Shown: piece by piece, positions 1 to 64,000 of the stretch
Layout of the letters: each line of letters starts with the position of its first letter
How positions within the stretch are numbered: the first letter of the stretch is position 1
NCBI GenBank assembly: GCA_038231775.1
Contig: JBBRKS010000001.1
Span: forward strand, 22,938 to 86,937
Length of the DNA: 64,000 nucleotides
Origin: Rhodobacterales bacterium
GTDB taxonomy: Bacteria > Pseudomonadota > Alphaproteobacteria > Rhodobacterales > Rhodobacteraceae
Reading direction: 5' to 3'
Program-made: the position numbers and the translations under genes
Notes under the pieces: generated by a model
Database searches by the model: none
The model's input: the letters and a program-made list of their open reading frames with translations, nothing else
What the model was told of the DNA's origin: nothing

Positions 1-1
1 T

Positions 2-715
2 CTGACGGCGATCGGGGACATGTTGGATGCGATCACTGAAAACCCTGATCGGGTTGTTGCGGCAAACCAGTTGCTTGACCTTCTTCTGAAAGTTGGGGGC
101 GGTACGGTATCCACGGCTTTGGGGCTGTTCGGCGATTTGAAGTGGCTGAAAGGCAAAAAGCCTGAGACTGTTGCACCTCAACCGAATGGGACAGTTATAA
201 TCGTCAAGGACGGCGGCACGGTGGTTGTCGACCAACGGACGCTGATTTTGTTGAATGACCTTTCAACCCGCGAAGCTGTCGAGGAGTTTGGGCGAAAGGC
301 TCTTGGCGTCGCCGGAGTCACGTCGATCAAACTTAGCGAAAATGACGACGGTCCCGCCCTTCATCTGGAAAAGGGCGACCTGATTGCCCTGAAAGTCCCG
401 GATCCAGTCATTGACGAACCCCTCATCGAGAAGATCGAGCGCGAAGTCCTCCTTCGTATCATCACCGCTGCCTTTCGCGACGGTTACAAATGGCGGTTCT
501 CAGATGGTGGTGAGAAACCTTTCACAGCCGAAATGCAGGACATGGGTTTCATTGCGGATGTCATCAATGGGAAGACGGCGCTCTCAGCCAACGACACCCT
601 GCGATGCCGTATCGCCGAAGAGCAAACACTTGGCGCGGCAGGATTGACCAAGGAGGTCGTAGTCATGCTGGTCTTGGAACATATCCCCGGCCCAACACAA
701 CTGAAGCTGATCTAA
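2..715 (+). CDS. Uncharacterised prophage-accessory protein, 5' end probably outside the window
   Basis: ORF 20..715; the frame stays open back to base 2 (LTAIGD-M). C-terminal GYKWRFSDGG...FTAEM.D.GF...V..G.....ANDTLRC motif resembles a widespread uncharacterised cargo family. Convergent with the phage methylase. Confidence 0.75.
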   Translation: MTAIGDMLDAITENPDRVVAANQLLDLLLKVGGGTVSTALGLFGDLKWLKGKKPETVAPQPNGTVIIVKDGGTVVVDQRTLILLNDLSTREAVEEFGRKALGVAGVTSIKLSENDDGPALHLEKGDLIALKVPDPVIDEPLIEKIEREVLLRIITAAFRDGYKWRFSDGGEKPFTAEMQDMGFIADVINGKTALSANDTLRCRIAEEQTLGAAGLTKEVVVMLVLEHIPGPTQLKLI

Positions 716-772
716 GCCCGCTCAGGATTCATGCCCGCTGTTCTGCGTCCGGAGGAGTTGCAGTGGAAGAAA

Positions 773-1603
773 CTACAACGCTTCGGTCTTCCCCAGCTTC
801 CTGTTCGAGATCAGCAGCTCCGCCCGCTCCGGAGAGGTCCCGTTGCTGGCGATGGTGTAGGTGGTTTTCACCTCCGCCATCTCGAACCCGGCGAAGCAGG
901 CGCGCACCTCGGGCAGGTCATTCAGGCTCAAAATGAAGCGCCCTTTAAGGCTCCTTAAACGGGCGCTTAAATCCTCGAACCGCGCCCGGCTGAACAGCGC
1001 CTTGCCGTAGTCGCCCTCGCAGCCCCAGTACGGCGGGTCGAGGTAGAAGAGGGTCGCGGGTGTGTCGTACCGGCGGATGAACTCATCGAAGTCCAGGCAT
1101 TCGATGACCACGCCAGACAGCCGGCTGTGCAGGTCTTCCAGCATCGGCTCCAGGGTGGACAGGTTGAAGCGGCCCGGCCGGTCAGGAGAGACGCCGAAGT
1201 TGCGGCCCGAAACCTTGCCACCGAAGGCAGTCCGCTGCAGGTAAAGAAAGCGCGCTGCGCGTTCCAGATCGGTCAGGGTGTCGGGGTTGGTATCGACCAG
1301 GCGGCAGAGCTCCGCCCTGGTCGTCAGTTGAAACCGCAACACCTCCAGAAACTGCGGATAGTGGCGCTGCAGGATGCGAAACAGGTTGGCCACGTCTCGG
1401 CCGGCGTCGTTGATCACCTCTGCCCGCGGACGCGATGTCCGTCGCAGAAAGATGCCGCCCATGCCGACAAACGGCTCGGCATAGGTGCGGTGACCCGTGT
1501 CGGCATCGATGAGGGCGCAGATGCGCTTGGCGAGATTGCGCTTGCCGCCCATCCAGGGGGCGACGGGATGAACTGGAGTGACGCTTGTTAACGGAGATTT
1601 CAT
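773..1603 (-). CDS. Phage DNA adenine methyltransferase (Dam/D12 class)
   Basis: PWMGGKRNLA, YAEPFVGMGGIF, NDAGRDVANLF and FYLDPPYWG motifs all intact. ATG at 1603 preferred over the track start at 1720. Confidence 0.93.
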   Translation of the reverse strand: MKSPLTSVTPVHPVAPWMGGKRNLAKRICALIDADTGHRTYAEPFVGMGGIFLRRTSRPRAEVINDAGRDVANLFRILQRHYPQFLEVLRFQLTTRAELCRLVDTNPDTLTDLERAARFLYLQRTAFGGKVSGRNFGVSPDRPGRFNLSTLEPMLEDLHSRLSGVVIECLDFDEFIRRYDTPATLFYLDPPYWGCEGDYGKALFSRARFEDLSARLRSLKGRFILSLNDLPEVRACFAGFEMAEVKTTYTIASNGTSPERAELLISNRKLGKTEAL

Positions 1604-1752
1604 ACGAATCGAACCTTCTGTGCCTGCCCGAAAGGGCGATGCGGCCATAAGGTTTGTCTGGTCGGCGGGGTTGTTTGAATGGTCCCCGAGTTGGGGAGGG
1701 TGCCAGCCCTCCCCGGCCATCCTCTCTCAGGATGCAGCGCGAGTTGTCGTCG
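1604..1752 (-). promoter_or_regulatory. Structured leader upstream of the methylase
   Basis: Perfect 8-bp stem GGGGAGGG/CCCTCCCC (1693-1714) and a GCCC-N4-GGGC stem (1625-1636). A 9-codon uORF (1756-1727) overlaps the upstream stop. Confidence 0.4.
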
Positions 1753-2848
1753 TCATGCCTTCATCCAGATGGCCGTCGCCGCGTTGCTATTCAGGTCAGA
1801 CGATGTCCAACCCCATGTCGACGGAGCCGCGCTCGAATAGGTGAATGCGCGACGGAGGATCTTGCAAGCGTTGGTGCTGGGTGTACCTCCATTGATATCG
1901 GGGGTCGCAGACGTAGGCCACGCGGACAGGACTGCAGTCGAACTGTGCCTGATGCCGAACCAATATGTCGCACCCTGAAGGAGCGTCTGTGCAATCACAG
2001 CCGTCTTGATGCCCGTGGAGGAAAAGTCCAGGTCACCTGTTTCGAGGATCAGCGCATTCGGGCGGCCATTCGCGTCACTGTCGTACATCACGATCTTGCC
2101 GACGGCTCCGGCAACCGCACCGGTCACGTTGACTGACAGCCCGACGACAGCAGTGTCGGCGCGGGCCGTGAAGGGAAAAATATCCAGCCGGTCAGCAGCG
2201 CCGGACAGCGTTCCCGGGGCGCTGCCAGACCCCAGCGTTGTCATCATGTGATCGCCCGAAACAGGGGTCAGCCACGCAGCACCTGCATTGGCACCAACGA
2301 TCACAGCGGCGCCGTTGGACTGTCCCTTGAACCGCTTCTGAGTTGCGTTGTACCAGATTGAGCCATCAGCTGGGCCACCTGGATCGGTGGCAAGGCCAGA
2401 CAGGACGACTTCCGAGGTAAAAGTCTCCGACCCGTCACGGTTTGCACCCCGCTTAGCGTGACGGGTTTGCCAGTGTCGTTGCTGCGGCTGCGGCAGAGAC
2501 GGCAGCAGCGTTGGCCGATGCCTGAGCCGCCGCTGTGCTTGCGGGTGTCAGTTCATAGCCGCCCGCTTCGAGGCAGGCGCGCAACGTGGCGGGTCCGATA
2601 TCCGGCACGATCATGGTCAGGGCCCATGTCTTGGGGGCCAACTGTGCTGTGCCGACGTAGCGTCCGGGCAAAGCATTGAATGTTACCAGCCCATCGATGT
2701 CGGCGGTCACATGAACAGCAGTGGGCAACTGGGCGGCGAAGATACCGGACTGCACGACTTCCGGGTGTGGAACAAATTCAAGAATTGCACCGGCAGCCGC
2801 TTGGCCCGACGCCTGCAAAAGGGTGCCTGAAACAAGCGTCATGGTCAT
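1753..2848 (-). pseudogene. Phage tail/fibre-associated protein split by two single-base frameshifts
   Basis: ORFs 2453..2848 and 1753..2304 join via VTLSGVQTVTG then ETFTSEVVLSGLATDPGGPADGSIWYN, read in successive frames with shifts near 2464 and 2428. Confidence 0.65.
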
Positions 2849-3927
2849 TCCCACGTGATGTTGAGGCTGCCAGCGTCAAAGGTGTCCGTGCCGTTCACGG
2901 TCGTGAGCCTGATCATGCCCAAGACGCCTCCGAGGGCGAGTGAACCGGCGCTGACGCTGACAATCGAGTTGGATCCGGCGACAATTCCGGATTCGCCCCA
3001 GATATTGCCGCCCATATGGACCAGTTCGATGCATCCAGTCTTTGCGGTTGCGGCTGAAGTGGATTGGCTGACCGCGAACCCTCTGGTCAATGAACCACCT
3101 GTAGATCCGGTCTGGCTGAACGCTGCGTATCCGGCAGTCGTCGGCGAACTGCCGACGCCCAGCTGCACGATGATATCCGGGCTTCCGTTGGTCGAAACGC
3201 CGTTGAGCATCACCTTGACCCGTTTGGCCCACGCCGGGATGCCGGTAAAGTCCTTTGACGTGCCCCTGGTGGTCACCTGCGATGTGCCAAGGATCAGCTT
3301 GTTGGCGGTAAAGACGGCTGCGTCCAACAGCGCTCCGACCGTGCCGGCAGTGATATCTGCGGCCACGGCCAGATCGGTTGCACCGTACGCGCCAATCGCC
3401 GTGCGGGCCAAAGGCCCGCTGGCCGCTTGCAAGACAGACAGCCCGGTGGCGGTCGCTCCGGTTGGCAATTCGACCCATGCCTGCCACGTCCCGCCTGACT
3501 TGCGCTGAACGAACATCCGGTTGGAAGCCAGCGCGAATGCGACATTGATGCCGCCATTGGTGGTCGGCGCGGCGAGGTGGATGTCGGCATAGGCCGAGGT
3601 GATCGCAGGCAGGCCGGTAGCCCCGCTTGACGCATAATAAAATCCCGGCACCGTCAGATTGGAAACATCGGTCAGGGCCGTGATCGTCGTCGCCCCCAGA
3701 CCGACGGCCAGAAGGTCATCCAGATCCCAGCCACTGTTGGCGGGATTGCGCCTGCGACGGGTTGGCGGCGTGGTCGACGTGTCCAGCCAAGGCATGCCCG
3801 ACACCGGGCTGGCAGGGGCGGATGCCCCGCTGTTCACACTTTGAATCGCGCCAAACAGGGCGTTCAGGGCAGCGAGAACGGTGATGCCGTCTCCGTCTGC
3901 GATGGCATAATTTGATACTTGGCTCAT
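2845..3927 (-). CDS. Phage tail fibre protein with pyocin-knob-like module
   Basis: N-terminal NSGASAPASPVSGMPWLDTS; central SNLTVPGFYY...RMFVQRKSGGTWQAWVEL; C-terminal DFTGIPAWAKRVKVMLNGVSTNG. ATGA-coupled at both ends. Confidence 0.8.
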   Translation of the reverse strand: MSQVSNYAIADGDGITVLAALNALFGAIQSVNSGASAPASPVSGMPWLDTSTTPPTRRRRNPANSGWDLDDLLAVGLGATTITALTDVSNLTVPGFYYASSGATGLPAITSAYADIHLAAPTTNGGINVAFALASNRMFVQRKSGGTWQAWVELPTGATATGLSVLQAASGPLARTAIGAYGATDLAVAADITAGTVGALLDAAVFTANKLILGTSQVTTRGTSKDFTGIPAWAKRVKVMLNGVSTNGSPDIIVQLGVGSSPTTAGYAAFSQTGSTGGSLTRGFAVSQSTSAATAKTGCIELVHMGGNIWGESGIVAGSNSIVSVSAGSLALGGVLGMIRLTTVNGTDTFDAGSLNITWE

Positions 3928-5686
3928 AGGACAACCTCAGCTTGCAGTTTCAAAAGGGTGACGCGGGGCACGTAGGCGGGGTCAGTGGTGCGCAATTGAG
4001 CGCGTCCCTTGATGCCGCGCGCCATCAGTTCGTGGGCCTCGACGCGTTGCCAGCCCGACCAGACGGCCCCGCCTGACGCTGGATCATCGCTGGTCAGGTT
4101 GGCCTCCATCGTGACGTCGGTTTCGGCCCCGGCCGCACCGCCAAAGCACTGCCAGACGCTGATCGGCCCGGTCCGGCGCGAGATGCGGTCGTAGATGGCG
4201 CTTGAGGCTTGGTTGATCACCGACCGCAGGCGGACGCGCTGCGGGGTGCCAAGGTCCATCGCGACCCCGAACTCATAGGTGCCGGCAAGACGCGCCTGCC
4301 CGTCCAGCCAGGCGACCGAGGCCACACCGGAAAGGAGCGTGATCGAACTGAAGAGCCGGGTGCTGGTCAGGACCAGCCCGCCGCTCGGCAGCACGCCAAC
4401 GCCCGTCCGCGGCCCGGCAAAGAGCGTGTCATCCATCAAGAAAGCCACCGGCGAGAACGTCAACGCGCCGATCCCGTCGGTGGCGATCGTGACGACGGGG
4501 CCCATGCGCCCACCACTGTCCACGGCCGCCAAAAGGTAGGTGCCAGGCTTCAGGCTGACCACTGCGATGGCCTGTCCGCCCTGGACCCGGTCCATGCTGA
4601 CCGACGAAGACCAGTCAGGCGAGGTTACGGCGGAATGACGGATCACGATCGACCCGCCGATCCGCACGTCCAGATCGGGATGCAGGTTCCATTTCAGGAC
4701 GGCAAGTCCGCCCGCTGATTGCATCGAAATGCCCGTGATCGGCGCAGGCAAAGCCGCCAGACCGAAGATCTCGGCGTTAGCGGCGGCCCACGCGGATCGC
4801 ACGCCCACGGCGGATACCGCCCGGACCCGGAAGGTCCAGCTGCCCGGCGTGATATCCAGAACTTCCAGTGCCTGCGCGCTGGGGCTGCCCAGATCCTGCC
4901 ATGCCCCGCCCGCATAGGACACGGTCACTTCATAGCTTGCGATCAGGGCCGCGTCCGTCGTCGCCCATTGCAACGTCGCCTTGGCTTTCACGCCGTCCCC
5001 GGCCAGCGTGACATAAAGTCCCTCTGTCACCGTGGGCGGGCTGGGCTGACCAACATCGAATGCGGACGGCAGGCTGGACCGCGGGGCTGCAGCGTAGATC
5101 TGCGCTTCACTGGCCGCCCAGTCGTAGATCAGGGGTGAGGTCTCTGTCAGGCTCAGGTCAGGCACCAAAGCGCCGCCCTCGATGGCAAGGCTCAGGGCCG
5201 TCACCTCAAAGGGTTTGGCGGCAAAGCCCCAGCGCGCATAGGTCAGCGGCACAACATCCCCGACAGTCGCCCGCCACGCGGACAGCTTGCCGGGGAACTG
5301 GACCGACATCTGCCGCCTGCGCCGCTCCAGATGGATCTTGGCCAGGCGCTGCGCCATGGTCGAGGAGATCGTGAAGGGCAGCGTGATATCCGCCCAGATC
5401 CGCTCGCCGTTGTCTTCGGCCAGATAAGTTGCACTGGTCCATGCCGGGAAATCATCCGCCTGCCAGTCATGCTCGGGGCTGACGAATTGCCCGCGAACCG
5501 CGTTGAAGTTCTGGGCCCGCGAGGCCCTCGTGGTCAGTTTGATCGCGCCGCGCGCGTCATCCGCCGTCAGGGGATCGGCCGGCATGCGGTAAGCCCCGGC
5601 CCGAATGCGCCATGAGCCATCGGGTTAAGCGCATGGCCCGCCATGGCGGTCAACATCGCTTCTATGACGGTGCGCGGCGGCGCGGA
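3924..5686 (-). pseudogene. Tail-tip/host-specificity J-like protein, N-terminally deleted and frameshifted
   Basis: 553-aa ORF begins mid-domain (NFNAVRGQFVSPEHDWQADDFP; FN3-like WTFRVRAVSAVG). Upstream PRTVIEAMLTAMAG is in another frame; one base is missing near 5620 before WRIRAGAYRMP. Confidence 0.85.
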
Positions 5687-5885
5687 CACCTGACGTGTTG
5701 TCGGCGTAGGTCTGGGCCACGCCGACGCCAAAACTGCCGGTCGCAATGGCACCTTTGATCAGATAACCGGCAGCATTGCGCATCAGGAGAGCGCCCTTGA
5801 AGATCTTGGACACGGCACCCATCAGGCCCACACGAAGGTCGCCCGATTTCAGGGGGGTATTGCGGTCAGCGGTCAGCGCAACCAT
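5687..5885 (-). pseudogene. Mu-like head decoration/cement protein, 5' fragment fused to the J gene
   Basis: MVALTADRNTP...LLMRNAAGYLIKG...YADNTSG, then an abrupt switch to J-type sequence. Confidence 0.75.
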
Positions 5886-6481
5886 CAGACAGTTCCTTTC
5901 TTGCGGTCGTCAGCCATCAGTTCGGCCAACAGTTTCGGATCACGGCCCAACGCGCATGCGGCGGCTATCTCATCGGCGTTAAGCGCAATCGTGCCGTCCG
6001 CAGAAACCGGCGGCACGAGCGTGGCCCCGCTGGGCCCAAGGACCGGTATCTTGCCGATGATGTCCTCGGTGCCGGCCGGGTCGGACATATGCAGGGCGAT
6101 GAAGCGGTCCCGTGACGGCCTGACGCCCACATGACCGGCGCGGATCGCCCCGTCGACGAAGGCCGTGGCCTTGTCGCGCATGCCGCCGTCGCGCAGCGCC
6201 TTGAATTCGGTCGTGATCGTGGCCAGTTCGACCTGCAACGCCACAACTTCATCGGGCAGTGCAGCTGACTTGGCCTGCGCAGCTGCCAGAATGGCCGTGC
6301 CGTCGCCGGATGTGACGCCCAGAGCGGTGCCGATTGCGGTCAGTTGCGCCTGGAGTGCGGCCTGCCTGGCAGGTTCGGCCTTGTCCGCCTTGGCCTCAGC
6401 GCTCATGGCCGCAAGGATGTCTGCCTCCGAGGCATCTGGTTTCAGACCCAGCATCTGGGCCACTTTTGCCATGAAGTTCAT
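5885..6481 (-). CDS. Internal scaffold (gpZ-like) ORF within gpI
   Basis: CAGGAG SD 6 nt before ATG at 6481; MNFMAKVAQMLGLKPDASEADILAA followed by helical Ala-rich sequence; downstream of the nonsense codon. Confidence 0.6.
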   Translation of the reverse strand: MNFMAKVAQMLGLKPDASEADILAAMSAEAKADKAEPARQAALQAQLTAIGTALGVTSGDGTAILAAAQAKSAALPDEVVALQVELATITTEFKALRDGGMRDKATAFVDGAIRAGHVGVRPSRDRFIALHMSDPAGTEDIIGKIPVLGPSGATLVPPVSADGTIALNADEIAAACALGRDPKLLAELMADDRKKGTV

Positions 6482-6970
6482 GGATGTCTCCTGATTGAGC
6501 GCGACCAGACCGCGCAGGTTGGGGTAATTGACGAGGCTGGCGCGCAGGATGCTGGTCACCTGCCCGGCTTTGTCGTGTTCGATGACCGGTGACAGGCCGC
6601 GGTAGGATTAGTCAGCCAGCAACTGACGCCCTGCGGCACTCCACTTAACTTGCCCCCAGATCCCGTCTGCGCGGGTTTCCATCGCGACGATGCGGCCACG
6701 TGATGGCGAGGCACCGCCCATACCGGCAGCGAGATCAACTGCGTGGTTCTCGTCGATTGTCAGGCCTTTTTCATCGCGAGGATCAGCAGACATTGAGGCG
6801 GCAATGATGCCGGCAGGTTCTGTCACTCTGTAGGGACCGCGACCATCAAAGGTCCGGATTTCGCCATGTGCCGCAGGCAACAGATGCACCCAATCGGGCA
6901 CGCCGTCACCAGGCGGCAAATCAAGTGCCGCGCAGGTCGCGATCAGAAAGGCGTGGTTCGGCTGGCTCAT
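5885..6970 (-). pseudogene. Mu gpI-like prohead protease/scaffold with in-frame TAA at 6608-6610
   Basis: WVHLLP...FDGRGPY...IDENHA...GIWGQVKWS...LLAD*SYRGLSPVIEHDKAGQVTSILRASLVN reads through in one frame. Confidence 0.9.
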
Positions 6971-7048
6971 GCCGCCACTATCGCGGCAAAGGGTCGGTCA
7001 AATAATCCGCAAGGTTGTGCGGAGACGCACCCCATCCGCCATCCCGGT

Positions 7049-7350
7049 CAGGCCTTACATCATCCGGGCAAAGACACCCTTGTCGCCCCATCGTTTCCAG
7101 CGGTTGTAAAGCGTCTTCGCGGGGCCATACTCCTTGGGGGCATCGAACCAACGTAAACCATTGCGATTTATGAAGATAATGCGACTCAAGACCCGCCGAT
7201 CATCGACACGCGGCACGCCGTGGCTCTTGGGGAAAAAGGGTTGCAGGCGCGCCATTTGTGCGTCGGTCAGCCAGAAAAGGTTGCTCATGGGTCAGTCTCC
7301 TTGCGGAGCCTGAATCACGAAGAAGCAGGAAGATCAACGGGTCCTGACCC
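7049..7350 (-). mobile_element. Truncated IS5-family element (IS427-like), left end plus partial orfA
   Basis: End GGGTCAGGACCCGTTGAT (7350-7333) next to TA. MSNLFWLTDAQMARLQPFFPKSHGVPRVDDRRVLS...YNRWKRW, premature TAA at 7055-7057; similarity ends about two codons later. Confidence 0.9.
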
Positions 7351-7659
7351 TAGCGCCCCTTTTACTCTGATTGTCCTTAATTAACGGCCACTTAAACGGT
7401 CCCACGTCTAGTTGCCGCAACGAGACCCTCCAAGCCCGCCGACCACTCGAAAGCCTCATTTTCGGCGTTTCCTGCCGACAAGCCGAATGTGGCCAACGGC
7501 ACCTGCTTGCATCGTGCAAGGCCTTGATTACCCGTCGATAATCGCTGCCTCCCAGCAATTTCCACTTGTTGCCACTTTCCTGCAGACTCTGGTGTCAACG
7601 CACAGCGGCGCTTCTGGGCAGGGGCAGTGCTGCCCACAGCCGGGGCAAAGAAAGGCATG

Positions 7660-8202
7660 TCACAGGATGGCGGTTGCGAATTTGTACAGACGGTTGCCCT
7701 GTCGGTACAAGACCGCAACCGCGACGGCTGCTGCGATGCCGACCAGCGCGCCGCCTGCGACATCAAGGACGTAGTGGACGCCGACGAACACTCTGGCCCA
7801 GGCGATAAGCAGTGCTGCGACCGCCAAGACCGCTCCACGCCATGTGACACCCTTGATCAGAAACACCGCGGCAATCGCGGCAGCCGCCGTCGCGTGGTCT
7901 GACGGAAATGACCAGTCCGCGCTTTTGGCGATAACAAGGTGCGATACGCCAAGGTCATAGGGGCGGACGCGGTGCACAAAAAGCAAGATCATCTGGTTAA
8001 GACCAAGACCGGCAAAGAACGCCAGCCCGGCAGAAATCGCCGTATGCCGCAGGTGAAGGCGATTATTCCGGCTGAACCATTGAACGGCAACAAAACAGGC
8101 CATCAGGGGAACGCCGTACACCGCCACGGCGACCGCCACCGCTGACAGATGCGGGTTTCTAAGCGCCGGGGCGTTGATCCACTGGGTAAGTGTCTGGTCC
8201 AT
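7660..8202 (-). CDS. PAP2-family phosphatase (BcrC/undecaprenyl-diphosphatase-like)
   Basis: HRVRPY, SFPSDHA and ARVFVGVHYVLDV motifs; hydrophobic helices. Confidence 0.9.
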   Translation of the reverse strand: MDQTLTQWINAPALRNPHLSAVAVAVAVYGVPLMACFVAVQWFSRNNRLHLRHTAISAGLAFFAGLGLNQMILLFVHRVRPYDLGVSHLVIAKSADWSFPSDHATAAAAIAAVFLIKGVTWRGAVLAVAALLIAWARVFVGVHYVLDVAGGALVGIAAAVAVAVLYRQGNRLYKFATAIL

Positions 8203-8276
8203 GATGCGCGTGGCTTTGCGCTTTAACCTCGTTAGGGTCAAGTCTGACCGAACGGCTAGTCTGGCGACTTGACCGC

Positions 8277-9065
8277 CTAAAGATCAAACGTCGCAAAGAC
8301 AGGGACGTGGTCACTGCCCTTTTCCCAGGCGCGAACGTCGCGCAGGACGCGACTGCTGTGGGCGGAGGAGGCGATGTCCGGCGTTGCCCAGATGTGGTCC
8401 AGACGGCGGCCCCGGTCGCCGGCCTGCCAGTCAGGGGAGCGGTACGACCACCAACTGTACAGGTTGCCGGTGGGAATATCCTGACGGGTGATGTCAACCC
8501 ACGTCCCGGCCTCCATCACGTTGTGCAAATGTTCAACCTCGATGGGGGTGTGCGAGACGATCTTCAGCAGTTGCTTGTGGCTCCACACGTCATCCTCTCG
8601 CGGGGCGATGTTCAGGTCACCGACCAGAATGGCACGGTCAGGCCGCTCCCACCGGAAATGGTCGCGCATTTCGGTCAGAAAATCGAGCTTCTGGCCAAAT
8701 TTCTCATTCTGGTCGCGGTCTGGAATGTCACCTCCGGCGGGGACATAGCAGTTGTGGATCGTGACCCCATTTTCCAGCCGGGCGGCAACGTGGCGGGCAT
8801 GGCCAAGGCTGGCGAAATCCCTTTCGCCGGCATCGACGATGGGCAGCTTGGACAGGATCGCCACGCCATTGTAGCCCTTTTGCCCGCGCGCCACCATGTA
8901 GCGGTAGCCCAAGGCGCGGAACTGATCTTGCGGAATCAACTCCACCGGGCTTTTGCATTCCTGCAGGCACAGGATATCGGGCTGTTCTTGGGCCATCAGA
9001 CGCGCCACCAACCCTTCGCGCAGGCGGACAGAGTTGATGTTCCAGGTGGCAAGGGAAAAGGACAT
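8277..9065 (-). CDS. xth: Exodeoxyribonuclease III
   Basis: ATWNINSVR, LCLQECK, KGYNGVA, GDLNIAP, RLDHIW, SDHVPV. Confidence 0.96.
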   Translation of the reverse strand: MSFSLATWNINSVRLREGLVARLMAQEQPDILCLQECKSPVELIPQDQFRALGYRYMVARGQKGYNGVAILSKLPIVDAGERDFASLGHARHVAARLENGVTIHNCYVPAGGDIPDRDQNEKFGQKLDFLTEMRDHFRWERPDRAILVGDLNIAPREDDVWSHKQLLKIVSHTPIEVEHLHNVMEAGTWVDITRQDIPTGNLYSWWSYRSPDWQAGDRGRRLDHIWATPDIASSAHSSRVLRDVRAWEKGSDHVPVFATFDL

Positions 9066-9137
9066 GGGCGCTCCTGTTTGATGGGCCAAAGCCTAGGCGC
9101 TGCCGCACAAAGCCTCAAGTCCCAAGCAGCGACCGGA

Positions 9138-9452
9138 TCAGTCGTGCAGGGTAAAGGTGTCGATCTTGCAGACGTCCTGGGTCGCATCGGCGGTCACACC
9201 GGTGTCCATGACAAAGCGCATGTCATAGTCGCAGACCGTCAGGCCATCGGCGATGGACACGGTGGCGGTGCCGTTCGGGTCAACATTCGCGTCAAGGATG
9301 TTATCGCCCCAGGAATTGGAATCGTGCGACGAGACATACATTTCCTGCAGCGTGGCCGAGGAATTGTTGACCAGCGTGAAGGCAAGGTCTTCGGCAAAGG
9401 CGGGTGCGGCAAACAAGGTGGCGGCAAGCAAGGCGGGGGGTACAAGGCGCAT
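9138..9452 (-). CDS. Small secreted hypothetical protein
   Basis: Signal peptide (…AAPAFA), FTLVNNS...YVS...SWGDNIL, two Cys; GC3-rich codons. Confidence 0.8.
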   Translation of the reverse strand: MRLVPPALLAATLFAAPAFAEDLAFTLVNNSSATLQEMYVSSHDSNSWGDNILDANVDPNGTATVSIADGLTVCDYDMRFVMDTGVTADATQDVCKIDTFTLHD

Positions 9453-9607
9453 CAATCTCTCCAATGCTGGCAAAGCGGGTCAGGGGCAACCGATGGCCCG
9501 TGCGCGATGGTATAGTCAGGCGCCGTGGCTTTTGGGAACAAGAAACGCGCTAAAATCCGAAAGACCGGTGGCTTGACTTGCGCAAGGCGGCTTTGCACTG
9601 TGCGCCC

Positions 9608-10837
9608 ATGTCGCGTGAACCGCTGTGGCGGAAGCAGAATTTCCGTCTTGTCTTTGCGGCTTCGGTGTTCAGCCATCTGGGAACCGGGGTCTGCGGCGTA
9701 GCATTTCCGTGGTTTGCAACGCTGCTGACCCGTGACCCCCTGCTGATCGGCATGGTCGCGATGGCCCCGCAACTGCCGTGGTTGTTTTTCGCGCTGCCTG
9801 CGGGGGTCTGGACGGACCGGCTGGACCACCGCCGCACCATTGTCCGGGCCGATCTGGTGATGGCCGCCCTGATGGTGGCTGTGGTGGCGCTGGCGCTGTG
9901 GGCGACGCCGGGCCTTGCGGCGGTGCTGGCGCTGGCGGCGCTGGCTTTTGCCGTAGGATCGGTCGAGGTGTTGCGCGACAACACCGCGCAAACGATCCTG
10001 CCCGACGTGGTAGAGCCTGCAGCCCTGGAACCTGCCAATGCCGCCCTGCAAAGCAGCGAAAAGCTGACCGGTCAGTTCATCGGGCCGCCGCTGTCTGGTG
10101 CGATGATCGCTGCGTCCATCGCACTGCCCTTTGCGTTTCATGCGTTGATGCTGATCCTGTCAGCCCTGTTTTTGACCCGAATACGCGTCCGGCCACGGGT
10201 GGAAAGCCATGCGGCGACCCCGCCCGCGGCGTTCTGGACCGCTTTGGCCGAGGGGGTGACATGGCTTTGGGCGCATCTTGTGTTGCGGCGGTTGGGTCTT
10301 GTGCTTGGGCTGTTCAATTTCCTTTACGAGGTGATCTGGTCGGTGATGGTCCTGTATGCGCAAGACAGTCTGCACCTGAACGCCGCCCAATACGGCGCAC
10401 TTTTGTCAGTTCTGGCTTTGGGCGGTTTGCTGGGCGCGATGTGCGCGACGTGGCTTTTGAACCGACTTGGGCCACGACGCGGGCTGCTTTTGTCGCTCCT
10501 GGGATTTTGCCTTGCCACAGCAGTTCTGATCTTTACCGAAACCCCGTGGATCGCCGGAGCGGCCCTGTTTGCCGAAGCCTTTACCGGCATGTTGTGGAAT
10601 GTCGTGACTGTCAGCTACCGGCAGCGCCATATTCCTGCACCGTTGTTCGGCCGGGTCAATGCGGTCTACCGATTTCTGGGCTGGGGACCGCGTCCGTTCG
10701 GCTCTTTGCTGGGCGGCGGCTTGGTTGGGATGGGGGCCGTGATGGGGCCGTTCGCCCTGCATCTGCCCTTTGTCTTTGCAACCCTTGGTGGAGTTCTGGT
10801 GCTGGCCTACTGTGCGCTTTACCTGAATCTGGACTGA
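9608..10837 (+). CDS. MFS transporter
   Basis: About 12 TM helices, AGVWTDRLDHRR motif A; TTGACT-N17-CACTGT just upstream. Confidence 0.92.
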   Translation: MSREPLWRKQNFRLVFAASVFSHLGTGVCGVAFPWFATLLTRDPLLIGMVAMAPQLPWLFFALPAGVWTDRLDHRRTIVRADLVMAALMVAVVALALWATPGLAAVLALAALAFAVGSVEVLRDNTAQTILPDVVEPAALEPANAALQSSEKLTGQFIGPPLSGAMIAASIALPFAFHALMLILSALFLTRIRVRPRVESHAATPPAAFWTALAEGVTWLWAHLVLRRLGLVLGLFNFLYEVIWSVMVLYAQDSLHLNAAQYGALLSVLALGGLLGAMCATWLLNRLGPRRGLLLSLLGFCLATAVLIFTETPWIAGAALFAEAFTGMLWNVVTVSYRQRHIPAPLFGRVNAVYRFLGWGPRPFGSLLGGGLVGMGAVMGPFALHLPFVFATLGGVLVLAYCALYLNLD

Positions 10838-10867
10838 AAAAAAAGAGGCCGGGCACGAGGCCCGGCC
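10837..10867 (-). terminator. Rho-independent terminator
   Basis: GGCCGGGC-N5-GCCCGGCC followed by TC and T8 on the minus strand. Confidence 0.9.
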
Positions 10868-10935
10868 AGGTCCAACAGGGAGGTGCCGTGCCATAACCCC
10901 GACACGACAAGGGGAACTTCAAAAACGTTGCCGTA
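10837..10935 (-). ncRNA. sorX: SorX-like 3'UTR-derived sRNA (5' end approximate)
   Basis: CCCC-N10-GGGG stem, CCUCCCUGUUGGAC core and terminator in the 3'UTR of an OmpR-type regulator. The xth/regulator/ribA neighbourhood matches my recollection of the R. sphaeroides ompR-1/SorX locus. Confidence 0.7.
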
Positions 10936-11049
10936 AGACTCTGCGCAACAACCGCTGCTTGACGTCAAGATAGCCATCGAATCTGGCAACCATAAGCCCT
11001 GTTGCCGAATTTTTCGCAGGATATGCAGAATTGTTACATACCCGCCGCA

Positions 11050-11736
11050 TCACGCCACCAGTTTGTAGCCGCCATTCTCTGTCACCAGCAACCTTGCATT
11101 GGCGGGATCAGCCTCAATCTTCTGGCGCAGGCGGTAGATGTGAGTCTCCAGCGTGTGGGTGGTGACGCCAGCATTATAGCCCCAAACCTCGTGCAGCAGA
11201 ACATCGCGCGCCACAACCCCGGATTGTGCCCGGTACAGGTACTTGAGGATGTTGGTCTCTTTTTCTGTCAGGCGGATCTTCTTTTCCTTGGTGTCCAAAA
11301 GCAGCTTTTGCGCCGGTTTGAACGTGTAAGGACCCATCTGGAAAATCGCGTCTTCGGATTGTTCGTGCTGGCGCAACTGGGCGCGGATGCGGGCCAGAAG
11401 AACCGGAAATTTGAACGGCTTGGTGATGTAGTCGTTGGCCCCGGCGTCCAGACCCAGAATGGTGTCGGCGTCGGTGTCATGACCGGTCAGCATCAGAACC
11501 GGGCACTTGACCCCGGCCTTGCGCATCCGTTTGCAAAGTTCGCGGCCGTCAGTATCAGGCAGGCCCACGTCAAGGATCACAAGATCATAGGCGGCGGCCT
11601 TGGCCTTTTCCATGCCCTCAGCACCGGTGCGAGCTTCAAACACGTCAAAGTCTTCGGTCATCACCAATTGCTCGGACAAAGCCTCGCGCAGGTCATCATC
11701 ATCATCAACCAACAGAATCTTGCGCAGTGTCGACAT
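11050..11736 (-). CDS. OmpR-family response regulator (ompR-1-like)
   Basis: LLVDDD, ILDVGLPD, DYITKPF; winged helix TLETHIYRLRQKIE. Confidence 0.95.
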   Translation of the reverse strand: MSTLRKILLVDDDDDLREALSEQLVMTEDFDVFEARTGAEGMEKAKAAAYDLVILDVGLPDTDGRELCKRMRKAGVKCPVLMLTGHDTDADTILGLDAGANDYITKPFKFPVLLARIRAQLRQHEQSEDAIFQMGPYTFKPAQKLLLDTKEKKIRLTEKETNILKYLYRAQSGVVARDVLLHEVWGYNAGVTTHTLETHIYRLRQKIEADPANARLLVTENGGYKLVA

Positions 11737-11774
11737 CGGTATTCTCCAACGGCTGTAGCGTCCCTGTGGTGAAC

Positions 11775-11803
11775 AGATGCGCTTGCATCACGCCCGCTGC
11801 AAG
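11775..11803 (-). promoter_or_regulatory. Putative RpoH-type promoter for regulator/SorX
   Basis: CTTG-N18-CGCATCT on the minus strand. Confidence 0.4.
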
Positions 11804-11896
11804 AACTGCGACAATCGTTTCACGCGGACGTGTCGCAGGGCGGGGAATTGTTTCAAATTCCCCCGCAACACCCTAGATAGTGTTTCAGGAGACGCC

Positions 11897-12982
11897 ATGA
11901 CCCTTGCCCTGACCTTGACCGAACGACTGGCCCGCGCGCGGGGCGATCTGCGCATGGGCGTGCCTGTGGTGCTGGTCGGCGCGGGTGCGGCTGTCGTTGT
12001 GGCGGTTGAAGAACTTGATGCCCAACGGCTGGCGGACCTGCGCGCCTTGGGTCAGCCGGTGATCGCCCTGACCGTGCGGCGGGCCGAGACGTTGAAAGCC
12101 CGGGCCTATGACGGTGACCTTGCCCGCATCGCTGTGCCCGGCGATGTGGGGCTTGATTGGGTACGCAGCCTTGCCGACCCGTCTGATGATCTGCGCCTGC
12201 CGATGAAGGGGCCGCTGATGGCACTTCGGGACGGGCCAGCCGATTTGCACCGTGCCGCACTGGCGCTGGCCAAATCGGCGCGGCTTTTGCCAGCGGTTGT
12301 GGTGGTTGGCGTGCCAGACGGCGCTGCTTTGGCGCTGCGCGAGGGGTTGACGCTGTTGAGCGTGGCAGAGATCGGGCCGGAGCTGGCGCGGCTGTCACCC
12401 TTGCACGAGGTGTCGGCGGCCCGGGTGCCCATGGTCGCATCGCAAGCCGGGCGGGTTCATGTCTTTCGCCCTGACGATGGCGGGGAAGAGCATTATGCCA
12501 TCGAGATCGGCCGCCCCGACCGCAGCAAGCCAGTGCTGGCGCGCCTGCACTCTGCCTGTTTTACCGGAGATGTCCTTGGCAGTCTGAAATGCGACTGCGG
12601 CCCGCAGTTGCAGGCTGCGCTGACGCAGATGGGGCAGGAAGGCGCTGGCGTTCTGTTGTACCTGAACCAAGAGGGGCGTGGCATCGGGCTTGCCAACAAG
12701 ATGCGCGCCTATTCCCTGCAGGATCAAGGCTTTGACACAGTAGAGGCGAACCACCGTCTGGGGTTTGAGGATGACGAGCGTGACTTCCGCATTGGCGCGG
12801 ATATTCTGCGCCGGATGGGGTTTCGCGCTGTCAGGCTGATGACGAACAACCCGCGCAAGCTGGACATGATGCGGGCTTGCGGCTTTGATGTGACCGAACG
12901 GGTGGCGCTGCATGTCGGGCAAACTGCGCAGAACGCCGAGTATCTGGCGACCAAGGCGCACAAATCCGGGCATTTGCCATGA
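11897..12982 (+). CDS. ribA: GTP cyclohydrolase II with N-terminal RibB-like domain
   Basis: RLHSACFTGDVLGSLKCDCG, QEGRGIGLANKMRAY, MTNNPRK. Confidence 0.95.
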   Translation: MTLALTLTERLARARGDLRMGVPVVLVGAGAAVVVAVEELDAQRLADLRALGQPVIALTVRRAETLKARAYDGDLARIAVPGDVGLDWVRSLADPSDDLRLPMKGPLMALRDGPADLHRAALALAKSARLLPAVVVVGVPDGAALALREGLTLLSVAEIGPELARLSPLHEVSAARVPMVASQAGRVHVFRPDDGGEEHYAIEIGRPDRSKPVLARLHSACFTGDVLGSLKCDCGPQLQAALTQMGQEGAGVLLYLNQEGRGIGLANKMRAYSLQDQGFDTVEANHRLGFEDDERDFRIGADILRRMGFRAVRLMTNNPRKLDMMRACGFDVTERVALHVGQTAQNAEYLATKAHKSGHLP

Positions 12983-13482
12983 AACCTTTGGACATGGTGC
13001 TAACCCCCAGCGGGTTGCGGTTTCTGGGCCGCCGCTTTGCCTGCACGACCGGGCGCGGCGGGATCATCAAGGCAAATTGGAAACGAGAGGGCGATGGCGG
13101 CACGCCGACCGGAACGCACCGGATCGTCGGCATGTTGTACCGGCCCGACCGGATGGCAAAACCGGCGGACTGGGCGCTGCCAATCGGGCCGCCGGACCTG
13201 TGGTCCGATGATGCGCGTGACCCCGACTACAACCTGATGGTCCGTGCGCCGCACATATTTTCGCACGAGGTTCTTCGTCGGGCCGACCGGCAATATGATC
13301 TGGTGCTGATCACCGACTGGAACTGGCCGGACGCGGTGCCGGGGCGCGGGTCGGCGATTTTCCTGCACCGCTGGCGCAGCCCGGGTGCGCCGACTGCGGG
13401 CTGCGTGGCCATGGCAGCCCACGACCTGCTGTGGATCGCACAGCGCCTGCGCCCGCAAAGTCGGCTGATCATTCCGGGGTGA
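12979..13482 (+). CDS. L,D-transpeptidase family protein (YkuD-like)
   Basis: KREGDGGTP, GSAIFLH...TAGCVA; ATGA overlap with ribA. Confidence 0.9.
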   Translation: MKPLDMVLTPSGLRFLGRRFACTTGRGGIIKANWKREGDGGTPTGTHRIVGMLYRPDRMAKPADWALPIGPPDLWSDDARDPDYNLMVRAPHIFSHEVLRRADRQYDLVLITDWNWPDAVPGRGSAIFLHRWRSPGAPTAGCVAMAAHDLLWIAQRLRPQSRLIIPG

Positions 13483-13543
13483 ATGGGCTTTCCAAAACGC
13501 TTTGGGAACCCTAAACTTGGCCGAATCGCGAAGGGCTTTCAGC

Positions 13544-15454
13544 ATGGCAAAATCAGCGTCCGTGACCGATGACGACGTCTTCGCCTTGCGTCTGGCGCGC
13601 AGTGCGCCTGATCTGTGGCCGATGCTGGATTCGGTTTATGGCCGCAATGCCGAATATGACCACTTCAAGGAACGTCTGCTGACCGCCTTGCACAAGGGTT
13701 GGATCGACCGGCCCGCCGATCTGAAACTGCTGGACCTGAAGCGTGATATGGAACCTGACTGGTTCCAACGGCCGGACATGGCAGGCTATGTCTTTTACAT
13801 CGACCGTTTTGCCGGAAATCTGCGCAATGTGCTGACCAGGCTGGATTATGTGGAAGACATTGGCATCACCTATGTGCATTTCATGCCCTGCCTGAAACCG
13901 CGCCCCGGTGACAGCGACGGTGGTTATTCGGTGATGGACTACCGCGAGATCAACCCCGACTACGGCTCGATGGCTGACTTTGAAGAGGTTTCAGCCGCCC
14001 TGCGCGCCCGGGGAATCTCTGTCTGCATTGATCTGGTGCTGAACCACACCGCCAAGGAACATGCCTGGGCGGTTGCGGCAGCCAAGGGAGATCGCAAATA
14101 TCAGGATTACTACCTGATGTTCGACGACGCTACCCAACCGCAGGCCTACGAACAGACCTTGGTAGAGGTGTTTCCCAACACCGCGCCCGGCAATTTCACC
14201 CACTATCCCCCGTTCGGCAAATGGGTCTGGACCACCTTCAACGAACACCAGTGGGACTTGAACTGGGCCAACCCGGACGTGTTTTTAGAGATCACAGAGG
14301 TGATGCTGTACCTTGCCAACCGTGGCGTCGAAGTGCTGCGGTTGGACGCGGTGGCCTTTATGTGGAAGCGGCTTGGCACCCGATGTCAGTCCGAACCAGA
14401 GGTTCACATGCTGCTGCAGGCCCTGCGCGCCTGTTGCCGCATTGCCTGCCCGGCTGTGATTCATCTTGAGGAAGCCATCGTCGCACCTGCCGAAATGCTG
14501 CCCTATCTTGGGCGCGGGCGGCATGACGGGCGTGAGGGCAATCTTGCCTATCACAACAGCCTGATGGTGCAGTTCTGGGGCGCGCTTGCCACACGCGATG
14601 CCCGGCTGATGCGGCATGTGCTGGGCACCCACTTTCCCGAACGGCTGACAAATGCGACCTATGCCACCTATATCCGCTGCCATGACGACATCGGCTGGGC
14701 AATCACGGACGAGGATGCCGCAGCCTTGCAGATGACCGGGCACGGCCACCGCAGCTTTCTGTCCAATTTTTATGAGGGCAGCTTTCCCGGCTCGTTTGCC
14801 AAGGCAGAGTTGTTTCAGGTCAATCCGCAGACCGGCGACAAGCGCATCTCTGGCAGCTTCGCCTCACTCGCCGGGTTGGAGCGCGCCTATGGAGATTTGG
14901 ACCTGACAGCGCTGGCCGTGCAGCGGATCTTGCTGGGCCATGCGTTGATCGCATCGTTTGGCGGCATCCCGCTGATCTATATGGGCGACGAGTTGGCCAT
15001 GCTGAACGACTACGGCTATCACGATGTGCCCGAACACGCGCATGACAGCCGCTGGGTGCACAGGCCGATGATGGATTGGACTTTGGCCGGGATGCGGCAT
15101 TCGGACGATGGCCCGGCGGGGCAGGTCTTTCGCGGCACCAAGCACATCCTGGCGCGGCGCAAAGTGACGGAGGCAGTCCATGCGGGCCATCCGTTGCAGA
15201 TCGTCGATCTGCGGCAAGACAAGGCAGGGCCGACGCCAGCGGCGCAAAACGGCCTGTTCGCCTTTGTGCGAAAGGCCCCGACCGGGGCGATGCTGGGTTT
15301 GTTCAACATGACCGAAGACTGGCTGCACCTGCCCGAACACACCGCACGCAGTCATGGTGTGACGCGGATGCATGATGCGCTGTCAGATCACGCGGTGACC
15401 ACTCATGACGGTGCCATCGCCCTGCCGCCCTATGCGCGGGTGTGGCTGACCTGA
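13544..15454 (+). CDS. Amylosucrase-like GH13 protein
   Basis: DGGYSVMDY, DLVLNHTA, LRLDAVAFMWK, EEAIV, YIRCHDDIGW. Confidence 0.9.
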   Translation: MAKSASVTDDDVFALRLARSAPDLWPMLDSVYGRNAEYDHFKERLLTALHKGWIDRPADLKLLDLKRDMEPDWFQRPDMAGYVFYIDRFAGNLRNVLTRLDYVEDIGITYVHFMPCLKPRPGDSDGGYSVMDYREINPDYGSMADFEEVSAALRARGISVCIDLVLNHTAKEHAWAVAAAKGDRKYQDYYLMFDDATQPQAYEQTLVEVFPNTAPGNFTHYPPFGKWVWTTFNEHQWDLNWANPDVFLEITEVMLYLANRGVEVLRLDAVAFMWKRLGTRCQSEPEVHMLLQALRACCRIACPAVIHLEEAIVAPAEMLPYLGRGRHDGREGNLAYHNSLMVQFWGALATRDARLMRHVLGTHFPERLTNATYATYIRCHDDIGWAITDEDAAALQMTGHGHRSFLSNFYEGSFPGSFAKAELFQVNPQTGDKRISGSFASLAGLERAYGDLDLTALAVQRILLGHALIASFGGIPLIYMGDELAMLNDYGYHDVPEHAHDSRWVHRPMMDWTLAGMRHSDDGPAGQVFRGTKHILARRKVTEAVHAGHPLQIVDLRQDKAGPTPAAQNGLFAFVRKAPTGAMLGLFNMTEDWLHLPEHTARSHGVTRMHDALSDHAVTTHDGAIALPPYARVWLT

Positions 15455-15502
15455 GGTAGCCGGGTTCGCTGTTTTCCTGCGAAAATAGAGTGTTGGCAGG
15501 GT

Positions 15503-16156
15503 TTACGCGTACTGCCGCGCGCCAAAAATCGCGGAACCGACGCGGATATGCGTCGCGCCCAGCGCCACGGCCCGTTCAAAATCGCTGCTCATGCCCATCG
15601 ACAGCCCTGTCAGACCGTTGCGGGCGGCCATTTCTGCCAGCATCCGGAAATGCGGGCTTGGGTCGGCTCCCTCTGGGGGAATGCACATCAGGCCCTGAGG
15701 GCGCAGGTCCATAGCACGGCACTGGGACACGAAAGCGTCCAGCGCTTCGGGCAGGATACCGGCCTTCTGAACCTCTGCCCCGGTGTTGACCTGCACGAAC
15801 AAGTCAGGGCACTTGCCACGCGCCTGCGCCAGTTTTGCCAGCTTTTCGGCAAGGCTCAGGCGGTCAAGCGTGTGGATCGCGGCAAAAAGCTCTACCGCTT
15901 GCTTGGCCTTGTTGGACTGCAGCGGGCCTATCATGTGAACTTGCGCTTCGGGATAGGCTGTCCAAAAGCCGGGCCACTTGGACGCCGCCTCTTGCACGTA
16001 GTTTTCACCGAAAATCCGATGACCTTGCGCCAGAACTGCCAGAACGCGGTCGTCAGGCTGCACCTTGGAGACCGCGATTAGCGTCGCAGAATCCGGGGCA
16101 CGACCGGCGGCTGTCAGTGCGGTGGTCAGACGGTCGCGGATTTCGGGCAGGGACAT
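15503..16156 (-). CDS. yggS: PLP homeostasis protein YggS
   Basis: LIAVSK, FGENYVQE, HMIGPLQSNK, LSMGMSSDF, RVGSAIFG. Confidence 0.95.
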   Translation of the reverse strand: MSLPEIRDRLTTALTAAGRAPDSATLIAVSKVQPDDRVLAVLAQGHRIFGENYVQEAASKWPGFWTAYPEAQVHMIGPLQSNKAKQAVELFAAIHTLDRLSLAEKLAKLAQARGKCPDLFVQVNTGAEVQKAGILPEALDAFVSQCRAMDLRPQGLMCIPPEGADPSPHFRMLAEMAARNGLTGLSMGMSSDFERAVALGATHIRVGSAIFGARQYA

Positions 16157-16257
16157 GCGGATGCCTTGGGCTGATCGCGGCACAAAACCACGGCGCGGCG
16201 GAAAAGAAAAGCGGTGGACGCCAGAGCGAAGTTGAAACGAGCGGCCTGAAAAGGAAA

Positions 16258-16278
16258 GAGCGGGCACAGGGCCCGCTC
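16258..16278 (-). terminator. Porin terminator
   Basis: GAGCGGGC-N5-GCCCGCTC followed by TTTCCTTTT. Confidence 0.8.
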
Positions 16279-16303
16279 CTCCAGTCTTGATAATCCGTAA
16301 GGA

Positions 16304-17236
16304 TTAGAACGAGAACTTCACGCCCAGAGCGAAGAAGTCAGAGCTGCTGCTGTAGCCGGTGTGGTAGCCGCCCGAGAGGGTAGCGCCGCCCAGATCGTAG
16401 TCAGCGCCGATACCGAACGCCGTTTTAGCACCAGAGATCGAGGTGTCAGCGACATAAGCACGGGCAGTGATCGCGCCGAACTTGTAGTTGCCGTACAGAG
16501 TCACGTGGGTGCCGTTGTCGCCGCCGAAAGCCGCAGTGATGTCGCCGTCATCGAAGTATTGCAGACCGACAGTGCCAACGTCGCTGAACTTGTAAGCAAC
16601 ACCAACATAGGACACGTTGTTGTCTTTGATGCCCGAGCCGTTCTGGGCGTAGGCAGCCGACACTTGGAATGCGCCGAAGGTGTAGTCGCCCGAAATCCCA
16701 AGCTCGTTGTCCAACCCGCTAGCGGTCTGGTCATGCGTCACGTAGGAAATGGCAGCGTTCAAGGCGCCAACGTTGTAGAACACCGCGATACCTTCACGGT
16801 TCACGTCCGCAGCGCTGTACGGGCCGGACGAGAAGCTGTCATAGGTACCCAGCGGGTCGCCAGCGCTGTCACCGATGAAGTCCAGTTCCGAGTCGTACAT
16901 CAGAGCGGCGGAGTCATAAGCGGTGTTGACGTTGCCAACTTCCAGCTTGAGACCATTGTACTTGACGTAGAGGTCGGCAGCGCTGAGCGTCGCACCGGTC
17001 GAGCCTTGCGTGCTTTGCATACGGATACGGCCACCGAAGGTCGCACCGGAGTCGACGGTCACGGATGCGTCGAAGTTGAAACGCAGACGGGTGTTCAGCG
17101 TGGTCTTGGATTCGCCTACACCAACGTTGTTGTTGTAGACCAGACCAAAACGGCCCGAACCCGACAAGGTCACGTCAGCGGCTGCGACGCCAGCGGTCAT
17201 CGCAAGTACGGTAGAAGCGAGAAGCAGATTTTTCAT
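16304..17236 (-). CDS. Outer-membrane porin (Rhodobacter type)
   Basis: MKNLLLASTVLAMTAGVAAA signal, VTLSGSGRFG, terminal FSF; strongly biased codon usage. Confidence 0.93.
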   Translation of the reverse strand: MKNLLLASTVLAMTAGVAAADVTLSGSGRFGLVYNNNVGVGESKTTLNTRLRFNFDASVTVDSGATFGGRIRMQSTQGSTGATLSAADLYVKYNGLKLEVGNVNTAYDSAALMYDSELDFIGDSAGDPLGTYDSFSSGPYSAADVNREGIAVFYNVGALNAAISYVTHDQTASGLDNELGISGDYTFGAFQVSAAYAQNGSGIKDNNVSYVGVAYKFSDVGTVGLQYFDDGDITAAFGGDNGTHVTLYGNYKFGAITARAYVADTSISGAKTAFGIGADYDLGGATLSGGYHTGYSSSSDFFALGVKFSF

Positions 17237-17678
17237 AGTTTCCCTCGTTGTCTCTATCAGGGTTGCCCAACGCAAACAGGTCCGTGCTGGGTATGGCCCT
17301 ATTTCGTCCTTCAAGAGGCTGATTGCAACGCGAAGCGCCGCAGGCACCGGGAAAGGCGGGGGCATTGGTGCAGGTTTGCCACAGTTCCGCCACGGTGCCG
17401 CCTTGCATGGGCCCGCTGGTAGCCGTTAGCGGCGGTCACGGGATCGAAAGGCGAACCCGGTTGCCCCGCTTGCTGGCAATAGTCCTGCCAAACGGGTGCG
17501 GTGGCCGCGGCGATTCCCTGTCTCCATCTCTATCACAGACACCTGGGCCAAAGCGAAATGCCGCCCATCCGGCCCTTGCGATTCGGACCAGAGTTAGGCC
17601 ACGCGCCTGCAGCCGCTGGAAAAGCCTTGGCAGCCCTGCGCCACTGTACTAGACACAAACTTGAAATCGGGGGTTCGG

Positions 17679-18179
17679 ATGTTGCGTCACCGCCATATTG
17701 CTGTCGTTTCGGCGCTTGTACTGGTCGGCATGCTTTCGGCATGCGGCAGTGGCGGGCTGTTCGGCCCCAAGGCCGCTGCAACCCCGCAAACAGCTGCATT
17801 CGACCCGGGCGGCCGCAGTTCTGACAAACGTGGCGGCTCGATCTGGGACCTGTTCAAACAGAACCAGGACCCGAATGTCACGGTCAAGGTGAACAAGTAC
17901 ATCTGGCTCGCCTCACTCGATGTGCTGAACTTTCTGCCGGTGCAGTCGGTTGATCCCTTCACGGGCGTGATCATCACGGGCTACGGCACGCCGCCGGGCG
18001 GTGGTCGCAGCTACCGGGCCACGATCTATGTGCAGGACCCGGCGTTGGACGCGCGGTCATTGAAGCTGTCGTTGCAGGGGGCCAATGGGTCATCGGTCGC
18101 GCCAGAGACGGTTTCGGCGGTGGAAGATGCCATCCTGAACCGGGCCCGCCAGCTGCGCATCGCCGACTCGCATCTTTAA
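17679..18179 (+). CDS. DUF3576-type lipoprotein
   Basis: LSAC lipobox; VNKYIWLASLDVLNFLP...DPFTGVI; usual neighbour of leuS. Confidence 0.85.
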   Translation: MLRHRHIAVVSALVLVGMLSACGSGGLFGPKAAATPQTAAFDPGGRSSDKRGGSIWDLFKQNQDPNVTVKVNKYIWLASLDVLNFLPVQSVDPFTGVIITGYGTPPGGGRSYRATIYVQDPALDARSLKLSLQGANGSSVAPETVSAVEDAILNRARQLRIADSHL

Positions 18180-18282
18180 GCTGCGGTTTGCGCGCAAGCC
18201 CGGCCCCTTTGGCCGGATGGCGGCGTAGGTCCGGCCTTCAAGATACAATTCAAAAGACACAATTCAAATCCGTGGGCTGAAG

Positions 18283-20931
18283 ATGTCGCGCTACGAACCC
18301 TCTGTGATCGAACCGAAATGGCAGCAGGACTGGGACGACGCCCGTGTGTTTGAGGCACGACGCGATCCGGCCAAGCCAAAGTATTATGTGCTGGAAATGT
18401 TCCCCTATCCGTCGGGCCGCATCCATATGGGCCACGTGCGCAACTATACGATGGGCGATGTGGTGGCGCGCACCAAGGCCGCGCAGGGCTATTCGGTGCT
18501 GCATCCGATGGGCTGGGACGCGTTCGGCATGCCGGCCGAAAATGCCGCGATGGAGCGGGGCGGCCACCCCAAGGACTGGACCTATTCCAACATCGCCGAC
18601 ATGCGCGCCCAAATGAAGCCGCTGGGCCTGTCGATTGACTGGAGCCGCGAATTCGCCACATGTGATCCGGAATATTACGGCCAGCAGCAGTCTATGTTCA
18701 TCGACATGATGGCCGCAGGTCTGGTCTACCGCAAAGCCGCCGTCGTGAACTGGGACCCGGTCGATATGACGGTTCTGGCCAACGAACAGGTGATCGACGG
18801 GCGCGGTTGGCGGTCGAACGCTTTGGTCGAACGGCGTGAGTTGACCCAGTGGTTCTTCAAGATCAGCGATTATTCGGCTGAACTTTTGTCGGCTTTGGAC
18901 GGGTTGAAGGACTGGCCCGAAAAAGTCCGCCTGATGCAGGCCAACTGGATCGGAAAAAGCCGGGGAATCGAGGTTCCATTTGCTCTGACCGCCCCGACAC
19001 ACGGGCTGACCGAGTTGGTTTGCTATTCCACCCGCCCGGATACCTTGCGCGGTGCGACCTTTCTTGCGATTGCCGCCGACCATCCGCTGGCCAAAGCGCT
19101 GTCCGCCGCCGACCCTGCCGTCGATGCGTTCTGTGGCGAATGCCGCCGCCTTGGCACCTCGGAGGAAGCGGTTGAGACGGCTGAAAAGCTGGGGCTGGAC
19201 ACGGGCCTGTCGGTGCGCCACCCGATCTATCCGGATCAGACCGTGCCAGTCTGGATCGGCAACTTTGTCTTGATGGAGTATGGCACCGGTGCGATCTATG
19301 GCTGCCCGGCCCATGACCAGCGCGACCTTGATTTCGCCCGCAAATATGATCTGGACGTGGTCAACGCCTTCACCATGCCGGGCGACGCCAATAAGATCGG
19401 CGATGACGCTTTGGTTCCGGCCAAGGATGTGACGGTGGACTATGACAGCCATTTCACAGGCCTGACGCTTGCGACGGGTTATGACGCCATCGAAGCCTCG
19501 ATTGACTGGATGGAAGCGCGCGGCCTTGGCACCGGGCAAATCCGCTACCGCCTGCGCGACTGGGGCATTTCGCGCCAACGCTATTGGGGCTGCCCTATTC
19601 CGGTCGTGCATTGCGCCGCCTGTGGCGTTGTACCGGAACGCAAAGAGAATCTGCCGATTGAACTGCCCTATGATGTCAGCTTTGACAAACCTGGCAACCC
19701 GTTGGACCGTCACCCGACATGGCGCGACGTGGCTTGCCCGACCTGTGGCGCTGCGGCCCGGCGCGAGACCGACACGATGGACACCTTTGTAGATTCGTCG
19801 TGGTACTACGCCCGCTTCACCGCGCCCCACGCCACGACGCCTACGGTGGCCGAGGATGCCGACTACTGGATGAACGTTGACCAGTATATCGGCGGGATTG
19901 AACATGCGATCTTGCACCTTCTGTACTCTCGGTTCTTCGCCCGGGCGATGCACAAGACCTGCCATTTGCCCCTGAAAGCGATAGAGCCGTTCAACGCCTT
20001 GTTCACCCAAGGCATGGTGACGCATGAGATTTACAAGACCACCGATGCCAATGGGCGCCCGGTTTACCATCTGCCCGAAGACGTGAGGAAATTCGCGATC
20101 AACGGCAACGTGGTGACTGTGCCGAAAAGCCGCCTTGCCGATATCGGCGTTGATCCCGACGATCCAGAGGTGTCGCAAGAGGTTCTGGATGCGATCACGC
20201 TGGTCTCTGACCTTCAGGTCGAAGTCATCCCCTCGGCCAAGATGTCCAAATCCAAAAAGAACGTCGTCGACCCGATGAACATCATCGCGGCGTTCGGCGC
20301 GGATACCGCACGCTGGTTTGTCATGTCCGACTCACCCCCCGAACGCGATGTGGAATGGACAGCCTCGGGAGCCGAGGCGACCTTCAAGCATCTCTCGCGC
20401 GTCTGGGCGCTGTGCAGCCGAATCGGTGAGATGCCGTTGGATCACAAGGGCGAAGGCGACGACGACCTGTTGCGCGCAATGCACCGTGCAATTGCCGAGG
20501 TAACGGCGGGCATCGAAGGGTTCGCGTTCAACAAGGCCATCGCCAAGCTGTACGAATTCACCAATGCCATCGCCCGCGCCTCGGCCTCAACCGTTGTCCT
20601 GAAGCAGACGTTGCGCACGCTGGCCCAACTGATGTCACCGATGACGCCGCATATCGCGGAATCGATCTGGAAAGCGCAAGGCGGCGCTGGCCTTTGCGCC
20701 CAGGCCCCGTGGCCCAAGGCCGATCCGGCCATGCTGGTTGACGACACCGTCACGCTGCCCATCCAGATCAACGGCAAACGGCGGGCGGAAATCAGCGTGC
20801 CCAAGGACATGCCCGCAGCGCAGGTTGAAAAACTTGCCTTGCAGAACGAGGATGTCATTCGCTTCCTTGCCGGTCAGCCGGTGAAAAAGCTGATCGTGGT
20901 TCCGGGGCGTATCATCAATGTCGTGGTCTAG
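18283..20931 (+). CDS. leuS: Leucine--tRNA ligase
   Basis: [10 protein letters not shown], editing domain, KMSKS. Confidence 0.98.
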
Positions 20932-21403
20932 ACGCGCAATCCTGCTGATGCCTTTCGCGCTGGCCGCCTGTGGCTTTACGCCTGCGTTCGGCACCAAGGG
21001 GCCTGCGGAAAAGCTGCTGGGCACCGTGCGCACCGCTGACCCGACCGACAAGAACAGCTTTGATTTTGTTCAACATATGGACGAACGGCTGGGCCGCCCG
21101 ACCAATCCGCTGTACGATTTGGCCTATACCATCACGACGACTCCGGTCGGGGTTGGCATCACGCCGGACAACGCCACCACGCGGTATAACCTGACCGGCG
21201 GCATCGACTGGACCCTGACGCGGCGTGCCGATCAGACGCGCATGACGGGCGGCCATATCGACAGCTTTACCTCGTATTCCGCCACCGGATCGACGGTTGC
21301 GGGTCTTACGGCAGAAAGTGACGCCAGCCTGCGCCTGATGCGGTTGCTGGCGGATGCGGTGGTGATGCGGCTGGTCGCAGCCTCGGCCAGCTTTCCGGCA
21401 TGA
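20918..21403 (+). CDS. lptE: LPS assembly lipoprotein LptE
   Basis: LAACGF lipobox; between leuS and holA. Confidence 0.9.
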
Positions 21404-22413
21404 AGCTGACCGGCCCCGAGGCGCGGCGCTATCTGGCCAAACCTGATGCGGGCAAGGCGGCTTTGGTGATCTTTGGCGAAGATGCCATGCGCGTTGCCCT
21501 GAAACGGGCCGAGGCTGTGGTGGCACTTGCCGGTCCGCTTGCCGATGAGGAAATGCGCCTGACCCGCATTCCCGCCGCCGACCTGCGCAAGGATCAGGCC
21601 GCCCTGCTGGATGCCGTCAAAGCGCGTGGCTTTTTCCCCGGCCCCCGCGTTGTGGTGGTCGAGGATGCGACGGACGGGCTGTCCGCCACACTGCAGGCCA
21701 GCTTTGACCAATGGCGGCCCGGCGATGCCAACATCATCGTAACCGCTGGCAACCTGACTGGAAAATCTGCACTGAAAACCCTTGCCGAAAAACATTTCGC
21801 TGTGATGTGCATCGGTTTGTACGACGACCCGCCAACGCGGGAAGAGATTGACACCGAACTGAAGCGGGCCGGATTGGCACAGGTGCCGCCCGATGCGATG
21901 GCCGAACTGATGACCCTGTCTCGTGCCCTTGATCCGGGTGATTTTCGCCAGACCCTTGAAAAGATAGCGCTGTACAAATACCGCGACCCCCTGCCCCTGA
22001 CCCCCGCCGAAATCAACACCCTCGCCCCTGCCACCATCGAAACCGAAGCAGAAGAGCTGCTGGATGCGGTGGCAGAGCTGCAGATGGCTGCCATCGGTCC
22101 CGTCTTGCGCCGGTTAGAGGGGCAAGGCGTGCTGCCGGTCACCCTGTGCATCGCGGGCCTGCGCCACTTTACCACCCTGCATCTGATGGCGACCGACCCC
22201 GAAGGCCCGGCTTCCGGCTTTGTCAAAGCGCGCGGCTTTTTCAAACGCCGCGACCGGATGATGAAACAGGCGGGCAACTGGACGACACGGCAGATCGAAA
22301 AGGCCCTGTCGCTGCTGGTGGAAACCGACATGACGCTGCGGTCAACCTCACGCGCACCGGCCATGGCGGTGATGGAGCGCACGCTGATCCGTATTGCCCG
22401 GCGCGAACGTTAA
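21400..22413 (+). CDS. holA: DNA polymerase III delta subunit
   Basis: LVIFGED, RGFFPGPRVV, ALYK; synteny. Confidence 0.93.
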   Translation: MKLTGPEARRYLAKPDAGKAALVIFGEDAMRVALKRAEAVVALAGPLADEEMRLTRIPAADLRKDQAALLDAVKARGFFPGPRVVVVEDATDGLSATLQASFDQWRPGDANIIVTAGNLTGKSALKTLAEKHFAVMCIGLYDDPPTREEIDTELKRAGLAQVPPDAMAELMTLSRALDPGDFRQTLEKIALYKYRDPLPLTPAEINTLAPATIETEAEELLDAVAELQMAAIGPVLRRLEGQGVLPVTLCIAGLRHFTTLHLMATDPEGPASGFVKARGFFKRRDRMMKQAGNWTTRQIEKALSLLVETDMTLRSTSRAPAMAVMERTLIRIARRER

Positions 22414-22508
22414 GGCGCTATTGCGCAACTTGGGTTCCAGTTTTTCGGTTGGATCAAACCACTGGCAATGGACAGCCGGGGATGCTTTCGCCCTGCCCCA
22501 GCGACCGA

Positions 22509-23285
22509 TCAAGGGGCCGGACAGCCGCGAAACTCAACGGCGTGACCATCGGCCAGCACGGTTACGGTCACTCCTGACCGGTCCAGCGTAAAGGGCGCAC
22601 CGCTCGACGCCACCAGATCGGTTTTCGACGCAAGGACCGCCCCGTGCCGTTCTGTTTGGGCAGAGGCGACCCAGACCTGCGGGTCAGCGGTTTCAAACAC
22701 CACAGTTTCAACGCCGCCCTGCGGTGGCAGGTCCAGCGTGGCCGTCAGACGCAACCCGTCGGCAATCGGCGACACCTCGCATTTCGCACCTTTGACCAGC
22801 TTCGGACCGGCCGCGAGCGCTGCGGAAATCCGACTATCGGGCGCACCGGCTCCTTGCAACACGGCTGAAAAGGTCAGATGCGCGGGCAGGCAAATGTCGT
22901 GACAGACGCCAAGATCCATCTTCAGGGCAAGCGTGACGGGCCGTGCCGGATCGGCAGGCACCACCTCAACCGGCAGGACCAATTCATTTTGATAAGCAAT
23001 GCTCAACAGCCCGTTCAGCGTGATCGCCTGCGGGCTGGGCCAATGAAACTGCACCGATTTCAGGTTGTCCGAACCGGTCCAGTCGAACACCGGCGGAATC
23101 CCTGCGTCGCCGGGCGCGCGCCAATAGGTCTTCCACAACGGGGCCAGATGCAGGTCAAGTGCTGCCATGTAATGACCATCGGCCTGCCGCCAGCCGGGCA
23201 GCAGTTCGGCCTGCAAAACATCGTCCTGAATATCAGCCCGCACCGGACTGGCTAAAACGAGGGCAAGGAGGGCATATCTGATCAT
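22509..23285 (-). CDS. DsbD N-terminal domain protein
   Basis: Signal peptide, WKTYWRAPGDAGIPP, GVCHDIC. Confidence 0.9.
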   Translation of the reverse strand: MIRYALLALVLASPVRADIQDDVLQAELLPGWRQADGHYMAALDLHLAPLWKTYWRAPGDAGIPPVFDWTGSDNLKSVQFHWPSPQAITLNGLLSIAYQNELVLPVEVVPADPARPVTLALKMDLGVCHDICLPAHLTFSAVLQGAGAPDSRISAALAAGPKLVKGAKCEVSPIADGLRLTATLDLPPQGGVETVVFETADPQVWVASAQTERHGAVLASKTDLVASSGAPFTLDRSGVTVTVLADGHAVEFRGCPAP

Positions 23286-23409
23286 CCCTTATCCATACGA
23301 AACCCCGGATCACGGCGAAACCCCGGCCAGATCACTTTGCAGCGACGCAGCCGTGAAATCGGGTTGAGAGCGGCGCCACTTGCCCCCATCCTGAAGTTTG
23401 GAGGATTCG

Positions 23410-23964
23410 ATGGATCTGACTGGCAAGCTGATCATCGCCATGCCCGCCTTGGGTGATCTGCGCTTTGAACGCGCGGTTATTCTGATCTGCGCCCATTCCG
23501 CAGACGGGGCGATGGGGCTTATCCTGAACAAACCGGTGCCCGACCTGCGGTTCGCCGGTCTTCTGACCCAACTGAACCTGCCGCACGGCGACAGCGCCCG
23601 CGACATTCGCCTGCTGATCGGCGGCCCTGTCGAACGTGGGCGCGGTTTTGTGCTCCACTCACCCGATTACAGCGGAGACGGGGCGACGATGGAGATTGAA
23701 GGCGGCTACCGGATGACAGCGACGTTAGACGTTCTGGAGGCATTGGGCAATGGCGGCGGCCCGGCCCAAGCCATTCTGGCGCTGGGATATTCCGGCTGGG
23801 GGCCGGGCCAGTTGGAGGGTGAGATTGCCCGCAATGACTGGCTGACCGGCGACGCCTCGGATGCGCTGATCTATGGCCAAGGCACGGCGGGCAAATGGGC
23901 GTTGGCGCTGCGGGCAATGGGAATTGACCCGGTTTCGCTTTCACCAAGTGCTGGTCGGGCGTGA
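23410..23964 (+). CDS. YqgE/AlgH family protein
   Basis: GAMGLILNKP, GGPV...GFVLH, GYSGWGPGQLEGE. Confidence 0.95.
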   Translation: MDLTGKLIIAMPALGDLRFERAVILICAHSADGAMGLILNKPVPDLRFAGLLTQLNLPHGDSARDIRLLIGGPVERGRGFVLHSPDYSGDGATMEIEGGYRMTATLDVLEALGNGGGPAQAILALGYSGWGPGQLEGEIARNDWLTGDASDALIYGQGTAGKWALALRAMGIDPVSLSPSAGRA

Positions 23965-24381
23965 CGGCAGACTTGCCACATCCCAGTCGCGGTGGCATGA
24001 CCGCCCGAACAGGGGGGGGCGGCATGACATATCTGGCGAGACAAGCTGCATCCCGGACGATGGGCCGCGGGATGTTTCCGGCAGCGTGGCCAGAGTTTGC
24101 GCTGTTGATCCTTCCCTACCGTCGGGCGCGTTTGATTGATCGGCGCGCACAGCCCTCTCGGACCAAGGCGCTTTCGCCCGGCAGTGGCGGAATCGTTGGG
24201 ACCACTCACCGGTTCTACCAGCGCTTTCTGCCGCTTTTGGGTAAGTTTCGGTTGAAAGGCGTTGACGGCAGGGCGACGAAATTCATCTCGCACGCAGCGG
24301 TCGCGATCTGGAACACCTGCAAGTCCAACGCGAGAGTGATGCCCTTCCCGTACCACCTGGGTCAGATCAAGGACGGCCGGA

Positions 24382-25521
24382 ATGGCTGACGCGCTGGTCA
24401 TCGGCGCTGGTCCCGCCGGGTTGATGGCTGCAGAAGAACTGGCAAAAGCCGGGCACAAGGTGGTGATCTGCGAGGCGAAACCCTCGCCGGCGCGCAAGTT
24501 TCTGATGGCGGGCAAAAGCGGGCTGAACATCACCAAGGATCAGGAGTCCGGCGCATTTCTGGCTGCCTGTGACTGCCCTGCACTAGCACCGATGCTGGCA
24601 GATTTCGGGCCGCAGGAGGTGATGGATTGGTGCCGGGGTTTGGGGGTGGCGGTCTTTACCGGGTCGTCAGGCCGGGTGTTTCCGGTGGCGATGAAAGCCT
24701 CTCCGTTGTTGCGGGCCTGGCTTTTGCGGCTGAACGGGTTGGGTGTCGAACTGCGCAGCCGCTGGCGCTGGCTGGGCTTTCAGGACGGGTTCGCCTTTCA
24801 AACCCCGGACTCGGTGCAGGTTCTGCGGCCTGATATGACGGTTCTGGCGTTAGGTGGCACCAGTTGGGCGCGGCTGGGGTCAGATGCCGCCTGGGTGCCT
24901 TGGCTGGCCGAAAAGGGCGTGGCGATAGCCCCGTTCAAACCCGCCAACATGGGGTTTTCCGTCAACTGGTCGCCGCATATGGCGAAGTTTTTCGGGGTGG
25001 CGGTCAAGGGGGCCGCACTTTGTGTCGGCAAAAGGCGCGAACGCGGAGAGTTCATCATATCCTCCAAAGGCGTTGAGGGCGGCGGGATTTACTCGGTTTC
25101 CAAGGATTTGCGGGACGGTGCCCCCCTGCTGCTGGACCTTGCGCCGGACGTTGCCGTGGACGATGTGGCGGCGCGGCTGGCGGCGATGCGCCCGCGTGAG
25201 ACTTTGGCGAACCGGTTGCGAAAGCTTGGATTGCCCGCAGCCTCAACCGCTTTGGTGATGGAGTTTGGCCGCGATCTGTCGCCCATTCAGGCGGTCAAGG
25301 CGCTGCCAATCCGGCTGGCAGGGCCACGACCGCTGGACGAGGCGATTTCAGTCGCCGGTGGCGTGCGGTTTGATGCCGTGACGGCGGGCTTGGAATTGCA
25401 GGCCCTACCGGGGGTGTTTGTCTGCGGCGAGATGCTGGATTGGGAGGCCCCGACGGGTGGCTACCTGCTGACCGGCTGTCTGGCGACGGGGCGTTGGGCA
25501 GGTCGGCAAGCGGCGCGATAA
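24382..25521 (+). CDS. BaiN/HI0933-family flavoprotein
   Basis: IGAGPAG, RKFLMAGKSGLN, GRVFP, GEMLDWEAPTGGYLL. Confidence 0.93.
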   Translation: MADALVIGAGPAGLMAAEELAKAGHKVVICEAKPSPARKFLMAGKSGLNITKDQESGAFLAACDCPALAPMLADFGPQEVMDWCRGLGVAVFTGSSGRVFPVAMKASPLLRAWLLRLNGLGVELRSRWRWLGFQDGFAFQTPDSVQVLRPDMTVLALGGTSWARLGSDAAWVPWLAEKGVAIAPFKPANMGFSVNWSPHMAKFFGVAVKGAALCVGKRRERGEFIISSKGVEGGGIYSVSKDLRDGAPLLLDLAPDVAVDDVAARLAAMRPRETLANRLRKLGLPAASTALVMEFGRDLSPIQAVKALPIRLAGPRPLDEAISVAGGVRFDAVTAGLELQALPGVFVCGEMLDWEAPTGGYLLTGCLATGRWAGRQAAR

Positions 25522-25553
25522 CACGCGTGTTATGACAGCTAAGATATTGATAT
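25517..25553 (+). promoter_or_regulatory. Composite palindromic motif, copy A
   Basis: GATAACAC-GC-GTGTTAT-N6-TAA-N4-TTGATAT; a second copy lies on the minus strand at 57735-57771. Confidence 0.45.
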
Positions 25554-25807
25554 AAATTAATATACTTAAAAAGATTCACTTCCTGTTAACTTCCGCCACG
25601 CTGTTTGACGATGGCATTGTGGGTGCCGCGCGATCAACGTTGACCAACACACCAGAGTGATTTCGGTCAGTTAAGGTCGCAAGAGTGCGTCACGGGTTGG
25701 GGGTCAGAGAAATTCTCGATTTCCCTCTGGCCCAAACCCAAGCACGTTGCCGCACTGGCAGCACAGCGTTTGCGCCGGTTTTAAAGCGTCAAACCACGCC
25801 CTGCCCT

Positions 25808-27130
25808 TTAAGCCCGGCGCGGTTGGGCGCGGTACAGGCGCATCACGTTTTCTGCGTCGCTGCCGATTTCTGCCGCGTCTTCGGCACCGCAATCGGTGCA
25901 GTCGCGCGCAAGTTCGGCGGCTGACGGGGTGTGCAAGATCACGTTGTGCTGGGTGCCGCGCAGGGCTTCGGTGCCCAGAACCTCCCACTCACCGCCCGCA
26001 TATTCGGTGAAGGCGTCGCTGGCGATCACGGTCTTGCGGTAGGCCTTGGTCAGCGTTTCAAGCCGCTGCACCTCGTTCACGGCGGTGCCGAAGGTTGAAA
26101 AGGTCAGCCGGTTCTTCAGGCCGATGTTGCCGAACATCACGTTGCCGACATGCAGACCGATGCCGTAGCCGATGGCCGACAAATCCTCGGCGTGGCGGCG
26201 GGTGTTCAGCCGGGCCATCCGCGCCACGGCTGAGCGCACGGCATCAAGGGCCGCACTGGCCGCCACTTCAGACGCCTCTTTGTGGCGTTCGCACGGATAG
26301 ACGGCAAGGAACCCGTCACCGATAAAGCTGAGAATCTCACCACCATTTCGGTTGAACGGCGTGGCGATCGCATCAAAAAACTCGTTCAGGGTTTCAATAT
26401 AGACCTGCCGCCCGTGATTTTCGGCGAAGCTGGTAGAATTGCGCATGTCACCCATCACCAGAACGGCGCGGACTGTTTCGCCGTCGCCGCGCTTGGTCTG
26501 ACCTGACAGCACCCGTCGCCCAGCATCGCCGCCAAGGTAGGTCGACAGCATGTTGTCGGCAAGCTTGTCCAGCACGGCCATCTTGGTCGCAACAGCCAGG
26601 TTCGATTCGACGCGCACGAGGGTGCGGATCATCTGTTCGGAAAATCCCTGCGGATGGTCGGTGGTCCACGACCCCATCATGCCCCGGGAGCCGTCGCCGT
26701 CGCCGTTGAAGGATTCCACGAATGCCATATAGTCCGTACCGCCCGAGGCAATCAGTTCGGCGAAAACCGGAAACTCTGGCGCGGTGGTGTCATTCAGTCT
26801 GCGGCGCAGATGACCCAGTCCGTGCTTGAGAAGGTGGTAAAATGGGCTGGCCTCGTACCGGTTTTGCAGGGTTTGCTGACCTCTGCGCTGATGGCCGACG
26901 GCTTCGACGCCGCGACCACGGGCCCAGGTAAAGCTAAGCGCGTCATAAAGCGGATGCAGCATCGAAAACCCGACATTGGCGCGCAACAAAGGCATGCCCG
27001 CCGCCGAAAGCCGTTCAAAGGTGCCGGTGCACAACGTCTCAAGATCAGCGCCCTTCAGGGCTGCCCGCCGTAACCAGGCAACAAGCTCGTCGATCAGGGT
27101 ATCAGAGACATCGGCAGATTGAGGCGTCAT
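25808..27130 (-). CDS. Class III nucleotidyl (adenylate/guanylate) cyclase
   Basis: MGDMRNST, SFIGDG, IGLHVG, AVNEVQRLE; N-terminal GAF-like region. Confidence 0.9.
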   Translation of the reverse strand: MTPQSADVSDTLIDELVAWLRRAALKGADLETLCTGTFERLSAAGMPLLRANVGFSMLHPLYDALSFTWARGRGVEAVGHQRRGQQTLQNRYEASPFYHLLKHGLGHLRRRLNDTTAPEFPVFAELIASGGTDYMAFVESFNGDGDGSRGMMGSWTTDHPQGFSEQMIRTLVRVESNLAVATKMAVLDKLADNMLSTYLGGDAGRRVLSGQTKRGDGETVRAVLVMGDMRNSTSFAENHGRQVYIETLNEFFDAIATPFNRNGGEILSFIGDGFLAVYPCERHKEASEVAASAALDAVRSAVARMARLNTRRHAEDLSAIGYGIGLHVGNVMFGNIGLKNRLTFSTFGTAVNEVQRLETLTKAYRKTVIASDAFTEYAGGEWEVLGTEALRGTQHNVILHTPSAAELARDCTDCGAEDAAEIGSDAENVMRLYRAQPRRA

Positions 27131-27357
27131 GGCAGGTCTTTCGGGGATCGTTTCTTTGGCAACCACAGGTTGGCCGGTTGAACGCATATAAGCGTCGGTC
27201 CGGCCATTCTCAAGCGCGGTTGTGGCGGCAGAGATGTGCGCCCATGATCAGGCATGCGGGCGGTTTTGCAGGGTTGATGGCGGGTGGGACGTGATCCGGG
27301 GATGTTCGGGAGGGTCAATGTGCGAGGGAGTCTTGCAGCGGCGGGGGGAACGCTGCC

Positions 27358-28170
27358 CTACTTGCCCCCACCTGCCGTCTCTCCACCCGACCGTGTCAGG
27401 TAATAGGCACCAAGGATCGGCAGGAAGGTCACCGCGAACACGACCATGGCCACCACGTTGGTGACAGGGCGTTGGCGCGGGCGGATCAGCTCGTCCAGCA
27501 TCCAGATCGGCAGGGTTTTTGAGGCGGCTCCGGCTCCGGCGGTGAAGGTGGTGACGATGACTTCGTCGAAGCTGAGGGCGAAGGCGAGCATTCCGCCGGC
27601 CAACAGGGCGGTGGCAAGGTTGGGCAGCAGGATGTGGCGGAAGGTCTGGAAGGCGTTGGCACCAAGGTCGGCAGACGCCTCAAGAATCGCACCGGACAGG
27701 CGGCGAAAGCGGGCGACGGCGTTGTTGTAGACGATGACGATGCAGAAGGTTGCATGGCCAAGCACGATGGTGATCCACGAAAAATCAAGATGCAGCAGGG
27801 GGATGGCGGACCGCAGGGCGATGCCGGTGATTACGCCGGGCAAGGCGATGGGCAGGATGATCAGCAGGGACAACTGGTCGCGACCCCAGAATTTTGCCCC
27901 GCTCATGGCGGCGGAAATCAGCGTGCCAAGGATCAGGGCAAGGCAGGTGGACAGCAGTGCGATCTGACATGACAGGATCAGAGGCGGCCAGATGTCGGCA
28001 CGGTTCCAGGCGATGGCGAACCATTTGGTGGTCAGGCCGGGCGGCGGGAAGGCGAAAGAGCGCTCTTCAATTGTGAAGGCGTATAGGAAGATCAACAGGA
28101 TAGGCAGGTGCAGGAAGGCGAGGCCCCCGGCTGCGGCGAGTTTCAGGGGGAGGGGCGCGTTAGAGGGCAT
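27358..28170 (-). CDS. Polyamine-type ABC permease (PotC/YdcV-like)
   Basis: EASADLGA EAA loop; FALSFDE. Confidence 0.93.
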   Translation of the reverse strand: MPSNAPLPLKLAAAGGLAFLHLPILLIFLYAFTIEERSFAFPPPGLTTKWFAIAWNRADIWPPLILSCQIALLSTCLALILGTLISAAMSGAKFWGRDQLSLLIILPIALPGVITGIALRSAIPLLHLDFSWITIVLGHATFCIVIVYNNAVARFRRLSGAILEASADLGANAFQTFRHILLPNLATALLAGGMLAFALSFDEVIVTTFTAGAGAASKTLPIWMLDELIRPRQRPVTNVVAMVVFAVTFLPILGAYYLTRSGGETAGGGK

Positions 28171-29083
28171 CGAACGCGCCCGCCTTGCGGGCGAGGGTCA
28201 GGTAAACCAGCATGATCAGGATCGGCACCACGGCGAAAGCGGCGGCCAAAGGCACGTTTCCGGCGGTGCCTTGCAGCTGATAGACCGCCATGCCGATGTA
28301 GCTGGCCGAATTGCCGATGATCTGCGGGATGATGTAATCGCCCAACGTCAGCGAAAAGGTAAAGATTGACCCCGCGATGATGCCCGGCAAGGCAAGGGGC
28401 AGCGTGACCGTCCAGAAGGTTTGCCGTGCGGTGGCGCCAAGATCGGCTGCGGCCTCAATCATCGAGGTGGGCACCCGTTCCAGCGCGGCCTGCATAGGCA
28501 GGATCATATAGGGCAGCCAGACATAGCAGAACACGGTGAAAGTACCGAGATACGAGGTGGAAAGCGAGTTCCCCCCAATCCCCGGCAACACGAGGGCGGC
28601 GTTCAAAAGCCAGTCGGTGTGGGTGGTGGTGGCGACCCAGGTCACAATGCCCTCTTTGGCGAGGATCAGTTTGAAGGCGTAGACCTTGACGAGATAGCTG
28701 CTCCACAACGGCAGCATGACGCCAAGGTAGAAGGCGGCTTTCCAGCGGCCTTTGGCGTAGCGGGCGGCGTAGTAGGCGATCGGGAAGGCAAGGATTGTGG
28801 AAGCGAGGGTGACGGCTGTGGCCATCAGAAGGGTGCGGGTGATGATCGACAGGTTGGAGGGTGTGAACAGCTGCGCGTAGGTTTTGAGGGTGAATTCCGG
28901 GATGATCAGGCCGGAGAAATCGTCGAGCGAATAGAAGGACTGCAGCAACAGGGCTGCGAGCGAGCCGAGATAGATGAGGCCGAGCCAGAGGAGCGGCGGG
29001 GTCAACAGGAGGGCCAGGAGGAGTTTGGGGTGGCGCCAGAACAGCGTGGTAAGGTGGTCGGGCAGGGATCTGGTGGGTGTCAT
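28160..29083 (-). CDS. Polyamine-type ABC permease (PotB/YdcU-like)
   Basis: EAAADLGA; SYLVKVYA; LGDYIIP. Confidence 0.93.
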   Translation of the reverse strand: MTPTRSLPDHLTTLFWRHPKLLLALLLTPPLLWLGLIYLGSLAALLLQSFYSLDDFSGLIIPEFTLKTYAQLFTPSNLSIITRTLLMATAVTLASTILAFPIAYYAARYAKGRWKAAFYLGVMLPLWSSYLVKVYAFKLILAKEGIVTWVATTTHTDWLLNAALVLPGIGGNSLSTSYLGTFTVFCYVWLPYMILPMQAALERVPTSMIEAAADLGATARQTFWTVTLPLALPGIIAGSIFTFSLTLGDYIIPQIIGNSASYIGMAVYQLQGTAGNVPLAAAFAVVPILIMLVYLTLARKAGAFDAL

Positions 29084-29336
29084 TTGGAGGAGGCGCCGGC
29101 ACGAATTTTCTGCGAAAATTCAGGGGATTTGGGGGCATGGATTTTCTGCGAAAATTCAGCGGGTTCGGTTAGGCGAATTTTCTGCGAAAATTCGACGGTA
29201 TTGGCTTGATGAATTTTCTGCGAAAATTCGGCAAGGGTGCGGGGTCGATTTTTCTGCGAAAAATCGGGGGGAGGGATGGCCCCGGTGTCCTGCACAAAAG
29301 CAAAAGCCTCCGGCGGGAGTATTTGGCAAAGAGCAA

Positions 29337-29340
<4 letters not shown>
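29080..29340 (-). CDS. Candidate 86-aa repeat ORF (5 x EFSQK, 12-aa period)
   Basis: ATG overlaps the ATPase TGA; its TGA overlaps the permease ATG; no internal stop. Translation is unproven. Confidence 0.35.
29103..29265. repeat. Array of five 19-bp palindromes at a 36-bp period
   Basis: GAATTTTC-TGC-GAAAATTC-type units at 29103, 29139, 29175, 29211 and 29247; four different 17-nt linkers. Confidence 0.97.
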
Positions 29341-30374
<1,034 letters not shown>

Positions 30375-30576
30375 GGTGGGGATTTGGGCACCGTGGATTG
30401 GGGTGGCTTGAACTTGAGCGTCAAAGGCTTGGGGCGGCAGTGTTACGCGTGGCGACGGTCAGAGAATCGAGCAATGGCCGGGCTTCGGGCGTACGCTTTA
30501 TTCGACTACCGGGCAAAGGGTGCCTCTGCCCGGCCTTATGGATGTCAGCCGCTCGCCAATCTGTGGCCTTGCTTGG

Positions 30577-31734
30577 TCAGTTGCCGCCGACCACGGCCAT
30601 ATAGTCGGTCACCCATTGGGCGTAGGGGATGCATGCACCGTCACCCGCTGCGCAATTGGCGATGGGGGTCGTCCAGAAGTGGATTTTGTCAAACGCCTCC
30701 GCCCCGTTGTCCTTGCACCCGGCATCGGTTTGCTGACCTGATCCGTCGGTGCAGGCGGTGGGCACAACGGGAACTGACCCGAACCAGACCGACAGGTCGG
30801 ATTGCAGGTTTGAATTCAGCGTGTGTTCCATCCACTGATAGGCGCAGTTCGGGTGCGGCGCGTCGGTCGCCATCATCGTGGTGTCAGACCAGCCGGTCGC
30901 ACCTTCCTCCGGGATGGTTGAGGCAATCGGCGCCTCTTCCTGTTTCAGCAGATTGACCTGATAGGGCCACGAGGTCGAGGCGACGATACCTTCGTTCTTG
31001 AAATCATCGGTCTGGACGGTCGAATCGCTCCAATATTTCGACACAAGTTTGCGTTGGGCGCGCAACAGGTCCAGCACGGCGGCATATTGCGGTGGGGTCA
31101 GTTCATAGGGGTTGGTGATGCCAAGGTCGGGCTTGTGGGCCATCAGGTACAAGGCTGCATCGGCCAGATAGATCGGGCCGGCATAGGCCTCGACCCGGCC
31201 GGAATTGGGCTTTCCGTCGGGCAAATCGCCCGCCTCGAACACCACGGACCACGATTTGGGCGGCTCTTTGAAGGTGTCGGTGTTGTACATCAGCACGTTC
31301 GGCCCCCACTGGTAGGGCACGCCGTAATGCTTGCCATCCACCGTGAACCACGCCCCATCTTTCAGGCGCGGATCGACCTTGTCCCACGACGGGATAAGGG
31401 CAGTATTGATTTCCTGCACCTTCTTGCCTGCGACCAGCCGCAACGACGCATCGCCAGAGGCGGTCACAAGGTCAAAGCCGCCCTGGTTCATCAGGCTGAC
31501 CATTTCATCCGAGGTGCCAGCGGTCTTGACGTTGACCTTGCAGCCAGAGGTCGCCTCAAACTTGGTAATCCAGTCAAACGTCTTGTCGCTTTCGCCGCGC
31601 TCCATATAGCCCGGCCAGGCGACGATATCGACCTCACCCTCACCCGCACCGATGGCGGTGACCTGAGCCAGAAGCGGTGATGTCGCAAGGGCCAAGGCCA
31701 GAAGGCCCACACCCATCAGTTTTGTGGTTTGCAT
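30577..31734 (-). CDS. Polyamine-type ABC substrate-binding protein (YdcS/PotD-like)
   Basis: Signal peptide, VAWPGY, VPYQWG, EGATGWSDT; CAGGGAG SD. Confidence 0.92.
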   Translation of the reverse strand: MQTTKLMGVGLLALALATSPLLAQVTAIGAGEGEVDIVAWPGYMERGESDKTFDWITKFEATSGCKVNVKTAGTSDEMVSLMNQGGFDLVTASGDASLRLVAGKKVQEINTALIPSWDKVDPRLKDGAWFTVDGKHYGVPYQWGPNVLMYNTDTFKEPPKSWSVVFEAGDLPDGKPNSGRVEAYAGPIYLADAALYLMAHKPDLGITNPYELTPPQYAAVLDLLRAQRKLVSKYWSDSTVQTDDFKNEGIVASTSWPYQVNLLKQEEAPIASTIPEEGATGWSDTTMMATDAPHPNCAYQWMEHTLNSNLQSDLSVWFGSVPVVPTACTDGSGQQTDAGCKDNGAEAFDKIHFWTTPIANCAAGDGACIPYAQWVTDYMAVVGGN

Positions 31735-31909
31735 TGCAGGCTCCCTGATCAAATGCGCGGACTGCGCGGTGCCGCTTGGCGCGGGCTTATGATCAAATTA
31801 GACAAGGCAGGGCAGGACGCAAGGGGGATTCTTGTGGGGCTGGCGTTGCAGGCATGGGGTTTCACAGCCCGTGCTCCCCCGACGGGATATGCGCACAGCG
31901 GGGATGCGA

Positions 31910-32383
31910 TCAGGGGTGCGACATGGCGGTCAGCAAAGCGGCACGGTCGCGGGCGATCAGGGCGTCATAGGCGGCCAGCTTTTCAGCGGTGAAATGGCCC
32001 TCTTCGGCCAGCAGGTTGACGGTGCCAAGGACGCGGCCCGGCACCGGTCCGTCATTTGCGAAGATTGGCACGTTGATGCACGACCCAAGGCCCAGCGAGG
32101 TAATCAGCGCGTGGTCAAAGAAGTAGCGGGCGAATTCCGGCGTGGTGTTGGCGACAAAGGTCTGGCGTCCGTCGATACACACCTCATACCAGCCGTCCCG
32201 CGTCACCGGTTTGGTGCCCGACACCGGATATTCGACCGGATGCGAGGTATAGGCGCGGCGGGCCAGTTCTTCGGCTGCATCCATCACCGTCACCGTGAAC
32301 AGGCGGGTTCCCAGTGCGGCACAGGCCGCGTGCAAGGTAGCATAGGTTTGCTCGTCAGCGGCAGACAGGTCAGGCGTGGTCAT
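31910..32383 (-). CDS. Stand-alone GAF domain protein
   Basis: RAYTSHPVEYPVSGTKP, GSCINVP, GTVNLL. Confidence 0.85.
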   Translation of the reverse strand: MTTPDLSAADEQTYATLHAACAALGTRLFTVTVMDAAEELARRAYTSHPVEYPVSGTKPVTRDGWYEVCIDGRQTFVANTTPEFARYFFDHALITSLGLGSCINVPIFANDGPVPGRVLGTVNLLAEEGHFTAEKLAAYDALIARDRAALLTAMSHP

Positions 32384-33521
32384 CGGATGGTCCTTCATGA
32401 GAGGTTTCGCTGGCATGGACAAGGGCTGCCAGAATGTCAGAACGGGTGATCACACCGCACAGGCTGCCATCGGCATCCAGCACCGGCAGGCAGGTTTGCT
32501 GACCCTGCAGCAGCGCGGGCAAAAGATCGGCAAGCAAAGCGTCGAGGCTGGCGGTGGCAACTGTGGCCTGCATCAGATGATGGGCAGACAGGCCCTGCGC
32601 GCCGGGCCGCAGGATAACCAGCACCGGCACAAGGCCCAAGAGCCGGTTCAGCCCATCCACCACCGGCAGAGCGCGGCAGCCCTGTCTGACAAACAGGGCA
32701 GAGATCTGACGCCAGTCTGCCGTAGGGCTTAAGGTTGCCGGATCACGCGTCATGATCTGCGCAGCCGTCAGCTTGGGGTGCGGCGCCAGCGCCTCAGCCG
32801 TTGTGATCAGGCGGGCAAGGTCGTCGACACCAACCGTCCCCTCCAGCCGCAACTGGGCGAGTGCCGCGGCCAGAACCAGGGGAGAGGGCGGCATGGACAG
32901 GGGTTCCGCCACAGCAGGTTCATCAGCAACAGGCAGCGGCGCGAACGGATAGCGCCGCCCGGTCACCCGGTGAAAGACCAATCCAAAGGCCACCAGCAGC
33001 GCCGACCCGGCAAACACCGTCAGCCCCAGCCAAGTAAGGCTGCCTTGCAGGCCTGCCGGAGCGGCCAGAACCGTTGCAATCGCCACAGCACCGCCCGGCG
33101 GATGCAGGCACCGCGCCCACGCCATCACGAGGATGGCGGCAAAGACCGCCACGATCAGCGTCATCACGGGCGGTCCGCCCAAAATCAATCCGACCAAAGG
33201 CAAGATAGCCAAGGCTAAGGCGGCGGACAGCGTGTTGCCCGCCACCACCGACCATGGCTGCGACATCGGGCTGGCCGGGATAAGATAGATCATCACGGCC
33301 GACGCCCCGAGGGGTGCGATCAGCATCGGATGCGCCCAAAACCCGGCCCCGGCCAGACTCGAACCAAGATCCAATCCCAGATCCGATGCGATCAGCCAAA
33401 GCACCGCTTGGGTCAGGCCAAGCCCCAGCAACGCGCCCACAGCGTCGCGCACGGCCTCAACCGGTTGGGCGTGCGGCATCGCGGGCCCAAAGGCACGCAG
33501 GGTCAGACTGTCAAATCGCAA
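32370..33521 (-). CDS. HPP family membrane protein with CBS pair
   Basis: APLGASAV, SQPWSV, LHPPGGA; C-terminal IMTRDP...LPVVD...GVITRSD. TTG start at 33521 with GAGG SD is inferred. Confidence 0.9.
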   Translation of the reverse strand: MRFDSLTLRAFGPAMPHAQPVEAVRDAVGALLGLGLTQAVLWLIASDLGLDLGSSLAGAGFWAHPMLIAPLGASAVMIYLIPASPMSQPWSVVAGNTLSAALALAILPLVGLILGGPPVMTLIVAVFAAILVMAWARCLHPPGGAVAIATVLAAPAGLQGSLTWLGLTVFAGSALLVAFGLVFHRVTGRRYPFAPLPVADEPAVAEPLSMPPSPLVLAAALAQLRLEGTVGVDDLARLITTAEALAPHPKLTAAQIMTRDPATLSPTADWRQISALFVRQGCRALPVVDGLNRLLGLVPVLVILRPGAQGLSAHHLMQATVATASLDALLADLLPALLQGQQTCLPVLDADGSLCGVITRSDILAALVHASETSHEGPSDDHA

Positions 33522-33528
33522 AGCGGCC

Positions 33529-33891
33529 TCATGGTTGCGGTGTGCCGTCCCAACGTCCGGTGGCAAGAACGGTCCAACCCTCGGCAGGCACCGGGGCTGG
33601 CGGCGGAGTCATCCCCGGCTCCCATACCATCAAAAGTATGTGATCCGGGTCGCGGCGCGCCTCACCGGCCTCGGCCATGGCCTGCCAGACGAGACCAAAC
33701 CCTTCCATCAAAAGGCCCTCGACGTAGAACGGGATTTCTTCGGCATCCAGGAGTTCGGCGGCGTCGTCCTGCACCAGCCAGCCATCCTCGACCTCAGCCG
33801 CCCACAGCACCTGCCCTTCGATGCCAGGGTGGCGTGCTGCAAGCCGCTTCAGCGGGGCCAGAAAGGCAAGGGTCAGGGCGTCGTCTGTCAT
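33529..33891 (-). CDS. Hypothetical protein
   Basis: 120-aa acidic ORF with host-like codon use that fills the gap. Confidence 0.75.
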   Translation of the reverse strand: MTDDALTLAFLAPLKRLAARHPGIEGQVLWAAEVEDGWLVQDDAAELLDAEEIPFYVEGLLMEGFGLVWQAMAEAGEARRDPDHILLMVWEPGMTPPPAPVPAEGWTVLATGRWDGTPQP

Positions 33892-34053
33892 GGATTGGTC
33901 ACGGGTTAGGACGGGGCTTCGTCACGGCTTGGGGACATGAAACAGGTCATGGCGCAAGGCATAACATCTGGCAAGAGGGATCGCAGGACCGCCGCACCGC
34001 TATTCCCTTTGGCGTCCGGCCTGCCCATATACAGTGCCAAAGAGGAGACGCCG

Positions 34054-34293
34054 ATGGAATTCGTATTGCTTCTGGTGGTGGGTGCGGCGGCTGGATTTCT
34101 GGCCACACGGATGATGAAACTGCAGACCGACATCCCGACGACTATCGCCATCGGGGTGGGTGGTGCGATCATCGGCGGGCTGGTGATCCGGTTACTGGCC
34201 GAGGTGGCGGGCTGGATGGCCGGCTTTGTCGGCGCGGTGCTGGGCGCGCTTGTGCTGCTGTGGATCTGGAAGACCTACTTCGCCCGGCGCTGA
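34054..34293 (+). CDS. GlsB/YeaQ/YmgE family membrane protein
   Basis: GAAAGFLA...IAIGVGGAIIGG; GAGGAG SD. Confidence 0.88.
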   Translation: MEFVLLLVVGAAAGFLATRMMKLQTDIPTTIAIGVGGAIIGGLVIRLLAEVAGWMAGFVGAVLGALVLLWIWKTYFARR

Positions 34294-34354
34294 ACACGTG
34301 TCCTGACCCAACTTGCGGATGGCTTTGCGGCAACATTCAATGCCGCAATGTAGC

Positions 34355-34891
34355 CTAACCCAGCTTCTTCAGCATGTCTTTCAGGCGAAAGTCCTTGTCG
34401 CCCAGACCCTGCCACAAGACCTGACCCTGCCAGGCCGCAAAGATCATCGCGGCAGAGTCGCGGTCTTGGGTACGGGTGGCCAGCAGGGCCTCGACCCGGT
34501 CACGCCAGTCGGCGGCCCGCGCGCGCAGACGCACGTGGCGCAGACTTGCGGCCAAAAGCGCTGCCATCGGCACACCCTCAGCCTTGTCGCTCAACGCCTT
34601 AAGCAAAGCCTGCGGCCCCTTCTGCAAAGCCTTGCCCGCCTTGGCGGAAGACGGCTCTGCCCCCTCGGCCTCGGCGGCGGTGGCCACGGCGTCCAACGCG
34701 TCCCAGCCCCAGGACAAAGCCTGCTCAACCATTTGCGGCAAAGGACCATAGCGCTGCACCAAAGACGCACCAGCCAGACCGGTCGCCCGGGCCACAGCGG
34801 AAAACGCCACGGCCTTCTCACCCTCCGCCGCGATCATCTGCAAGATGGCGGCAAAGACATCAGAATCAGGAAGGGTTCTTGGACGAGCCAT
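34355..34891 (-). CDS. TetR-like transcriptional regulator
   Basis: MARPRT...FSAVARATGLAGASLVQRYG helix-turn-helix. Confidence 0.85.
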   Translation of the reverse strand: MARPRTLPDSDVFAAILQMIAAEGEKAVAFSAVARATGLAGASLVQRYGPLPQMVEQALSWGWDALDAVATAAEAEGAEPSSAKAGKALQKGPQALLKALSDKAEGVPMAALLAASLRHVRLRARAADWRDRVEALLATRTQDRDSAAMIFAAWQGQVLWQGLGDKDFRLKDMLKKLG

Positions 34892-34976
34892 CCGCGAACT
34901 GTAAACACCGGTTCACAAACCGCAACCGGGCAAATCGCAGCGGTTCTGACACACGGCATCAACCCACGCTCCGGCA

Positions 34977-35000
34977 ATCCCATTCATCCAGGTTCAAATA
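34977..35000. repeat. Dispersed intergenic repeat, 24 bp identical to 60784-60807
   Basis: ATCCCATTCATCCAGGTTCAAATA at both sites, each between convergent genes. Confidence 0.9.
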
Positions 35001-35103
35001 TTCCCCAGCAGAGCGACGTCCAAGCCGGTTGGCTGCAAGCCAGAGGCGAAAAAAAGCAGTGCGCGGAACGCGCTCGACTGGCTACCGCCAGCGGGACCGG
35101 GCG

Positions 35104-36270
35104 CTATAGCAAAATGCCGGGATCGCGGCCGAGATCAAGGCCGGGAAACACGGTGGACTGCAAACCAGCCGCATCGACGCCGAACATGGCGCGCAAGGCC
35201 CAGGCCGGATAGGCCCGCACATCGCCGGTCGGCATCAGGTCGCGCTGTTGCAACAGGTTGGCATCGGCCAGACCCGGCCAGGTGCCAAACACCTTGCCGC
35301 CCTTCAGCGCCCCGCCCGCCAGAACCGCCATACCGCCAGTGCCGTGGTCGGTGCCTGCGGTGCCATTCTCACGCGCGGTGCGGCCAAATTCGGTCATCGC
35401 CACCACAAGCGTGGTGCCCCACGCCTTTCCAAGTCCGGTCTTCATGGCCAACAGCGCGTCGGTCAGTCCGGTCAACTGTTCTGCCATCGTCTTTTCCTGC
35501 GTGCGGTGGGTGTCCCAGCCGCCAAACGAAAAGCTTGCAATGCGCGACGCCCCCATCAGACGCTCCGCCACATAGGTGCCCAACTGGCCATAGGCCACTC
35601 CCCCCTTGGGGGCCGCCTCGCCATTCAGGTTGCGCATCAGATGCTGCGCCTCGGTATAGGGTTGCGAAAACATCGGGTCGGCGGTGTTGACGGCGGTCAA
35701 CAAATCCTGGGCCTGCGCGGACAGCGGGCTTTGCTCGACCGGGAACCAATGGTCGGTTTCGTGGCTGCCGTCCAGGATCAGCAAGCGCTGCTGGCCAACC
35801 GCAACGGCGGTGTCGGGTGCTGTGTTCGGCATGAGCGAAAGCGCCCGGTTCAGCCAGCCGTCGCGGCTGGCCGTCTCGTTGCCGTCCGCCGCTCCGGTGC
35901 CATTTTCCAGCGCGTCTTGCCCTACAAAGTGGCTGCGGCCTGACCGATAGGGGGTTGCGACCGCGTGTGCAAAGCCCAACTCACCAGCTTTCCACAACGG
36001 CATCAGACCTGCTGCCGCCGGATGCAGGTGGAAAAAGTCGGTCAGCGGCAACCCCGCAACGGCAGCCAAAGTCGGGCGCAGCGCGGCATAGGCCGGGTCA
36101 CCCACCGGGCGCACCACGTCCAGCCCGTCCATCGCCCCACGCAGCACGATCACCACCAGCCGGTTTTCACCCGGTGCCGCCGCAAAAGTAACGGGCGTCA
36201 ACAGGGGCGAGGCTGCAATCGAACAGCCAATCAGAAAAGCACGACGTGACACCAACAGATCATGAGCCAT
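35104..36270 (-). CDS. DUF1501 family protein (Tat signal)
   Basis: SRRAFL, LRGAMDGL, RSHF, GGWDTH, TEFGRT, GTDHG. Confidence 0.93.
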   Translation of the reverse strand: MAHDLLVSRRAFLIGCSIAASPLLTPVTFAAAPGENRLVVIVLRGAMDGLDVVRPVGDPAYAALRPTLAAVAGLPLTDFFHLHPAAAGLMPLWKAGELGFAHAVATPYRSGRSHFVGQDALENGTGAADGNETASRDGWLNRALSLMPNTAPDTAVAVGQQRLLILDGSHETDHWFPVEQSPLSAQAQDLLTAVNTADPMFSQPYTEAQHLMRNLNGEAAPKGGVAYGQLGTYVAERLMGASRIASFSFGGWDTHRTQEKTMAEQLTGLTDALLAMKTGLGKAWGTTLVVAMTEFGRTARENGTAGTDHGTGGMAVLAGGALKGGKVFGTWPGLADANLLQQRDLMPTGDVRAYPAWALRAMFGVDAAGLQSTVFPGLDLGRDPGILL

Positions 36271-36276
36271 GATGAT

Positions 36277-37626
36277 TTACCTCCGGCTGAAATCGGGCGA
36301 GGCGATCAGCACGGCCAATCCCTCCCAGCGTTGTTCGGCCCCGCCCACGGCGCGGCGCAACAGGGGCGTTGCAAGGTCACCCATCGCAAAATCCACAAGG
36401 TCAACCGGGCTGGCCTGATCGCCCATGGCCCGAGAGATATCCACCGCCCAGTCAATGCGTGCCGCCATCATCGGCGGTGTCATCCAGCCCGCCGCAACCT
36501 CTGGCCAGCCATCCGGCCGCAACGGTTTATAGGTCGGCTGCCCCATCGAGGTCAGGCGTACATTCAGCATCATGTTGGCTTGGGGAAAGCCCAACAATCC
36601 TTTTTCCTGCCCGTCCATCCCCAGCAACCGCAACGAGGCGACCAGATATTCCTGCGGCGACCGTATCTTGGTGCGGATGACGTCAGAGGCCAGCGGGTGT
36701 TCCAGCATGGTGCGGTAGACCGGCACCAATTCGGTGTCATTGGCCAGATAGGCCGCCGACAAGGCAGTCACCAGATCGGCGGGCGGCGCGTCGGCGATGA
36801 AATGCCGCGCCATGAAAAACGCCACGGCGTCTGCCGTTTCCTGCCGGTGCGCCACCACTTCGACAAAGGCGTCAATCTGTTCGATGCCCTCGGTATAGGT
36901 GGCACCCAAAATGTGCTTGTCACCTGGTTCAGCGCGCTTTTTGTCGACCTTGCGGCCCTTTTCATCCTGCGACATGCCTGCCAGCAGCTTGGCAAATTCG
37001 GTCACATCGGTCTGTGTGTACCCATGCCCCATCGAGTGGAGTTCCAGAAACTCTCTCGCAAGGTTTTCGTTCAGACCCTTATTCTTAAGCTGGCCAATTG
37101 GCGAATCCGGTCCGATTGACCCGGTCTGCGACAGGTAATTCTGCATGGCGGGGTGCCACAGCGTGGCCTTCAGCATATCGGCATAGCGCCCGGCGATGTT
37201 GGGGCGGATCGCCTCATCCCGGAAAGACTGAACATAGTGATCAACGTTGCCAGCCACCGTGATCCGGTTGGCCCAGAAGTTCACCAGCCGTTCAACAAAC
37301 CCCAACGTGGCCACCGCCGGGCGTGCCACAAAGCTTGCCACGTCCAGATGCTCCATCTGCTTGATCTTGATGCGCGGGTCGTTCTCGTCCTTGGGCGGCT
37401 TGGCGGTGTCTTTGCTGGCTTTGCGCGCCTTGTTCGCGTCGATATAGGCCGCGATCAGAGTATAGCGGTCGGCCAGCAGCGGGCGATCCCAGGCGGCGGC
37501 GGCTGTGTCGGTGGCGGTCAACTGCGCCAGAACGCGATCAGGCTCAAGCCCGCCGGGCGATGGTGTGGTTCCGGCAAGAGGGCCATAGCCGAAACGGATC
37601 TCTTCAAGAAGGCTTAGCGATTCCAC
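36277..37626 (-). CDS. DUF1800 family protein
   Basis: ERLVNFWAN, HPAMQNYL, NENLAREFLELH; GGAG SD before GTG at 37626. Confidence 0.93.
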   Translation of the reverse strand: MESLSLLEEIRFGYGPLAGTTPSPGGLEPDRVLAQLTATDTAAAAWDRPLLADRYTLIAAYIDANKARKASKDTAKPPKDENDPRIKIKQMEHLDVASFVARPAVATLGFVERLVNFWANRITVAGNVDHYVQSFRDEAIRPNIAGRYADMLKATLWHPAMQNYLSQTGSIGPDSPIGQLKNKGLNENLAREFLELHSMGHGYTQTDVTEFAKLLAGMSQDEKGRKVDKKRAEPGDKHILGATYTEGIEQIDAFVEVVAHRQETADAVAFFMARHFIADAPPADLVTALSAAYLANDTELVPVYRTMLEHPLASDVIRTKIRSPQEYLVASLRLLGMDGQEKGLLGFPQANMMLNVRLTSMGQPTYKPLRPDGWPEVAAGWMTPPMMAARIDWAVDISRAMGDQASPVDLVDFAMGDLATPLLRRAVGGAEQRWEGLAVLIASPDFSRR

Positions 37627-37758
37627 GGCAATAACTCCGCCCAAGGGATGCCGATCACTAGCCCCCTAGTCGCGTTTCAAAGCAAATGACATTGCAGCGA
37701 CAAGGGCCGTGACAGGCTGAAATCCCCCGACCGGCCGATCAGACTAAGCGACATCCTG

Positions 37759-38733
37759 CTAAGACGGCGTGGCACTGCCTGCCTCTTCAGCCTCTTTCGC
37801 ACGGCGCGCCGATTTTCTGGCCAAACGCTCATCCTTTGAGCGGGCCTTGGCGTCGGCATCCTCAGGCTCGGCTTCGGCCTGCGCCACCTTTTTGACGCCC
37901 GCATGTTTGACCAAAAGCGACTTCGCCATGCCCGACAGACCGATCTCTTTGACAATCGGCCAGTTGCGGTAATGGACGGTGTAAATCTCGCGGTCGGTCG
38001 GCAGCGGCTCGCCGCGCGCTTTGCCGCCCAGAATGAAATGCTGCACGTCGGGCAACAGGTTCCACGTCAGCCCGGCCTTCTGAATGGCCAATGGCAAGCT
38101 CATCTGATCCAGATAGGGCCGTTTGGCGGGCAGATCGGCGGCATCCAGCGTTTGGGCAACCTGCATCCACACCTCGGGGAAGCTTTTGCCGTCAGGTGTT
38201 CGGAACTGTTCGGGAAAGGAAAACAAACCGGATGAGAAATAGGGCATCCGCGGCTGGCCCTTGGTCTGCTTCATCAGGCGGATGCGTTCGGTCGGCACGG
38301 GCATATCCGCTGCGACATAAATCGACGGCCAGATGGTCTGCTTGGCCCATCCCATAGAGGCGGCGGGGGTCAGCGAAACGCAGCCCTCTTTGATGATGTT
38401 TTCGACGGCATTCGGACGCAGAGTCAGAATATCGCTGTCCATGAAGCACGAAAATTCGGTATCGCGCGGTTCCAGCGTGGCAAGGATTTTGTTGCCATGC
38501 GGATAGGGCGGATCAAAGCGGCCTTCGGTCAGCATCGGGCGCAGGTCGCAGTTCATTTTGGCCAGCGCCGCCCGGACATCAGGGTGCACAAGGTCGATCT
38601 TGTGCGCCGGGCAATACCCGACCAAAGCCACCGTATCGCCAAAGTTTTCGCGCAAGGACGCGGTCAGATAGCAGGCCATGACCTGATATTCAGGCGGCTC
38701 TACAATGTAATAGATCGTCAATCTGGGGGCCAT
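37759..38733 (-). CDS. Putative GT-A (GT8-like) glycosyltransferase
   Basis: YPHGNKI, FMDSD (DxD), PYFSSG, YLDQMSL. Confidence 0.7.
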   Translation of the reverse strand: MAPRLTIYYIVEPPEYQVMACYLTASLRENFGDTVALVGYCPAHKIDLVHPDVRAALAKMNCDLRPMLTEGRFDPPYPHGNKILATLEPRDTEFSCFMDSDILTLRPNAVENIIKEGCVSLTPAASMGWAKQTIWPSIYVAADMPVPTERIRLMKQTKGQPRMPYFSSGLFSFPEQFRTPDGKSFPEVWMQVAQTLDAADLPAKRPYLDQMSLPLAIQKAGLTWNLLPDVQHFILGGKARGEPLPTDREIYTVHYRNWPIVKEIGLSGMAKSLLVKHAGVKKVAQAEAEPEDADAKARSKDERLARKSARRAKEAEEAGSATPS

Positions 38734-40830
38734 TCAATCCTCAACCAGTTCAGGGAAAACCTCATCCGGGGTCAAGGCGCGGAACGGTGCGCCGCGCTTG
38801 TCCTGAAACCCTTCAAGCACAAGTCTAACCGTTGCCGCATCCGGAATCGAGGGGCGGAACTGCGGCGGGATCAGCGCCAGACCTTTCAGCCAGCCGAACA
38901 GGGCGGCGAAATCCAACTCTCCAATCGAGCGAAAGTCAGAACGGTTCGCCTCCATCGCAACCCAGTCGCGGGCGATGACATCGACAACCGCAAGGTCGAT
39001 GCCGCAGAAGCCCTTGAACTGGCGCACATAATCGGCAGCATTGGCCCGGCTGCGGCGCAGGATCATGGCTACGCGCGCACTGGGGTCCAGGACGAACGCC
39101 GCCAGATGCAGGGCTGACCCGTCCAGCGCAATCACCTGACGGGCGGCTTTATAGCGGGCGATCTGCACCTCCAGCGGGTGGCGTTCGGGGTGAAAGATTT
39201 CGAAACCAAGCCGGGCCAGATTGTCCTCGATCACCGTTTCACACAAAACACCGCCGCGTTGCGGGTTCAGTCTGGCCCGGGAGATGTACAGTTTTTCACT
39301 GCCCTCAGCCGCGATATGACCCAGACGGCCGCGCATAAAGGCGTGAAATGCGGGCGAACCTGCATAGCGATCCTCCCAACCGAACCCCAGTTCGGGAATG
39401 CAAAGCTGTTCAACGCGCAAAGCGCCGGGCATGGCGCGCACCGGGGTTTTTATGCCCAGAAGGCGAAAGAAATGGGCAGGTGCCTCATCCCGGGCAATGG
39501 GTGCAGTATCGCCGCGATAAGGCAGGTACAGGATGGAATCGAACCTGCCCTGAATGTGGTCCAGCGCCCACAGCCGGGCGGTGGATTCCACCAGAAAATG
39601 ACCGAAATGGGCGCGGAAATGACCGGCATACAGGTGGCGTCCGGGCAGGTCGGTGATCGGCTCGTTCGGCGCAAGGCGAGGTTCGGGCATCGGTTTTCCC
39701 GCCCTGATCCAGCCGCGTGACAAGGGCGCGTAGTTGCCTTTGGCGTCCAGCACGCCCGCCGCAAGCTTTTGATCCTGCGGGCGCTCGGGCAGCACCAGCG
39801 CGTTGTGCAGGGTTTGGATATGGCCGGCAAACGGGCCGCTCGCACAGTCGGGCACCGCAACAAGACTGTCGGCGCGCAGGGGTCTTTCACCAAAACGGGC
39901 CACAAGGCGCAGCGCATAGGCCGAGGTCGGATCATCCGCCAGCATCTTCATCGCGGCAGTGCGGATCAAGCCGGTATGGCCGCGCTTTTCCGCCTCTCCC
40001 ATCGCGGCGCGCTGCCAGTTCAGGTCACGGTGTCGGCCTTTCAGGGCGCGGGCAAGCGCCGCCGGATCGTAAGCGCCCTGCACGATCTGATCCAGCAGAA
40101 CCTGCACCGCATTGCCGGTGCGCATCATCCGGATGGCGCGGTGGCCCATGTGGTCCAGATGAAAATGCGTGACATTTGGCCCCTTTATGCGGGCGGCATG
40201 GGCCTTGTCTTCGGGTACGAACGGGTCATAAACCAGCAGGATCTTCGCAGCATGGCGCGGCGCATTGGCGGCATCACGGTGCGGCAGATCGGCCCAATCC
40301 CAAGCTTTTTGCGCATAGCGGTAGCGTTTTTCAAACGGCACGGTGGATTTGGTCAGGGTGGATTGCGGCGAAAACGCCAGCACCTCTGCCCCCGGAACCA
40401 GAACCGACAACGCAAGTGCTGCATACCCGCCCATCGAGGTGCCGGTAAAGATCACCCGCGCAAAGCCGGCAAAGAACCCCGCGCCCCGCAAATCGGTGAT
40501 CCAGCGCGCCGTATCCGGGTTGCGATACCAGTCCTTGCGGTGCGCGATCATCCCAAGAATTGACGCGCCGGTGGCCTTGGTGCGCCCCAAAAGCCACGGC
40601 TGCGCAGGCGTGTATTGCCCGACCGAAGACAAGTTATCGAAGGTGACCACCAGCACATCAGAGGCGCGTTCGAACCACAGATCGACATAGTCGCCCCTGA
40701 CCTGAAAAGCCTGTTGGTGCAGCGCTTTGGTGAGGTCAGAAAAGAGCGGAGGATGTGCGACCGCGACGCGTTGCGGCGTCTCGTCAGGCAGATCATCCGC
40801 CTCAAAATCGGTCAAAAGGTCCTTGGCCAC
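38734..40830 (-). CDS. Alpha/beta-hydrolase-like domain fused to GT61 (DUF563)-like glycosyltransferase
   Basis: N-terminal VVTFDN...GTSMGG; C-terminal HFGHFLVES...KLYISR...QIARY...GSALH. Confidence 0.8.
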   Translation of the reverse strand: MAKDLLTDFEADDLPDETPQRVAVAHPPLFSDLTKALHQQAFQVRGDYVDLWFERASDVLVVTFDNLSSVGQYTPAQPWLLGRTKATGASILGMIAHRKDWYRNPDTARWITDLRGAGFFAGFARVIFTGTSMGGYAALALSVLVPGAEVLAFSPQSTLTKSTVPFEKRYRYAQKAWDWADLPHRDAANAPRHAAKILLVYDPFVPEDKAHAARIKGPNVTHFHLDHMGHRAIRMMRTGNAVQVLLDQIVQGAYDPAALARALKGRHRDLNWQRAAMGEAEKRGHTGLIRTAAMKMLADDPTSAYALRLVARFGERPLRADSLVAVPDCASGPFAGHIQTLHNALVLPERPQDQKLAAGVLDAKGNYAPLSRGWIRAGKPMPEPRLAPNEPITDLPGRHLYAGHFRAHFGHFLVESTARLWALDHIQGRFDSILYLPYRGDTAPIARDEAPAHFFRLLGIKTPVRAMPGALRVEQLCIPELGFGWEDRYAGSPAFHAFMRGRLGHIAAEGSEKLYISRARLNPQRGGVLCETVIEDNLARLGFEIFHPERHPLEVQIARYKAARQVIALDGSALHLAAFVLDPSARVAMILRRSRANAADYVRQFKGFCGIDLAVVDVIARDWVAMEANRSDFRSIGELDFAALFGWLKGLALIPPQFRPSIPDAATVRLVLEGFQDKRGAPFRALTPDEVFPELVED

Positions 40831-41133
40831 CGCCTAGACCCTGAAATGAGACAAAACAACGGGAATTGAACCGCTTGCGGGGGATTTCATCGTGTACTCC
40901 TGCCTCGACTGCCCTGTCATTGAACGCAGGGCCTTGCTCTGAATGAACTATGCCCGCGCACCTGCCACCTGTCACGCCATTTGCGCGCCAAAGGCCTGAA
41001 AGGACGCCTGAATCGCGGTAATTTTGGCGAAACCCGACCGGATCGCAACAAATTGTGCCCCAAAGCGCGTCTTGGCTTGCTGTGGCAAACCCGGCGGGCC
41101 AAGGATTGGCGCGGACAAACGAACAGGACAACC

Positions 41134-43065
41134 ATGACGGATACGGCGCAAACCAAGGTTCTGGCGCAAAAGGGCAAGGGTCAGGGTGGCAAAACGACGC
41201 GGGTGCTGGCGCCGTTTGCGGGCCGTCCGCGTGGGGCGGCTGACCTGTGGGGCAGCGTTGATTTTCCGCTAAAAGCGCATGTCAGTCCGCATGGTCAGGT
41301 CACCGCCGTGTCGATGATGAAGGACGAAGGGCCCTATGTGATTGAATGGGTGGCCCATCATCTGGCGGTGGGTTTTACCGACCTTGTGGTCTATACGAAC
41401 GATTGTTCGGACGGCACCGACGACATGCTGATCAGGCTTGAGGCGCTGGGTCTGGCGCATCACCGGCGCAACGTGATTGCGGAGGGAATTCGCCCGCAAC
41501 CCTCGGCCCTGAACCACGCGCAAGACGAACCTGTGGTCGGTCTGTCCGATTGGGTCATGGTGTTTGATGCGGATGAGTTTCTGTCGATCCGCTACGGCGA
41601 CGGTACGCTGGACGACTTGATCAGTGCGGCCAAGGCGCAAGATGCCAACGGTGTTGTGGTGACCTGGCGCATCTTCGGGTCGGGCGGAGTGGTCGATTGG
41701 TCGCGTGCGCCCGTCACCGAACAGTACCTGATGGCCGCGCCGACGGAATGGAACAAGGGCTGGGGCGTCAAGACTCTGTTCGCCTTTGACCCCGACTATT
41801 GGAAGCTGGGCATTCACCGCCCCAAGATGAAAACCCGTCACATCAAGACCGATTTTCCCGACCGGGTGAAATGGCTGACCGGGTCAGGAAAGGTGATGGA
41901 GGACTATTTCAAGTTTCGCGGATGGCGGTCGATCACCCGGACGGTCGGCTATGACTGGGTGCAACTGAACCATTACGCGGTGAAATCAGTGGACTCTTAC
42001 GCCATCCGCAAACTGCGCGGCAACGTCAACAACAAGAAAGACAAGTACAATTCCGACTATTGGTCGCTGCAGGATCGCAACGAGGTGCGCGATGACACAA
42101 TGCTGCGCTATAGCGCGCGGCGGGGCGAAATCATTGCGCAGTTGCTGGCCGACCCCGACCTGAACCGCCTGCATCACGCTGCCGTCGCACGGGCGGAAGC
42201 GCGGCTGGCAGAGTTGCGGCTGACCGACGATTATCACGCGCTGGTCGCCGACCTTGCCCGCGCCTCTGCCGTGCCGATCAGCCAGATTGTCGCCAAACCG
42301 CCGCAACCGCGCGATAAGGAAAAGATCGCTGCCCTGATGACAGAGGTGGAGAAAAGCCGCAACGCCAAGGCCAAGGAGGACCGCAAGGGCGAGCCCAAAG
42401 CGGTGGTCGAACAGGTGCCGATGGGCGGCTATGTGCCCGGCCTGCCTGATGTTTCCGCCGAAGTCGCGGTGGAATGGGTGGACAATCACGGGCTGCATCT
42501 GCCCTTGGATGGGCGGATTTTTCCAAGCGCTGCGCAGGGCCTGATCCGGTCGGGCAAGTTCGAACGCAGTCTGGCGCGCAAACTCCCGCAGATCCTGGCC
42601 AAGGGGGCCGCCGTGCTGGAAATTGGCTCGGCTGTTGGGTTTTTAGCGCTCAATCTGGCACGCGAACGGCCCGATCTGCGGCTGACCTTGCAGGAAGATA
42701 ATGCCAGCCTGCGCACCGTGATGGCCCGCATCATGGCGCGCAATGGCCGGGTTTTCAGCGACCGGCTGGTGCTGTCTGATCTGCCTTTGACGGTGCCTGC
42801 TGACGCTTTGGTGGCCTTGGTCAGGCAGGCGCAGCCCAAGGTCCTGCTGCTGACCGACCCGCGCCTGTCGCCTCAAATTCTGGCCGAAGCGTTGCCGCAA
42901 CTGTCGCCGCTGCCCGATCACATCATCCTGTACGGCCGTCTGCTCGAGACCTGGCACAAACGGTTGGGTGAGGTCGAAGACCTGTTGACCGCCATGGATT
43001 ACGAGGCGCTGGAACGCTTTGACATTAACGTCGCCCGCGAATTCCGGCTGGCCGATCAGGGTTAG
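41134..43065 (+). CDS. GT2-like glycosyltransferase with C-terminal methyltransferase-like domain
   Basis: MMKDEGPYVIEWVAHH, NDCSDGT, FDADEF, LNHYAVKS; C-terminal VLEIGSAVG. Confidence 0.85.
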   Translation: MTDTAQTKVLAQKGKGQGGKTTRVLAPFAGRPRGAADLWGSVDFPLKAHVSPHGQVTAVSMMKDEGPYVIEWVAHHLAVGFTDLVVYTNDCSDGTDDMLIRLEALGLAHHRRNVIAEGIRPQPSALNHAQDEPVVGLSDWVMVFDADEFLSIRYGDGTLDDLISAAKAQDANGVVVTWRIFGSGGVVDWSRAPVTEQYLMAAPTEWNKGWGVKTLFAFDPDYWKLGIHRPKMKTRHIKTDFPDRVKWLTGSGKVMEDYFKFRGWRSITRTVGYDWVQLNHYAVKSVDSYAIRKLRGNVNNKKDKYNSDYWSLQDRNEVRDDTMLRYSARRGEIIAQLLADPDLNRLHHAAVARAEARLAELRLTDDYHALVADLARASAVPISQIVAKPPQPRDKEKIAALMTEVEKSRNAKAKEDRKGEPKAVVEQVPMGGYVPGLPDVSAEVAVEWVDNHGLHLPLDGRIFPSAAQGLIRSGKFERSLARKLPQILAKGAAVLEIGSAVGFLALNLARERPDLRLTLQEDNASLRTVMARIMARNGRVFSDRLVLSDLPLTVPADALVALVRQAQPKVLLLTDPRLSPQILAEALPQLSPLPDHIILYGRLLETWHKRLGEVEDLLTAMDYEALERFDINVAREFRLADQG

Positions 43066-43952
43066 CCGGCAGCCTGTGGGTCGGGCGGGAAGAAGTAGCT
43101 GTCGACAAAAGCGCGGGTGATCTGTTCCACCACCGGACGGCGGACATGGCGCAAATCGCTTTCCCACGCCGCATCTCCAGAGGCCAGAACCGCCTCATAG
43201 GACGGAAAGTAGGTCACGTTGGGCCGCGATGCCGCCACCTCTGCCAGAACCACACGCAGGGTGGTTTTCGACTGGGTGTTGGCGACCATGATGTCGTTGC
43301 CTGAAAAGGTGCGCTTCAACGGCACAGGTGAAACGGTGACGAAAATTTGCGCATTCGGTTTTTGCGCCGTGATCAGATCAACCGTGCGGGTGATGGCGGC
43401 CAGATTGTCGGCAAAACCGGCGCTGTGATAGTCGGTTTCGTCCTCACCACCGGCCAGACCATAGCCCGGCTTTTGATTGGCCGCCTTGCCAGAAACGCGG
43501 TTGATGAAAATCTCTGTCATCCCGAAGGTGAACACAAAATGATCCGCCGCCGCAAACCCTGCGCGTAAGGCCGCGTCCAGATCGGCACAGACCTGGGCGA
43601 AAATCTCCGGCGTGTTGGCAAAAACCAGCCGTCGGTAGGGGCATTGAAAACGATCGTTCACAGTCCAGAAGTCATCAGGCGCGGGGGACCACAGGCCAAG
43701 GATGCGCTCTATTTCTTGCAGCACGGAATAGGCGTTGTAGGTGTTCATATGGTTGCGGTGCGGCAGTTCATCCAGCTTGGCCGTGGCCGGATCGAACGGA
43801 ACCGCTGCCAGATCGGGGCCGACCTGACCAGCACCTAAAACCTGATCAAGGGCCAGACGAATTTCCTCGGCAAAGCAACTGCCCATCAGGAAAAACCGGT
43901 CCGTCCGGCGCACCAGCGGCGTGGGTACAAAGGTTACTGAACGGTCAGTCAT
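43062..43952 (-). CDS. GSCFA domain protein
   Basis: MGSCFA, FTFGMTE, TVSPVPL, YFPSYE. Confidence 0.92.
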   Translation of the reverse strand: MTDRSVTFVPTPLVRRTDRFFLMGSCFAEEIRLALDQVLGAGQVGPDLAAVPFDPATAKLDELPHRNHMNTYNAYSVLQEIERILGLWSPAPDDFWTVNDRFQCPYRRLVFANTPEIFAQVCADLDAALRAGFAAADHFVFTFGMTEIFINRVSGKAANQKPGYGLAGGEDETDYHSAGFADNLAAITRTVDLITAQKPNAQIFVTVSPVPLKRTFSGNDIMVANTQSKTTLRVVLAEVAASRPNVTYFPSYEAVLASGDAAWESDLRHVRRPVVEQITRAFVDSYFFPPDPQAAG

Positions 43953-44140
43953 AAACCGTTTCCAGCTGTGATTTGCCCTGCGCGCCACCCGTGCCGTCAT
44001 GCTGCCGTTTCCCTGACACTCTTTGCCCGCAATCGCATCAGAAAAGCACGACGATACCGCGCGTACCAGCCCAAAGGCTGGACAGCTGTCATGGCGTTTG
44101 ACATTGTGGCGAAAAATGAAACAATTTCCTGAGGTTCCTG

Positions 44141-44956
44141 ATGAGCACCCAAATTCGCCGCCCCGTCGCCTCGTTGTGGATCGGCGAAAAGCTGCACTAC
44201 CTCAATCAGATGTGCCTGCTCAGCCATGTGCAGCAGGGCCATCCGACGACGCTGTATTGCACGGACGCAGTCTCGAACGTGCCCAAGGGCGTGATCGTCA
44301 AACCCGCGTCAGAGATCATGAGCCTTGACCGCGACATCATCGCGCAAACCTCGGAAAGTTTTCTGTCCAACGTGTTTCGCTACAAGATGATTCAGGCGAC
44401 CGATGCGGTGTGGATCGACTGCGACGCCTTTTGCCACAAGCCCTTTCCGGATGAGATGCAGAACATCTACGCGGGCCACGGCTTTCGCGGCGCGCTGAAT
44501 TGCGGCGTGGTTTACATCCCGAAAGAGGGCGAGCTGATGCACCGCCTGTTGGACTATTACTTCAATCTGCCCGACGCGCCGCCGTGGTTTTCCAAGCAGC
44601 AGCGCAAGAAGATCGAAAAGCAGGATGCCAGCATTCCGCACGCCGTTCGGATTTATAACGCCGAGCGGACGGCCTTTGGCCCGCAGGCTTTCACTTATTT
44701 CGCCCAGCAGACTGGCGATTTCGAAAAGGCGCTGACGCCGGATTATCTGTACCCGGTGCCGTTCCAGTTGAACGACGTGTTCTATGACCCTTACGGCCGT
44801 GTCGAGGGGCATTTCACCGACAATACCCTGTCGGTTCACCTGTACACCAACGGCACCAAACCGTGGTGGCGCAAGAATGTGCCGATGGCGGGTTCTTATG
44901 CCGCGCGGATGTGTGCCCAAGTCGGCATCGACCCCGCCCAAGCGCTGGAGCAATAA
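44141..44956 (+). CDS. Putative glycosyltransferase (GT32-like DxD)
   Basis: SLWIG, SNVFRY, WIDCD, FGPQA, VHLY. Confidence 0.8.
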   Translation: MSTQIRRPVASLWIGEKLHYLNQMCLLSHVQQGHPTTLYCTDAVSNVPKGVIVKPASEIMSLDRDIIAQTSESFLSNVFRYKMIQATDAVWIDCDAFCHKPFPDEMQNIYAGHGFRGALNCGVVYIPKEGELMHRLLDYYFNLPDAPPWFSKQQRKKIEKQDASIPHAVRIYNAERTAFGPQAFTYFAQQTGDFEKALTPDYLYPVPFQLNDVFYDPYGRVEGHFTDNTLSVHLYTNGTKPWWRKNVPMAGSYAARMCAQVGIDPAQALEQ

Positions 44957-44960
44957 CGTA

Positions 44961-44980
44961 AGTCGGGGGTTACCCCGACT
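44961..44980. terminator. Hairpin between convergent genes (terminator/REP-like)
   Basis: AGTCGGGG-GTTA-CCCCGACT. Confidence 0.55.
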
Positions 44981-44993
44981 CTCCCCCGCCCGA

Positions 44994-45449
44994 CTAACCC
45001 TTCTTGAACGGCGCCATCCCTGCGCGGGCCAACTCATCGGCACGTTCGTTTTCCACATGACCTGCGTGGCCCTTGATCCAGCGCCACACGACCTTGTGGC
45101 CCAACCGGGCTGCATCAAGCCTTTGCCACAGATCGACATTCTTGACCGGTGGCCCCCCAGCCGTGCGCCAGCCCCTGCGCTTCCAGTTGTCCATCCATTC
45201 GGTGATGCCGTTTTTGACATAGGCGCTGTCGGTGATGATCGTGATTTCAACCGGCTTGGTCAGCGCCTCCAGGGCCGAGATGGCGGCCAGCAGCTCCATG
45301 CGGTTGTTGGTGGTCAGCGCCTCCCCCCCTGACAGGGTGCGCTCCTTGACGACCTGGCCTGCTTCACGCGCCAGCATCAGCACCCCCCAGCCGCCGGGGC
45401 CGGGATTGCCCGAACAGGCACCGTCGGTGTAGGCGAACAAATCCGGCAT
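44994..45449 (-). CDS. rnhA: Ribonuclease HI
   Basis: [35 protein letters not shown]. Confidence 0.97.
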
Positions 45450-45459
45450 CAAGCCTCCA

Positions 45460-45906
45460 CTACAGCAGGGTCGGGATGGCAAGGCACACCAGCGCGCCTG
45501 CCGTCAAAATCAGGCGCAACTGCATCCACCACTCAGGCGCAAGCCCTTGGCGCCAGAACAAAAAGTCCAGAACCAACAGACCCGCAAACCCGGCGGTCAG
45601 CCATTTCGCCGCCGATTCAGGGCCGCCGCCGACAAACAGAAAGGCCCAAAGTGCTGGCAGCACCGACAGCCCATAACCCAACGCCGCAACGGATGCGCTG
45701 GCCCGCGTCGCAAAGCCCCACAGCACGCCCGACATGAAGGCCAAAATCACGATGCCATAGGAAAGTGAGACATAGGGGCCGACGAACCGCGGGCCAAGCG
45801 ACCTTGTGCCCCAGTCGGCCAAGGCCGGGTATAGCTGGGTTAACGCGCCCCAAACGAACGGGATCAGCCCGGCAAGGCCAAGGATCAGCGCTGATCTTGG
45901 GATCAT
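45460..45906 (-). CDS. DUF3429 family membrane protein
   Basis: [25 protein letters not shown]. Confidence 0.88.
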
Positions 45907-46850
45907 GCCGGTTCCCGCAAAAGGCGCGGCACCTTGAATTCGACGGCCTCTTGCGCGGTTTCCACCAGTTCAACCGTCACGGCATACCGCGCACGAAATG
46001 CGTCAATCACCTCGTTCACCAGTTCCTCGGGCGCAGACGCCCCTGCGGTCACACCCACCGACCTGATGCCATCCAATGCCCGCCAGTCGATATCGCCCGC
46101 CCGTTGGACCAGTTGCGCATAGGCACAGCCCGCAGCCTTGCCAACCTCAACCAACCGCATCGAGTTTGACGAGTTCGGCGCACCGATCACCAAAAGCGCG
46201 TCGATCCGGCCTGCAATCGCCTTGACCGCCGCCTGACGGTTGGTGGTGGCATAACAGATATCTTCCTTGTGCGGCCCGATGATGCCGGGAAACCGAGCCT
46301 GAAGGGCGGCGACAATCCCGGCGGTGTCATCGACCGAAAGTGTGGTCTGGGTGATGTAGGCCAGCTTGGCCGGGTCGCGCACCTGAAGGGTGGCGACATC
46401 GTCGGCGGTTTCGACCAACAGCACCTCACCCATCGGCAACTGGCCCATGGTGCCGACGGTTTCGGGGTGGCCGTTGTGCCCGATCATCACCATTTGCAGG
46501 CCGTTTTCCGAATGGCGCGCCGCCTCGTTGTGCACCTTGGTCACCAAAGGGCAGGTCGCATCGACGGCGATCATCTGGCGCGCACTTGCCGCCTCTGGCA
46601 CCGATTTCGGAACACCGTGGGCCGAGAAAATGACCGGTCGGTCGGCGGGGCAGTCGTCAAGCTCTTCGACAAAGACCGCACCCTTGGCGCGCAACCCGTC
46701 CACGACATATTTGTTGTGCACGATTTCGTGGCGGACATAGACCGGCGCGCCCCATTTCAGCAGGGCCAGTTCAACGATCTTGATCGCCCGGTCGACACCG
46801 GCGCAAAAGCCGCGCGGGGCGGCAAGGTACAAGGTCAAAGCAGGTTTCAT
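45903..46850 (-). CDS. ispH: HMBPP reductase
   Basis: [28 protein letters not shown]. Confidence 0.97.
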
Positions 46851-46872
46851 CGGCCTCTCCATCGCCCCAGAC

Positions 46873-47478
46873 CTAGCCGTCTGCGCCTGCATCGTCCAGA
46901 GGCGCGTCAAAGTAATAGGGGCCACGCGACAGTTGCGTGATGTAGGCAGCGATCTCTTCAGCCTCATCCGCATCGGCAAAGGCGTGGCGCGGCACGACGA
47001 TGGTGGTGGTGTGGCTGCGGATGAACAGATGGGTGCGGGTCAGAATAACTTCGCCGATCAGTTCGGGCGACAGGTACGCCTCGTCACGACTGTCGATTTC
47101 AGTGCCCGCGATACAGTCGATCCACTCCTCCAGCACGCCGGGCCTAGGGATTGGGACCAGACGGCTGGCCTTAAAGCGCCGCCAGACATCGCGTCCAGCG
47201 TACAGCATCGCAAACGCAAGCAGGTCTGTCGCAAGCAGGGTCAGACCGCCCCATCGGTCCAATTCGGCGAACAGTCCACTGGCAAGGCAGGCCAGCCCCA
47301 GCCCGATCTTGGCCCGCCGAGACAACCCGCGCCGCAACCGCAGCACGGCCACCGCATCCTTTGCCGTCAGAACAAAGTCCCAGCGCCGCAGCAATCCGCC
47401 GTCGAAATCCCGCGTCACAGGATATGACAAAGCCGAGGCAGTTTCCCGCCCCGGCCCAGCCAAAGTGTCAGATGTCAC
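46873..47478 (-). CDS. Hypothetical membrane protein, YcxB-like C-terminus
   Basis: Two TM segments then HLFI...IVVPRHAF; ATGA-type overlap with the NYN gene. Confidence 0.65.
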
Positions 47479-48050
47479 TTGGCTTCTATGCTGATGTCTT
47501 CACGCTCCATCGGGCGCGGTTCGCGGGGCGGGCGACCGATCACTTCGCGCAACTCGTCTAGTTCGATGAAGTTGTCGGCCTGACGGCGCAGTTCGTCGGC
47601 AATCATCGGCGGCTGGCTGCGGATGGTCGACACGACCGACACGCGCACACCCTGACGTTGCAGGCTTTCAACCAGCGGGCGGAAATCGCCGTCGCCGGAA
47701 AACAGCACGACATGATCGACACGCGGCGCAAGTTCCATCGCATCGACCGTCAGTTCGATGTCCATGTTGCCCTTGACCTTACGGCGGCCCTGACTGTCGG
47801 TGTATTCCTTGGCAGGCTTTGTCACCATGGTGAAGCCGTTGTAGTTCAGCCAATCGACCAGCGGGCGAATCGGTGAATATTCGTCGTTTTCCAGCAAGGC
47901 TGTGTAGTAAAAGGCCCGCAACAGGCGGCCACGGCGCATGAATTCCTGACGCAGCAATTTGTAATCAATGTCAAAACCCAGCGCTTTTGCAGCCGCGTAA
48001 AGGTTGGAGCCGTCGATAAACAGGGCAAGACGTTCATCTTTGTAAAACAT
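47475..48050 (-). CDS. NYN/LabA domain protein
   Basis: FIDGSNL, KGNMDIEL, FSGDGDF. Confidence 0.93.
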   Translation of the reverse strand: MFYKDERLALFIDGSNLYAAAKALGFDIDYKLLRQEFMRRGRLLRAFYYTALLENDEYSPIRPLVDWLNYNGFTMVTKPAKEYTDSQGRRKVKGNMDIELTVDAMELAPRVDHVVLFSGDGDFRPLVESLQRQGVRVSVVSTIRSQPPMIADELRRQADNFIELDELREVIGRPPREPRPMEREDISIEAK

Positions 48051-48185
48051 CGGGTTTCCTTTCAATTCCGTCGCCCGGCTATTGACCCGGACGATATCAG
48101 CAATGCCTATGGCTCTGTGCCATGCTGATGGCGTATCAGCGCGGCCACGGGCGAACAAGGGTGGCTATACGGAAGTGTATAATTT

Positions 48186-48755
48186 ATGACAGCCGGAAAT
48201 TCCGTTGCCCTGATTGCACTTGGCGGAAATCAGTCGCTGGGTGGGAAGGAACCCGCCGAGGTGCTGGGGGATGCGCTTGCAGCCTTGGCAACCGCCGGTT
48301 TAGCCCCCGCAGCGGTCAGCCGCCTTTACCGCACGCCGTGCTTTCCGGCGGGTGCCGGGCCCGATTATGTCAATGCCGCTGCCTTGGTGCACACCGGGTT
48401 GACGGCGCATCAGGTGCTGGCGGTGCTGCATGATGTCGAAGCGCAGTTTGGCCGCGAACGGCGCCGCCGTTGGGCTGCCCGCACGCTGGACCTTGACCTG
48501 ATCGCCTATGACAGCGCGGTTTTGCCCGACCTTGCAACCTGGACCGAATGGGCCGACCTTGCGGCCGAATTGCAGGGCCGTTCAGCACCCGGTCAGTTGA
48601 TTCTGCCCCATCCGCGCCTGCAGGACCGGTCCTTTGTGCTGGTGCCTTTGGCCGATATTGCCCCGGAGTGGCGCCACCCTGTGCTGGGCAAGACCGTCGC
48701 CCAGATGGTTTTGGCCCTGCCTCAAACCGAAATTGATGTGGTTCGCCCGGTCTGA
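48186..48755 (+). CDS. folK: HPPK
   Basis: ALGGN, YVNAA, RTLDLDL, LPHPRLQDRSFVL. Confidence 0.96.
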   Translation: MTAGNSVALIALGGNQSLGGKEPAEVLGDALAALATAGLAPAAVSRLYRTPCFPAGAGPDYVNAAALVHTGLTAHQVLAVLHDVEAQFGRERRRRWAARTLDLDLIAYDSAVLPDLATWTEWADLAAELQGRSAPGQLILPHPRLQDRSFVLVPLADIAPEWRHPVLGKTVAQMVLALPQTEIDVVRPV

Positions 48756-48780
48756 CTGGCCAAAGCTTCGCATTTGGCGC

Positions 48781-48809
48781 TTGTCAAGACTTTTTCACAA
48801 GACTATCTA
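48781..48809 (+). promoter_or_regulatory. Putative sigma70 promoter for rpoZ-spoT
   Basis: TTGTCA-N17-TATCTA. Confidence 0.55.
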
Positions 48810-48843
48810 GGTCCTTCCCGAGCCCCCAAGAGTTGGAGCATCC

Positions 48844-49197
48844 ATGGCCCGCGTGACGGTAGAAGATTGCGTTGACAAGGTTCCGAACCGGTTCGAACTG
48901 GTGATGCTGGCCGCCCATCGGGCGCGTGAGATCCAGTCCGGCTCTCCGGTTACGGTCGACCGTGACAATGACAAAAACCCGGTCGTCGCCCTGCGCGAGA
49001 TCGCGGACGAAACGCAGATCGCCTCGGTTCTGCGCGAACGGATGATCGAAAGCTATCAGACCCAGATTGAGGTTGACGAGCCGGAAGACGATCAGATGGC
49101 GCTTTTGATGTCGGGTGAGATTGACCGCCCGATGCAGGACGACATGTCCGAAGAAAAGCTGCTGCGCGCGCTGATGGAAGCGCAAGGCGACAACTGA
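48844..49197 (+). CDS. rpoZ: RNA polymerase omega subunit
   Basis: MARVTVEDC...NRFELV...[11 protein letters not shown]. Confidence 0.98.
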
Positions 49198-49227
49198 TCC
49201 TGTCGGATCGCACAAGGCGGGACGAGG

Positions 49228-51348
49228 ATGATCGACGTCGAAGACCTGATCGCCCTCGTCCGCAACTACAACCCCCGCACGAACGCTGATCTGATCCGGC
49301 AGGCCTATGCCTACGGGGTCAAGATGCACGAAGGCCAGTGGCGCAAATCGGGAGAACCCTATTTTACCCACCCGGTCGCCGTGGCCGCCATCCTGACCGA
49401 ACAGCAACTTGACGACGCCACCATCGTCACCGCTCTGCTGCATGACACAATCGAAGACACCAAATCGACCTATACCGAGGTGGAACGTCTGTTCGGCCAT
49501 GAAGTCGCCGAACTGGTTGACGGCGTGACCAAGCTGACCAACCTGCAACTGTCGTCAACCGGGGCGTCAGAACAGGCGGAAAACTTTCGCAAGCTGTTCA
49601 TGGCGATGTCGAAAGACCTGCGCGTCATCCTCGTCAAACTGTCTGACCGTCTGCACAACATGCGCACGATCAAAAGCATGTCGGTCGAAAAACAGATTCA
49701 AAAGTCTCGCGAAACCATGGAAATCTATGCGCCGCTGGCAGGCCGCATGGGTATGCAGTGGATGCGCGAGGAATTGGAAGACCTTGGCTTTCGCGTCTTG
49801 AACCCAGAGGCGCGCAATTCGATCATCCGGCGTTTCCTGACCCTGCAGAAAGAATCCGGTGACGTGGTCCACCAGATCACCGCCGACATCCGCACCGAAC
49901 TGGAACGCGGCAAGATCGAGGCCGATGTTTTTGGTCGCGCCAAAAAACACTATTCGATCTGGCGCAAGATGCAGGAAAAAGACCTCGCCTTTTCGCGCCT
50001 GTCCGACATTTACGGCTTTCGGATCATCTGCATGAGCGTGGGCGATTGCTACCGCATTCTGGGGGCGATCCACCAACGCTGGCGTGCCGTGCCGGGGCGG
50101 TTCAAGGATTACATCAGCCAGCCCAAATCGAACGGCTACCGGTCGATCCACACCTCTGTTTCAGGTCGCGACGGCAAGCGGGTCGAGGTTCAGATCCGCA
50201 CCCGCGAAATGCACGAAGTGGCCGAGGCTGGCGTTGCCGCCCACTGGTCTTACCGCGAAGGCGTGCGCGCCAAGAACCCCTTCGCCGTCGATCCCGGCAA
50301 GTGGATTGCGCAACTGACTGAACGCCTGAATGAGGGCGATCACGACGAGTTTCTGGAAAACGTCAAGCTGGAGATGTATTCCGATCAGGTCTTCTGCTTC
50401 ACCCCCAAGGGCGATGTGGTGCAATTGCCGCGTGGGGCGACGCCGCTGGATTACGCCTATGCCATCCACACACGGATCGGCAATTCCTGCGTGTCCGCCA
50501 AGATCGACGGCATCCGCGTGCCCTTGTGGACGCGCCTTAAAAACGGCCAGTCGGTCGAGATCATCACCGCCGAGGGCCAGCGCCCGCAATCCTCATGGAT
50601 CGACATTGTCAGCACAGGCCGCGCCAAGGCTGCGATCCGCCGGTCCTTGCGTGAAGAAGACCGTGGGCGCTTTGTCAAACTGGGTCAGGAACTGGCCCGC
50701 GCCGCGTTCGACCATATGGGCCGCAAGGCGACCGACAAGGCCCTGCGCACCGCCGCCAAAATGCTGGGCTTGGCCGATGAAACAGAACTGCTCGCCCGCC
50801 TTGGGTCCGCCGAACTGACTGCCCGCAAGGTGCTGGAAACGCTGTATCCCGAACTGTCCACCTCGCAAAAGGACGAGGTTGACGCCCAGCGCCCGGTCAT
50901 CGGCCTTGGCGCAGACCAGACGTTCAAGCGCGCGCTGTGTTGCCAGCCGGTTCCCGGTGAACGTATCGTCGGCATCACCTATCCCGGGCGCGGTGTGATC
51001 GTGCACGCCATTGACTGCCCCGCACTGGAAGAGCTGGAAGAACAGCCCGCCCGCTGGGTCGATCTGCACTGGCAATCCGGTCGCCACCCGGTCGCCTATA
51101 CCGTCACGCTGGACGTGGCGATTTCCAACGATGCCGGGGTGCTGGGCCGCATCTGCAGCGTGATAGGTGAGCAGAAGGCCAACATATCGGACCTGAAATT
51201 CACCGAACGCAAACCCGATTTTTACCGGCTGCTGATCGACGTTGACCTGCGCGATGTGGAACATTTCCATATGGTGATGACCGCACTTGAGGCTGAAACC
51301 GATGTCGCACAGGTCGCCCGGGTCAGGAACGTGTCGCGCAAGCCGTGA
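49228..51348 (+). CDS. spoT: Bifunctional (p)ppGpp synthetase/hydrolase
   Basis: HD, synthetase (EVQIRT), TGS and ACT domains. Confidence 0.97.
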   Translation: MIDVEDLIALVRNYNPRTNADLIRQAYAYGVKMHEGQWRKSGEPYFTHPVAVAAILTEQQLDDATIVTALLHDTIEDTKSTYTEVERLFGHEVAELVDGVTKLTNLQLSSTGASEQAENFRKLFMAMSKDLRVILVKLSDRLHNMRTIKSMSVEKQIQKSRETMEIYAPLAGRMGMQWMREELEDLGFRVLNPEARNSIIRRFLTLQKESGDVVHQITADIRTELERGKIEADVFGRAKKHYSIWRKMQEKDLAFSRLSDIYGFRIICMSVGDCYRILGAIHQRWRAVPGRFKDYISQPKSNGYRSIHTSVSGRDGKRVEVQIRTREMHEVAEAGVAAHWSYREGVRAKNPFAVDPGKWIAQLTERLNEGDHDEFLENVKLEMYSDQVFCFTPKGDVVQLPRGATPLDYAYAIHTRIGNSCVSAKIDGIRVPLWTRLKNGQSVEIITAEGQRPQSSWIDIVSTGRAKAAIRRSLREEDRGRFVKLGQELARAAFDHMGRKATDKALRTAAKMLGLADETELLARLGSAELTARKVLETLYPELSTSQKDEVDAQRPVIGLGADQTFKRALCCQPVPGERIVGITYPGRGVIVHAIDCPALEELEEQPARWVDLHWQSGRHPVAYTVTLDVAISNDAGVLGRICSVIGEQKANISDLKFTERKPDFYRLLIDVDLRDVEHFHMVMTALEAETDVAQVARVRNVSRKP

Positions 51349-51459
51349 AACTTGCGGCAGAAACGCTGAAGGTTTCACATAAAGATCACCCACCCCCTCA
51401 AAATTCGTCACACCGACCATATCTCGATACAGCATCATCCTGATCCGGGGGCTGGGACC

Positions 51460-52110
51460 ATGTTCAAACGCCGCACGCCCCTTAGCTGGCGCGACTGGCT
51501 CAGCCAGCAGGTCTATCCGCAGGGCGGCTTCAAACGGGCGGGCGTCTATCTGTGGCACCGCCTGCGCCGTCTGCCTGATCCGCCGCACCGCATTGCACGC
51601 GGCGTCTTTGCCGGAACCTTCGCCAACTTTCCGCCAATCTTCGGCTTTCAGATGCCGGCCGCCGCCCTGTTGGCCTGGGCGATGCGCGGCAACGTGCTGG
51701 CGGCGGTGCTGGCCACGCTGTTGTCCAACCCGGTCACCACACCGATCATCGCGCTTGCCTCGCTGAACCTTGGACACTGGATGCTTGGCTCTCCCGAAGG
51801 AGTCAGCCTGAACGGCGTCTTTGCAGCCTTTGGGGCTGCGGGGCGCGATCTGTGGCACAACCTGCGCGCCGCCTTCACTGATGAGACGGCCCATTGGGAC
51901 GGCCTGATCCTGTTCTGGCAGCGGATTTACTGGCCCTATACGCTAGGCTCGATCCTGCCCGGCCTTGCCACCTCGGCCCTGCTGTCATGGCTGACAATCC
52001 CGACCTTGACCGCCTATCAAACCTTGCGCAAACGCCGCCTGCAAAAACGCGCTGCCCACCTGAAAGCTGAAAAACCGCAACCAGAGCCGCCACCCACCCC
52101 TCCCCTGTGA
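51460..52110 (+). CDS. DUF2062 family protein
   Basis: DPPHRIARG...SNPVT. Confidence 0.88.
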   Translation: MFKRRTPLSWRDWLSQQVYPQGGFKRAGVYLWHRLRRLPDPPHRIARGVFAGTFANFPPIFGFQMPAAALLAWAMRGNVLAAVLATLLSNPVTTPIIALASLNLGHWMLGSPEGVSLNGVFAAFGAAGRDLWHNLRAAFTDETAHWDGLILFWQRIYWPYTLGSILPGLATSALLSWLTIPTLTAYQTLRKRRLQKRAAHLKAEKPQPEPPPTPPL

Positions 52111-52166
52111 TCTTTCATATTGGCCCAGATATTCGCGGGAGGGTGTTGGAGGCCAGCCACCCTCCA
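52109..52166. repeat. Intergenic repeat-family member with hairpin
   Basis: TTTCATATTGGCCCAGATATT followed by TTGGAGG-N7-CCTCCAA; resembles the 34977/60784 and 29300-29336 elements. Confidence 0.5.
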
Positions 52167-52258
52167 AGCCTTGATGCAGCACACCGACGCTTCCCATGCG
52201 GCCCTTCCCATGTGGCGCGTTCCAAACTAGATATGACGTAACAAATGGGGTGAAAGTC

Positions 52259-53014
52259 ATGAATTACCTTGGAAAGTTGCGCCTTGGCGTGAACATCGAC
52301 CACGTTGCCACCGTGCGCAATGCGCGCGGCAGCGCCTGGCCTGATCCGTTGCGCGCGGCTCTGCTGGCAGAGGCCGCCGGGGCCGACGGCATCACCGCCC
52401 ATCTGCGCGAAGACCGCCGCCACATCCGCGACGCCGACATGGCGGCGCTGAAAGCTGGCCTTGGCATCCCGCTCAATTTCGAATGTGCCGCGACCGATGA
52501 GATGCTGGCGATAGCCCTTGCCACCCGGCCCCACGCCGTCTGCCTTGTCCCCGAAAAGCGGACCGAGCGTACCACCGAAGGCGGGCTTGATGTCGCCACT
52601 GATGCCAACCGTCTGGCGCAATTCATCGCCCCCCTGACCGCCGCCGGGGCCCGCGTGTCCATGTTCATCGGCCACGATCCGCGCCAGATCGAAGCCTCGG
52701 CCCGCATCGGTGCCGCCGTGGTCGAACTGCACACCGGCCATTATTCCGATCTGCACGCCGAAGGCCGCCAAGACGAGGCCGACGCCGAACTGATCGCCCT
52801 TCAAAAGGGTGCCGCCCTCGCCCATTCGCTGGGGCTAGAGGTCCATGCCGGACACGGCCTGACCTACGACAATGTCGGCGCGATCGCCGCAATCCCCGAG
52901 GTGATGGAGCTGAACATCGGCCATTTCCTGATCGGCGAGGCGATCTTTCTTGGCCTTGAAGACGCCCTCGCCGAAATGCGCCACCACATGGACCTCGCCC
53001 GCAACCTCGTCTGA
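52259..53014 (+). CDS. pdxJ: Pyridoxine 5'-phosphate synthase
   Basis: [29 protein letters not shown]. Confidence 0.97.
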
Positions 53015-53177
53015 AACCGCCAAAATCCACGAAGGGGTGGGCTTCAGCACGGCCTTTTGTAAAGACGCCAGCCAAAGCGCGCCGCGGTATCGTCATCGCC
53101 CGCAGCCCCGGCCGAAGCCCGCCCCGCCGAAACGGGCCGACAAATGGCGCTTGCACGCTACTTCGCCAAAGCAAGTC

Positions 53178-53672
53178 TTACGGCGTGACGGTCAGCGTCG
53201 TCCACATCCCGTCAACGAAGTGGGCGGGGATGTTGCAATAGACGATATAAGTGCCGGGCTTCAGGTCGACGGTCAGACTGCCGCCCTTGCCCGGGTCAAG
53301 CTCTGCCACCTCGCCAAGGTGGTCGGCCTTTTCTTCATCCACCCGGTTTTCATCGGCCAGATAGGCCAGTTCGGTCGTACCTTCGGGCAGTGGCGACAGA
53401 ATCATCTCATGGATGATGTCCTTGCTGTCATTGGTCACATCGAAGGTAATCTTGCCGGCGGCCACAGTCGTCACGTCCAGCTTGATGCCCATCATCCCCA
53501 TGCTGGCCATCGACATGTCCACCTTGCCCATCATCTTCATGTGGGCGTCGTCAAGCACCACCGAATCCGGCCCCTTGTCCCAAAGGGAAACCTTGACCGT
53601 GGCATCCGCCTGCGCGGCCCCGACCGACAGGGTTGCCAACAACCCCGCCGCCGCGAAAATCATGAATTTCAT
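53178..53672 (-). CDS. Secreted cupredoxin (blue copper protein)
   Basis: Signal peptide; HEM and CNIPAHFVDGM type-1 Cu ligands; Met-rich insert. Confidence 0.9.
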   Translation of the reverse strand: MKFMIFAAAGLLATLSVGAAQADATVKVSLWDKGPDSVVLDDAHMKMMGKVDMSMASMGMMGIKLDVTTVAAGKITFDVTNDSKDIIHEMILSPLPEGTTELAYLADENRVDEEKADHLGEVAELDPGKGGSLTVDLKPGTYIVYCNIPAHFVDGMWTTLTVTP

Positions 53673-53942
53673 GTCGGTGATCCCTAAATGTCCCGGGCAT
53701 ATTGCCCAGACCGACATGAAGCCCGAAACGCGCGCCACCGCCTTGATGCAAATCATGCGGCGCGGTTTTTCGCAGAGGAGTGTTGAACGGCGGATTCTGA
53801 CGACGTCCCGCGTCAGCGCACCGCACGCGCTGATCGCAGCCCGGGCGTCAGGATCGGCAGCGCACTCGACATGCGGACGCACAGGCTTTACTCAGGCTGG
53901 CGACACCTGATCCGGTTCAATCAAACGCAAGGATGCGGCGCA

Positions 53943-54404
53943 ATGATCCTCGGCATCGGCACCGACCTTGCGAACATCGAACGGATCGAACGGACGATGG
54001 ACCGCTTTGGTGACAGGTTCCTGAACCGAGTGTTTACCGAACGCGAACAGGCCAAGGCCGCAACCCGCCCGCACGGCACCGCCGCCACCTACGCCAAACG
54101 CTGGGCCGCCAAAGAGGCGTGCTCCAAGGCGTTGGGCACCGGGTTGCGCATGGGCATCGCGTGGCGCGACATGGCGGTCAGCAATCTGTGGACCGGTCAG
54201 CCTGTCATGCACCTGACCGGCTGGGCCGCCGACCGTCTGGCGCAGATGACGCCGCAAGGCTACCGCGCCGTCGTCCATGTCACCCTGACCGACGACCACC
54301 CCTGGGCGCAGGCCTTTGTCATGATCGAGGCTTTGCCGCTGGACGCCCCGCATGAAACCCCACTTCCCACCGAGTTGACCGGCCTCGCCCCGCCTTCTCC
54401 TTGA
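53943..54404 (+). CDS. acpS: Holo-ACP synthase
   Basis: [19 protein letters not shown]. Confidence 0.97.
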
Positions 54405-54458
54405 CTCCATCAGGCTTCCCGCGCATCTAGCGCCAAACCCTACAGGAAAGCCCCTTAC

Positions 54459-55259
54459 ATGGCATCGAAGGACAAGGCCGACGGCGGCATCGTCGAAACC
54501 ATCAAGACCGTGGTCTATGCCCTGCTGATCGCAGGCTTGTTCCGCACGCTGCTGCTGCAACCGTTCTGGATTCCCTCGGAGTCTATGAAGGACACCCTGC
54601 TGATCGGCGACTTTCTGTTCGTCAACAAGATGGCTTATGGCTATTCGCGCTATTCCTGCCCCTTTGCCGCCTGCCCGATCACCGGCCGCATCAAACTGCC
54701 GCTCTTGTCCGGTGACCCGGTGCGTGGCGACGTGGTGGTGTTCCGCCATCCGGTCAACGGTGAGGATTACATCAAGCGTCTGATCGGCCTGCCGGGCGAC
54801 AAGATCCAGATGAAGAACGGCATCCTGTTCATCAACGGCACCGAAGCGCCGCAGGTTGACGCGGGCATCTTCAGCGAAACTTTCGAGGCGCAGGGGTCGA
54901 TGGGCAACTCGCCCCGCTGTTCGAATGCGCCGGTCGGCAATGGCGGGATCTGCGAAAAGATCCGCTCGGTCGAAACGCTGCCCAATGGTGTGAAACATGA
55001 CGTCTTGAACATCGACACCAACGGCTTTGCCGACAACACCGATGTGTTCACCGTGCCCGAGGGCAATTATTTCTTCATGGGCGACAACCGCGACAACTCG
55101 ATGGACAGCCGCTTTGCCCAGAATGTCGGCGGCGTTGGCTTTGTTCCTGCCGAATATCTGGTGGGCCGGGCTGACCGGATCATGTTCTCGTCTGCCGGAT
55201 CGTCGTTGTTCCAGTTCTGGACCTGGCGGTCAGACCGCTTCTTCAAGGCGGTGAATTGA
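54459..55259 (+). CDS. lepB: Signal peptidase I
   Basis: IPSESM, YIKRLIG, GDNRDNS. Confidence 0.97.
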
Positions 55260-55942
55260 AGCTTTCGGCAGATATTCAGGCCTTTACGGGCCGGATCGGG
55301 TATGATTTCCGCACCCCTGCCCTTCTGGTGCAGGCGCTCACCCACGCATCAATGTCGTCAACCACCCGGACCGACAATCAACGGCTGGAGTTTTTGGGCG
55401 ACCGCGTCCTTGGCCTTGTCATGGCCGAGGCGCTGTTGTCCGCCGACACCGCCGCCGCCGAAGGCCAGCTTGCCCCCCGGTTCAACGCCTTGGTGCGCAA
55501 GGAAACCTGTGCCGATGTGGCCCGCGAATTCGGGATCGGTGACGTGCTGAAACTGGGCCGGTCCGAAATGATCTCGGGAGGTCGCCGCAAAGAGGCGCTG
55601 CTGGGTGACGCCATAGAGGCGGTCATTGCAGCCATCTATCTGGACAGCGGTTTTGATGCCGCCCGCACTGTCATTCTCCGCCTGTGGGGTGCCCGCATCA
55701 CTGCGGTTGACGCAGATGCCCGCGATGCCAAGACCAGCCTGCAAGAATGGGCGCAAGGACGCGGCATGGCCCCCCCGGTGTATGACGAGGCCGCCCGCGA
55801 AGGCCCCGACCACCAACCAACCTTCACCGTCCGCGTGACACTCGCCGATGGCAACACCGAACAGGCCCGTGCCGGATCAAAACGGCAGGCCGAACAACTG
55901 GCAGCGCGCACGTTATTGGCGCGGATCATGCAGGGCGACTAG
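55256..55942 (+). CDS. rnc: Ribonuclease III
   Basis: [14 protein letters not shown], dsRBD. Confidence 0.97.
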
Positions 55943-56514
55943 CGCGTGTTCATGGGTGGCATGCGGCCCCTGTGTCGCGCCTCCACCCGCCACAGGACTT
56001 GACGAATGCCGGGCGGCTCGTGCTGACGGTACTTCCCGCCCGAGAACCTGGCCCAGTCAAGTGCCAGCCCCATCTTGACCATCTCTGCAGAAAGATCACG
56101 ACGGTCGGGTAGAAAACAGGTTGCCACACCTCGCTCATACGACGACGTTCCGTCAAACACCGCGCGTATCATTTGTCCGCGACACAACTGAGCCAACTCC
56201 CATTTGGCCTTTTTGCCCCAGGGTTGATCCATCTCAGGTGCGTCAATCCCGGCGAGGCGGATCGTTGTATTCTGAATCACGATCGTATCGCCATCGACGA
56301 CAAAACAGCGCCCGTTCAGTTCCAGCCCGACGAGATGAGGTTTGAACCCGGTGGCTAAGTGCCTGATATCCAGCGAGTCTTGACGAAAGCGCTCACCCCC
56401 TTCTGCACGACCCGCTGCACCCGTCAGCCCGACATTCCCATCCCGGTTGACGGGCCAACGTCTGTGTGCAGGTTTGCCGATGAAAAACCGGATGATCTGA
56501 CGAAAAACAGACAT
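55939..56514 (-). CDS. Thermonuclease (SNase-like) family protein
   Basis: [27 protein letters not shown]. Confidence 0.9.
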
Positions 56515-56685
56515 TGCGCAAACACCATGACCCCAATCCCGACCGAGTATTTGCAATTCCGGGGCGTTTTCAAGAGCTACAAGTGTCAGAGCAACCCGCC
56601 CGCGCGAATGGGGCGTCACCCGATGCAACTGGCCAAGCCGGGGCAACTCGACTATGAGGCAAGCAAATGAGTGAAAGACACGTCC

Positions 56686-57612
56686 ATGACTGAAGACAAA
56701 CGCGCAGGCTTCGTTGCCCTGATCGGCGAGCCGAATGCCGGGAAATCGACGCTGCTGAACAAGATCGTCGGGGCCAAGGTCTCAATCGTCACCCATAAGG
56801 TGCAGACCACGCGCACCCGGATACGCGGCATTGCAATGCACGCGCAAAGCCAGATCGTGTTCGTTGACACCCCCGGCATCTTTCGCCCGCGCCGCCGCCT
56901 TGACCGGTCCATGGTCGCCGCAGCCTGGGGCGGTGCCGCCGACGCCGATGTGATCGTTCTGTTGATCGAGGCGAACCGTGGCCTGACTGAAGGCGCCAAA
57001 TCCATCATCGCGGGCCTGCGCGACCGCTTTCCGTCAGGCGGGCAAGTGGCGCTGGCGATCAACAAGATTGACAAGGTCAAGGCCGAAACCCTGCTGGCCT
57101 TGGCAGAAGAGGCCAACATCGCCTTTCCCTTCACCAACACCTTCATGATCAGCGCCGAACGCGGCCACGGGGTGGACAAGCTGACCGCGTGGCTCGCCGA
57201 CATCGTGCCCCAAGGCGAATGGTTCTATCCCGAGGATCAGATCGCCGACCTGCCGATGCGCCAGATCGCGGCAGAGATGACCCGCGAAAAGCTGACCCTG
57301 CGCCTGCACGAAGAACTGCCCTACCAGTTGACCGTGGAAACCGAAAACTGGGAGGATCAGCCCGATGGGTCCGCCAAGATCAACCAGATCATCTATGTCG
57401 CCCGTGACGGCCACAAAGGCATCGTGCTTGGCAACAAGGGTGAGACGATCAAGTCAATCGGCACCGCCGCCCGCGCCGAAATCTCTGCCTTCTTGGAGCG
57501 TACTGTGCACCTGTTTCTTGAGGTAAAAGTCCGCCCGAACTGGCTGGAAGAACCGGAACGCTACACCGAAATGGGACTGGATTTCAAAGACGGCAATCCG
57601 CCGAAAATCTAG
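56686..57612 (+). CDS. era: GTPase Era
   Basis: GEPNAGKS, QTTR, DTPG, NKID, KH domain. Confidence 0.97.
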   Translation: MTEDKRAGFVALIGEPNAGKSTLLNKIVGAKVSIVTHKVQTTRTRIRGIAMHAQSQIVFVDTPGIFRPRRRLDRSMVAAAWGGAADADVIVLLIEANRGLTEGAKSIIAGLRDRFPSGGQVALAINKIDKVKAETLLALAEEANIAFPFTNTFMISAERGHGVDKLTAWLADIVPQGEWFYPEDQIADLPMRQIAAEMTREKLTLRLHEELPYQLTVETENWEDQPDGSAKINQIIYVARDGHKGIVLGNKGETIKSIGTAARAEISAFLERTVHLFLEVKVRPNWLEEPERYTEMGLDFKDGNPPKI

Positions 57613-57734
57613 GGCGTGGGGCAGACCGACGCTGGCGCAGACGCCATGGGGGATGCGCATAGGACAAGAACGCGGGCCGTAAAGCCGCCGCCAAATCCTT
57701 ACCAAAGTCTTAACAAAATCCATGAAAACCTGTG

Positions 57735-57793
57735 ATTTCAACGAATTACCTCAGATAACACGTGTGTTATCATGTGATATCCCTTGATGTCAC
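57735..57793. promoter_or_regulatory. Composite palindromic motif copy B plus a second inverted repeat
   Basis: GATAACAC-GT-GTGTTATC (57754-57771) and GTGATATC-CCTT-GATGTCAC (57774-57793). Confidence 0.45.
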
Positions 57794-57813
57794 ACCCCAG
57801 ACAGGAGCGTACG

Positions 57814-58149
57814 ATGTCCCCCCGCCTCGCCACCGGAATCTGGGTTGCGGCCTATCTGACACGGCTCCGCCTCGCCGACATCGCCGCCTACGTCACCCAA
57901 AAGGGCGACGCGACCGCCGGGGCCGTCATCGTCAAGGTTGCCACCCTGAACGGGCAGGCCCGGGCGGTGCAGCGCAGTTTTGACATGATGGCCGACCGCC
58001 GGGTCTGGATCACCATGGCTGAAGGGGCCGAGGTTGAGGTTGACGCCCTGTTGACCCGCCAAAAGTCGCGCGACCGCGACCTGTGGGTGATTGAACTGGA
58101 AGATCGGCAGGGGCGGACCTTGCTGGATCAAGAGGGTCTAGCGGACTAA
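57814..58149 (+). CDS. DUF1491 family protein
   Basis: KGDATAGAV...DRDLWVIELED; CAGGAG SD. Confidence 0.9.
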   Translation: MSPRLATGIWVAAYLTRLRLADIAAYVTQKGDATAGAVIVKVATLNGQARAVQRSFDMMADRRVWITMAEGAEVEVDALLTRQKSRDRDLWVIELEDRQGRTLLDQEGLAD

Positions 58150-58713
58150 CCGCGTCACCCCGATCAGCCCGGCCCCCAACACCGCGAACATCGCCAGCAG
58201 CCCGGCCAGATTGACCGCCACCTGCGCCAGACCCAGCGCGTCCACATTGACGAACGGATAGGGCCAGAACCCGGTCATCGCGCCTCGGATGATCGCATAC
58301 ACCCCGTACCCCAACGGCCAGATCAGCCACAGCGGCAGATCGCGCCAGCCAATCTGCTTGTCGGCAAACGCCAGCCACCAGCCTGCAAAGGCCAGCGGAA
58401 CAAAGGTGTGCAGCCCCTGATCCGCCCACCACGCCAACCCCTGCGGCTGCCATAACGCCGCCAGCACCAGATGATACATCAGCCCCACCATCACAATCGC
58501 GATCAGCAAACCCGCCGCCACCCGCGCAGGCATGGACCAGCGCCACGCCACCGCCAACATCGACGCGCCAACCAGCAGGTTGGTCAACACGGTGAAATAT
58601 CCGGCCATCAGCCATAGCTTCTGATCCGGCGGCTCTTGGATCACATCATACTGCCCCCGCAACGCCGCGAGGGCCAGAACACCGATCAACAAGGCCACAA
58701 TCCGGGACAGCAT
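58138..58713 (-). CDS. Pr6Pr family membrane protein
   Basis: YFTVLTN, YHLVL, LHTFVP, WPYPFVN. Confidence 0.85.
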   Translation of the reverse strand: MLSRIVALLIGVLALAALRGQYDVIQEPPDQKLWLMAGYFTVLTNLLVGASMLAVAWRWSMPARVAAGLLIAIVMVGLMYHLVLAALWQPQGLAWWADQGLHTFVPLAFAGWWLAFADKQIGWRDLPLWLIWPLGYGVYAIIRGAMTGFWPYPFVNVDALGLAQVAVNLAGLLAMFAVLGAGLIGVTRLVR

Positions 58714-58790
58714 CACCAATCTTTGTCCGAACCATGGGCCGAGACAACCCCTGTCTTGCCACCAAAGCACTGCGCAGCGATACTCCCCCC

Positions 58791-59522
58791 ATGGAATGGC
58801 GAGACGAAGGCGCGCTTCTGTCCGTGCGGCTGCACGGCGAAAGCTCTGCGATCATCGAGGTTTTTACGGCAGCGCATGGCCGCCACCTTGGCATCGTCCG
58901 GGGCGGCGGGTCGCGCCGTATGGCGGGCGTTCTGCAACCGGGCGCGCAACTGTCGGTGCAATGGCAGGCGCGGCTCGATGAACACCTTGGCAGCTTCAAG
59001 ACCGAACCCCTGCACGCGCGCGCGGCCCTGATGAATGACCGGGGCGCGCTGGCGGCCCTGAACGCGATCTGCGCGCTCCTTCATCTGGCGTTGCCAGAGC
59101 GTGACCCGCATCCCGCCCTGTATGCCCAGACCCTGACCTTGCTGGATCTGTTGGAACAGGGCGGCGACTGGCAGATGCCCTACCTTCTGTGGGAGATGCG
59201 CCTGTTGGACGCGATGGGCTACGGCCTTGACCTTGCCACCTGTGCGGTGACCGGGGTGACGCAGGATCTGGCCTATGTTTCCCCCCGCACCGGGCGGGCG
59301 GTGTCGCGGGCCGCCGCCGCCGACTGGGCGCCGCGCCTGCTGCCCCTGCCGCGCGCGCTGATCCTGCACGACGGCACCCCGGCCGAGGTGGCCGAGGCGT
59401 TGCACCTGACCGGCCATTTCCTGACCCGCGCTTTGCCCGCCAGGGACAACAATCACCCGCTGCCTGACGCCCGCGCCCGCCTGATTGACCACCTTCAGCG
59501 GCCCAAAACAGTCGCAGACTGA
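58791..59522 (+). CDS. recO: DNA repair protein RecO
   Basis: MEWRDEG...HGESS, CAVTG...YVSPRTG. Confidence 0.96.
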   Translation: MEWRDEGALLSVRLHGESSAIIEVFTAAHGRHLGIVRGGGSRRMAGVLQPGAQLSVQWQARLDEHLGSFKTEPLHARAALMNDRGALAALNAICALLHLALPERDPHPALYAQTLTLLDLLEQGGDWQMPYLLWEMRLLDAMGYGLDLATCAVTGVTQDLAYVSPRTGRAVSRAAAADWAPRLLPLPRALILHDGTPAEVAEALHLTGHFLTRALPARDNNHPLPDARARLIDHLQRPKTVAD

Positions 59523-59578
59523 CTCCAGCCGTCGCATCGGGGCCAGACGCAACGGATTGGCCATGCGACCCAAGGGTC

Positions 59579-60784
59579 ATGCCGATTGACGACATCCCCC
59601 TGCCCCGCACCCCCGCGCTTTGGAACTTCGCCGTCCTGACCGGACTGGAGGCTTGCGTCCGAGGCTCGCTTATTTCCGTCATGCCGCTGGTCGTGCATGA
59701 CGCGATGGGGTCGACGGTCGGGTCTTCCAAGGCCTATTTCATCGTCGGACTGATCTCGATGACATGGGGCCTTATGGTGCCTTGGTTCACCCGGTTTGTG
59801 CCACGGCGCTGGATGTATACCGGCGGCTGCCTGCTGTATTTTGTGGGCATGGCGCTGGCGTTTGTCGGAACGCCCTTGTCGGTGACCCTGTCGCTGATGG
59901 CCAATGCTATGGCGACGGCCACCACGTTTGTGTGCTTCAACGCCTATGTGCTGGATTATGTCGACCGCGAGAATCTGGGCCGCAGCCAAAGCCTGCAGAT
60001 GTTCTTTGCCGCCACACCCTGGGCCGTCGGGCCGATACTGGGCGTCTGGCTGCATTCGATCTGGCGGCCCGCACCCTTCCTGATGGCTGGAACCTTTGCC
60101 TTCGCGCTGATGGTGATGTTCTGGTACTTGCGGCTTGGCAACGGCAAGGCGATCATCCGCGCCAAAGGTCCGGCGATCAACCCGCTGGCCTATCTTGGCC
60201 GCTTTTTCGCGCAGCCAAGGTTGATTGCGGGCTGGGCCTTTGCGGTCATCCGGTCCACCGGCTGGTGGGTTTATGTCGTCTACCTGCCGTATTTCTGTAT
60301 CGAACAGGGTCTGGGCAAGAATGTCGGCGGCACTGCCCTATCAATCTCGAACGCGCTGTTGTTCCTTGCGCCAACCCTGTTGAAATTCGCCCGCCGGTCT
60401 TCGGTGCGCATTTCGGTGCGCCGGGCGTTTACGGTCTGTGGCGGATTGTTTTTGCTGGCAAGCCTTGTGGCACCGTGGCCATGGCTGACCGTGGTGGCGT
60501 TGATGATGGCCTCTACCATGCTGGTGACGCTGGACGTGATCGGCGGGTTGCCGTTCCTGATGTCGGTCAAACCGTCCGAACGGACCGAGATGTCGGCGAT
60601 CTATTCCAGCTTTCGCGATGTGTCATCGGTCGTGACACCGGGCATGGCATGGGCGGTGCTGGCCATCGCCCCGACCGCCGCCATCTTCACCGCCACCGGG
60701 GCGCTGATGGGGCTGGCCTTCACCGTCGCAGGCAAGCTGCATCCGCGTCTGGGCACACCGCGCCCGTCACGCGCCCGCGCCTGA
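59579..60784 (+). CDS. MFS transporter
   Basis: About 12 TM helices. Confidence 0.85.
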   Translation: MPIDDIPLPRTPALWNFAVLTGLEACVRGSLISVMPLVVHDAMGSTVGSSKAYFIVGLISMTWGLMVPWFTRFVPRRWMYTGGCLLYFVGMALAFVGTPLSVTLSLMANAMATATTFVCFNAYVLDYVDRENLGRSQSLQMFFAATPWAVGPILGVWLHSIWRPAPFLMAGTFAFALMVMFWYLRLGNGKAIIRAKGPAINPLAYLGRFFAQPRLIAGWAFAVIRSTGWWVYVVYLPYFCIEQGLGKNVGGTALSISNALLFLAPTLLKFARRSSVRISVRRAFTVCGGLFLLASLVAPWPWLTVVALMMASTMLVTLDVIGGLPFLMSVKPSERTEMSAIYSSFRDVSSVVTPGMAWAVLAIAPTAAIFTATGALMGLAFTVAGKLHPRLGTPRPSRARA

Positions 60785-60840
60785 TCCCATTCATCCAGGT
60801 TCAAATAGTCCGGGGTCCAGGGCTGGCCCCGGGGGTGGTC
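60784..60840. repeat. Dispersed intergenic repeat with CCGGGG/CCCCGG hairpin
   Basis: 24 bp identical to 34977-35000. Confidence 0.85.
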
Positions 60841-60846
60841 AACCGC

Positions 60847-61650
60847 CTAAGGCCGAAAGAATTTGCCCGCCGGAGACAGCGTGAAAATCTCGCACCCCGT
60901 GGCCGTCACCCCGACCGAGTGTTCGTACTGCGCTGACAGGCTTTTGTCGCGCGTCACCGCTGTCCAGTCATCGGCCAGCACCTTGGTTTCGGGACGACCA
61001 AGGTTGACCATCGGTTCAATGGTAAAGAACATGCCCTCTTCCAGCACAGCCCCTGTGCCCGGACGGCCATAGTGCAGCACATTCGGCGACGCGTGAAACA
61101 CCCGGCCCAGACCGTGGCCACAGAAATCGCGCACCACCGACATGCGGTTCGCCTCGACAAATTTCTGGATGGCGTGGCCGATATCGCCAAAGGTGTTGCC
61201 CGGCTTGACGGCGGCAATCCCGGCCATCAGGCCTTCATGTGTCACCTCGATCAGCCGTTCCGCCTTGCGGTTGACTGGCCCTGCGCCGTACATCCGGCTG
61301 GTGTCGCCAAACCAGCCGTCCACGATCACCGTCACGTCGATGTTCAGGATATCGCCCTCAACCAGCTTTTTCGCCCCCGGAATCCCGTGGCAGACCACAT
61401 GGTTGACCGAGATGCAGGACGCGTGCTGATAGCCCTTGTAGCCGATTGTGGCCGAGGTGACGCCGTGCCGGGCCACCTCGGACCGGATGAAATCGTCAAG
61501 CTCGGCGGTCGTGACGCCGGGCTGGACCAAGGCCCCCACGTCGTCCAGAATGGTGGCTGCGATGCGACCCGCCGCCCGCATGCCTGCAAAATCCGCATCC
61601 TCATAGGTGCGAATGCCATCTTTGGTGATGCGACCGCGCATTTCGTCCAA
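60847..61650 (-). CDS. map: Methionine aminopeptidase type I
   Basis: CISVNHVVCHGIP, GDTSRM, CGHG, TIEPM, QYEHS; TTG start inferred. Confidence 0.97.
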   Translation of the reverse strand: MDEMRGRITKDGIRTYEDADFAGMRAAGRIAATILDDVGALVQPGVTTAELDDFIRSEVARHGVTSATIGYKGYQHASCISVNHVVCHGIPGAKKLVEGDILNIDVTVIVDGWFGDTSRMYGAGPVNRKAERLIEVTHEGLMAGIAAVKPGNTFGDIGHAIQKFVEANRMSVVRDFCGHGLGRVFHASPNVLHYGRPGTGAVLEEGMFFTIEPMVNLGRPETKVLADDWTAVTRDKSLSAQYEHSVGVTATGCEIFTLSPAGKFFRP

Positions 61651-61698
61651 CTGTCCGACCCTTTTGCCTTTATCCACTAGATAAGAGAAACCTGCGCC

Positions 61699-61727
61699 CT
61701 TGGCCAGAGGGTGCAAGGCCCCTATAC
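61699..61727 (+). promoter_or_regulatory. Putative RpoH1-type promoter
   Basis: CTTG-N18-CCTATAC. Confidence 0.5.
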
Positions 61728-61755
61728 CCGCCTTGCAACGCAAGAGGAGCGCGCA

Positions 61756-62475
61756 ATGACCAATCAGACCGCCGCAATGCTGGTGATCGGCGATGAAATC
61801 CTGTCAGGCCGCACGCGCGACAGCAACATGCACCATCTGGCAATGGCGCTGACCGAACACGGACTGGCCCTGACAGAGGCGCGGGTGGTGGCCGATGATC
61901 ACGCCGCCATCGTGGCGGGGGTGAATGCGCTGCGGGCTGCCTATGACCACGTTTTCACCTCTGGCGGCATAGGGCCTACGCATGACGACATCACCGCCGA
62001 CGCCATCGCTGCGGCATTCGGTGTGGCCATCACCCACCGCGCCGATGCCATGGCTTTGCTGCAAGCCAACTACGACCGCCAGTCCCTGCCGTTCAACGAG
62101 GCGCGCCAGCGCATGGCCCGCATTCCCGACGGAGCCACGCTGATCGACAACCCGGTTTCCATCGCGCCCGGCTTTACCTTGGGCAATGTCCATGTGATGG
62201 CTGGCGTGCCCCGGATCTTCGAGGCGATGCTGGCAGGCGTGTTGTCCGGCATCGCGCATGGTCAGCCCCTGTTGTCGCGCAGCCTGCGCCTGCTCAAGGG
62301 TGAGGGTGAGATTGCCACCGCCTTTGCCGACTTCGCCGCCCTGTATCCCGACCTGTCGATGGGGTCGTATCCCTTCAGCACCAACGGCGTTTTTGGCACC
62401 AATCTGGTGATCCGCGGCACCGACGCCACCCGGCTTGACGCGGCCATGACGGCACTTGAAACGCTGTTGGCATGA
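61756..62475 (+). CDS. CinA-like molybdopterin-binding protein
   Basis: IGDEILSG, SGGIGPTHDDIT, MAGVP. Confidence 0.92.
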   Translation: MTNQTAAMLVIGDEILSGRTRDSNMHHLAMALTEHGLALTEARVVADDHAAIVAGVNALRAAYDHVFTSGGIGPTHDDITADAIAAAFGVAITHRADAMALLQANYDRQSLPFNEARQRMARIPDGATLIDNPVSIAPGFTLGNVHVMAGVPRIFEAMLAGVLSGIAHGQPLLSRSLRLLKGEGEIATAFADFAALYPDLSMGSYPFSTNGVFGTNLVIRGTDATRLDAAMTALETLLA

Positions 62476-63239
62476 CCTCGACCGAGTCTGCCGCCCAGCC
62501 TGCCGCAGGCTTTGCCGCCCAGACTGCTGCCATGTCTGCTGCCGACTTCGCCGCCGCGATGGAGGCGACCTGGCCCCCACTTGCCCTGCACCGTGCTGGC
62601 CCATGGGCGATCCGTGACGGTGCAGGCGGCGGCAAGCGCGTCAGTGCTGCCTCAGCCGAGGGCGATTGGCGCCCGGAAGACATCCAGACAGCCGAGGCCG
62701 CCCAAGCCGCACTGGGACAAGACCGCCTCTTCGTGATCTGGCCTTGGGATGCCCGGTTGGATACAGACCTTGCGGCCCAAGGCTACGCCAAGATTGACCC
62801 GGTGATAGGCTATGCCGCCCCGGTCACGGCCTTTGCGCCGCCAGCCCGGATGACGACCTTCCCGCATTGGCCGCCCATGCAGATCACCCGCGACATCTGG
62901 GCCGAAGCGCATATCGGCCCGGCCCGCGTCGCCGTGATGGGCCGTGCCTTAGGCCGCAAAACCGCGATCTTAAGCCGCACCGACGACCATCCCTCGGGTG
63001 CTGCCTTTGTCGCCCTGCACGGCACCACCGCACTGATCCACGCGGTCGAGGTGCGCCCCGCCCTGCGCCGAAAGGGCGCTGCCCGGCAAATCCTGTGCGC
63101 CGCTGCCCAATGGGCAGGCGAACAGGGCGCGGATCGGCTGGCTTTGGCCGTGACAGAGGCGAACACGGGGGCCCGCGCCCTCTATGCTTCCCTTGGGATG
63201 CAGCCTGTGGGACAGTATCATTATCGACATAAAGAATAG
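62472..63239 (+). CDS. GNAT acetyltransferase
   Basis: GGGKRVSAA, RRKGAA, NTGARALYASLG. Confidence 0.9.
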   Translation: MTSTESAAQPAAGFAAQTAAMSAADFAAAMEATWPPLALHRAGPWAIRDGAGGGKRVSAASAEGDWRPEDIQTAEAAQAALGQDRLFVIWPWDARLDTDLAAQGYAKIDPVIGYAAPVTAFAPPARMTTFPHWPPMQITRDIWAEAHIGPARVAVMGRALGRKTAILSRTDDHPSGAAFVALHGTTALIHAVEVRPALRRKGAARQILCAAAQWAGEQGADRLALAVTEANTGARALYASLGMQPVGQYHYRHKE

Positions 63240-63258
63240 CGCCACCACAGGCACAGCA

Positions 63259-64000
63259 GTGATCAGACACTTTCCTTCCGCCTGCGCTTTGGGCCGCGAC
63301 GCCCGCAGTCTGGCTTGGTATGCCCGCGCTTTGGGTCAGTGCGGCTGCATTTTGGGCCGCAATGGTTCTGCTATGGACCAGCGCGCGTTCGCTTTGGGTA
63401 AGTATGCCCAAGCGTTAGGCATTTGCGTTGCCTTCACCGCCGGCCTTGTCATGCCTGCCAGTGCAGCGCCGCTGTTGGATATGCCAGCCCCGGCCACGGT
63501 GATCGGCGGCTGGGCTGAAAGCCCGTCAACCTTGCGGCTGCCGATCGGGCCATTTGTGGCGGGGGTCATGCCCTTGCAAGAGGCGGCAGGGGCGGTCGAC
63601 CAACGCGCCTACCGGATGGACAATCAGCGCCTGACGACCCTGCAACTGATCACGCCCCTTTTGGCCCAGCTGGACCACGCGGGCTACAAGACGATTTACC
63701 AGTGCGAAACCTCGGCCTGTGGCGGCTTTGATTTCCGCTACGGCATGGACGTGCTTCCCGAACCGCAGATGCATGTCGATCTGGGCGATTTTCGCTATGT
63801 GGCGGCAATGCGTCCGGGCACAAACGGCACGGAATTGCTGGCCCTTTTGGTCAGCCGGTCCGCCGATCAGGGCTTTGTCCAGATTACCGCGATCACGCCC
63901 TTGTCCGCAGCGGCAGCCGCCATCGCGCCACCGCCAACCCGAAAACCTTTGATCCAGACGGGGACTGACCTCGCTTTGCCTGACCCGGCGGTTGCCGATC
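63259..64000 (+). CDS. OmpA-family protein, 3' end outside the window (absent from the ORF track)
   Basis: Frame 1 open to the window end: LRLPIGPF...TTLQLITPL...CETSACGGFDFRY...VDLGDFRY. Start is GTG 63259 or ATG 63373. Confidence 0.85.
   Translation, partial: MIRHFPSACALGRDARSLAWYARALGQCGCILGRNGSAMDQRAFALGKYAQALGICVAFTAGLVMPASAAPLLDMPAPATVIGGWAESPSTLRLPIGPFVAGVMPLQEAAGAVDQRAYRMDNQRLTTLQLITPLLAQLDHAGYKTIYQCETSACGGFDFRYGMDVLPEPQMHVDLGDFRYVAAMRPGTNGTELLALLVSRSADQGFVQITAITPLSAAAAAIAPPPTRKPLIQTGTDLALPDPAVAD
63286..63432. repeat. Degenerate 21-bp tandem repeat x7
   Basis: Encodes ALGRDAR SLAWYAR ALGQCGC ILGRNGS AMDQRAF ALGKYAQ ALGICVA. Confidence 0.7.

Follow-up and report, generated by a model that had tools for sequence, protein, structure and literature searches.

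Discussion of repeat insertions in operons has mostly centred on their roles as terminators, as stabilisers of mRNA or as polar mutations. The REP/BIME elements of gamma-proteobacteria are mobilised by RAYT transposases, and we know of no description of REP elements being translated within a relay ORF. Our search of the literature on REP or MITE elements and translational coupling likewise found no description of a relay for REP-type elements. MIRUs (Supply et al. 1997 Mol Microbiol 26:991), as passages in PMC3184786 and PMC12548453 present them, are short repeats located between the cistrons of operons. In these passages, the ends of the MIRU ORF overlap the flanking stop and start codons with a spacing of -4 nt, and insertion is proposed to have minimal impact on expression, with the ribosome being delivered to the downstream gene. 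A passage in PMC3184786, citing Ogata et al. 2000, places the Rickettsia palindromic elements (RPEs) inside protein-coding genes, where they become part of the host protein. Part of the text of Huber et al. 2023 (PMC10666635) reports that termination-reinitiation coupling collapses at an intergenic distance of ~20 nt, and that gene overlaps are enriched between the subunits of complexes. Finally, at comEB-comEC of Bacillus subtilis (bioRxiv 10.1101/2020.12.30.424838), and with synthetic 'nonsense peptide' leader ORFs (PMC13255528), the product of the upstream ORF is dispensable while its translation is needed for the downstream protein.

The locus described here lies in a window (the whole stretch of DNA that was analysed, 64,000 nt) from a freshwater Paracoccaceae genome, and belongs to an ABC transporter operon with the following features.

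30577..31752, minus strand: ABC transporter solute-binding protein (periplasmic), first gene of the operon; ORF with Pfam SBP_bac_8, SBP_bac_1 and SBP_bac_6
29337..30458, minus strand: ABC transporter ATPase, given as its open frame; stop TGA 29339-29337; Pfam ABC_tran (9.6e-35) and TOBE_2
29080..29340, minus strand: bridging (relay) ORF, 86 codons plus stop; ATG 29340-29338, TGA 29082-29080; no Pfam family
29306..29336, minus strand: half-copy of motif A, TTGCTCTTTGCCAAATACTCCCGCCGGAGGC, adjoining the first ATGA
29247..29265, minus strand: REP1 hairpin 1, GATTTTTCGCAGAAAAATC, a variant with both arms changed and the stem still paired
29211..29229, minus strand: REP1 hairpin 2, GAATTTTCGCAGAAAATTC
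29175..29193, minus strand: REP1 hairpin 3, GAATTTTCGCAGAAAATTC
29139..29157, minus strand: REP1 hairpin 4, GAATTTTCGCAGAAAATCC
29103..29121, minus strand: REP1 hairpin 5, GAATTTTCGCAGAAAATTC
28160..29083, minus strand: ABC permease 1; ATG 29083-29081; Pfam BPD_transp_1
27358..28170, minus strand: ABC permease 2; Pfam BPD_transp_1; start inside the end of permease 1, with an 11 nt overlap

The bridging ORF lies between two co-directional cistrons of one operon, the ATPase and permease 1. The ATPase stop TGA falls within a minus-strand ATGA at 29340-29337, which the relay ATG also overlaps, and the permease 1 ATG falls within a second ATGA at 29083-29080, overlapped in turn by the relay TGA. 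The stop/start overlap by which termination-reinitiation pairs are recognised (4 nt or 1 nt) is therefore present at both relay ends. An earlier note on this DNA had assigned the two ATGAs to the ATPase stop and the permease start, and had described a stop-free bridging ORF of 86 codons with a five-hairpin array between them; the coordinates and the ORF were recovered here, and the gene assignments are confirmed by Pfam. Across the 261 nt from 29340 to 29080, ATGA stands at either end with 253 nt between. The product, MIALCQILPPEAFAFVQDTG...EFSQKIRAGASSK, is encoded in a frame used by neither the ATPase nor the permease, making the ORF a separate cistron and not an in-frame insertion of the RPE type. 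A scan of positions 28700-29700 against Rfam gave sub-threshold chance matches only (ALIL, 18.6 bits where 50 is the threshold), and no known RNA family.

In DNA of 61% GC an open frame of 86 codons is unremarkable on its own; what gives it weight is how the junction compares with those of relatives, more than this one sequence can show. On the sense strand of the spacer the bridging frame alone is open, the other two frames containing one and two stops; ORFs of 55-262 codons span the spacer in several frames and on both strands. The start of permease 1 is directly preceded by gcctcctccaaATG (gcctcctccaa), and none of the motifs GGAG, GAGG and AGGA occurs upstream. Here the earlier note had reported an 'anti-SD' sequence, CCTCCTCC, and the lack of an SD: both are as it described, but nothing indicates that CCTCCTCC functions. 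Because few genes of this genome carry SD-like motifs in any case (35% of those that have only one candidate start), the missing permease SD is weak evidence for dependence on coupling; at relay-fed permease starts, an SD-like motif is present in 7 of 44. The ATPase frame contains no ATG, GTG or TTG before the Walker A motif, which leaves the true ATPase start uncertain. Were the ATPase untranslated in this genome, the relay would have nothing to relay, and this counts against the relay reading.

Two dispersed repeat families, a REP-like hairpin (REP1) and the 35-nt motif A, make up the insert as a mosaic. When the window was shuffled 100 times the hairpin motif was matched 0 times, and is therefore not expected by chance. 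Its 8-bp stem is AT-rich and weak (-4.1 kcal/mol per hairpin) in a genome of 61% GC, and the hairpin is stop-free in six of six frames, as are ~10% of composition-matched hairpins. Genome-wide we found 116 matches at ≤2 mismatches, and 128 hairpins in 79 clusters, present as singletons and pairs in either orientation. Compensated variants, in which both arms are changed and pairing is kept, include GATTTTTC..GAAAAATC, GAGTTTTC..GAAAACTC and GGATTTTC..GAAAATCC. REP1 thus resembles a REP element in being a short imperfect palindrome with >100 mostly extragenic copies and paired-arm variants. Convergent genes flank 35 of the 79 clusters, only three clusters in the genome form relays, and the spacings elsewhere range from 25 to 97 nt without a preference for multiples of 3. 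Motif A has ~35 copies in the genome, single or in inverted pairs, often followed by a REP1 hairpin and mostly in ordinary intergenic DNA. No match to the RAYT / Y1 transposase (Y1_Tnp, PF01797) was found in the 93%-complete assembly, while control genomes gave matches. Among REP1 clusters between co-directional genes, 3 of ~27 are relays genome-wide, which is not clearly above a noisy background of ~150 relay-like ORFs, a good part of which are genuine genes that our home-made gene finder overlooked. In the absence of a genome-wide excess at REP1 clusters, the relay signal is specific to formerly overlapping junctions.

The five hairpins in the window start at 29265, 29229, 29193, 29157 and 29121, an exact period of 36 nt (12 codons), and all share one reading frame in the relay ORF, where they give EFSQKI-type 12-residue repeats. 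The 19-nt hairpins are nearly identical, and the 17-nt spacers between them are identical at just 5-9 of 17 positions. Tandem Repeats Finder reports a 72-nt period with 80% match, driven by the hairpins. Recent tandem duplication is unsupported as the source of the 36-nt period, given the low identity of the spacers. Regular palindromes separated by unique spacers at an exact period could also be read as a miniature CRISPR-like or protein-binding array, which we regard as extremely improbable: the hairpin is dispersed genome-wide in both orientations, repeat and spacer are too short, Cas1 (PF01867) was not found in the genome, and the array sits inside a presumably translated operon junction. 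A CRISPR array proper, with a repeat confined to the array, unique spacers of at least 25 nt and cas genes, was rejected, as the 19-nt repeat is dispersed as singletons, the spacers measure 17 nt and the genome has no Cas1 match.

We compared about 170 related junctions over two loci, in which junctions within one clade are non-independent observations. For the first locus, 93 unique homologous ATPase-permease junctions were available, 49 compact and 44 with long spacers. The compact junctions are direct overlaps, NTGA (ATGA) or TGATG, in 48 of 49 cases, Rhizobium outgroups included, and establish the direct stop/start overlap as ancestral at this junction, as the earlier note had taken it to be. 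On the tree, at least 13 changes between the long and compact states are needed, and well-supported branches account for at least 10 that cannot be avoided, demonstrating repeated independent origins. Each of the 44 long spacers, 54-548 nt in length, retains a relay ORF that is coupled to both neighbours; one of them, with a 112-nt spacer, is found in Cypionkella aquatica NBRC 111766 (L060), and Tabrizicola sp. SY72 carries a relay in a 64-nt spacer. The geometry is standard in 42 of the 44. Of the two alternatives, L051 is a chain (ATGA - 6 codons - ATGA - 39 codons - ATGA), and in L054 the relay is an ORF of 179 codons beginning 3 nt past the upstream stop. Relay spacer lengths take 34 distinct values. 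In 39 of the 42 junctions the length is congruent to 1 mod 3; in the other 3 it is congruent to 0, and the overlap there is one of 8 nt. Over ~2,400 codons per frame, the spacers contain 2 stops in the relay frame, both from L051 and L054, against 38 and 33 in the remaining two. No in-frame fusion of an insert of ≥40 nt to the permease occurs among the 93 junctions. On these counts, purifying selection has evidently acted on both the phase and the openness of the spacer.

The encoded peptides show no such constraint. Relay peptides of the relatives are unrelated in sequence and range from ~20 to 179 residues, and neither the orientation nor the reading frame of the repeats is fixed inside relays, every one being used. 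Some lineages translate motif A as CQILPPEA, others as NIPAGGS, and REP1 is read as EFSQKI, NFRRKF or FFCEKP, at times within one ORF. Since lineages differ in the frame in which they read shared repeat DNA, the relay peptide is not conserved; the conserved property is the translatability of the spacer and not the peptide. The exact 12-codon period, with five hairpins in one frame, could suggest that the 86-residue product is a functional small transporter protein built on its five repeats. This is highly improbable, as the product has no Pfam match, the peptides of relatives are unrelated and read common DNA in different frames, and the closest relatives carry only 0-2 hairpins here.

A second, unrelated locus, the junction between the large subunit and the Fe-S subunit of a molybdopterin oxidoreductase, gave the same picture. 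Compact junctions have ATGA in 64 of 64 cases, and the 16 long spacers (61-205 nt) are all congruent to 1 mod 3, with an open relay frame and NTGA at both ends. Filled and empty sites at this locus differ by exactly the insert plus ATGA. Pooling the two loci, 55 of 60 long spacers (39 from the first, 16 from the second) have the one phase in which ATGA stands at either end, and the relay stop overlaps the downstream start codon in 59 of the 60 long-spacer junctions; a relay stop some tens of nucleotides upstream of that start was never seen in these 60. The proposal in the earlier note that permease translation may now depend on ribosomes crossing the insert gains strong comparative support from these data, with coupled bridging ORFs in 44/44 and 16/16 long-spacer junctions.

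These counts bear on two readings in which delivery of ribosomes to the permease is not the primary function. The first takes the open frame as a chance by-product of GC-rich, stop-poor repeats, with no role and with the permease initiating independently. The long ORFs in several frames on both strands, and a hairpin that is stop-free in six frames, count in its favour, but it is very improbable and already contradicted by the comparative sequence data, namely the distribution of stops among the three frames, the single phase of most long spacers and the number of independent state changes. The second holds that translation of the spacer is kept mainly as ribosome cover against Rho-dependent termination or RNase attack on a C-rich stretch left untranslated within the operon, with permease delivery secondary. 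Outside its hairpins the spacer mRNA is rich in C and poor in G, like a Rho loading site, and shielding predicts the same need for an open frame. Shielding alone, however, calls for no overlap of the relay stop with the downstream start, nor of the relay start with the upstream stop, and a stop some tens of nucleotides before the permease start would suffice, so that we consider this reading distinctly improbable.

With respect to the origin of the insert, the earlier note proposed a single 257 bp element entering a bare ATGA with a 4-bp target-site duplication, a model that is only partly right. The closest relatives without the array still have spacers of 91-274 nt with other repeats inside, and the common part is the 35-nt motif A only. 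Long spacers in such relatives are the outcome that the earlier note had named as refuting its model, and the 257-bp segment did not arrive at a bare ATGA as a single unit. The motif A block at this junction is common to an eight-member clade around this genome. Relatives carry 0-2 hairpin copies at the junction and this lineage carries five, and on this comparison the five-hairpin array is a private expansion of the lineage. ATGA at both ends is no evidence for a 4-bp target duplication, because coupling itself requires both copies. Moreover, the base before TGA differs between the two end copies in 26 of 55 filled sites (e.g. TGATG upstream, ATGA downstream), and in two young-looking cases the duplication is 14-15 nt, not 4; in L189 and L051 the match extends 11-14 nt. 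An extended target-site duplication is absent in most junctions, where the 13 nt upstream have a mean identity of 5.25 versus 4.78 for the null.

A related reading is that a specialised mobile element targets start codons or ATGA, makes a 4-bp duplication and carries its own phased ORF, in which case the relay would be built in and would owe nothing to selection acting at the locus. Insertions placed precisely at the junction, in many independent events and at each of two loci, would be expected of such an element, as would the exact insert-plus-ATGA difference at the second locus and a hairpin that is stop-free in all six frames. Passages in PMC3184786 and PMC12548453 also describe MIRUs with tetranucleotide direct repeats and ORFs overlapping the flanking genes. 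We nevertheless judge this reading unlikely. Both families lie mostly in ordinary intergenic DNA, with many REP1 clusters between convergent genes and few in relays; the repeats are found inside relays in either orientation and every reading frame; REP1 spacing ignores multiples of 3; the duplicated flank is not fixed at 4 bp; the spacers are stepwise mosaics of several families; and the genome has no Y1/RAYT transposase match. The mobile-element reading concerns origin, and is compatible with a relay function.

Taken together, the 86-codon ORF is likely to be a MIRU-like translational relay, with termination-reinitiation at both ends. In the original state, the ATPase and permease were joined by ATGA, a signal at which a terminating ribosome can restart at once on the next gene. 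Dispersed repeats would then have invaded the junction stepwise, the clade-wide motif A block first and the AT-rich, REP-like hairpins later, with the rise to five in this lineage only. Persistence would need a start codon over the ATPase stop, a stop-free frame throughout, and a stop over the permease start; as inserts would persist only where the hand-over is restored, the 86-codon ORF is read as the relay. The selected trait would be that ribosomes cross the weak hairpins and terminate on the permease start codon, with the peptide as a by-product. We infer that ribosomes do translate the relay ORF, and that it is retained for the sake of termination-reinitiation. In the junctions compared, inserts persist only with a throw-away frame running from stop to start, most likely because ribosomes are thereby handed on, as proposed for MIRUs. 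A broader extension is that small AT-rich hairpin repeats across the Paracoccaceae are 'translatable' selfish DNA preferring the overlapping junctions of complex-encoding operons, that hairpin number (0-5 among species at this junction) is an evolvable dial for ribosome delivery and thereby for subunit stoichiometry, and that the exact 36-nt period, with its homogenised hairpins and diverged spacers, reflects a dedicated unit-addition mechanism held to whole codons; we offer this as a speculation that is rather unlikely to hold.

The 60 filled junctions at two loci, with matching empty sites and at least 10 independent changes at the first locus, constitute a natural experiment. Read in this way, they show that insertion into an overlapping stop/start is apparently tolerated only as a doubly coupled relay cistron. 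The result gives the MIRU hypothesis comparative support well outside mycobacteria, and fits the experimental finding that termination-reinitiation coupling cannot bridge an intergenic distance. For annotation, short, non-conserved, repeat-filled ORFs at such junctions are probably translated, and should neither be discarded nor taken for protein genes. Cypionkella aquatica NBRC 111766 and Tabrizicola sp. SY72 are cultured strains suited to a direct test of the relay.

Compared with the known systems, the insert resembles RPEs in consisting of palindromic repeats that are translatable and tolerated in expressed regions, but it is a separate cistron, out of frame with both neighbours and without a fusion of ≥40 nt to the permease. 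It differs from comEB-comEC and the nonsense leaders, which did not arise by repeat insertion and use an internal ribosome-binding site and not a double stop/start overlap. REP1 shares with REP/BIME elements the short imperfect palindrome, the >100 copies that lie mostly extragenically past gene 3' ends, the mixed-orientation clusters, and variants that change both arms with pairing kept; it differs in its AT-rich, weak stem and in the lack of a RAYT (Y1_Tnp) gene in the 93%-complete assembly. With the termination-reinitiation pairs at ATGA/TGATG overlaps, as treated in the relevant parts of Huber et al. 2019 (PMC6728339) and Huber et al. 2023 (PMC10666635), both relay ends share the same geometry, and here too the genes encode subunits of heteromeric complexes (ABC ATPase/permease and oxidoreductase large/Fe-S), the class enriched in overlaps. 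The difference is that the putative coupling would occur twice in series, via a non-functional intermediate ORF.

The likeness to MIRUs, as far as the cited passages describe them, comprises intercistronic repeats, an ORF through the repeat, -4 nt overlaps at both ends, a tetranucleotide at both ends, and empty sites in relatives that are bare overlaps (48/49 and 64/64 compact junctions here). This is a likeness of functional kind and not of homology family, homology not being expected given the unrelated structure and phylum. The present insert is made of AT-rich 8-bp hairpins and a second repeat family, both of them generalist families found mostly in ordinary intergenic DNA with no fixed frame or orientation, and one long ORF runs over the mosaic, whereas in those passages the MIRU ORF is the unit's own. 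The evidence here is also of a different kind, being comparative: it draws on two loci with 60 junctions between them, and the first locus shows at least 10 independent state changes.

The spacer lies in a four-gene ABC importer operon on the minus strand of the window, made up of the following genes:

30577-31752, minus strand: solute-binding protein
open frame from 30458 to the TGA at 29339-29337, minus strand: ATPase (ABC_tran and TOBE_2 domains)
29083-28160, minus strand: permease 1
28170-27358, minus strand: permease 2

The ATPase stop falls within the ATGA at 29340-29337 and the permease start within the ATGA at 29083-29080, exactly where the earlier note had placed them. From ATGA to ATGA, the 261 nt form one 86-codon ORF (MIALCQILPPEA...EFSQKIRAGASSK), and this bridging frame is the only open sense frame of the spacer, with stops in both others. 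The permease start lacks an SD-like motif; the sequence just before its ATG is gcctcctccaa. At the other end of the ATPase gene, no in-frame ATG, GTG or TTG occurs from the upstream stop to an ATG two codons before Walker A (30269-30461, minus strand). An ACG at 30374-30372 (minus strand) lies near the position of the relatives' ATPase ATG, which is 3-5 codons ahead of the conserved AVEFRAV; a mutated start codon, non-canonical initiation at the ACG, or a mistake in the MAG consensus assembly could each account for it.

The host assembly (4.4 Mb, 61% GC, 93%-complete) is that of a freshwater Paracoccaceae/Rhodobacteraceae bacterium, with Cypionkella, Pseudorhodobacter and Tabrizicola as its nearest named relatives. 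The spacer holds five copies of a 19-nt hairpin, GAATTTTCGCAGAAAATTC (starts 29265, 29229, 29193, 29157 and 29121), arrayed over 29103-29265 with a period of exactly 36 nt. This AT-rich repeat, REP1, is dispersed through the genome, where we found 116 matches at ≤2 mismatches and 128 hairpins in 79 clusters, with variants in which both stem arms are altered and pairing is kept. The genes flanking the clusters are convergent in 35 cases, co-directional in 27 and divergent in 2, and spacing within clusters in this genome is 25-97 nt, with multiples of 3 not favoured. The window array is the largest in the genome, the sole one with every copy in the same orientation, and the site of all four of the genome's 36-nt REP1 spacings. 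Its hairpins are near-identical, but the 17-nt spacers between them match at 5-9 of 17 positions, no more than chance, which does not support recent tandem duplication as the source of the 36-nt period. The frame constraint explains the multiple-of-3 spacing, but not the constant 36. Taken alone, one hairpin has a weak fold (-4.1 kcal/mol); for the spacer in its entirety the folding energy is -73 kcal/mol (z = -3.75).

Directly 3' of the first ATGA is a half-copy (TTGCTCTTTGCCAAATACTCCCGCCGGAGGC) of a second dispersed repeat, the 35-nt motif A, of which the genome has ~35 copies as singles or inverted pairs, frequently with a REP1 hairpin after them; the two are possibly one mosaic mobile element. 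Neither a RAYT transposase nor Cas1 was found in the 93%-complete assembly, and no Rfam family was found in 28700-29700. Elsewhere in the genome, motif A (ATTTGCTCTTTGCCAAATACTCCCGCCGGAGGC) occurs as a composite with REP1 3-5 nt downstream (e.g. C8:38541, C152:6222, C91:7496 and C220:3699-3776), its inverted pairs would fold into ~100-nt hairpins, and several copies lie right against the TGA that ends the preceding gene (TGAtttgctc).

We compared 101 homologous ATPase-permease junctions, 93 of them unique. In 48 of the 49 compact junctions, the permease start overlaps the ATPase stop as NTGA (42) or TGATG (6), Rhizobium outgroups included, which bears out the ancestral ATGA junction predicted by the earlier note. 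The remaining 44 have long spacers (54-548 nt) whose repeat content differs by lineage, comprising motif A in both orientations, a GC-rich hairpin (GGTGGGCatccGCCCACC), REP1 and other elements; the closest relatives have 0-2 REP1 copies, a count that takes in loop and stem variants outside the strict search pattern. On a tree built from the ATPase plus permease proteins, a minimum of 13 changes between the long and compact states is needed, 10 or more of them required by branches with good support, and the pattern is therefore not inherited from one ancestor.

A standard relay ORF is present in 42 of the 44 long spacers, with a start codon on the ATPase stop (ATGA, GTGA, TTGA, TGATG or TAATG), an open frame, and a stop that overlaps a start in frame with the permease. 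The other two, which at first look like exceptions, are relays of a different shape. In L051 (genome G044), among the closest relatives, the junction is duplicated, with GCCGTGTCATGATC occurring twice, 17 nt apart, to give the chain ATGA - 6 codons - ATGA - 39 codons - ATGA; the duplication looks like a repair that brought the relay back into phase. In L054, a 179-codon ORF begins 3 nt past the end of the ATPase gene and terminates within the ATGA of the permease. Across ~2,400 spacer codons, the relay frame contains 2 stops and the two other frames 38 and 33. Relay spacers come in 34 distinct lengths. Modulo 3, the length leaves a remainder of 1 at 39 of the 42 standard relays and of 0 at the other 3, which have an 8-nt overlap instead; no insert of ≥40 nt is fused in frame to the permease.

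The same architecture recurs in the host genome, where a gene-finder scan identified two further REP1 arrays within doubly coupled ORFs. The first (C42:22301-22457; 51 codons, 3-4 hairpins, ATGA at each end) sits between the large subunit of a molybdopterin oxidoreductase and its Fe-S (4Fe-4S) subunit. The second (C52:17456-17594; 45 codons) lies between an ABC permease, which it overlaps by ATGA, and a 150-residue protein that starts on the TTG in TTGA; three strict REP1 hairpins and a fourth with a diverged stem are present, in both orientations. Among 80 unique sites homologous to the C42 junction, all 64 compact ones show a bare ATGA overlap, while the 16 long spacers (61-205 nt) are without exception congruent to 1 mod 3, stop-free in the relay frame up to the TGA overlapping the downstream start, and bounded by NTGA at each end. 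Filled minus empty site is exactly the insert plus one ATGA, as in L138 (...gcgcATGAcccagcttcc) and L137 (...gggtATGA[148 nt]ATGAcccagcttcc). The inserts are lineage-specific AT-rich hairpin arrays, and motif A is absent. Across this locus (L141-L200), Paracoccaceae lineages differ in hairpin family, with a similar build (e.g. AAATTTTTTCGAAAAAATTT, GAATTCTGACGCAGAATTC and GTTTTCTGCGTCAGAAAAC). The sequences suggest that the weak hairpin repeats of Paracoccaceae are a fast-evolving superfamily.

The earlier note had proposed a single insertion with a 4-bp target duplication, a part of its model that does not hold as stated. The closest relatives without the array still have long spacers, sharing motif A alone, and the site was therefore filled stepwise; the five-hairpin array is private to the host's own lineage. 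At 26 of 55 filled sites the two copies do not even share the base preceding TGA, and in the young-looking L189 and L051 the duplicated flank runs 11-14 nt past TGA, so a fixed 4-bp target duplication is not supported. Coupling in itself requires the ATGA to be present twice.

Relay peptides show no relation between lineages. Motif A DNA is read as CQILPPEA or NIPAGGS, REP1 as EFSQKI, NFRRKF or FFCEKP within one ORF, and where a hairpin has TGA in one frame, the relay invariably uses a different one. Selection therefore acts on whether the frame is open and in phase, rather than on the peptide. Translation of the spacer might merely shield the mRNA from Rho; at the downstream end of the relay, however, the strict overlap with the start favours ribosome hand-over. 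According to PMC10666635, termination-reinitiation coupling is nearly abolished experimentally at an intergenic distance of ~20 nt, and gene pairs for subunits of one complex are enriched in overlaps. An insert at an overlapping junction would break coupling unless the insert itself were a coupled cistron. The kept relays argue that permease translation would depend on ribosomes crossing the insert, as the earlier note had proposed.

On this comparative sequence evidence, which is unusually strong, selection has very probably kept the bridging ORF as a translational relay like that described for mycobacterial MIRUs, built here from REP-like repeats. In PMC3184786 and PMC12548453, MIRUs are described as intercistronic repeats with ORFs overlapping the flanking genes and tetranucleotide direct repeats, and are proposed to insert at start codons so as to couple their internal ORF to the gene, at a spacing of -4 nt. 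They are the closest precedent, with the same junction architecture. The elements found here are unrelated to MIRUs: REP-type hairpins of a generalist kind, joined by another repeat family, without an intrinsic frame.

Follow-up and report, generated by a model that had tools for sequence, protein, structure and literature searches.

Palindromes at the ATPase-permease junction of an ABC importer operon: probably tandem copies of a lineage-specific REP-like element in a relay reading frame

The five evenly spaced palindromes at the ATPase-permease junction of an ABC importer operon, in the window analysed here (the whole stretch of 64,000 nucleotides from a Rhodobacterales bacterium), are probably tandem copies of a REP-like element restricted to one lineage, and their period of 36 nt would be fixed by a relay reading frame that runs across the junction. 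The first-pass annotation of this DNA had left the choice among a processed array of 36-nt hairpin RNAs, a phased protein-binding array and an amplified REP cluster, and the last of these turned out to be correct, as about 145 dispersed copies of the palindrome are found in the same genome.

The array, its operon and its repeat family

The operon lies on the minus strand and runs, according to Pfam, from a solute-binding protein gene through the ABC ATPase gene and the array to two permease genes. In transcriptional order, its features are:

30577..31752, minus strand: periplasmic solute-binding protein (SBP_bac_8/1, Pfam), first gene of the operon
29337..30458, minus strand: ABC transporter ATPase (ABC_tran and TOBE_2, Pfam)
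29080..29340, minus strand: relay ORF (86 codons) that bridges the junction and shares ATGA with the gene on either side
29306..29337, no strand assigned: second dispersed repeat GCCTCCGGCGGGAGTATTTGGCAAAGAGCAAT, unrelated to the palindrome, with about 30-50 genome copies
29247..29265, no strand assigned: palindrome copy 5, GATTTTTC-TGC-GAAAAATC, member of the major genomic subfamily
29211..29229, no strand assigned: palindrome copy 4, perfect
29175..29193, no strand assigned: palindrome copy 3, perfect
29139..29157, no strand assigned: palindrome copy 2, GGATTTTC-TGC-GAAAATTC, with a mispair that is G·T on the plus strand and A·C in the minus-strand mRNA
29103..29121, no strand assigned: palindrome copy 1 of the REP-like family, GAATTTTC-TGC-GAAAATTC, bordered by the CAC and AGG typical of the family
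29122..29246, no strand assigned: span of the four 17-nt linkers, interleaved with copies 2-4
29122-29138, 29158-29174, 29194-29210 and 29230-29246, no strand assigned: linkers 1-4
28160..29083, minus strand: permease 1 (BPD_transp_1, Pfam)
27358..28170, minus strand: permease 2 (BPD_transp_1, Pfam), overlapping the end of permease 1

A Pfam scan of the seven neighbouring ORFs (about 24.4-33.6 kb) bore out both the ABC operon setting given by the first-pass annotation and its remark that cas genes are missing there. The ATPase frame measures 373 codons from stop to stop, with the first canonical start codon not before 30269, and the ATG of permease 1, which copy 1 precedes by 19 nt in the mRNA, has no obvious Shine-Dalgarno sequence, the mRNA at that point being CCUCCUCCAAAUG. 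The repeats themselves are as they had been described, namely five 19-bp palindromes of 8-3-8 layout starting at 29103, 29139, 29175, 29211 and 29247 with a period of exactly 36 bp, four distinct 17-mers as linkers, and a single mispair in copy 2; copies 1, 3 and 4 share the sequence GAATTTTCTGCGAAAATTC. The compensated change reported in copy 5 does keep the stem, but it is not a mutation private to that copy, GATTTTTC/GAAAAATC being the commonest subfamily across the genome with 58 copies versus 34 for GAATTTTC/GAAAATTC.

Tandem Repeats Finder returned periods of 36 and 72 across 29102-29266, and the five palindrome matches compare with 0.05 expected from 100 dinucleotide shuffles, none of which reached five. 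Because each linker is unique, collapse or expansion during short-read assembly would be an unlikely source of the array. The linkers, which are G-rich on the plus strand and C-rich in the mRNA, share a faint GG..T.GG trace, with a mean in-register identity of 6.8/17 versus 4.8 for the flanks of unrelated copies (P about 0.025-0.05), and the weak resemblance already noticed among them is therefore real but marginal. The second repeat adjoins the palindrome in only 3 of 50 copies.

Across the genome the palindrome copies fall into 86 clusters (45 single, 28 double, 9 triple, 3 quadruple and 1 quintuple), the array at this junction being the largest, and spacing within clusters ranges from 21 to 172 bp. 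Many isolated copies at variable spacing had been named beforehand as the mark of an ordinary REP expansion, and this is largely the picture obtained. The family unit is about 27 nt long (consensus CAC-GAWTTTTC-TGC-GAAAAWTC-AGG, asymmetric when extended to GGnCAC...AGG) and its palindrome is AT-rich, in a genome with a GC content of 61%. According to the purpose-made, crude ORF caller behind our genome-wide statistics, the 123 copies with the canonical loop include 54 in convergent, 52 in co-directional and 3 in divergent spacers, with 10 more inside called ORFs; as intergenic bases are 21% convergent, 56% co-directional and 23% divergent, this amounts to a 2.2-fold enrichment in convergent spacers and an about 9-fold depletion in divergent ones. 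More than 90% of these copies are extragenic, mainly behind gene 3' ends, and their orientation relative to transcription in co-directional spacers is split 26:26. Inverted pairs are tail-to-tail, and fold into long hairpins, in 24 cases versus 2 head-to-head, and, in a comparison with REPINs, stand beside 24 same-orientation pairs and the 45 singletons, at variable spacing. With a 19-bp dyad in a 27-nt unit, enrichment outside genes, restriction to one lineage and variable occupancy of sites, the family has these features of a REP. Two further ideas were discarded: a REPtron-like arrangement, as the genes that lie between inverted copies are ordinary metabolic genes, and the absence of stops in all six frames as a special trait of the palindrome, as the same is true of 19-35% of arm permutations.

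The palindrome is carried by 26 of the 33 genomes of the genus and by none of 28 outside it, copy numbers in the genus ranging from 0 to 93 per genome and the carriers with names including Tabrizicola, Gemmobacter and related genera. At the junction studied here relatives carry up to two copies (0, 1 or 2), or repeats of other families in their place, against five in this genome, and 11 of 31 syntenic REP sites taken from other species are REP-bearing in this genome too, with differing copy numbers. An exact-protein look-up found no other assembly on record with identical flanking proteins, this palindrome family was not described in the literature on REPs in Rhodobacter relatives, and a literature search for the motif gave a chance match in a C. 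elegans paper as its sole result. A search for RAYT (Y1_Tnp) found none in this genome, with control genomes giving matches, and only one sub-threshold match among the 33 genomes of the genus, in G012, which has a single palindrome copy; the canonical REP-mobilising enzyme therefore appears to be missing.

Selection on the stems had been proposed from the array itself and gains support from the rest of the family. Compensated stem variants occur across the genome, the outer stem pair of orthologous copies in other species is A-T, C-G or G-C, and GAAATTTC substitutes for GAATTTTC at orthologous sites where the linkers are unalignable. As the stems are kept via compensatory change while the linkers decay, this covariation indicates that base pairing is under selection, and a RAYT-less REP family whose stems are kept over species-level divergence calls for a host factor or function.

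Reading frame and period at the junction

The relay ORF begins with an ATG (29340-29338) that shares ATGA with the TGA of the ATPase and ends with a TGA (29082-29080) that shares ATGA with the ATG of the permease, and all five palindromes are read in a single frame, as (D/E)FSQK(I/N). Such an arrangement is conserved well beyond this genome. Of the 17 spacers in the genus that exceed 60 nt at this junction, 14 have an open frame and a (start minus stop) mod 3 of 1, and among metagenome orthologues, 32 of 62 of which have a direct ATGA overlap, spacers of at least 40 nt are in frame in 22 of 25 cases, with 22/22 open versus about 50% in the other two frames. When distinct orthologue spacer lengths are counted, the frame is kept in 28 of 32 regardless of spacer content (binomial P = 3e-10), on a background of frames that is uniform across the genome. 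The junction is in fact an unusually clean comparative case of a long, non-conserved intercistronic spacer that is kept open and doubly overlapping, in one frame class. Relay-type ORFs are also found in 10 of 28 REP-bearing co-directional spacers versus 7.5% of other spacers, where the length-matched expectation is 2.8 ± 1.6 and ten were reached in none of 5000 simulations, and at a second junction (G000 C45) ATGGCTGA is duplicated and relay ORFs occur in three species.

The claim that selection acts on the period is supported only indirectly, the constraint being the reading frame of the spacer ORF and not a 36-nt RNA unit. The spacing of 36 bases, or 12 codons, has probably been held since the gene spacer is kept as an ORF that links the translation of its neighbours. 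Gain or loss of a 12-codon unit is frame-neutral, and an indel of 1-2 nt in a linker would break the relay, which would account for linkers of constant length but unconstrained sequence. The frame constraint bears on total spacer length alone, and accounts for the persistence of the spacing, not for its origin. The two copies of the closest relative (G009) lie 37 bp apart and in different reading frames, and equal register is therefore not required for a relay. The fixed period is best explained by tandem duplication together with the frame constraint.

We would accordingly reconstruct the history of the junction as follows. A 36-bp unit of palindrome and flank was probably amplified here by old tandem duplication, an origin that, the linker homology being weak, we infer; the G009 linker is similar to linker 1 (top 1.7% of background), which suggests an inherited doublet. 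The linkers would then have drifted almost to saturation, with the stems held by a selection on pairing that could act on RNA, single-stranded DNA or cruciform. The cluster occupies a junction at which the ATPase stop and the permease start ancestrally overlapped as ATGA, and lineages with a repeat-invaded junction keep the spacer as one open frame from the ATPase stop codon to the permease start codon. Coupling by termination and reinitiation requires an overlap or a very short distance, and reportedly fails past about 20 nt (PMC10666635). Ribosomes might terminate, restart, translate the spacer while melting its hairpins, and restart at the permease, so that a translated spacer would preserve translational coupling and, being C-rich, perhaps also be shielded from Rho. 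Both the translation of the relay ORF and a role for the hairpins are inferences. If true, a relay ORF would be a simple route for operons to survive repeat invasion, and would account more generally for the periods in multiples of three that some intergenic repeat arrays show.

A broader version of this reading, to which we give even chances, is that ancestral-overlap junctions invaded by repeats are systematically kept as relay ORFs in this group of Paracoccaceae, that the REP is a palindromic, RAYT-less analogue of the MIRU, that selection for coupling shapes array geometry including the 12-codon period, and that a structure-reading factor maintains the stems. The invaders of junctions that this broader version has in view are the AT-rich REP described here, a GC-rich REP of the GTAG type and a 31-nt element.

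Competing explanations

The alternative that fares best, doubtful as we find it and compatible with the classification as a REP, is a functional mRNA element of the malE-malF kind, in which hairpins would stop 3'-to-5' exonucleases or else bring about polarity or partial termination, the binding protein and ATPase being thereby expressed above the permeases. A stabiliser role of REPs is established for E. coli, the array lies between cistrons of a single operon, copies of the family are strongly over-represented behind gene 3' ends, with their stems under pairing selection at orthologous sites, and the whole array folds better than its shuffles (z = -3.75). The single hairpins, however, are weak (8 bp, AU-rich, w/o U-tract, -5.6 to -5.8 kcal/mol), and would be continually melted if the relay ORF is translated; orientations are evenly split in co-directional spacers, and relatives manage with 0-2 copies at the junction.

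It is unlikely that the copies were inserted separately, by an enzyme whose cut lies a constant distance away from a hairpin already in place, in which case the equal spacing would be a trait of the enzyme instead of a trace of duplication and the linkers would never have been homologous. They are, in fact, hardly more similar than unrelated flanks, same-orientation neighbours at other loci group tightly at 25-30 bp, and insertion beside existing copies has been described for REPINs (PMC3116915). As to the other 36-bp arrays whose existence had been raised on first reading, evenly spaced mini-arrays at other loci have periods of 32/32, 30/30 and 26/26, 36 bp is not a preferred spacing among other clusters, and nowhere else, either in this genome or among the fetched loci, does a cluster show a 36-bp same-orientation offset more than once. 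Searches of this genome and of the 33 of the genus gave no candidate HUH/Y1 transposase, and the likeness of the G009 linker to linker 1 suggests an inherited doublet.

A phased array of operator-like sites for a dimeric DNA-binding or nucleoid protein, five of which would build a higher-order complex, was among the options offered on first pass and is improbable. Perfect 8-3-8 dyads, AT-rich in a GC-rich genome and conserved across species, would suit such a protein, and E. coli BIMEs do bind IHF and gyrase; the covarying outer pair and the many compensated variants, on the other hand, fit pairing and not identical half-sites read by a protein. The copies lie behind gene 3' ends, with just 3 of 123 in divergent (promoter) spacers, spacing is variable at all other loci, and 36 bp, at about 3.4 helical turns, would place successive sites on different faces of the helix.

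That the 86-codon ORF encodes a genuine small protein with five (E/D)FSQKI repeats is very improbable. Its frame is open, its start and stop codons are coupled and its openness is conserved in orthologues, but its length varies between lineages from 21 to about 120 codons, and all that their peptides have in common is translated dispersed DNA repeats, which are read in frames that differ between species (CQILPPEA versus ANIPAGGS, EFSQKI versus NFRRKF); the peptides are rich in Pro, Arg and Ala, as is typical of translated GC-rich non-coding DNA, and no called gene on record encodes exactly this peptide.

Least probable of all is the guide-RNA array, CRISPR- or TIGR-like, in which 36-nt units would be processed to hairpin RNAs and the 17-nt linkers would target foreign nucleic acid: in spite of the regular repeat-spacer layout, the unique linkers and a unit length equal to that of TIGR units, which we take to be 36 nt, the repeat is dispersed over 86 sites, often singly and at variable spacing, the array lies within an operon and a conserved open frame, orthologous sites of relatives have 0-2 copies or other repeats, no cas gene was found among the seven flanking ORFs and no Nop-domain gene (PF01798) in the whole genome (control genomes gave matches), blastn of the gene spacer against phage and plasmid collections gave no match, and a permissive Rfam scan of 27-31 kb returned two sub-threshold chance matches only (ALIL and Six3os1). 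The array being a REP cluster, a candidate new guide-RNA system is removed.

Relation to known repeat systems

Like CRISPR and TIGR-Tas loci, the array alternates a conserved hairpin-forming repeat regularly with unique short sequences, and its period equals that of TIGR units; it differs from them in a repeat that is dispersed across the genome and often single, in the lack of cas genes in the checked flanks and of a Nop-domain gene in the genome, in its position inside an operon and an ORF, and, as regards CRISPR, in linkers of 17 nt without matches where CRISPR spacers measure about 30 nt. The REPs of E. coli malE-malF, which stabilise mRNA, follow a binding-protein gene and are GC-rich, offer a parallel in that REP hairpins lie between the cistrons of an ABC importer operon, where ours may have a comparable function, but the array here is AT-rich, follows the ATPase gene and lies within a relay ORF, a placement that to our knowledge has not been noted for malE-malF. 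Rickettsia palindromic elements are said to be palindromic selfish repeats of 100-150 bp that insert into real protein genes and are tolerated in translated sequence by virtue of an open frame. We see here a similar palindromic repeat within a predicted translated sequence whose frame is kept open, although this frame is that of a non-conserved spacer ORF.

MIRUs reportedly have a fixed orientation relative to transcription and no dyad symmetry. The unit studied here is, on the contrary, a perfect dyad without orientation bias, and most of its copies are found outside operon junctions. The array nevertheless resembles MIRUs in being made of tandem units between co-transcribed genes (Supply et al. 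1997 via PMC12548453). MIRUs carry coupled ORFs (PMC12548453) that traverse the repeats, overlap the stop on one side and the start on the other and so preserve coupling, and they have a unit length that fits the reading frame; the ORF through our units likewise overlaps the upstream stop and the downstream start. As the relay ORF at this junction is conserved whatever the spacer contains, the constraint apparently comes from the host operon and not, unlike in MIRUs, from the design of the element.

The family is of the kind of the REPs, BIMEs and REPINs of Enterobacteria and Pseudomonas (Bertels & Rainey 2011, PMC3116915). Although a RAYT/Y1 transposase was found in 0/33 genomes of the genus, the head is CAC and not GTAG, the stem is weak and, in spite of a GC-rich genome, AT-rich, and, as compared with REPINs, doublet spacing is variable (21-97 bp) and inverted doublets are no more common than singletons and head-to-tail runs, our family shares with them a short, imperfectly palindromic unit whose flank is asymmetric, present in at least about a hundred extragenic, lineage-specific copies. 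It shares as well their location in operon spacers and behind genes, and their organisation as single units, as inverted pairs that can fold into long hairpins and, now and then, as even tandem arrays, evenly spaced tandem REP arrays being indeed known from P. fluorescens SBW25 (PMC3116915).

The array within a dispersed repeat family

The array at 29103-29265 sits in a minus-strand operon, on its non-coding side, and matches the description in the first-pass annotation, namely five 19-bp palindromes of 8-3-8 geometry at a period of 36 bp, separated by four 17-mers (the linkers) that are unlike one another. Tandem Repeats Finder returned periods of 36 and 72, and dinucleotide shuffles of the window yielded a mean of 0.05 palindrome matches versus the five observed. 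Because the linkers all differ, an assembly artefact is unlikely here.

Features of the operon and the array, in order of transcription for the genes
30577-31752, minus strand: solute-binding protein gene
Stop at 29337, minus strand: ABC ATPase gene, upstream of the array
29340-29080, minus strand: relay ORF, 86 codons, spanning the spacer from ATPase stop to permease start
29103, 29175 and 29211: palindrome copies 1, 3 and 4, GAATTTTC-TGC-GAAAATTC
29139: palindrome copy 2, one mispair
29247: palindrome copy 5, GATTTTTC-TGC-GAAAAATC
Start at 29083, minus strand: permease gene, downstream of the array and followed by a second permease gene

Two features of the ATPase gene are worth recording. 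Its frame runs open for 373 codons and, at 30269-30458, codes for the conserved N-terminal region ahead of Walker A, with no ATG, GTG or TTG upstream of the Met that immediately precedes GPSGSGKT, so that the gene has either a non-canonical start or a sequence error. It also contains, at 29557-29604, 3.2 copies of an in-frame 15-bp tandem repeat, GATTCCGGACGCAAC, whose translation repeats the pentapeptide LRPES (SLRPESLRPESLHPES) and precedes the C-terminal TOBE region.

In the assembly to which the window belongs (4.42 Mb in 320 contigs, 61% GC, 93% complete), the palindrome pattern occurs 118 times with at most one mismatch. A wider search, built on the TTTC-N3-GAAA core and requiring 7 or more of the 8 stem pairs, gave 145 copies. 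They form 86 clusters, of which 45 are singletons, 28 doublets, 9 triplets, 3 quadruplets and one, the array, a quintuplet; spacing inside clusters is 21-172 bp, and the period is constant in the array's cluster only. The two chief subfamilies, GATTTTTC/GAAAAATC (n = 58) and GAATTTTC/GAAAATTC (n = 34), are each wholly self-complementary, and rarer variants such as AATTTTTC/GAAAAATT, GATCTTTC/GAAAGATC, GAGTTTTC/GAAAACTC and GGTTTTTC/GAAAAACC are compensated as well. Once oriented by their loop, the copies share an asymmetric extended consensus, GGnCAC-[palindrome]-AGG, with no conservation past about positions -5 and +22, which gives a unit of about 27 nt; the commonest head-to-tail spacing, 25-30 bp, accordingly reflects abutting units.

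Genomic context was assigned to the 123 copies with the canonical loop using our own, crude, codon-usage ORF caller. By this measure 54 copies lie in convergent spacers (versus 21% of intergenic bases), 52 in co-directional spacers (versus 56%) and only three in divergent spacers (versus 23%), while ten fall within called ORFs, though about 84% of the genome is coding. Inverted pairs are tail-to-tail in 24 cases and head-to-head in two, and the former can fold as long hairpins of -17 to -45 kcal/mol; a single palindrome forms a weak hairpin as RNA (-5.6 to -5.8 kcal/mol). Orientation relative to transcription is even (26:26) in co-directional spacers.

Of 33 genomes of the same genus, 26 contain the exact 19-mer, at 1-93 copies with the window's genome the highest, whereas none of the 28 genomes sampled from other genera, families and orders does. 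Among species-representative genomes, a scan identified Tabrizicola, Pseudotabrizicola, Alitabrizicola, Gemmobacter and Rhodobacter kunshanensis as carriers along with many Paracoccaceae/Rhodobacteraceae MAGs, besides a few scattered single matches in other taxa, as expected by chance. These relatives would place the window's genome in the Paracoccaceae/Rhodobacteraceae, close to Tabrizicola and Gemmobacter. Several assemblies of Candidatus Poribacteria (L055, L075, L081, L083, L093, L107 and L121) carry the 19-mer once or twice each, more commonly than other unrelated phyla do, which may be a conserved site or a chance result. For 31 repeat-bearing sites of other genomes a syntenic site was found in the window's genome, with the palindrome at 11, in unequal copy number, and absent from 20. 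Exact-protein look-ups for the window's proteins returned no other assemblies on record. Dispersion, lineage restriction and variable occupancy fit a REP-like family, one of the options initially put forward, and many isolated copies at variable spacing, which the first-pass annotation had counted among the signs of an ordinary REP cluster, are largely what the genome contains.

Base pairing in the stems and other readings

It had also been proposed that selection acts on the stems, and comparison with aligned orthologous spacers from other species, at about 75-83% identity of the flanking genes, supports this: palindrome positions are conserved while the intervening sequence cannot be aligned, and the changes within stems are compensatory substitutions. 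At the C45 site (named after its contig) the window's genome has A-T as the outer pair, two species have C-G and a fourth has G-C; at C4, GAAATTTC/GAAATTTC in the window's genome corresponds to GAATTTTC/GAAAATTC elsewhere, and at C40 GAATTTTC/GAAAATTC is matched by CAATTTTC/GAAAATTG. These substitutions support the view that pairing would be kept by selection or by a structure-dependent maintenance process. Because orientation is symmetric and informative G·U cases are lacking, hairpins in RNA or single-stranded DNA and cruciforms are all compatible with the data.

We conclude that the array is a REP-like cluster. The family resembles REPs in its anatomy but differs from them with respect to RAYT: no Y1_Tnp protein (RAYT or IS200/IS605 TnpA) was found in the window's genome and only one sub-threshold match in the 33 genus genomes, with control genomes positive. 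A phased protein-binding array is unlikely, as the stems covary, copies are nearly absent from promoter-type spacers, and 36 bp would correspond to about 3.4 helical turns. A CRISPR- or TIGR-like guide-RNA array is not supported, given no Nop-domain protein in the window's genome, no cas genes among the seven flanking ORFs checked, no Rfam family reaching threshold and no similarity of the array-bearing spacer to phage or plasmid records.

An open frame across the ATPase-permease junction

The relay ORF begins with an ATG overlapping the ATPase TGA (ATGA, 29340-29337) and ends with a TGA overlapping the permease ATG (ATGA, 29083-29080), and a single frame reads through all five palindromes, as (D/E)FSQK(I/N). 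Among genus orthologues with spacers longer than 60 nt, 14 of 17 have (start minus stop) mod 3 = 1 and a bridging frame open from stop to start, in spite of spacers that range from 64 to 361 nt and are quite unlike in content. Metagenome orthologues (80 loci fetched, 62 analysable) have a direct ATGA overlap in 32 of 62 cases, and 22 of the 25 with spacers of at least 40 nt belong to the relay frame class. The relay frame is open in all 22, the other two frames in about half of them, and in every one the ATPase stop shares bases with a start codon (TGATG or ATGA), as the permease ATG does with a TGA. When each spacer length is counted once, 28 of 32 belong to a single frame class (binomial P = 3e-10); in the genome-wide background, based on our own ORF caller, frame classes are uniform for spacers longer than 60 nt, and about 30-37% of spacers have a given frame open. 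The relay peptides are not conserved, consisting of Pro/Arg/Ala-rich translated repeats in frames that differ by lineage. Conservation at the junction concerns openness and geometry rather than a protein.

In published experiments, termination-reinitiation coupling collapses at gene distances above about 20 nt (PMC10666635, PMC6728339), and an invaded junction could plausibly retain coupling by means of a relay ORF. No Shine-Dalgarno sequence is evident before the permease ATG, where the mRNA reads CCUCCUCCAAAUG. Since the spacer mRNA outside the palindromes contains 44% C and 19% G, its translation might also protect it from Rho.

The junction is a hot spot for repeats. In relatives it ranges from direct overlap to more than 500 nt and holds zero, one or two palindromes, or other elements. 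In three genus genomes (loci L019-L021 of G002, G012 and G024) a tandem GC-rich GTAG-type REP, GGTGGGCGGATGCCCACCCTAC, occupies the orthologous position, and exactly one unit of 54 bp (18 codons) separates L019 from L020, with the relay frame still open. A second dispersed repeat, the 31-nt element GCCTCCGGCGGGAGTATTTGGCAAAGAGCAA(A)T, adjoins the ATPase stop codon in the window (29306-29337); it has about 30-50 copies in the genome, adjoins the AT-rich palindrome in only 3 of 50, and is found at the same junction in many relatives, translated in different frames (CQILPPEA or ANIPAGGS). Metagenome orthologues L183, L186, L188, L242 and others carry at the equivalent position a different AT-rich hairpin, CAAAATTCTT-CCTTC-AAGAATTTTG, some 25-35 nt before the permease start and within the relay ORF (read AQNSSFKNF), with arms resembling the window palindrome's half-sites in swapped order.

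Origin and upkeep of the period, and relay ORFs at other sites

The exact period most likely arose by tandem duplication of a 36-bp unit. The linkers retain a weak in-register similarity (identity 6.8/17 where unrelated flanks give 4.8, P about 0.025; with composition shuffles as the reference, P about 0.047), which makes an old tandem duplication the most economical origin, although not a proven one. Tandem REP arrays with even spacing have precedents (PMC3116915), and relatives carry mini-arrays with periods of 26, 30 and 32 bp. G009, the best-matching relative over full-length DNA, carries two palindromes at a spacing of 37 bp whose linker, GGGGTTTGGCGGGCAGGC, resembles window linker 1 (top 1.7% of background), suggesting that a doublet may have been inherited and then expanded in the window's genome. 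The spacer has probably had to stay open as one frame in a constant phase, which would explain how the 36-nt period, at 12 codons, has persisted with linker length fixed but sequence free; the stems would persist through selection for pairing across the whole REP-like family. Such a frame constraint accounts for the upkeep of the spacing, not for its origin, and an equal register is not itself required, as the G009 copies are read in different frames.

REPs and relay ORFs are also associated beyond the array's site. In co-directional spacers of 60-400 nt in the window's genome, called with our own ORF caller, relay-type ORFs (start -20 to +6 nt from the upstream stop, end -6 to +20 nt from the downstream start) occur in 10 of 28 palindrome-bearing spacers versus 60 of 798 without a palindrome (Fisher P = 4e-5); with palindrome length discounted and spacer length matched, the expectation was 2.8 ± 1.6, and 10 was not attained in any of 5000 simulations. 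At a second junction, outside the window (C45:24840-24960 of the window's own genome, G000), a three-copy REP cluster separates two ABC ATPase genes and is crossed by a 38-codon relay ORF. The overlapped stop/start, ATGGCTGA, is duplicated there, one on each side of the cluster, and the relay ORF opens on the codons with which the downstream gene begins (MADP...); it is kept in two other species (L062 and L104), at lengths of 104 and 146 nt and in the same frame class. For mycobacterial MIRUs the same architecture, a relay ORF running through repeats at gene junctions, is reported, according to the summary given in PMC12548453; unlike MIRUs, the units described here are palindromic, have no orientation bias and lie mostly outside such junctions.
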